In this document: positions 1-26,580 of the stretch, piece by piece
Numbering within the stretch: the first letter of the stretch is position 1
How the letters are laid out: every line of letters starts with the position of its first letter
Virus record (IMG/VR): IMGVR_UViG_3300048894_000070
Coordinates: 1-26,580 of that record
DNA: 26,580 nt
Origin: a virus
Lineage: Duplodnaviria; Caudoviricetes
Reading direction: 5' to 3' (one strand)
The notes under the pieces: model-generated
Database searches by the model: none
Told to the model about the DNA's origin: nothing
Seen by the model: the letters and a program-made list of their open reading frames with translations, nothing else
Position numbers and translations under genes: made by a program

Positions 1-2415
1 CCCGCCGAGGAGACCGCCGCCGGCAAAGCCGGAGCCGCCGCCGCCGTCGGGGCTCGTCGAACCGCCACCGCCAAGGCCCAGCGCTCCCAGCATCGCGTTC
101 CATTTGTCGACAATCCACTGCCAGGCGTTAGCGACCGGCGTCGTGACCCACTCGGTGATCGCCTGCATGGCAGCGCTGGCCGCACTTTTGACGCCCTCGA
201 TAGCGGCGTTGAAACTGTCGACAATCCACTGCCAGGCGTTAGCGACCGGCGTCGTGACCCAATCCGTGATGAATTGCTTAACCGCATCGGCCCCGGACTT
301 AATCGCCTCCCAGGCAGCGGACGCAGCCTGCGTGATCTGCGGCCAGTAGATGATGATCGCAGCCAGGGCGGCGGCGACGGCTACAAGTCCGGAAATGAGG
401 CCGGCAATGGTCGCCGCGGACAAGCCAAACGCAGCGCCGACAGTCGCAATCGCCGTGCCGACCAGCCCGATTGCGGTGGCGATACCCGTGAACGCCACGC
501 CGGCAATCACGGCCGCCGCCGCGAACGTATGCAATCCACCGGTCAATTGCCCGATGATGACAAGTGCCGCGATATCGGTGCCGGTCAATCCCGTCCCAAA
601 TACTTTGTTGATAGCGGTAGCGACGCCTTGCGCAGCCTGACCGAGCAGTACCAGTCCGCTAATGATAAGCTGGATCGTTCCCGGGATTTGCGCCCCGATT
701 GTTTCGAGCCCCTTGATGATAGGCTGGAATATCGGCGACTGCACAATGGCCTGCCGGATCGTCGCGATGGCAACAATCGCGGAGGCCTTGAACAGCTCCC
801 AGGCACTGCCCCAGTCACCACGCACCAAAGCCTCGCCAGCCTGCCGAAACCCGTTGATCGCGTTAGGGATCAACGCGAGCACGGCGTTGATGCCGTCCTT
901 GATCTGATCCCAGAACAGCACCACCAGCGCGACCAGCGGGATCAGGATCGGGCCGAAGCCGGCAAACAGCGATATCAGCGCGGTGATCGGCGACAGCACA
1001 AAAGCGATGCCCTTGAACGCAACCGCCAGTGCGGTGACGGCCGCCGCGAGCGCGATGAAGAAGGCGATCGCCTGCTCCGATGTGACGTCCCCGAGACCGG
1101 AGGCGAATTCCTTGATCGTCGCCATCAAGCTCTGCCCGGCCGGGACCAGGACATCGTTCCAGATGCTGCTCAATTGGTTACCGAGCGCAGCGAGGATCTT
1201 GAACGTGGTTTCCGCCGGCGATTCGCCGAGATCCTTAAAAAATCCTTCCTTGCCCGCAGTCGAGAGCCCGAGCCAGGTCTTGAGCAGCTCGCGCGAGCCG
1301 TCGACCAGTTGCGTCAGCCATTCTGTCTTAGTCAGTTGGCCGCTAAGAAATACGCCGCCGATCTGATCCCTGGTGGCGCGGATTGCGTTGCCCAGGTCCG
1401 TCCACGCATCCTTGACCTTCTTCGCCGTCTCGATCTGCTCGGGCGTCATGTCGCGGTTGATCTTGCCGATCTCCGCGATCGATTTTCCCGTGAGGTCAAT
1501 CGGCTTGGTCGAGGCGGTGAGCACCTTGACCATGTCTTGCCAACTGTCGCCGAAGAATTTGACGCCGAGCGCGGCCTGCCTCGTGGTATCGGGAATCTTG
1601 CTGATCGCGGTCGCGATCTCCTGCATGATGGCGAGCTTGTCCCCCCCGCGCAGCGTATTGATGCTGACGCCGAGCTTGAGCAATTCGCTCACCGTTTTGG
1701 TCGTCTCCGTCCCGAGCTTGCTCATGGTGATGACGGTGGCAGTCGCGCCGTCTGCCGTTTTGAAAGTCTTGAAAACGCTGTCGAGTTCTTTCTGCACGTC
1801 ATCAAGGACGCTGATGGTCTTGCCCGCGCCTTTCTGAAAATCATCGAACGACAGGCCGGCGTCGGTGATGACCTTGCGCAGTTGGACCCACTGCTCGACC
1901 GTGATCTTGAGCTTGTCCGCCTGCTCGGCGATCTGCGAGCCGGTATCAGCCGCGCCCTTGGTCAGCGCTCCGGTAATGGCCGCCACGGCGCCGACGAGGC
2001 CGACGACGGCGAGCTTGAATGCGGTCGCGCTCGAAATGAGCCTGCTGGTGACGCCGGTAGAAGCGGCGGCCACCTGCTGCCCGGCCTGCGCCATCTGCGA
2101 CCCGACGTTCTGCGCGGCCTGGCCGACCTGATTGAGACCGGTTGCCACCGCAGTGGTTGCCTGGGTCCCTTGCTGCCCGAATGCGGAGGCCGCCCGCGCC
2201 AGCGCGAGGAATTGGTTGGCGAGCTGCGTGCCGGTAGTGACGAGACCATCGAGAGCCTGCTTGGCCTGCGCATATTTCTGCGGATCGACCTGGGTCTGCT
2301 TGGCCGCATCCTGGATCTGCTTAAAAGACTTCTGGCCGGCGTCGCCGAGCGCTTCGAGTTGCTTCTTAACCTCGTCGCCGCCGGTGAGCGTGATGCGCGT
2401 GCTGATGGTCGCCAT
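1..2415 (-). CDS. Tail tape measure protein (3' end runs off the window)
   Basis: Absent from the ORF track because it has no stop in the window. Starts MATISTRITLTGGDEVKKQLEALG, with the ATG overlapping the upstream stop (TAATG). About 805 codons, Ala/Gly/Ile-rich and helical, with Trp-periodic repeats (WVTTPVANAWQWIVD x2). Lies downstream of the tail chaperones. Confidence 0.92.
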   Translation of the reverse strand, partial: MATISTRITLTGGDEVKKQLEALGDAGQKSFKQIQDAAKQTQVDPQKYAQAKQALDGLVTTGTQLANQFLALARAASAFGQQGTQATTAVATGLNQVGQAAQNVGSQMAQAGQQVAAASTGVTSRLISSATAFKLAVVGLVGAVAAITGALTKGAADTGSQIAEQADKLKITVEQWVQLRKVITDAGLSFDDFQKGAGKTISVLDDVQKELDSVFKTFKTADGATATVITMSKLGTETTKTVSELLKLGVSINTLRGGDKLAIMQEIATAISKIPDTTRQAALGVKFFGDSWQDMVKVLTASTKPIDLTGKSIAEIGKINRDMTPEQIETAKKVKDAWTDLGNAIRATRDQIGGVFLSGQLTKTEWLTQLVDGSRELLKTWLGLSTAGKEGFFKDLGESPAETTFKILAALGNQLSSIWNDVLVPAGQSLMATIKEFASGLGDVTSEQAIAFFIALAAAVTALAVAFKGIAFVLSPITALISLFAGFGPILIPLVALVVLFWDQIKDGINAVLALIPNAINGFRQAGEALVRGDWGSAWELFKASAIVAIATIRQAIVQSPIFQPIIKGLETIGAQIPGTIQLIISGLVLLGQAAQGVATAINKVFGTGLTGTDIAALVIIGQLTGGLHTFAAAAVIAGVAFTGIATAIGLVGTAIATVGAAFGLSAATIAGLISGLVAVAAALAAIIIYWPQITQAASAAWEAIKSGADAVKQFITDWVTTPVANAWQWIVDSFNAAIEGVKSAASAAMQAITEWVTTPVANAWQWIVDKWNAMLGALGLGGGGSTSPDGGGGSGFAGGGLLGG
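105..261. repeat. 46-bp perfect direct repeat (105-150 and 216-261; 111-bp/37-aa period) inside the tape measure gene
   Basis: TGTCGACAATCCACTGCCAGGCGTTAGCGACCGGCGTCGTGACCCA occurs twice. Confidence 0.95.
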
Positions 2416-2936
2416 TAGCTCTTCATCCGCTGCTCGAAGAATTCAGCCACTTTGCCGGCAGCCTTGGCGAAGATACTCAGCAGGTTGAACCGCTTTCGGA
2501 TGGTCACCGCACGGACGCCGACGAACAGCGGACCGAGCTCCCGGTTGCTGGCATCAAACAGCAGCGGCGGCTTGCCGCGCACGTTCACGCTCACGAGCTT
2601 GCCGCCGTACTGCCGCGGCGAACGGACGCCGGCCTTGTTTCCGATTGGCAACCAGAGCAGCGGCTGCCCGCCGATATGGGCCCCGCGCTCGAACACGCCG
2701 GCAAAGGGCATCGTGTCGAAGATCAACGCCGCCGGGTCGCCGCCCTTGTTCGGGAACACCCGCGATTTCAGCGCCGCCTGCCAGCGTGCTGGAAAGCCGG
2801 CCGCCGCGATATTCGCCCGGCCCTCGGCAATCGCCAGCTTCGCCGCATCCTGGACGGCGCCGAGTTCGGCGGCCTCGATCTGCCGCTCGACCGCACCCCA
2901 GTCGACGGATTTCTCGCTCGAAAAGACGATCTGCAT
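2415..2936 (-). CDS. Putative tail completion/neck protein (DUF6441-like)
   Basis: 173-aa ORF translationally coupled to the tape measure gene; VFERGAHIGGQPLLWLPI motif resembles this family. Confidence 0.6.
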   Translation of the reverse strand: MQIVFSSEKSVDWGAVERQIEAAELGAVQDAAKLAIAEGRANIAAAGFPARWQAALKSRVFPNKGGDPAALIFDTMPFAGVFERGAHIGGQPLLWLPIGNKAGVRSPRQYGGKLVSVNVRGKPPLLFDASNRELGPLFVGVRAVTIRKRFNLLSIFAKAAGKVAEFFEQRMKS

Positions 2937-3013
2937 GTCAGATTGGCACGATTAAGCAAATGTTGGCGCGAAATTTCATGGCCAGAAGGCTGCGGCCGAG
3001 GTAGTCACTTGCC

Positions 3014-3238
3014 ATGCGTGCAGCCACCGTCCTTCCCCTAATCGCCTTCGCCCTCGGGGCTCTGTTCACCTATTTTACCGCAAGCTTCATTGGGGACTTA
3101 TTCCATATCAATTGGCTATCCCCGTGGGGGGTGGTGTGGCTGTTTTTCATCTGGCTTTTCTGGAGTGGAGCGTTTGTTAAGCCGATGCAGCAGACAATTG
3201 TGATAGATGAATTGAAGAGGCTGAACAGGCGCAAATAA
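3014..3238 (+). CDS. Small two-TM membrane protein, moron-like, opposite to the tail operon
   Basis: 74-aa ORF with two hydrophobic segments and a basic C-terminus; visibly AT-richer than its flanks; fills the gap between tail genes. Confidence 0.7.
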   Translation: MRAATVLPLIAFALGALFTYFTASFIGDLFHINWLSPWGVVWLFFIWLFWSGAFVKPMQQTIVIDELKRLNRRK

Positions 3239-3478
3239 TCAGCCGCTCAACTCCTTGAGCGCCTTCTCGACCGCGGTCTCGTCGCCCTGCGCGGCGACGT
3301 TGGCGACCACGAGATCGCTGGCCCGGTCGGCCCGATCCAATTGCTCGGCTAATTCGAGATAGGCGTCGAGCTGCCGCGGCGTGAGCCTCATTGCAGCGTC
3401 GGGCGAGAACCCGGTGCGCCGTCCGAGCGCGACGACGGCGAGGGCGAGGTTCGCGAGCGGATCTTGATCGGCTTTGCC
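3239..3478 (-). CDS. Tail assembly chaperone T-like ORF, probably reached by -1 frameshift (in-frame ATG at 3391 would give 50 aa)
   Basis: The -1 frame relative to 3388-3861 reads KADQDPLANLALAVVALGRRTGFSPDAAMRLTPRQLDAYLELAEQ...KELSG*; candidate shifty G_GCA_AAG at 3472-3478. Confidence 0.7.
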   Translation of the reverse strand, partial: GKADQDPLANLALAVVALGRRTGFSPDAAMRLTPRQLDAYLELAEQLDRADRASDLVVANVAAQGDETAVEKALKELSG

Positions 3479-3861
3479 CCTTCGCCCGTTCCACCGAGGA
3501 GGCCGGTCAGTGCCTCGACGAAGGAGCCGATCCCGTTTGGGAATGTCAGCCCGAAAATGACTTTGAGGAATTTCAATTGCTGCTCTGGCAATAGTCGCGC
3601 CGCGTGTGCCTCGTAAGTCTCATCGGCCAGGTGTCCGCAACCGGCAGCGATGATCGGCCCGACTGCCGCAGCGCAGCCCTCGATCAGGCGCGGCACGATG
3701 CTGTCGCCGAAGCCGCCGCCGAGCAGCGATCGCAACTCCGGGAAGCGCGCGATGATGGACGCGATCGCATCGACCGAGAGCCCGCGCACGGTAATCCTGT
3801 TCCCGTCGATCCACACAGATTCGACCGACGTAGCCGGCGCGATATCCAACAAGTCAGCCAT
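3388..3861 (-). CDS. Tail assembly chaperone (lambda gpG position)
   Basis: 157-aa ORF directly downstream of the major tail gene, with an overlapping -1 frame ORF at its 3' end. Confidence 0.8.
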   Translation of the reverse strand: MADLLDIAPATSVESVWIDGNRITVRGLSVDAIASIIARFPELRSLLGGGFGDSIVPRLIEGCAAAVGPIIAAGCGHLADETYEAHAARLLPEQQLKFLKVIFGLTFPNGIGSFVEALTGLLGGTGEGAKPIKIRSRTSPSPSSRSDGAPGSRPTLQ

Positions 3862-3869
3862 GGGACCAC

Positions 3870-4394
3870 CTATGCCGTCGCCGTTTCGTGAACGGTGAAG
3901 ATGCCGAAGGTGCCGTCGTCGGCCTTCTGCACCTCGGCTTCGATCTCGAGCTTCGAGAATTCATCGGAATCGGTGATGAAGCTAAAATCTCCGGTCGGAA
4001 TGACCGAGATCCGGCCGGTGTAGTCGACGTGCTGGCCGATGTCGTTGGTGCCTTCGACTTTGATGATCCCGGCCACCTCGGTTTTCTTGAACGCCGCCAC
4101 CGTGACGTTGCCGTCGGTATCCGTGCCCGTCTCACCGAGCGTGAAGATGGCCAGGTTCGGCCCGTTGATCTCATCGAGTGTCAGCTTGATGGTGGCGCCG
4201 GTTTGCGTGATGGCAGTGAAGTCCTTCACCTTGACGCCTTCGCGCGAGGAGAAGTGTTCCTTCTTCTCGACGGACGGCGACCACACGAACGCCGGTGCGT
4301 TGCCGAGATCGACGAAGTCGGCCGCGCCGTCTTCCTTGAACGACACGATGCCTTTGCCGATGTGGTAGTTCTGGATGCTCGGAGAGGCGGGCAT
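3870..4394 (-). CDS. Major tail tube protein
   Basis: 174 aa, beta-rich and acidic (YHIGKGIVSF...DLGNAPAF...EKKEHFSSREG); sits between the terminator-like gene and the chaperones. Confidence 0.8.
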   Translation of the reverse strand: MPASPSIQNYHIGKGIVSFKEDGAADFVDLGNAPAFVWSPSVEKKEHFSSREGVKVKDFTAITQTGATIKLTLDEINGPNLAIFTLGETGTDTDGNVTVAAFKKTEVAGIIKVEGTNDIGQHVDYTGRISVIPTGDFSFITDSDEFSKLEIEAEVQKADDGTFGIFTVHETATA

Positions 4395-4397
4395 TTT

Positions 4398-4841
4398 TTA
4401 GAGCTCCTCTATTTTCAGTGGGTACTTGAAGGTGAATTGCGCCTGCAGCGCGCCTTGCAGCGAGCGACCCCAGCCTCGATCCGTCCTGCAGCCGAGGTAA
4501 CGGATGTTGCCGTTGGTCCCGACGGTTGCCAGAAGCGCGGCATCGTTGAGAACTCGCTTGATCAGTTCGACCCGCAGCGTCGCCAGATCCGAACCGACCT
4601 CGTTGGACTGCTCGGCGATGATGATCTCCGGCGTCATCCGGACGACGTAGGGCCGGTTAGGTGGCCGCGACGAGCCGATGTCGACGTCGCCGTTGCTCTC
4701 CTCGTCGCCATCGAAGACGCTCGCCGCCGGCAGTTGATCGTCCGGGATGTCCGGATTGTTACGCTGCGCCCAGCGAATGTTTGGGATCGCCGCGACGAGT
4801 GCGACCAGCCGCTCGAGAATTTCCTCGCGCCGATCGGTCAT
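4398..4841 (-). CDS. Putative tail terminator protein
   Basis: 147 aa, starts MTDRREEILERL and has LPAASVFDGDE; immediately precedes the tail tube gene. Confidence 0.65.
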   Translation of the reverse strand: MTDRREEILERLVALVAAIPNIRWAQRNNPDIPDDQLPAASVFDGDEESNGDVDIGSSRPPNRPYVVRMTPEIIIAEQSNEVGSDLATLRVELIKRVLNDAALLATVGTNGNIRYLGCRTDRGWGRSLQGALQAQFTFKYPLKIEEL

Positions 4842-5182
4842 GACGCCGCGGCTTCCTTCAGCAGGAACAGCACCTCGCCCGCATCCTCGCCGTTTGGACT
4901 GCCGCGCAGTTCATACGATCGCACCGCCCAGGTCTTGCCATTGAAGGCGAGCGTCGCGCCGAGCCAGACGTCGCGCGTGATCCCCTTGGCGAAGAGCTCA
5001 TAGACCCGCGCGAACGCGCTCGGCCCCATGCTGCGCACCTCGGCGGCACCGGTGGAGGTGACGATCGCCAGCGGCTTGGCGCGGGTGTTGTCGATCACCG
5101 TGATCTCGGTGGTGCCCATAACCGCCGGCACGCCGAGCTCCGCATAAACCGGATCGAACAGCACGGCGCCGTAGTCGGTCAT
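4838..5182 (-). CDS. Head-tail joining/head closure protein
   Basis: 114-aa beta-rich ORF (LFDPVYAELGVPA...LAFNGKTWAV); ATGA-coupled on both sides. Confidence 0.65.
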   Translation of the reverse strand: MTDYGAVLFDPVYAELGVPAVMGTTEITVIDNTRAKPLAIVTSTGAAEVRSMGPSAFARVYELFAKGITRDVWLGATLAFNGKTWAVRSYELRGSPNGEDAGEVLFLLKEAAAS

Positions 5183-5871
5183 TCGCCGTCCCTTCTGAAG
5201 GCGAACGTGCCGATATCTTCGCGGCCGAGTTCGGTCTCGATGTTGCTTTCAGAGATCAGCGAAAAGCCGCAAGCCGAGAGCGCGAACACGAGCCCCTCAC
5301 GTGAAAAATACCAACAATGTTCTGTCGGCCTGTAGTGCTTCGATTCGAGCACATGCTCGGCATCGCGAAAGATCGGCAGCGACAGGAACAGCCACTCGCG
5401 GCAATTGGCGAGCAGCGACCGGAAGTCGGCGATGTGCTCGAGCACGTCCCACATCGTCATGGCCTGGAACGGCACGGCAAAGGGATCGACCCAGAGCATC
5501 GCATCCTTGAGCGATTTGACCGCCACTGGGTTGACGTCATAGCCGTAAGTCGTGCGCTGCAACCGCTTGCGCAGCTCGATGAACGCGCCGCAGCCGACGC
5601 CGATATCGATCAGCGTGCCGCGGAAGTGACGCTCGACGAAGTCGCACCGCGCCCGCGTGAGCGCCTGGCCAAGCGGCGTCAAGGCATACCCCGCATATTT
5701 GTCGAAGTAAGCTTGGCCGTAGGGCGCAAGCGCATCCTCGACCGGGTAGTAGCCGATGCCGAGCTGCGGCCACCAGGTCAGGCGGCCTGCTGCAAGCTCG
5801 TCGACCAGCGTTCGAACTGGCCCACGACGTCCGCAATGGCCTTGTCGCAGTTGTGCATCATATTCGTGCAT
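5179..5871 (-). CDS. Class I SAM-dependent methyltransferase (true start uncertain, probably downstream of 5871)
   Basis: Motif I LIDIGVGCG, YGYDVN and WDVLEHI. Confidence 0.85.
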   Translation of the reverse strand: MHEYDAQLRQGHCGRRGPVRTLVDELAAGRLTWWPQLGIGYYPVEDALAPYGQAYFDKYAGYALTPLGQALTRARCDFVERHFRGTLIDIGVGCGAFIELRKRLQRTTYGYDVNPVAVKSLKDAMLWVDPFAVPFQAMTMWDVLEHIADFRSLLANCREWLFLSLPIFRDAEHVLESKHYRPTEHCWYFSREGLVFALSACGFSLISESNIETELGREDIGTFAFRRDGE

Positions 5872-6662
5872 CGACAGAACTTCTCAGGCATCGCGAAACT
5901 GATCCGGCTCAGATCAAGCCGCGGATCGGTGATTTTTTCCGGCGCGTTGTGGCCGCCGTGCCCGCCCAGCACGACGAATGTTTTAGTTCGGAGCGCCAGC
6001 CCTGCCGGCACGATCCAGCCGACCCCGCCGACGATCACATCGGCCGCGCGCAGGAGCGCGACGAGCTCGCGGATGGAAAGTTCGCCGCGGATGAGATGGA
6101 AGTGCGCCGGCGGCAGATCCCCGACGAGCCATTCCTGCTCCGGGGCGAGGTCCGCAATGCAGATCACGGTGTGCGTCGCCATCAGCGCCGCCGCGATCGC
6201 TGCCACGTATTCCGGCCGCGGATTGCGCGCCTCGTTGCGCCACTCCGAGCGCACCGTCACCGGCCGAATGACGGCAATCGGGCCGCTGGCGATGTCGCAA
6301 CTGCCGGTCTCCGGCAGATCGAACAGGCTCGGATCGAACTCTACTCCCACAAGCTGATAGCGCCGCTCGAGCGCCTGGATAATCGACATCCGCCCCAGAT
6401 CGCCGCCGTAGGATACCGTGAATTCGCGCCGTATTGTCGGCGGGTTCGACCAGCGGCTCGCCGGCTGCCGCGCGATGTTCTTTTGCTGCGTCCGCAACCG
6501 CCGCGATCCGCAAACAAACCGAATGCCGAGATCCTCGTAGAGCTCCGGCCATGGCGTCTCCAGCCAGACGTCGTACCTGGCCGCCGCCGCGCGCACGAAC
6601 GGGCGCGAATAGATGTTGTCGCCGAGCCCCCACATCCCGCGGATCAGAAGCGGCCATCTCAA
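5778..6662 (-). CDS. GT-B glycosyltransferase, family 9 (heptosyltransferase)-like
   Basis: N-terminal LIRGMWGLGDNI; GELSIRELVALLRAADVIVGG...ALRTKTFVVLG. A TTG start overlapping the upstream TGA is assumed. Confidence 0.78.
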   Translation of the reverse strand: MRWPLLIRGMWGLGDNIYSRPFVRAAAARYDVWLETPWPELYEDLGIRFVCGSRRLRTQQKNIARQPASRWSNPPTIRREFTVSYGGDLGRMSIIQALERRYQLVGVEFDPSLFDLPETGSCDIASGPIAVIRPVTVRSEWRNEARNPRPEYVAAIAAALMATHTVICIADLAPEQEWLVGDLPPAHFHLIRGELSIRELVALLRAADVIVGGVGWIVPAGLALRTKTFVVLGGHGGHNAPEKITDPRLDLSRISFAMPEKFCRCTNMMHNCDKAIADVVGQFERWSTSLQQAA

Positions 6663-7294
6663 GCGGCAGCCCGCGCATCCAGAACATCCTGCAAGCTCAC
6701 GACCGGCCATAGGTCGCCATAGGCACTGCCCGGGCTTGCGTTGAGCAGCGAAACGCCCATGCGCCGCAACGGCTCGGCCATGGCGGCGATGTCGATGCGG
6801 TGGAGTTCATATCGTTGCGGCTTCGGCCCCCAGCGATGCGGCTTGTGGTGCCACACCGTGCCGTCTGCTGCGGCCCGGCCGTCGGCGCCGAGCCAGACGA
6901 TGGCTCCGCCCGGCCCGACCAGATGCGCGGCAAGGTTCGTCGCCGCGGTTAGGGACGTCCACTTCTGCACGAGGGTATCGCGCGCCGTCGCCAATCCCGG
7001 CGGCTTGCCCTTGCGGCAGACCAGCACGTTCTTGTTCTCGACGATCTGCGAGACCGTGACGACGCGACCGGCGAAGGCTGCAACCGCGGCGGCGTTCTCC
7101 GGCTCGTTCCACCAGCGCCAATCGCCGAAGTAGAGAAAATCGGCCCACGGCGCAGCGTAGACGCTCGAATTGATGACGATGACCTTGCGGGAGCGCAGTT
7201 GTTCGAGGTCGACCGAGCGCACCGACGGCCCGCCGGCGATGATGAACACCGTCTCGCCCGGCCACTGACACGGCACTGTCCAGAACGTCGTCAT
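6659..7294 (-). CDS. Putative glycosyltransferase of the CstII/Maf_flag10 (DUF115)-like fold
   Basis: TVFIIAGGPS...VIVIN...ADFLYFGD...IVWLGAD...LLNASPGS. ATG at 7294 overlaps the upstream stop. Confidence 0.7.
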   Translation of the reverse strand: MTTFWTVPCQWPGETVFIIAGGPSVRSVDLEQLRSRKVIVINSSVYAAPWADFLYFGDWRWWNEPENAAAVAAFAGRVVTVSQIVENKNVLVCRKGKPPGLATARDTLVQKWTSLTAATNLAAHLVGPGGAIVWLGADGRAAADGTVWHHKPHRWGPKPQRYELHRIDIAAMAEPLRRMGVSLLNASPGSAYGDLWPVVSLQDVLDARAAA

Positions 7295-7923
7295 GCGACC
7301 GACATCCGCCGGTAGGGCCGGATCAGATCCATCACGGCCGCGGACAGATAGCCCGACGATCCCGAGGACAACGACGGCGAGAAGTAACTGACGCGGGTGT
7401 CGCCGTGCTGCACTTCCTGAATGCTGCGATCCCGCGTGCCCGATGCCCGTGTGGCATTGACCGCGTCGATCGTCGCGCGAGAGAGCCTTGCCGGCGCCTC
7501 CTCGGGCAGATCGTAGCCGCCGGAATAGGTGACCGAGATGGTCCCCGACCACGGCCCGCCCCATAACCGCCCGCTGGTCGGATCGAACTCGTAGTCGCCC
7601 TGCGCGCCGTCGACCGAAAGGATCTCGAGGACGGGATAGAGCTTCAGCACCAAGGCCTGTCGCTGCAGCGTCGTCTCGCCCCGGTGCCAGCCTTGTGCGG
7701 CAGCGCATTGATCGAACGTGAATGTCTCCAATGCCTCGGCCCGCCCGAACCGCCGGTCGCAATACTCTGCAATGATGCGTGATTGAAAGGTGATGGATGC
7801 CTGCAGCGCCGCGTCCTGACTGCTATCCGTAATGCCGAGCGCCAGTTTCAGATCGGCCAGGCTGATCAGGTCCGGGCCCGCGCCGCTGGTCGCTTCGTCG
7901 AGGATGCGGAAAATCGAATGCAT
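7291..7923 (-). CDS. Head-tail connector/adaptor (HK97 gp6-like)
   Basis: LISLADLKLALGI..D..QDAALQ...IAEYCDRRF; C-terminal LIRPYRR. Start at ATG 7923. Confidence 0.82.
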   Translation of the reverse strand: MHSIFRILDEATSGAGPDLISLADLKLALGITDSSQDAALQASITFQSRIIAEYCDRRFGRAEALETFTFDQCAAAQGWHRGETTLQRQALVLKLYPVLEILSVDGAQGDYEFDPTSGRLWGGPWSGTISVTYSGGYDLPEEAPARLSRATIDAVNATRASGTRDRSIQEVQHGDTRVSYFSPSLSSGSSGYLSAAVMDLIRPYRRMSVA

Positions 7924-7924
7924 A

Positions 7925-8221
7925 TTACAGCAGCTTGTTGATCGAGGTTTCGACCGCGCCTTGCAACGCCTCGTCGGTGATCGGCGCGCCGCCCGCCGTC
8001 TGCACCGCATCGTCGTTGACGACGCTCGCAATGCAATTCTGCACCGCGATCTCGGGGGCGATCAGCGTCTGTTGCGCCCACCTGGTCCTGGTGCTGTGCG
8101 CGGGCGTAGTGCTCGGCTCATCGACGATGTAGTTCGCGAAGTGAACGCAAGCGACCGAGACGCGCCCACGAAAGACCGCGTCCTTGCTCAAATTGAACGT
8201 CTCCTCATAGGTCATAGCCAC
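7925..8221 (-). CDS. Hypothetical virion-module protein (~98 aa)
   Basis: GGAGAG RBS before GTG 8221/ATG 8215; packs tightly between its neighbours. Confidence 0.7.
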
Positions 8222-9611
8222 TGCGTCTCTCCAATCCTGCAACGCGCTTCCGCAACGCCTTGATTTCCTGCAACAGCAGCGGCACGAATTTACTGTAGTC
8301 AACGCCCCACAAGTCGAGGTCTTCGGCATGAGTGACTGCCTCGGGGAAGACCTCGATCAGTTCCTGTGCGACGACGCCGTGTGCCCGATTGCCGGTACTC
8401 TTCCAGGCGAAGTCATAGACCTCAAGCGCATCGATCATTGGCCCGGCGTCAAAGCATTTGAGATCGGTCTTTAGACGGCCATCGCTGCTCGTATTGAAAG
8501 AAGTGGCCGATGCAGAACAGGTGATGTTGCCGACGCCTGCAACTGCCGCATTGTAAAACAACATGGCATAATAGGAATCCTGGGTGGGCTTGGTGGTTAT
8601 GGCGCCAATGTATCGAGAAACATCGAAATTAATGTTAAGCAGTCCATTGGCGGCCGGCGAACCAGCGCCGAGCTGCGTCGACCCAACTCCTGGGTTTAAA
8701 TAGATTGTGCCGCTGGCGCGATTGATCTGCAGCGGCGTGCCAACATACGCCCCGGCATCGTTGTAGCGCGCAATCTCGAAATCAGATCCCGTATTACTAC
8801 CGGTCTCTGGCGTGGCGTTGGCGAGATTGAACCCCCAGCGCGCATTGTTTCCAGTGTAGCTGTAAAAATTACATTCCGATCCGCCGGCTGCTTTGTGCAA
8901 CTGGAAAGCGACACTCCCTGACGTCGGATATTGTACCAGAACGTTCTTGTTGAACGTGCCGCCACTCGTCCACGCTGCGTTCGTTCGTCCATAAAAGTAC
9001 CCGTCACTCGGCGCGTCGACGAGATAGCCCTGCGCCTTCACGAACGCGGTGGTGGCGATGCTGGTGTCGTTGTCACTCGTTGACGGCGTCGGCGCTTTCG
9101 GATCGCCGGTCAGCACCGGGCTCGCGAGAGGAGCGTAGGCTGACAGATCAATCGACAGTGTGCCGTCGGTCAGCGTCAGCGGCGGGTTGGCGGTCGCAAC
9201 GCCGGCATCACCCGGCGGACCTTGCGGCCCGGGGCTGCCGGTCGGCCCCTGCGGGCCAGGAGCTCCCGGATCGCCCTGCGGCCCCTCCGGGCCGGTTGCA
9301 CCGTCCACGCCAGCCGGTCCGGTCGGGCCCTGCGGGCCTTGCGCGCCATCCGCTCCAGCGGGGCCGGGGTCACCCTGCGGGCCCGCCGGCCCCGGTTCGC
9401 CCTGCGGGCCTGGAGGACCGGGCGGCCCTGGTTCGCCCGAGCCACTGGAATCGCCAGCGCCGCCGCCGCCGCCGGCCGCATCGACTCCCTTCAGCGTCTT
9501 CTCATCGACGAACTGCGCGAACTGGCCTTTGGTCGGCTTGCCGCTGATCTCGGCATATGTCGGCGGGGCTTTCCGCGCCCGCAGTATCAGTTGCTCGGCC
9601 GGTCCGTACAT
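8205..9611 (-). CDS. Collagen-like fibre protein with C-terminal intramolecular chaperone (peptidase S74-type)
   Basis: Long G-X-Y run; [16 protein letters not shown] fibre repeat; SDGRLK cleavage motif, [17 protein letters not shown] and a terminal coiled coil. Confidence 0.88.
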
Positions 9612-10244
9612 TTACTTGAACCTGACCGGCTCGGGCGTGCGCTTTTCGTCCCCGCGTGCGTCTCGGCCATCGGCACCGCGCTTGACCGCCAGTCGCCAGT
9701 GATCCGACCTGCCTGGCTTCTCGCTCGTGTCTTGCTGCGCAATGAACGCCGAGCCGCCCATCGTAATGACGTCGCCCTGCACATAGGATGCGCCCTCTTT
9801 CCAGACGCCGACGTCAAGCGGAATGCCCGTTTTGATCGTGCTCACCGTGCCGGCAACCGTGGCCGTCAGCGTCCTGCCGCCGTCGTCCGATGTGAACAAC
9901 GGGGCCTTGAAGGCCTCCGCGAACTTCTGTGCGACTTGCTCGACGATGTACCCGTGCAGGAGAATGAGGTCGGAAGCATCGCGCCCGTCACGGCCCGGCT
10001 CGCCCTTTGCGCCGGAAGGACCGGGCGCTCCTGGCTGCCCTGGCTCGCCCGCAGGTCCAGGCGGCCCTTGCGGCCCTGGCTCGCCGGCCGCACCGTCCTG
10101 TCCGCGCTGGCCTTGCGCACCTGGCTCGCCTTGCGGACCCCGTTCGCCGGGATCGCCTTTCTCGACCGGCCCCGCCTCGAGCGCGGCAACTCGCTCATCC
10201 AGATGCTCAAGCAGATCGAGCACGCGATCGAGATCATCAGGCAT
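9612..10244 (-). CDS. Collagen-like protein with a small C-terminal carbohydrate-binding-like module
   Basis: G-X-Y run; [22 protein letters not shown]...KPG...W resembles the CBM5/12 pattern. Confidence 0.75.
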
Positions 10245-11618
10245 CTAAGCAGCCTCTCGTGACAGACGCCTTGCCTCTAACCGACTGATCCTAAACTGCC
10301 GCACGGCCTGCTGATCCTGCGCCTGCTGATCTTGCGCCGGTGCTGGCGCCGGTAGCTGCGGCGGCGTCTTCGGCGCAAACGGATCGGCCTGCGCGTCGCG
10401 TTTCGCCAGGGCTTCGAGACTGTAATTTTGCTGCTGGAGATATGGCAGGTCACCGCCCGCGACCGGCTTCAGACCGATCTTGGCGCGGCCCTCGTTCGGC
10501 GCCATGACGGCGGCCCCGATCGCATCGCGGATGGCGGCGATCTGTGTCGTGGTGTCCATCCGCAGCAGCGTCTCGGTGTCGAACTCGGTACCGAGGTTGC
10601 TGCCGTCGAGGCCAAGGCCGTAATCGAGGAGCTCCTCGATCTCTTCGATGTGCGACTGCAGCGCCTGCGAATAATACTCGACGTTAAGCGCCTGCACGTT
10701 GTTGTAGCTCGGCAGCGCGCCGACGCCGACCTTGTACGGCGGGACGTGGTAGACCGAGCACACGACCTCGGCCGACCATTTCAGGCTTTCGACCAACTGC
10801 CCCTCGACGTTGGTCATCGAGATCTTTTCGTATTTGATGCCGCCCTCGAGGACTGCCGGCCGACCATAGTTCTGGCCCGAGAACCGCTGCTCCCACTCCT
10901 CCTTGAACCGCTGCCGCTCGGTCTCGTCGATGTTGCCCGGCACCGTGATGATGCCGCCGGGCGTCGAGGCGTTCTGAAACAGCAGCGCCGAAGCGCGCTG
11001 GGCATTGAGGCCGAGCATGGACGAGAGCCCCGAGGCAAACACCGGAGGGACGCCGACCAATGGATGAAACAGGCAATTCATCCGATCGTGGATGATCTCG
11101 CGCGCCGGCACGACGATGTCCGTTCCGAGCCCGACGACATTGTCGGAGGAGAGCCGGTAGAACACCGAGCCGTCATCGGCCACGAGCGGCTGCACGCGCG
11201 TCGGGTCGAGCACATGCATGGCGATGACGATATTGCGGTTGTCGCGCACCTTGAGCACGTAGGTGTTGCCGCGCGACAGTTTCGACAGCATCCAGGCTTC
11301 ATAGAACTGATTGCGCGTCTGGTAATCATTCGGGGAACGAAGCACGGGCGAAAACGCGGGATTGTCCGTCTCCGACCAGATCTCGTTCTCGTCCTCTTCG
11401 ACGAGCTTCACGCGCAGCTTGGCGATGTCCCTGGCGATCAGCGTCTTGCAGGCGAAGTCGGCGTGAAACGCCGCGGCGTCGTCGGCATTGACCACGACAT
11501 TGCGTTGCCAGGCGCCGGGAAACGACTCGCGGATGAGCGGCCACCAGCCGCCGCGCCCCTCCGACACCGAGGACAGCGCTTTGCGCCATTCGACGGTCAG
11601 GCCGAAGATGCGCATCAA
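10245..11618 (-). CDS. Portal protein, HK97 family
   Basis: [55 protein letters not shown]. Confidence 0.95.
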
Positions 11619-11959
11619 CGGCGACCCTCGGCCTGGCCGATCTGATATCGCAGCCGCGCCAGGCCCCAGCGGCCATCAAACTCGATGCCGAGTGCCGTGG
11701 CCCTGGCGCGCAACTGATCGAGTTCGCTGACCGCCGGTTCCGGCGCCGCGGACGGCGCCGGCGCTTCGGACGGCTCCGGCGGCGCGACCGGCTCCGGCGG
11801 CTGCGGTACAGGGCGCAAGCTCTTCGAGGCAAAGCGGGCCTTGCGGCTCACCACCATCGCGACGGCCTCGCGCAGGGGTGCCTCGTATTCCTCACCGGCG
11901 GTCAGGTGCCGCGTGCCGTACTTGTGCGGCTTGAGCGCCTGCAGCTTGCGCGTCCTCAT
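11615..11959 (-). CDS. Capsid-adjacent hypothetical protein with Pro-rich linker and C-terminal HeH-like motif
   Basis: ELDQLRARATALGIEFDGRWGLARLRYQI; GGAG RBS upstream. Confidence 0.7.
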   Translation of the reverse strand: MRTRKLQALKPHKYGTRHLTAGEEYEAPLREAVAMVVSRKARFASKSLRPVPQPPEPVAPPEPSEAPAPSAAPEPAVSELDQLRARATALGIEFDGRWGLARLRYQIGQAEGRR

Positions 11960-11971
11960 CGTAAACTCCGA

Positions 11972-13915
11972 TTACGCGGTGTGGACCGGGCCGCCCCACG
12001 CAACGCCGGTCAGATACGCGACCGACTGCGCCCGGCGTCTCGCCCAGTTCACGACTCTCTCCGCCCTAAGCGCCACGCAGTTTGATTGCCACATTGATAC
12101 TAAACTTGTGCCTGTCGGCGTGATCGCGTCGCCGGTCGGAGCGTCGGACATTTCGAGCGATGCCTCACGGCTGGCATCGACCGTGATGCCGCCCTCGTCG
12201 GCGAGATAAGCATCCGAAGCATTGACCAGCACAACGATGTTGCCGACGTGATCGGACGCGATCACCGGCATGCCGCCGAGCGTGCCGCCGGTGTTTGTCA
12301 TCGAGGCGAACTCGTTCTGGCCGAGCGGGTTTTTCATCATCGCCAACGCCGCCGCGTTGTTCGATGACATGACCCACACGCCGCTCGTGACCGGATTGTT
12401 TGCCGCCGTGAACTTGGCAAACAGCGACCTGATATCGAGGTACACGTCGTCAGCGTCTGGACCAGATGATGCGATGGATGGCGCACCGTTAGTAATCGAA
12501 GCCGGCGAGACGTTCGCCACCGCGGTTTTAGATGGCGTGATGAAGTCGATGTCGAGCCGCTCGGTCAGCGCGTTCGCTAGCTCGTTGCGAACGATCGTGT
12601 CCGACTTCGGGTTCGAGTATCTGATGTTCTCTTCCGTTAGAACACAGATATTCGCCACTTTTAGTGGCGTCAGCGTCGTGCGTGTGAAACTGAAGGAAGT
12701 AAGCGGCTTGTTCTTTCCCTGACCTACCCAGTACCCAGCACCGCCGCTCGTCTGCGTCACGATCGGCGTGTAAAACATGATCGAGCGCAAGGCAGGGATG
12801 TTGCCGGTACCGAAGCGGCCGAGGATGGTTGCCCGCCGCTGCCATTCGAGAAAGTCGGCGACCGCCGCGCCTTCCGCAGCAATGAGGTTTGCCGCCCAGT
12901 TGCCGGTGATCGTCGAGCCGGCCGGCACCGCCGTCTTCAGCGTGCCGACGACATTGGACTCGGCCCCGTACATTTCTGTTGCGACCTCGATCGCGTTGCG
13001 GGCATCCAGCCGCGCAACGGCCCTGGCCTTCCATAGGCGGGCCGCCTCAATGCCTGGATCGAGCTTCGGCTGGCTCCGCACGACGATGCCACTGCGAAAT
13101 GCCGCGCCTTCGTGCGCCGTGTCCGCCTTGATCACCGGCTTGGCCGCCCTCGCGACATTCTGTTCAAGCTGCCGTAAACGCGCGAGCTGCTTGTCGATGG
13201 ACTCGATCGTCGCCTGGTGCGTATCGAACTCCTCGGTTTCAGCGTCGTCCATTGTGCGGTCGTCGTCGAGTCCTTTTTTGGCGACCGACTCTTGTGCCGC
13301 GAATGTCGCGGCGCGCTTGTTTTCAAGAGCCGTAATCTGCTCAGCATAAGTTTTCATCGTGCCCTCCTGGGCCTGCTGATGTCCCGAGGCGCCGGGAGGG
13401 TTGAGGTAAACGACACCGCGAGCTTTCTTGCCATGCGCGGCGAGCTGCGCAGTGTCGAGAGAACGGACTGTCGTGATCGAGGCTTCGGCGTTTGCCGGAA
13501 TTGTCACGGCCGAGAGCTCGAGCCACGACCATTTCAGAAAACGGAGGCCACCGCCTTCGATGCGCGAATGCTCGAGCGACTTGAAGCCGATCGAGAGCCC
13601 CTGCACGAGCCCGGCCTTGATCGACTGCCACGCCTCGTCGAGACGCTCCTGCAATCTGCCGGGCTCAGCGACGCGCGCCAGCTTCGCGGTGATCTCAATG
13701 CCGTCCTTGCCGTTCTTGGCCGCCGTGACATGGCCGATCGGCGCAGCGCTATCGTGCTGCCAAAGCAACGGCAGCGGCAACTTGAACTGCGCGCCCTCCG
13801 GCTCGACGATGTCGCCGAGCCGATCCGGCGTCGGCGTCGTCGCCATGCCGGTGATGGTCCGCGTCTCCTCGTTCACCCGCTTGATTTCAAGCAGGCTGTA
13901 AGCTCGGCTGAGCAT
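11972..13915 (-). CDS. Prohead protease-major capsid protein fusion (HK97 type)
   Basis: Protease motifs DRLGDIV, LLWQHD, GLSIGF, ELSAVTIPAN, followed in frame by a coiled-coil delta domain and capsid motifs (AGYWVGQG, LTPLKVA, TLGGMPV). Confidence 0.93.
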   Translation of the reverse strand: MLSRAYSLLEIKRVNEETRTITGMATTPTPDRLGDIVEPEGAQFKLPLPLLWQHDSAAPIGHVTAAKNGKDGIEITAKLARVAEPGRLQERLDEAWQSIKAGLVQGLSIGFKSLEHSRIEGGGLRFLKWSWLELSAVTIPANAEASITTVRSLDTAQLAAHGKKARGVVYLNPPGASGHQQAQEGTMKTYAEQITALENKRAATFAAQESVAKKGLDDDRTMDDAETEEFDTHQATIESIDKQLARLRQLEQNVARAAKPVIKADTAHEGAAFRSGIVVRSQPKLDPGIEAARLWKARAVARLDARNAIEVATEMYGAESNVVGTLKTAVPAGSTITGNWAANLIAAEGAAVADFLEWQRRATILGRFGTGNIPALRSIMFYTPIVTQTSGGAGYWVGQGKNKPLTSFSFTRTTLTPLKVANICVLTEENIRYSNPKSDTIVRNELANALTERLDIDFITPSKTAVANVSPASITNGAPSIASSGPDADDVYLDIRSLFAKFTAANNPVTSGVWVMSSNNAAALAMMKNPLGQNEFASMTNTGGTLGGMPVIASDHVGNIVVLVNASDAYLADEGGITVDASREASLEMSDAPTGDAITPTGTSLVSMWQSNCVALRAERVVNWARRRAQSVAYLTGVAWGGPVHTA

Positions 13916-13926
13916 GGTCCGATGTC

Positions 13927-15597
13927 CTATATGACGTACAACCGCGGCACCGGCGCCCGATGCGGCTTGGGATCGCGCACCATCACCGTGACCGCGTCCA
14001 TCAGCGCCATCCAGCAATCGATCTTCGCGTCGCCAGCGTTCTGTTTGGTCGCGCGGATCGCGGTCGCCGTGCTCTCGATCTTCACATTGCCCACGCACCA
14101 GTCCATCAGTCGGTTCGGTGCGTGTTTCAGCGTGCCGTTCTCGGTCTTGCGTTCGGCCGTCTTGATCGCGTTCATCATCGCGTAACCCTGCGGCGCCCCG
14201 ACGAGCTGCTCGCCTTCCTGCGTGATGCCGACCTCGCGCAGCGCTTCGATGAATTCACCCAGACCCGCCGGGTCCACCGCAACCGCGGCCAGCAGTTTCT
14301 TTTTATTGATCGTATCTATCAGTTCGACGATCTCTTCGATGTCCTGCGCCGCATGCTCCACGATCACGAGCTCGCCGGCCGCCTGCGCCTCCCGCAACCG
14401 CGGCGCAATCGACTTGCGCCGCTCGAGCACGCTCTCGTGACACCACGCCTTCACCCAGCACAGCCAGTCGCTGGTCTCACGACACCTTCCGACTACGGCG
14501 ACACCGAAGAGATCGTCGAGCCCACCGCCGTCGATCCCGACGACAATCACTTCAGACCTGATCAGGATCTCCTCGAGCGTCAGCGCCGCATCCTCGGCCG
14601 CCGCCCAGAACTGCGCGCCGGGCCAGCCGTCCGAGCTCATGCCGATGCCCATCTCGATGTTGAGATGCTGCGAGGCCCAACGCCGAACCTCGTCCTCGCC
14701 CTTGTAGGTCGCGGTCTCGTAGTCCGACACCAGCCGATCGATGCTAATCGACTTGCCCAGGTTCGGCGTCACCATCGGCCAGTTCGCAGGATCGCCCCAA
14801 CGCTGCCGATCGCGCGCGATGTCATCGGGGAATTCATACAAAACCGGCAACATCACCCCCGGCGCGCGGCCGTCGCGAATAGACCGAGCCATTTGTAGTT
14901 CGGCACGAAATGCACCCGCGGGCGGCTCATCGCTTTGCGTCGTGATGAACGCCAGGAACGCCTCGGGGATCGGCAGAAGCCCGCCGCGAACCTGGCCGAT
15001 AATGCGACTAGCTTTGGAGTTGCGCGAAATTTCGTGAAGCTCATCTATCAGCACGCCGGCCGGCTTGACCCCGGTCAGAACACTCGAGTCAAAAGCCTTG
15101 ATCTTGAGCTGTGCCTGGGTTCGCCGATTGGTGATGATCTTCAGGTGCTGCTGTATCTGCATGCGCCGGTGCAACACCGGATCGATCTGCGTCATACCGG
15201 CCGCCTGCATGAAAGCCAGATCGGCTACCGCCTGCGTCGGCGCCACCAGCAAGAACTCGGCACGGGGCCGCGTGTTGAGCAACAACGCGGTCATCATCAT
15301 GCCCGCACCGTAGCTCGTCTTGCTGCTCTTCTTGGCCGCAAGCACGAACAACTCGCGGATCACCCGGGCGCCACTGCGATCGATCGAGCCGAGAAGTACG
15401 CCGACGATCTCGCGGAACCAGTCGCCCGCCGCTTCGGCCATGGTCGGCGTGCCGGGCACATCCGGCAGCCGCAGCAAATTGAAAACCTCGATCGCGCGCG
15501 CCGTCTCTGCCGGGTTGATCCCATGTGCGGCGGCGGGGATGAGCGAACGCCGCGCGCGGATGCGATCCTGCCAATCCAGACACGATAGATCGAGCAT
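13927..15597 (-). CDS. terL: Terminase large subunit
   Basis: Walker A-like AAKKSSKT, LVAPT..QA-type segment, Walker B VLIDELH, ITTQS; nuclease motifs VGIDGG..DDL and KID...A. Confidence 0.95.
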   Translation of the reverse strand: MLDLSCLDWQDRIRARRSLIPAAAHGINPAETARAIEVFNLLRLPDVPGTPTMAEAAGDWFREIVGVLLGSIDRSGARVIRELFVLAAKKSSKTSYGAGMMMTALLLNTRPRAEFLLVAPTQAVADLAFMQAAGMTQIDPVLHRRMQIQQHLKIITNRRTQAQLKIKAFDSSVLTGVKPAGVLIDELHEISRNSKASRIIGQVRGGLLPIPEAFLAFITTQSDEPPAGAFRAELQMARSIRDGRAPGVMLPVLYEFPDDIARDRQRWGDPANWPMVTPNLGKSISIDRLVSDYETATYKGEDEVRRWASQHLNIEMGIGMSSDGWPGAQFWAAAEDAALTLEEILIRSEVIVVGIDGGGLDDLFGVAVVGRCRETSDWLCWVKAWCHESVLERRKSIAPRLREAQAAGELVIVEHAAQDIEEIVELIDTINKKKLLAAVAVDPAGLGEFIEALREVGITQEGEQLVGAPQGYAMMNAIKTAERKTENGTLKHAPNRLMDWCVGNVKIESTATAIRATKQNAGDAKIDCWMALMDAVTVMVRDPKPHRAPVPRLYVI

Positions 15598-15861
15598 CTA
15601 GTTGATCAGGGTTTCCCAGACCGTGCCCTCGATCGCCTTGTCCGCTGCAGCCGCGTCCAGCGCTTTCTTCGTCGGCCGCTGCCGCACCCGCTTCTCGGCG
15701 CGCATTTGCGCGACCGGATCGCCCGCCAACACGAGCAGCGTGCGACAGGCGGCGACCCTCGCCGTCGCCGGCGCGGTTTCATCACCCGCAATCTGCCGCA
15801 GCACCGCTTCCGGATCCGCCGCGCGGGTTTTGGGCTTGTTTTTCGTCATTTTGGGATGCAA
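15598..15861 (-). CDS. Putative terminase small subunit (short; start may be ATG 15849)
   Basis: Abuts terL; basic helical protein with ATARVAACRTLL and KK...AAA...GTVWETLI. Confidence 0.6.
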   Translation of the reverse strand: MHPKMTKNKPKTRAADPEAVLRQIAGDETAPATARVAACRTLLVLAGDPVAQMRAEKRVRQRPTKKALDAAAADKAIEGTVWETLIN

Positions 15862-15864
15862 CTC

Positions 15865-15947
15865 CTAGGATTTTGCGCCAAAAATCCGCGAATGGGTGGC
15901 GCGGGGGTTATTCCTCGGCGACCCTCCGAACATTTTCCTACCCCCCA
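15865..15947 (-). other. Probable cos/packaging-initiation region
   Basis: Non-coding gap between HNH and terS starting GGGGGGTAGGAAAA and containing GGATTTTTGGCGCAAAATCC dyad symmetry; this is where cos lies in HK97-like phages. Exact cut site not determinable. Confidence 0.5.
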
Positions 15948-16267
15948 CGGTACCGTCGTGCGCGCGCTTTGACGGTTTTGATCGTGTGATGCGAGGCGCA
16001 GAGAGCTTGGCCATTGCTTGGATCGAACGGCTTGCCTCCATCCCTGAGCTCGACGATGTGATCCGCGTAGATGCGGTGCTCTGGCCATGCCTTGCCGCAC
16101 CTGTGGCCGTTCTTGTCCACGGCTTCGCATCGACGTCCTGCCCGACCGATGACCTCGGCACGCCAGGCGATGAATGCCGGCGTGTTGTAGATGGGTTCCA
16201 TGACCTTTGGCGTAGGCCTGACGGTACGGGTGTCGGCGGTGCGGATGAGTGGGCGTAGAGTGCGCAA
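15938..16267 (-). CDS. HNH endonuclease (terminase-associated; start uncertain, frame open to 16336)
   Basis: RCE...RC...ADHIVELRDGG...DPSNGQALCASHHTIKT. Confidence 0.92.
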   Translation of the reverse strand: MRTLRPLIRTADTRTVRPTPKVMEPIYNTPAFIAWRAEVIGRAGRRCEAVDKNGHRCGKAWPEHRIYADHIVELRDGGKPFDPSNGQALCASHHTIKTVKARARRYRGG

Positions 16268-16279
16268 GGATCGCCGCCT

Positions 16280-16560
16280 GTGCGTTCGTTTGGGGTGGTG
16301 GCTACCCAACACCCGGCCGCGGCTAGAACGCACCACGAGCCAACGTCGTCGAGTTGCCGACTATTCGGTGGTGCGCCGGATGCCCGGGACTGGGAGGCAC
16401 TGCGAGCTCCCCAAGGCACCCGGCGCTCTCCACGCGCAGCAATTGCGGGAAAGCCCGTCACAGGCCAACAATCGCTGCGGGGACCAAAACGCGCCGCGCT
16501 TCGACTCGCTCGATTTTTCGAGAAAGCCGGGGGCAAATCAGAGGGTTGGTGTGACGGGCT
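16280..16560 (-). ncRNA. Candidate structured leader RNA of the late operon
   Basis: Three successive inverted-repeat domains: 16452-16462/16550-16560 (11 bp perfect), 16373-16384/16415-16426 (12 bp, one G-U on the minus strand) and 16280-16287/16326-16333 (8 bp). Confidence 0.45.
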
Positions 16561-16571
16561 CGGCAAACTTC

Positions 16572-17099
16572 CTAACTCAACCTTGGCGCGTTTGCAATTT
16601 TTTCGATTCGATCCCTGTGCGAAAGCTCGATGCGCACCTTGCGGCCGAGCAGATCGAGCAGGATGCGCTCGCGCTCTTGGGCGCTTTGCCCGTCAAACAA
16701 ACCGACATGATCGCGGAATGGCCCGGTGAGGATGCGCACCGTGTCGCCGTGCTTGATCAGCGCTTGCGGCTTGGGCAACCGGATGAAGCCGCCGACCTCG
16801 GCCTTGTGCAGGTCGACGATGACGTGCTCGGGCAATCGGTCTGGCTCGTCGCCGGTTCGCAACACCCGCAACACGCCGGGGGTCTTCTCGATGGCGTACC
16901 AATAGTCGACGATCTGGACGAACAGGTAACCGGAAAACAGCGGCGCAATGATCGTCTTGCCGGAGCGCCTGGTTTTCGTTCGCGGCACATAGCTGACGAA
17001 CCCAGCCTGCCCGAGCAGATGCTCGCCGAGGCTTAGTTCGCCATGCTTGCGCGGATACAGCATCCGCGATTCGATTTGCACGACGGACCAGTAGCTCAT
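16572..17099 (-). CDS. NusG/RfaH-family transcription antiterminator paralogue
   Basis: NGN domain YWSVVQ...PLFSGYLFV...TPGVLRVL; KOW domain GDTVRILTGPF; LDLLGR. Confidence 0.93.
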   Translation of the reverse strand: MSYWSVVQIESRMLYPRKHGELSLGEHLLGQAGFVSYVPRTKTRRSGKTIIAPLFSGYLFVQIVDYWYAIEKTPGVLRVLRTGDEPDRLPEHVIVDLHKAEVGGFIRLPKPQALIKHGDTVRILTGPFRDHVGLFDGQSAQERERILLDLLGRKVRIELSHRDRIEKIANAPRLS

Positions 17100-17416
17100 C
17101 GAACCGGCCTACAGAGTCGATCAACCACCGCGCCGATGATGCTGCTAGGCGAGCCATCGAGGTTGCGAGTGAGCGCCGTGCGGAAGGCGCCGAGCGGCAC
17201 GCCGTACTGCAGCGCGATCGAGAGCAGCACCGCGCCGTCGCGCGCGACCGCCTCGGTTTCGCTGCCGGCCTTGGCACCGCTCACAAACACTTCGCCGATC
17301 GTGCCGTCGTGATAGCGCCCGACCGTAACCGCGAACACCGCACGCTGCCCAGGCATGCGGACTTCGGTTGTTTCGCAGTAGCGGCGTTGCGGCAATGGCG
17401 TGCGGATTGCAATCAT
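17096..17416 (-). CDS. Stand-alone TSCPD-like domain (as at the C-terminus of class II ribonucleotide reductases)
   Basis: VTVGRYHDGTIGEVFV...KAGS...LLSIALQYGVPL...SSI. Confidence 0.8.
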   Translation of the reverse strand: MIAIRTPLPQRRYCETTEVRMPGQRAVFAVTVGRYHDGTIGEVFVSGAKAGSETEAVARDGAVLLSIALQYGVPLGAFRTALTRNLDGSPSSIIGAVVDRLCRPVR

Positions 17417-17531
17417 GTGTTACCTCGCGGTTAGTCCCCGGCTCGTGGTGTCTGAGTCACGAACCGGGGTTGTTTTGTAAATCCCTGCGTTCATTGCTCC
17501 CCTCGCTGGGGAGGCACGTGTCGGTTCTCCA

Positions 17532-17876
17532 TCATCGACGTTCCCCGCTGCTGACCGCGGGCGTCTCTCCGGGTGCGGCCCGGAAACGGTTTGTTTGTTC
17601 AACCTCCCACCAAGTAACAGTCGGCAGTGTTTCGTTGAGCCAATCGAGCACCGCCGGCCACTTGGCGCGCAGGTAGTGGAAGTCGGCGGTCACCGAGAGC
17701 CGATCGCCGTTCCAGGCGAAAAACAGCCGCCGCTCGGTCGCGTGCTCGCGGCGGCGGCGTGCCTCGGGCGGGCGGAGCAGCACGAGGGCCCGCCAGCGCT
17801 TCCGGTCGCTCTCGGCGTGGTGGTGGAGTTCCCAGGACCCGGGCGCGACGCCGGTGCAGGTCGCGAGGAGTTTCAT
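17532..17876 (-). CDS. Hypothetical protein (114 aa)
   Basis: GAGGTGG RBS before ATG 17876 (MKLLATCTGV...); Trp-rich natural-looking sequence. Confidence 0.6.
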   Translation of the reverse strand: MKLLATCTGVAPGSWELHHHAESDRKRWRALVLLRPPEARRRREHATERRLFFAWNGDRLSVTADFHYLRAKWPAVLDWLNETLPTVTWWEVEQTNRFRAAPGETPAVSSGERR

Positions 17877-17980
17877 CGCGCCACCTCGGTTGTTTTTTGG
17901 AAATGATGCACGCGCGTGCGGGCCGAGTACCGAAGCGCCTCGAAATCGGCCTCGCAGCAATGCCGATGAAATCGACGTTT

Positions 17981-18233
17981 GCGCCAGTTCGCGTCGAACG
18001 TGCGCCAGTTATTTTTCTGATTTTTTCTGAAGCAGAAACCGGCGAAGTGCCGATGGGGCGGGACTTTGCGCCAGTCGGCTGCGCTAGGCGGACGGCGCGC
18101 TTGTTGTGTACCCGTAGGGTAGGCCGCCCGCACGCCAAGCGGCGGCGGCCTAACAACTGGCGCACCGTCCGTCAAGCTAGCCTGTGGATGCGCCAGTCCC
18201 GCGCCAGTTCTGCGCCAGTTCCGCGCCAGTTCA
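17981..18233. repeat. Iteron-like GCGCCAGTY repeats; probable phage replication origin
   Basis: Four tandem 11-bp copies at 18190-18233, direct copies at 17981, 18002 and 18068, one inverted copy at 18155-18163, and an AT-rich TTTTTCTGA x2 at 18012-18030; immediately downstream of the helicase gene. Confidence 0.75.
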
Positions 18234-18251
18234 GAAGTATCAGAGTAAAGA

Positions 18252-19733
18252 TTATTCACCGTCGTCCTCCGTGGTTTCCTCGGGGAACTTTTCACTCGGG
18301 GCTGAGTCGGGCGGCTGATGATCGGGGAACAAGCTCACGATGGTCGCGGACTCGGTCGGCGGTCGCGGGCTCGGCGTGAGCACGAAATAGGTCCGTTCCT
18401 TGCGATCGGGATCGCGGCGTTTTTCCTTGAACAGGACCTTCTCGTGTTCCCAGGTTCGCAGGACGGCGTTGATCCATTTGACGTCGCCCTGGCTGGTGAC
18501 GCTGCGGCCGAAGCGCCGGGCGAGCTCGAGGCCGAGCCATTCGGGCGAGCGGCTGTCGGCGCGATAGGCGCGCTCGCGCAAAAGGCCTTGCACCCAATCG
18601 ATGTCGGCAACTGAAAGTTTGGCGAAGACCTTTGGAAATTCCCAAGGCTCGACGGTGCCGACGTGATCGCCGTTGGCGATCTCGACCGACACCAGATGAA
18701 GCCATCGGGCCTTTTGCGGCGGGGCCATATTGTTCTTGCCGGAGTCGATGCGCAGATAAAACGATCGCCGTTCTGGCTCGATCTGCGCCTGCTCGGCCTC
18801 GATCGCCGTCATGACGTTGAGCACCCGGCAGGACCGCACGGCATTGACGATCGCGCCGGCACCGCGGGCGTCGTGAACTGTTAGTTCGCCCTGGCCTGCG
18901 CTCGGCTTACGGACGTGGTGAGTTAGCTCGATGCAGCAGCGCCGCCTGGCGCAGATCTCGCCGAGCCGCTTGACCAGCGCATCCATCGCCGCGGTGTCGT
19001 TCTCGGGTAAGTAATGAAACGAGATGAACGGATCGAAGGTAACGACGTCGATGGCGTTGGCTTCGATCGTTGCCTCGAAAGCGGCGAGCGCCGGCTCGTC
19101 GAACGCCGGGCCGTTCTTGCCCATGCGCGCGATCTTGAGCGGGAAGGTCATTTTGTCGTCGATAAACAGGCGGTCGCCGATGTCGATGCCGTGGTGCTGC
19201 ACGTACGCAGCAATGCGACGGTCGAGTTCTTCGCGATCGTCCTCGGCGCTGATATACCAGACGCGCAGCCCGGCCTTGACCATTTCAAGCGTCTCGGCGA
19301 TCGCCAGCGAGGTCTTGCCGAAGCCGCCGGGCGCAACGGTCGCGGTGACATTGCCACGCATGTAATGGCGCGCGTGTAACCACTGGCGGATCGGTATCGA
19401 TGCAGGGTTGGGCACGATGTAGAGCGTCGCCGTGATCGCCGGCTTGCCAGGCGCATCGTGGTCTTTGCCGTTCGGTTTCTTGTGCTCGAACGCGCGGGCG
19501 ATGATGTCCTGTATTTCCTCCTCGCCCTTCGCCTCGAGGAGCCCGAAGGCGTCGGCGATCTTGCGCAGTTCGTCGACGGCGTCGGGCTTGGCGAACCCTT
19601 TGGCGCAGTAACCAGCGATGTCGATCGCGGCGTGCTCGAACAGCGTTATTCGCGCCGGCACGTCCGCGCCGCTCGACATGATGCGGTGCCACGACTGAAT
19701 GCCTTGGGCGAAGATGCCGTGCGGGTCGTTCAC
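18252..19733 (-). CDS. AAA_25/RepA-like replicative helicase
   Basis: Walker A APGGFGKT, YISAED, Walker B VVTFDP, END, HHVRK, ARGAGA, KNN. GTG start with GAGGAGGAG RBS. Confidence 0.9.
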   Translation of the reverse strand: MNDPHGIFAQGIQSWHRIMSSGADVPARITLFEHAAIDIAGYCAKGFAKPDAVDELRKIADAFGLLEAKGEEEIQDIIARAFEHKKPNGKDHDAPGKPAITATLYIVPNPASIPIRQWLHARHYMRGNVTATVAPGGFGKTSLAIAETLEMVKAGLRVWYISAEDDREELDRRIAAYVQHHGIDIGDRLFIDDKMTFPLKIARMGKNGPAFDEPALAAFEATIEANAIDVVTFDPFISFHYLPENDTAAMDALVKRLGEICARRRCCIELTHHVRKPSAGQGELTVHDARGAGAIVNAVRSCRVLNVMTAIEAEQAQIEPERRSFYLRIDSGKNNMAPPQKARWLHLVSVEIANGDHVGTVEPWEFPKVFAKLSVADIDWVQGLLRERAYRADSRSPEWLGLELARRFGRSVTSQGDVKWINAVLRTWEHEKVLFKEKRRDPDRKERTYFVLTPSPRPPTESATIVSLFPDHQPPDSAPSEKFPEETTEDDGE

Positions 19734-19948
19734 GCCGTCTCCTCCTCGATCATGAGGTGCTTGAATGCGTTGGTGATGATCGCGAAGGCGCAGTCGGCTC
19801 CAATGAGATCGGGCAAGTCTTGCTGATCGGCATACTCGAACAGCGGGCCCATGGCTTCGTCGAGGCTGTCGATCTCGCCCGCGGCGAGCAGGATCGCACG
19901 CGCTTCCGCGCGCGCCTGCAACACCGGCAATGGCGAGACCGTGGTCAT
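19730..19948 (-). CDS. Small helical hypothetical protein (72 aa)
   Basis: MTTVSPLPVLQARAEARA...; coupled by ATGA/GTGA overlaps on both sides. Confidence 0.75.
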   Translation of the reverse strand: MTTVSPLPVLQARAEARAILLAAGEIDSLDEAMGPLFEYADQQDLPDLIGADCAFAIITNAFKHLMIEEETA

Positions 19949-20241
19949 GCCGCGTCCTGGGTTTTCTTCGATCTGCTGACAATCCACATCCGACGATCGA
20001 AGGTTTTGATCTTCGTGTCGGTTTCTTCGAGGATGTCGTTGATTTGCGCGATGTGCATGCGGATGGTGGTCAGCACGCGCTTCTGGTCGCCATAGACCGC
20101 ATGCATTATTTCGCGCGCCGTGATGCCCATCTCGCCGGCTGCATGGATAGTGTCGAAGATCTGCGCCTTGAGCATCGGCAGGCGCACGCCGGCACGGACC
20201 TCGCCGACCGGCTGGCGGCAGAGTGGGCAGCACGCAGGCAT
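19945..20241 (-). CDS. Winged-helix DNA-binding protein (OmpR-C-like) with N-terminal CxxC
   Basis: CPLC; IFDTI...ITAREIMHAVYG...TIRMHIAQINDIL. Confidence 0.72.
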   Translation of the reverse strand: MPACCPLCRQPVGEVRAGVRLPMLKAQIFDTIHAAGEMGITAREIMHAVYGDQKRVLTTIRMHIAQINDILEETDTKIKTFDRRMWIVSRSKKTQDAA

Positions 20242-20561
20242 CAGCTTTGTTTCCTTCTATCGTCAGCGAAGTGATCGGCGGGCCGGTGCTTGGCGCAGTA
20301 CCAGCCGAAGCGCCCGGCGGCGTCGCCAGCGTAGTAAAACTCACCGGGCGCGCCGCAATGGCAGCGGTCGGCGCCGCCGGCCAGGATCTCCTTGCGGGCC
20401 GCCGGCTTGATCACGAGGCGATCGTCGCGCATGGCCGCCTTCCAGGCCTCGACCTCGCGTTGGTATTGTTTCCAAGCCTTATCCGGCACCGACGCGAACC
20501 CGCCGTGCTTGGCGACGAGCGCGTGCAGGTCGGGCGGCAGTTTGAGGCGGCGCTCGGTCAT
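20241..20561 (-). CDS. Hypothetical protein with C-terminal CxC...CxxH Zn-finger-like motif
   Basis: ATG 20561 (MTERRLKLPPDL); CHCG...WYCAKH. Confidence 0.68.
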   Translation of the reverse strand: MTERRLKLPPDLHALVAKHGGFASVPDKAWKQYQREVEAWKAAMRDDRLVIKPAARKEILAGGADRCHCGAPGEFYYAGDAAGRFGWYCAKHRPADHFADDRRKQS

Positions 20562-20565
20562 GGCC

Positions 20566-21003
20566 TCACGCAACGTGCCGAGTGCGGCCCCACGCTTCCA
20601 ATGCGTCGGCGTGTTTTTGCTTTGCTTCGGCTTCAGCGCGAAGGCGGGCGACGTTGTAACCAATATCGACGTCCGTCATGTGCTCGCGCAGCACGTATTC
20701 CGGCTCGTTCTTGTCTTTTGAATGCGCCGCCGGATAGCGCCATTGCAGGCCAGTAAACAGTTCGCGCTGTCCGGTAACGTCGTCCTCCTGGTCGTCTTCA
20801 AACAACTTTCGGCATTGCGCGCGGGCGATCTGTCGCAACTGCAGATGACAGCCGAGGCAAACCAATTCGACCGAGCGCCGCGAAGGGTCGAGCTCGCGCA
20901 ACGCCTCGGTGGCAATCCACGACGGGTTGATCCGAACTTGGCTGCGCCGAACGTCGATGATGCGAGCAACGATTTCAACAAGCCGACTTTCTTCTCTCGT
21001 CAT
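20566..21003 (-). CDS. Hypothetical phage protein (145 aa)
   Basis: ATGA overlap with the upstream gene; LQWRYP...YVLRE...NVARLR...HADALE. Confidence 0.78.
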   Translation of the reverse strand: MTREESRLVEIVARIIDVRRSQVRINPSWIATEALRELDPSRRSVELVCLGCHLQLRQIARAQCRKLFEDDQEDDVTGQRELFTGLQWRYPAAHSKDKNEPEYVLREHMTDVDIGYNVARLRAEAEAKQKHADALEAWGRTRHVA

Positions 21004-21602
21004 TGCACTGCTCCGATACGCTTGAGCCACGCCGCAACCCGCGGCGCGAGGGTGTGAACGTCGTCCTTCATTTCGTCAGTCATCGTGGCCATTACTTCGC
21101 CCGGCTCCTGATCGAGCAGCCCGTGGCGCTCGAAGTCGCGCAGGCGACCCCAAAGCCAAAGCGCATCATCCGAAACCGGATCACGCACTGGCTCGGCCGC
21201 TTCCTTGGCGATGCGCAGAATTCCCTTGGTCGTCGGCGGCTTCACGCTTTCTCCGATTGCGAGATCGAAGTCGCGTTGCTTCATCTCGCCGAGCTTCTGC
21301 CACTGCGAGGATTGGTCTTTGGTGATGCCTAACTCTTCAAGCGTCGGAGGATCGGTCGTGCTGGTCGACCGAACTCCATTTGGCCCAGGCTTCGCCTTCG
21401 GCATCTTGCTGATGATCTGACCGGCCTTGCGCTCGGCGCGCAGCCGGATTTCAGCAGCCCGCCGTTCGGCATCGGTGTTCTGGGCCTGCCGCGCATAGTG
21501 TTCGAGCCGGGCCGCTTGGTCGCGAATGTCCTTCACTTCGTCGACGTTGTGTGCCGCATCGATTGCGCGACACATTGCGTCATAGCGGACCAGTGCGCTC
21601 AC
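21000..21602 (-). CDS. Phage protein with the helical domain often seen N-terminal to phage DNA methyltransferases; no catalytic domain
   Basis: RYDAMCRAI...VDEVKDIRD...AAEIRLRAERKAG...TLEELGITKDQSSQWQKL. GTG start with GGAG RBS. Confidence 0.72.
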   Translation of the reverse strand: MSALVRYDAMCRAIDAAHNVDEVKDIRDQAARLEHYARQAQNTDAERRAAEIRLRAERKAGQIISKMPKAKPGPNGVRSTSTTDPPTLEELGITKDQSSQWQKLGEMKQRDFDLAIGESVKPPTTKGILRIAKEAAEPVRDPVSDDALWLWGRLRDFERHGLLDQEPGEVMATMTDEMKDDVHTLAPRVAAWLKRIGAVQ

Positions 21603-22132
21603 AACGCCACTCCCCTTTGGAACAATGGGGAGACCCGGATCCCGTGCGTCGGATCGATCTGCGCGCAGGCGTAAGACCACAGCGCGCAGGCATCGCCGGC
21701 GTCGTCGTCGGCGACCGCCCAGCCGAGCCGCGCGCATGTCCGCAGGACCTCGGCCTTGGCCGCAGCGCGCTTGAGCTTGCGCGTGCTGATGAAATGCGAC
21801 CGCACGTCGGCGACGTCGGCTTCGGAGACGCGCTTGATCCCGCGGCACTGCGCGACCGCGAGCATCACGCCGCGCAGGCCGGCGAGCCGGTCACGGGTGG
21901 CACGCTGCGTCTCGCCCTTCATGGCGCCGCCGGGAAGGAGCGCCTCGAGGATGACCCAATCGGGCCGCGGGCGCGGTTCGAGCAGCTCGGACAGCCAGGA
22001 CAGCGCCGCCGCAAACACGGCGCGGTCATTGCCGCCGCCGCCGAACGCGACCGAGCCCGAGCTCGGCACGGCGCCAACCTCGCCACGGGCGAAGCCGCAT
22101 CGCGTCGCCACATCAAGCGCAAGAATCAGCAT
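21599..22132 (-). CDS. RuvC-like Holliday junction resolvase
   Basis: LILALDVATRCGFA, VILE, KAEV, DDDAGDACAL acidic motifs; GAGGAGGAGG RBS. Confidence 0.82.
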   Translation of the reverse strand: MLILALDVATRCGFARGEVGAVPSSGSVAFGGGGNDRAVFAAALSWLSELLEPRPRPDWVILEALLPGGAMKGETQRATRDRLAGLRGVMLAVAQCRGIKRVSEADVADVRSHFISTRKLKRAAAKAEVLRTCARLGWAVADDDAGDACALWSYACAQIDPTHGIRVSPLFQRGVAL

Positions 22133-22334
22133 CCGCCTCCTCCTCGCTCGTGTGGCAAAGCTGGTGATGGGGTTCGCAGTAAGACGAACCGTCGCGCTTA
22201 GGCTCATCGCAGCCCGGAAACCGGCACTGGTCCCAGCGCAGGCTCACAAGCGGCGGGAGCGCGATCGATCGGCGGCCAAGTCGGCGGACGGTGATGCGCC
22301 GGCCGGCAACGGCCCGCGGCCGATGCGGCGACAT
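22113..22334 (-). CDS. Short GcrA C-terminal-like Cys/His protein
   Basis: LVSLRWDQCRFP...GSSYCEPHHQLC resembles GcrA LxxL...CRWP...GSPYCxxH. Confidence 0.6.
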   Translation of the reverse strand: MSPHRPRAVAGRRITVRRLGRRSIALPPLVSLRWDQCRFPGCDEPKRDGSSYCEPHHQLCHTSEEEADADSCA

Positions 22335-22712
22335 TTACCCGCCCATGAGGCTGTCGAGATTGGCCTCGCGCTTGCCGCGGCGCTTCTTGACCGCCGCCTC
22401 GCCGAGCGGTGTGTCAGCGAGCGAACCGAGCGCCTCGAGCATCATCTCGAAGGTTTCCGCATCGTCGCCTTCGAGCGCGGCGATCTTGCGCTCGATCCGC
22501 CGCTCGCTTCTGTGCTTCGCAAGCACGGTCCGGAACGCGACCATGCTGTGGCCGGCCTCGCGGACCGCGATCATGATCTCTTTGAGTTGCTCGCGCGGGC
22601 CCTGGCAGTCCCGCATGTAGCTCCCCTTGAGCGACATGAGCTCGTCGTCTTGCGCATCGATCCGATCGAGATACCCTTTGAGAGCTGTAGCGTCGAAGCC
22701 GTTTGATAGCAT
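22335..22712 (-). CDS. GapR/DUF2312-like DNA-binding protein
   Basis: LKGYLDRID...LKEIM..VREAGHS..AFRTVL...MLEALG.LADTPLG.AA. Confidence 0.65.
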   Translation of the reverse strand: MLSNGFDATALKGYLDRIDAQDDELMSLKGSYMRDCQGPREQLKEIMIAVREAGHSMVAFRTVLAKHRSERRIERKIAALEGDDAETFEMMLEALGSLADTPLGEAAVKKRRGKREANLDSLMGG

Positions 22713-23280
22713 GTCCGTACCTTTCTCACGCGCACGCTCACCGACCGGAAAGGCCGGGCGAATTGAGCAGGAAAATGTGTGGCGGGAGAGGACGTTAGTG
22801 GACACGCAGCCTTTCACCGATCGGCGGGCCGCGCAAGGGCGCACTCGCGCCGAGTTTTAGTTCGATGGAAGGTTTATGGAAGGTTTTTCAAAATTCGCCT
22901 GAAAATCCAAACCCCAAAAAAATCGCCCGGCCATCCCCAATGTGTTAGTTCGCAAATCGCATTTGACGAGCCGCAAAAGCTGCGTTTCACTATCATCACT
23001 CAATGACGCTTAAAGACAATCAAAGACACGCAGGCGGGACTAAATCCGCCGCGGACGGGGAATGGTGTGCGTAGTCCTCACACGAATTCAATCAGTTACG
23101 CGCGCCTCGATGGCGGCAAGCTCCTCGGCGGGAGCGGACGCGCCGCTACGAGAGGCGGGGCGGTTCAAGCTCGGGCCGCCTCGTCCTCGCAGGGGAAAGG
23201 CGGCCTTCGCAACCGGTCTCGCGTTAGGCGCGGATCGCCTTTCCCCAATTCACCCATTCGCTGATGAGGGTACGTCACCG
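22713..23280. promoter_or_regulatory. Divergent control region
   Basis: Separates the leftward and rightward operons. AT-rich core ~22855-23030, ATGGAAGGTTT x2 (22865-22886), dyad CAAAT-cgc-ATTTG (22953-22965), AAAGACA x2. Confidence 0.65.
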
Positions 23281-24180
23281 ATGACCGAAAGACGCGGCAT
23301 TTATTTCAATCTGCCGGAGGATGAGTATCACGACGATCCCGCGCTGGGCTCGACCGACGTCAAGCGCTTGCTTGCGTCCGGCGCCGATTATTGGTGGCTC
23401 TCATCACTCAACCCGAACCGGCCGGAACACCGATCGTCGCCGTCGCTGGAGTTCGGCCGGGCACTCCACAAGCATGTGCTCGAGGGCCGCCAGGCATTCA
23501 CCTCGCTCTATGTGCGCCGGCCAGATGACCTGGCCCGGCTCGACTCCAAAGCCAAGGCCATGCTCTGCCCGAACGGCGAGACGGTGCTCGACGGTGACGA
23601 TTACGACCGCATCGTCGTCTCGGCCGCGCTGATCGCACAGAACCCGGATCTCGCGGCGGCGTTCGAAGGCGGGATGCCCGAAGTGAGCATGTTCTGGGAC
23701 CACGACGGCATCCATTGCAAACTGCGCTTCGATTACCTCAAGGTCCGCGGGATCGGAGACCTCAAGTCCATCCGCAACTATATGGGCCGGCCGTTTCGCG
23801 AAGCCTGCATGCGCGCCATCGTCGATTATCGATATGATGTTCAGGCCGCACATTATCTCGAGGGCCGGGGCCACCTCGCCGGCTTCGTCGCCGACGGCCT
23901 GGTGTTTGGCGATCACGATCCGAACTGGCTCAAGCGCGTCGCCTCCGCGGAGGCCTTCGCCTTTCAGTGGGTATTTTTTCAGGCTGAGAATGCACCGATC
24001 ACCTGGTCGTGCTCGCTCTCGCCAGGCAATCCCATTCTCAGTATCGCCGAGCGCGATCGCGCCAAGGGGTTCGAAACCTACCGTGAATTCCGCGACGCAT
24101 TCCCCGCCGACGAAATGTGGCTGCTGAAAGAGCCCGTCACCGAACTTGATATCAACGACATGCCGAGGTGGTTCTCATGA
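23281..24180 (+). CDS. PD-(D/E)XK exonuclease, RecE/ExoVIII (DUF3799)-like
   Basis: YH.DPALGST, FGRALH..VLE, EVSMFW, CKLRFDYL, DLKS, YDVQAAHY. ATG 23281 with GAGG RBS. Confidence 0.9.
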   Translation: MTERRGIYFNLPEDEYHDDPALGSTDVKRLLASGADYWWLSSLNPNRPEHRSSPSLEFGRALHKHVLEGRQAFTSLYVRRPDDLARLDSKAKAMLCPNGETVLDGDDYDRIVVSAALIAQNPDLAAAFEGGMPEVSMFWDHDGIHCKLRFDYLKVRGIGDLKSIRNYMGRPFREACMRAIVDYRYDVQAAHYLEGRGHLAGFVADGLVFGDHDPNWLKRVASAEAFAFQWVFFQAENAPITWSCSLSPGNPILSIAERDRAKGFETYREFRDAFPADEMWLLKEPVTELDINDMPRWFS

Positions 24181-25067
24181 CAAAATTCGAAATCATCGAC
24201 GAAGACACTGGCGAGATCACTGCCGCTCCAATGATCGTCGCCGAAACAGGCATGGTGACCGCGCTGACTCGTGCCGAGCTCGATACGCAGATCGCAACGG
24301 CGAGAGCGTATCCGCGATCGATCACGCATGTGCGGGACGAAATCTTGTCGCTCGCTACGCTCGATGAACAGACGGCAGCCGAGTGCATGTATGCCCTTCC
24401 TCGCGCCGGCAAGCCGATCCGGGGCGGATCTATTCGCCTCGCCGAAATTTGCCATCAGACGTATGGCAATTGCCGGGCCGAGGCGCGCGTCGTTGCGATC
24501 GATCGCCAGAATAAGGTGATCATTGCCGAAGCCACGTTCCACGATTTGCAGAGGAACTCGGCGATCCGCACGACCGAACAGCGCCGGATCGCAGATAAGA
24601 GGGGCCGGCTTTTCAATGACGATATGATCGTTATGACGGGCAAAGCTGCCTGCGCGATCGCGAAGCGCAATGCCATTTTTGCCGGCATTCCGAAAGGGCT
24701 TTGGCGCGCAGCTCTTGAAGCGGCCGAGCGCGTCGTTGCCGGCGATATCAAGACACTCGCGACTCGCCGAGACGGCGCGGTCAAGGCATTTGCGGTCTTC
24801 GGCGTCAAACCGGAGCAGATTTTTGCCGCGCTCGGTGTCGAGGGCCTCGACGATATTACGCTGGAACACATCCCAACGCTGCTAGGGATGCATTCGGCAA
24901 TCAAGAGCGGCGAGGAGACGGTCGAGACTATGTTCGACCCGCGGCGCACCGGATCGGCCGCGTTCGATGCCGTGCAGAACCCATTGAAGGACGATGCCGC
25001 GCCCGAACAAACCGGCAGAGAGAATGAGGCGACAGGTGGCAAGCAGCCGAATGGAGGAAGTGAATGA
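24177..25067 (+). CDS. Putative single-strand annealing protein/recombinase partner of the exonuclease
   Basis: ATGA-coupled to the RecE-like gene; ELDTQIATARAYPR, YALPRAGKPIRGGSIRLAE, AKRNAI; acidic disordered tail. Confidence 0.65.
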   Translation: MTKFEIIDEDTGEITAAPMIVAETGMVTALTRAELDTQIATARAYPRSITHVRDEILSLATLDEQTAAECMYALPRAGKPIRGGSIRLAEICHQTYGNCRAEARVVAIDRQNKVIIAEATFHDLQRNSAIRTTEQRRIADKRGRLFNDDMIVMTGKAACAIAKRNAIFAGIPKGLWRAALEAAERVVAGDIKTLATRRDGAVKAFAVFGVKPEQIFAALGVEGLDDITLEHIPTLLGMHSAIKSGEETVETMFDPRRTGSAAFDAVQNPLKDDAAPEQTGRENEATGGKQPNGGSE

Positions 25068-25264
25068 GCGAGACGCCGCGGCACGACCGGCAGGATCAGC
25101 AGGACTACGAGCAGCTGCTGATCGGGTTACTGGATCGCGCCCATAATGCGCTCGAGCAATTGCGCGACCGCATCGATTACGCAGACCTCGCTGCAGACCG
25201 CGCCGACCAGGCGATAGGAGAATTGTCTCGTGCGCTCGCGGATCGGAATGCGCTGGAGGAGTAA
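25064..25264 (+). CDS. Hypothetical helical protein (66 aa)
   Basis: GGAGG RBS and ATGA overlap with the upstream gene. Confidence 0.7.
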   Translation: MSETPRHDRQDQQDYEQLLIGLLDRAHNALEQLRDRIDYADLAADRADQAIGELSRALADRNALEE

Positions 25265-25266
25265 AG

Positions 25267-25506
25267 ATGCCGGCGAAAAACAGCAAGGCCGACCCCGGCG
25301 AGCTCGATGCCTACAGCATCCCGGAGTTCTGCCGGCGCCATCAGATCAGCGTGGGGCATTTCTACAACATGCAGCGCGATGGAATCGCGCCGCAGACCAT
25401 GCTCGTCGGCGAGAAGCGGACGCTGATCTCGAAGGAAGCGGCGGCCCGGTGGCGCAAGGATCGCGAGCGAGTTGCAGGAGTTCAAAAGGGAGGAAGTGAA
25501 AGATGA
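25267..25506 (+). CDS. Excisionase/AlpA-like HTH protein
   Basis: AYSIPEFCRRHQIS..HFY....G.AP....VG..TLIS.EAA.RW. Confidence 0.8.
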   Translation: MPAKNSKADPGELDAYSIPEFCRRHQISVGHFYNMQRDGIAPQTMLVGEKRTLISKEAAARWRKDRERVAGVQKGGSER

Positions 25507-26210
25507 CTAATACCGCACTAGCAGACGAGCCACGGCGACGCGGACGAATGTCGGCAAAGGTAGTTAAGCTCGAAACCGCCGCGGCAGGATCGGCCAGACA
25601 ATTGGTCATCCAACCGCCGAAGATGCAGACGGTAAAACTGCGCATCAACGGCACGGCACCTTATGTGCAGCACGCCTTCTCGCAGAAGGCACGCAATACG
25701 ATGATCGAGACCCAGATGCTCGGCGAGCAGTCGCGCAAGGGACGCAAGCGCGATCCGAAGAACTTCGATGCGGTCTATGAAGGCGCGATGCACAAGTCGG
25801 TACAGGGCTGGTGGGGAATTCCGGCGCCAGCGTTCCGCAATGCTATGATCTCTGCTTGCCGCATGTCCGGCTTCAAGATGACGATCGGCAAGCTCTCTAT
25901 CTTCGTCGTCGCCGATGGCTTCGATGCAATCGACGGCACACCGCTGGTGAAAATCACCAAGGGCGCGCCTGTCAGGCATATCGCTCCAGCTCGCAATGCC
26001 GGCGGAACGACCGACATTCGTTGTCGGCCAATGTGGCGCGAGGGATGGGAAGCGACCGTAACCGTTCGTTTCGATCTCGATCAGTTCTCGATCGCCGACG
26101 TCGTCAACCTATTCAGCCGTGCCGGCATGCAGGTCGGTGTCGGCGAGGGCCGGCCGGATTCGCCAAAGTCGGCCGGGCTCGGATGGGGGCTTTGGGAAAT
26201 TGCGAAGTAA
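25503..26210 (+). CDS. Solitary Cas7/RAMP-like protein
   Basis: N-terminal strand VKLRINGTAPYVQH, RAMP-like GIPAPAFRNAMISA, RPMW..WEATVTVRF and C-terminal Gly-rich loop AG..VGVGEGRP....GLGWGLWEI. GGAGG RBS. Confidence 0.75.
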   Translation: MTNTALADEPRRRGRMSAKVVKLETAAAGSARQLVIQPPKMQTVKLRINGTAPYVQHAFSQKARNTMIETQMLGEQSRKGRKRDPKNFDAVYEGAMHKSVQGWWGIPAPAFRNAMISACRMSGFKMTIGKLSIFVVADGFDAIDGTPLVKITKGAPVRHIAPARNAGGTTDIRCRPMWREGWEATVTVRFDLDQFSIADVVNLFSRAGMQVGVGEGRPDSPKSAGLGWGLWEIAK

Positions 26211-26216
26211 CGACGG

Positions 26217-26580
26217 GGCAAGGCACGGCCTGGCTGGGCAAGGCATGGCGAGGCGCGGCAGGCGTGGCACGGCATGTCATGGCTCGGCATGTCAAGGCGC
26301 GGCGTGGCTCGGCACGGCGAGGCGAGGCAGGCGCGGCAGGGCTTGGCGCGGCACGGCTCGGCTGGGTGAGGCAGGCCTGGCAAGGCATGGCCCGGCAAGG
26401 CAGGGCGAGGCAAGGCGGGGCAAGGCAGGGCAGGCATGGCGTGGCTCGGTGCGGCGGGGCGTGGCTTGGCAAGGCAAGGCGGGGCACGGCAGGCTCGGCT
26501 TGGCGTGGCACGGCACGGCGTGGCAGGGCGCGGCTGGGCGCGGCTTGGCACGGAGCGGCAGGCAGGGCGGGGCAGGCGCG
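26217..26580 (+). repeat. GGC-NN pentamer array punctuated by GGCA tetramers; candidate guide-RNA array (continues past the window edge)
   Basis: Hand parse gives 67 pentamers (62 GGC-NN, 2 GGT-NN, 2 GTC-NN, 1 GGA-NN) and 7 GGCA tetramers at 26257, 26326, 26370, 26429, 26488, 26557 and 26571. Confidence 0.93.

Follow-up and report, generated by a model that had tools for sequence, protein, structure and literature searches.

A GGCA tetramer punctuates a staggered VIPR guide array in a likely temperate phage

Introduction

VIPR was defined by Yoon et al. (bioRxiv 10.64898/2026.04.26.720920), who describe guides of 9-16 units and a 1-nt skip rule. In the VIPR papers, the NN pairs of a guide are described as reading DNA with every third base skipped, by which genes of competing phages are silenced, and 10.64898/2026.04.26.720927 reports one Vipr protomer per 5-nt GGYNN unit. 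In Type II VIPR (SUSP1, Pseudomonas fulva prophage), each guide ends in a structured tail of ~40 nt; in ribozyme-interspersed VIPR, hammerheads lie between the guides. Yoon et al. also mention 'staggered arrays with overlapping vrRNAs'; based on the legend of their fig. S18, the guides of these arrays come from 1-nt overlapping positions, i.e. the end of one guide is the start of the next one, and the same legend speaks of individual processed vrRNAs. They state confirmation by sRNA-seq for two layouts, the ribozyme and the single-guide one, but for the staggered arrays they state none.

The junction sequence is not given in the text or legends of 10.64898/2026.04.26.720920; GGCA and GCAGG have 0 occurrences in the text of its supplement, and the drawing of fig. 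S18 may show the motif. In the accessible portions of the related preprints, GGCA is absent from 10.64898/2026.10.15.759431, and the word 'stagger' is absent from 10.64898/2026.10.15.759431, 10.64898/2026.04.26.720927 and 10.64898/2026.10.21.760802. A literature search on the junction and its processing found VIPR-related preprints, none of which, in its accessible part, is about processing.

Here, we analyse a stretch of 26,580 nt from the virus record IMGVR_UViG_3300048894_000070 (Duplodnaviria; Caudoviricetes), referred to as the window, which carries a staggered array with 1-nt overlaps. Because arrays of this kind have been published, the architecture is known and the locus itself is no surprise; what is added is a named junction motif that occurs family-wide, its place at array ends, and its role as the breakpoint of the gain and loss of whole guides. 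The reading that we favour, and consider probable, is that in this phage VIPR array GGCA splits the GGY/NN units into blocks that are gained and lost whole, each of which is likely one guide, with a predicted cut at or beside the junction.

Results

The window encodes a Vipr upstream of a staggered guide array

The 235-aa ORF upstream of the array (Table 1) has SUSP1 Vipr (36pp_D) as its sole match among the sequences of solved structures, with E 0.006 as a single sequence, E 0.008 using a profile of the close clade and E 4.2e-9 using a diverse profile of 28 sequences. It has 4771 homologs, and a Pfam search assigned it to no family. The best fold matches of the predicted structure (pLDDT 88) were Cas7-group RAMPs (Cmr/Csm3; Z 11.7, rmsd 3.3 over 148 residues), and there was no Vipr chain among the matches listed from the structure libraries ('pdb' to 8 April 2026). 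SUSP1 Vipr is reported in 10.64898/2026.04.26.720927 to grip GGY by H17, R138, D177 and R179. These residues align with H57, R175, E215 and R217 of the Vipr in the window, of which R175, E215 and R217 are invariant in 115/115 close homologs; at the position of H57, 80 of these homologs have His and 35 have Asn. Two further residues, D171 and D219, are near-invariant within the close clade. By contrast, W178 of SUSP1 corresponds to G216, a difference from Type II VIPR that counts against the favoured reading. With the RAMP fold, the thumb Arg and the G-loop all present, we conclude that the 235-aa protein is a Vipr.

In a second viral contig (L002), which contains the array in full, the array begins 6 nt past the vipr stop codon and ends 20 nt ahead of the next start codon, that of a 155-aa ORF matching phrog_15946. 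A homolog of this ORF follows vipr at a distance of up to 2 kb in 124/153 family loci. The locus thus contains vipr and one accessory vap gene, as in the minimal phage locus, and the array lies inside the vipr-vap operon, an arrangement shared by 34/152 family arrays. L002 also encodes an integrase past the array. The combination of vipr, array, 155-aa ORF, integrase, and head and terminase genes indicates that this is the VIPR locus of a likely temperate phage. A scan for sigma-70-like promoters in L002 (1200-5800) found none, and neither Cas1/Cas2 nor Cas6 was recognised near the locus. Further upstream of vipr and on the same strand, a gene for a DUF3799 PDDEXK nuclease-like protein (PF12684) is followed by a phrog_3657 gene (23062-25067); this pair is possibly a recombination module.

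Table 1. Position of the annotated features in the window
Feature	Coordinates	Strand	Remarks
Major head protein and terminase large subunit genes	11972..15597	-	Tailed phage context
Excisionase-like small ORF, directly upstream of vipr	25267..25506	+	phrog_66, E 0.0035
vipr, 235 aa, RAMP (Cas7-like) protein	25503..26210	+	SUSP1 Vipr match, RAMP fold
Staggered GGY/NN guide array	26217..26580	+	Truncated by window end; L002 4715-5141 is the complete 427 nt
GGCA junction 1	26257..26260	+	Follows block 1 (26217-26256, 8 units)
GGCA junction 2	26326..26329	+	Follows block 2 (26261-26325, 13 units)
GGCA junction 3	26370..26373	+	Follows block 3 (26330-26369, 8 units)
GGCA junction 4	26429..26432	+	Follows block 4 (26374-26428, 11 units)
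GGCA junction 5	26488..26491	+	Follows block 5 (26433-26487, 11 units)
GGCA junction 6	26557..26560	+	Follows block 6 (26492-26556, 13 units)
GGCA junction 7	26571..26574	+	Follows 2-unit mini-block (26561-26570)
Block 8 (11 units)	Start 26575, leaves window	+	Completed from L001/L002

The array is divided by GGCA at every register slip

The array in the window parses into 65 pentamers and 7 tetramers, and all tetramers are GGCA. The pentamers, which carry 13 different NN and start with GGC or GGT in 62/65 cases (the exceptions being GTCAT, GTCAA and GGAGC), form blocks of 8, 13, 8, 11, 11, 13 and 2 units, so that tandem GGY/NN runs of 8-13 units make up the six long blocks of 44-69 nt, tetramer counted in. 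The array runs past the end of the window, leaving its 3' part outside. Two other viral contigs, L001 and L002, contain the array stretch of the window letter for letter together with an identical protein, and in these contigs the full array comprises 427 nt and 87 units with 8 GGCA and blocks of 8, 13, 8, 11, 11, 13, 2, 11 and 2 pentamers. All 8 slips are by -1, i.e. successive blocks overlap by 1 nt. The array shares with the staggered arrays of 10.64898/2026.04.26.720920 the GGY/NN pentamers adjoining vipr and an accessory gene as well as successive guides of ~9-16 units at a 1-nt overlap; in a comparison that covers the text and legends of that study, no difference was seen. We conclude that it is a VIPR guide array of this kind.

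The initial annotation had reported the seven one-base slips and the block lengths exactly as they were obtained on re-parsing, to which L001 and L002 add the eighth GGCA. It had also argued that random slippage should not give the same tetramer seven times; indeed, the chance of 7/7 GGCA is 0.003 when the pentamers of this array supply the fourth base and 0.0002 under a one-base deletion model. The family counts described below are much stronger than these single-locus figures. Mini-blocks of 2 units between junctions, found at 26561-26570 of the window and at the end of the L002 array, could be remnants or spacers.

The junction motif is conserved across the VIPR family

The family set consisted of 153 loci, with some contigs included twice; duplicates were therefore removed, by sequence for arrays and by context for slips, and the resulting counts are from loci without phylogenetic independence. 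Using a parser that gave 4-nt and 6-nt units equal penalties, we obtained 152 distinct arrays in 115/153 loci, all of them on the vipr strand and none on the opposite strand. Among 964 unique slips, 921 were tetramers and 31 hexamers. The tetramers were GGCA in 652 cases, CGCA in 108, TGCA in 13 and AGCA in 6, giving 779 NGCA of 921. Thus, the same punctuation does occur in homologous arrays, a check proposed in the initial annotation, and GGCA is invariant, as had been claimed, at the locus in the window but not family-wide; the 142/921 tetramers (~15%) that are not NGCA count against the favoured reading. At slips with clean heads on both sides, GGCA was found in 495/544, compared with A at position 4 of 35% of the pentamers. 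Loci with at least three slips (n=100) had at least 70% NGCA in 79 cases and NGCA only in 42. The junction has been retained between Vipr clades whose identity falls to about 27-34%.

The spacing of the junctions is likewise non-random: among 781 internal blocks, 74% comprise 7-13 units compared with 25% under random (geometric) placement. Blocks of 0-4 units, which make up 93/729 internal blocks in the family and two blocks in the complete array of this locus, count against the favoured reading.

Slips of this kind could also arise from ordinary microsatellite slippage, from a low-complexity coding stretch or from an assembly artefact, given that open frames cross the array and that several phage records annotate arrays as hypothetical proteins. 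However, the array is identical in two other contigs, a period of 5 with -1 slips keeps no frame, every array is on the vipr strand, and across 115 loci the slips go to one side, are specific to the motif and have even spacing. The family slip statistics together with the whole-block indels described below refute this explanation, which we regard as practically dismissed.

Conservation is highest in the head that follows the junction (95% GGY compared with ~75% mid-block), and in the family there is an NN bias at the first and last unit of a block. At the 5' end, NGCA lies directly ahead of the first unit in 54/152 arrays, the array of the window being one without a leading NGCA; at the 3' end, GGCAGG is the last unit in 53/150 arrays. 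From the variable first base, the GGY head after the junction, and the NGCA and GGCAGG at the array ends, the constant part is GCAGG(C). Because GGCAG-GGC occurs in register 285 times in the family and GGCAG 5 times in the array of the window, GCAGG alone cannot be the signal, which would have to be either the register break or GCAGGC as a hexamer.

Some arrays deviate from the common pattern. In L119 (2312-), L147 (457-), L130 and L041, CGCA takes up the majority of junctions and mostly follows an AC unit, which lengthens the constant junction to GGCAC-CGCA-GG. The L110 array, unlike the other family arrays, has 6-nt slips (GGAGAC, GGTTCG) beside GGCA. Moreover, the head depends on the NN of its own unit in the 152 arrays: GGC is found before AA in 77%, before CT in 38% and before CC, CG or CA in 55-63%, with GGT or GGA as the main substitutes. 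This choice may avoid GCC, which is able to pair with GGC.

Whole blocks are gained and lost at the junctions

The cultured cluster F mycobacteriophages, the Vipr of which is 32% identical, have the same junction punctuation: in 16 named records, the distinct arrays contain 72 slips, 57 of which are GGCA. The Donkeykong array exceeds that of Brocalys by two complete blocks (113 nt), and one complete block of Mattes (59 nt) is missing from ByChance; in both pairs the breakpoints are at GGCA and the block changes agree with the measured length differences. In Quico, differing middle blocks are flanked by a related first block and an identical last block. Similarly, L062 and L079 have near-identical blocks in common amid different neighbours. 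Two observations speak against a strict whole-block rule, i.e. single pentamers are gained or lost within blocks of mycobacteriophage arrays, and L039/L040 as well as L028/L035 differ within blocks. Altogether, the claim of guide-sized units in the initial annotation is borne out with respect to block spacing and whole-block indels at the motif; for the behaviour of blocks as separate guides, support is modest (see below).

The indels breaking exactly at GGCA and the blocks of L062 and L079 would also be expected if GGCA were the DNA-level footprint of block insertion or recombination without any role in RNA. The motif at array ends fits this explanation as well; CRISPR arrays similarly carry n+1 repeats. 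A repeated heptamer is, however, a natural microhomology for deletions, and since a deletion between repeated copies of the motif gives the same pattern, whole-block indels show neither insertion nor acquisition. Moreover, a footprint without function should decay, yet the motif is kept between Vipr clades that are 27-34% identical. We therefore consider a pure DNA footprint to be very unlikely.

Blocks have features of separate guides

A block copying codon positions 1-2 of one strand is expected to have a coherent sense-versus-antisense score. This codon-strand score correlated with r 0.28 between the halves of a block (n=731) and with r 0.15 across junctions (n=430), a difference with p about 0.02 by our own Fisher-z estimate; the correlation across junctions is nonzero, which counts against the favoured reading. 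The between-block variance was 0.341 compared with 0.279 ± 0.016 in shuffles, 1/1000 of which reached the observed value. The excess faded when boundaries were shifted by at least 3 units, and a shift of 1-2 units in one direction gave no drop.

In a skip test against all flanking DNA, the signal was weak, with 7 blocks matching at least 90% at skip 1 and 0, 0, 4 and 4 blocks in the controls (skip 3 and one shuffle accounting for the two values of 4). Against 247 vipr/vap coding stretches, 6/731 blocks matched at least 88% with the skip on the wobble base, compared with 0 in the other two frames and with 0.77 ± 0.83 (maximum 3) in 200 shuffles. These matches, which resemble the in-frame skip-rule matches of Type II VIPR (SUSP1) to other VIPR loci although here they are at the family level, span whole blocks, occur on either strand and are in keeping with VIPR-against-VIPR targeting. 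The blocks that match vipr/vap of other phages in frame are in L060, L076, L094, L105, L017 and L128. When 477 pseudo-guides were placed across junctions, 1 and 0 matched, with ~4 expected if junctions were irrelevant, in what is a small control. Because AG follows in the target in 0/12 of the matches listed, the overlapping unit resembles scaffold; in two cases, the next target position is matched by the first unit past the junction, an agreement that is inseparable from chance. In total, these comparisons lend modest support to the idea that blocks behave as separate guides, and at the family level the 1-nt skip rule with the skip on the wobble base appears to be followed weakly.

For the blocks of the window itself, searches of viral contigs with 8-unit cores of blocks 2, 6, 5 and 8 gave 35, 9, 20 and 55 matches, respectively. 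The best candidates, 24/26 in L164 (AT-rich, 31% GC) and 21/22 in L244, are compatible with chance and were rejected; that no convincing target of blocks 2, 5, 6 and 8 was found in viral contigs counts against the favoured reading. In metagenomes, 11 units of block 2 had 0 matches, and 9 units of block 6 had 18 rows (17 loci) among the matches listed, the best being 22/26, with no convincing target. With up to 3 mismatches, block 6 matched 0/401 genomes of the family of G001, a host group guessed from a 44% integrase match. Blocks 1, 3 and 4, compared only with the collected loci, had no convincing target there. Two mycobacteriophage blocks had 2 matches each, none extending, and matched 0/5 phage records. 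Within 40,000 bases of the L002 record (total 40,207), the best self matches of the L002 blocks were 62-81% as raw values, with 13/16 for an 8-unit block at the top.

Read antisense by the skip rule, block 6 gives a motif like A-x-K/N-A-H/Q-A-L-T-V-V-T. Two of its metagenome matches, in L276 and L282 (21/26), are in what is presumably a PIN-domain gene, and are a lead only.

Junctions lack recognisable structure and may be cut

No hairpin was found at the junctions, and the folding energy of junctions (-16.3 kcal/mol) and mid-block windows (-16.7 kcal/mol; 300 windows each) gave no indication of extra structure. An Rfam search of L002 (3500-5800) had 0 matches, so there is no known ribozyme. 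The array as a whole folds with z -3.05 compared with dinucleotide shuffles, but with -226.2 compared with -221.5 ± 4.9 if NN are shuffled while the scaffold is kept; because the fold is ordinary under the NN shuffles, we claim no structure. In contrast to Type II VIPR, with which the array shares the homologous protein and the repeat unit, the blocks directly abut with a 4-nt junction and no structured 3' tail follows each guide; likewise, there is no room between blocks for hammerheads.

The absence of a hairpin or Rfam ribozyme at the junctions could mean that the array is left uncut, i.e. that multiple segments of Vipr filament form on a single long RNA, each with its own target, and GGCA is a kink that resets the register. 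The position of the array within the vipr-vap operon, with its 6-nt and 20-nt spacing, as in 34/152 arrays, is consistent with this possibility, all block-level evidence fits it equally well, and the sRNA-seq confirmation by Yoon et al. (10.64898/2026.04.26.720920) covers two other architectures. However, about one-third of the arrays carry the motif at their outer ends as well, where no kink is needed, and the legend of fig. S18 in 10.64898/2026.04.26.720920 speaks of individual processed vrRNAs. We regard an uncut array as unlikely.

We instead favour a scheme in which Vipr protomers would bind along the array RNA, one per 5-nt unit. A 4-nt unit is out of the 5-nt register and would break the one-protomer-per-unit arrangement, from which we infer that the filament ends at the junction. 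The terminal A(G) would be scaffold and not target-derived, and the exposed junction might be cut by Vipr itself, a host RNase or the accessory protein, in this way taking the place of the 40-nt type II tail and of the hammerheads of other types. The NN pairs of each released guide would then read target DNA with every third base skipped, silencing the genes of competing phages. Cutting of the array into single guides is predicted with fairly good, though by no means full, confidence. Other RAMPs, e.g. Cas6 and Csm3/Cmr4, cut RNA. The initial annotation, which read GGCA as a processing or filament-boundary signal producing separate guide RNAs and as a minimal analogue of a CRISPR repeat, is right in outline and partly supported; the system, which it left unnamed, is VIPR.

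Arrays of the CRISPR/Cas6 type resemble the array described here in that variable guides are set apart, and often also bordered, by a constant element at which gain or loss of entire guides occurs, and in that the effector is a RAMP. They differ in that the constant element here is only 4-7 nt and unstructured, the guide is non-contiguous, blocks also recombine internally, and no Cas1, Cas2 or Cas6 was recognised near the locus. A bolder proposal is that GCAGG(C) is a minimal CRISPR-like repeat, at which Vipr would cut at the register break and whole guides would be added in DNA at the same motif, so that a guide array would be updated block by block without Cas1, in a lineage that is proposed to predate CRISPR; we consider this rather improbable. 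Should the 4-nt junction by itself be enough for separate guides, it would be the smallest known multiplexing signal of an RNA-guided system and would bear on the origin of CRISPR repeats.

Staggered arrays are present in cultured phages

Cultured phages with staggered arrays include cluster F mycobacteriophages (L291, L295-L305), Gordonia phages (L292, L306, L307) and Cy-LDV1 (L290). Thus, phages of Mycobacterium smegmatis and Gordonia that carry such arrays are available in culture and usable to test processing. In several records of these phages, the array is annotated as a hypothetical protein, e.g. Donkeykong gp48, Pippy gp47 and DRBy19 gp51, and vipr is likewise annotated as hypothetical. 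Finally, in phage Gorge (L304), vipr and the next gene are annotated as one 1218-bp CDS (609-1826), and the tblastn match spans only the last 30% of Vipr; this is possibly a frameshift or a fusion.
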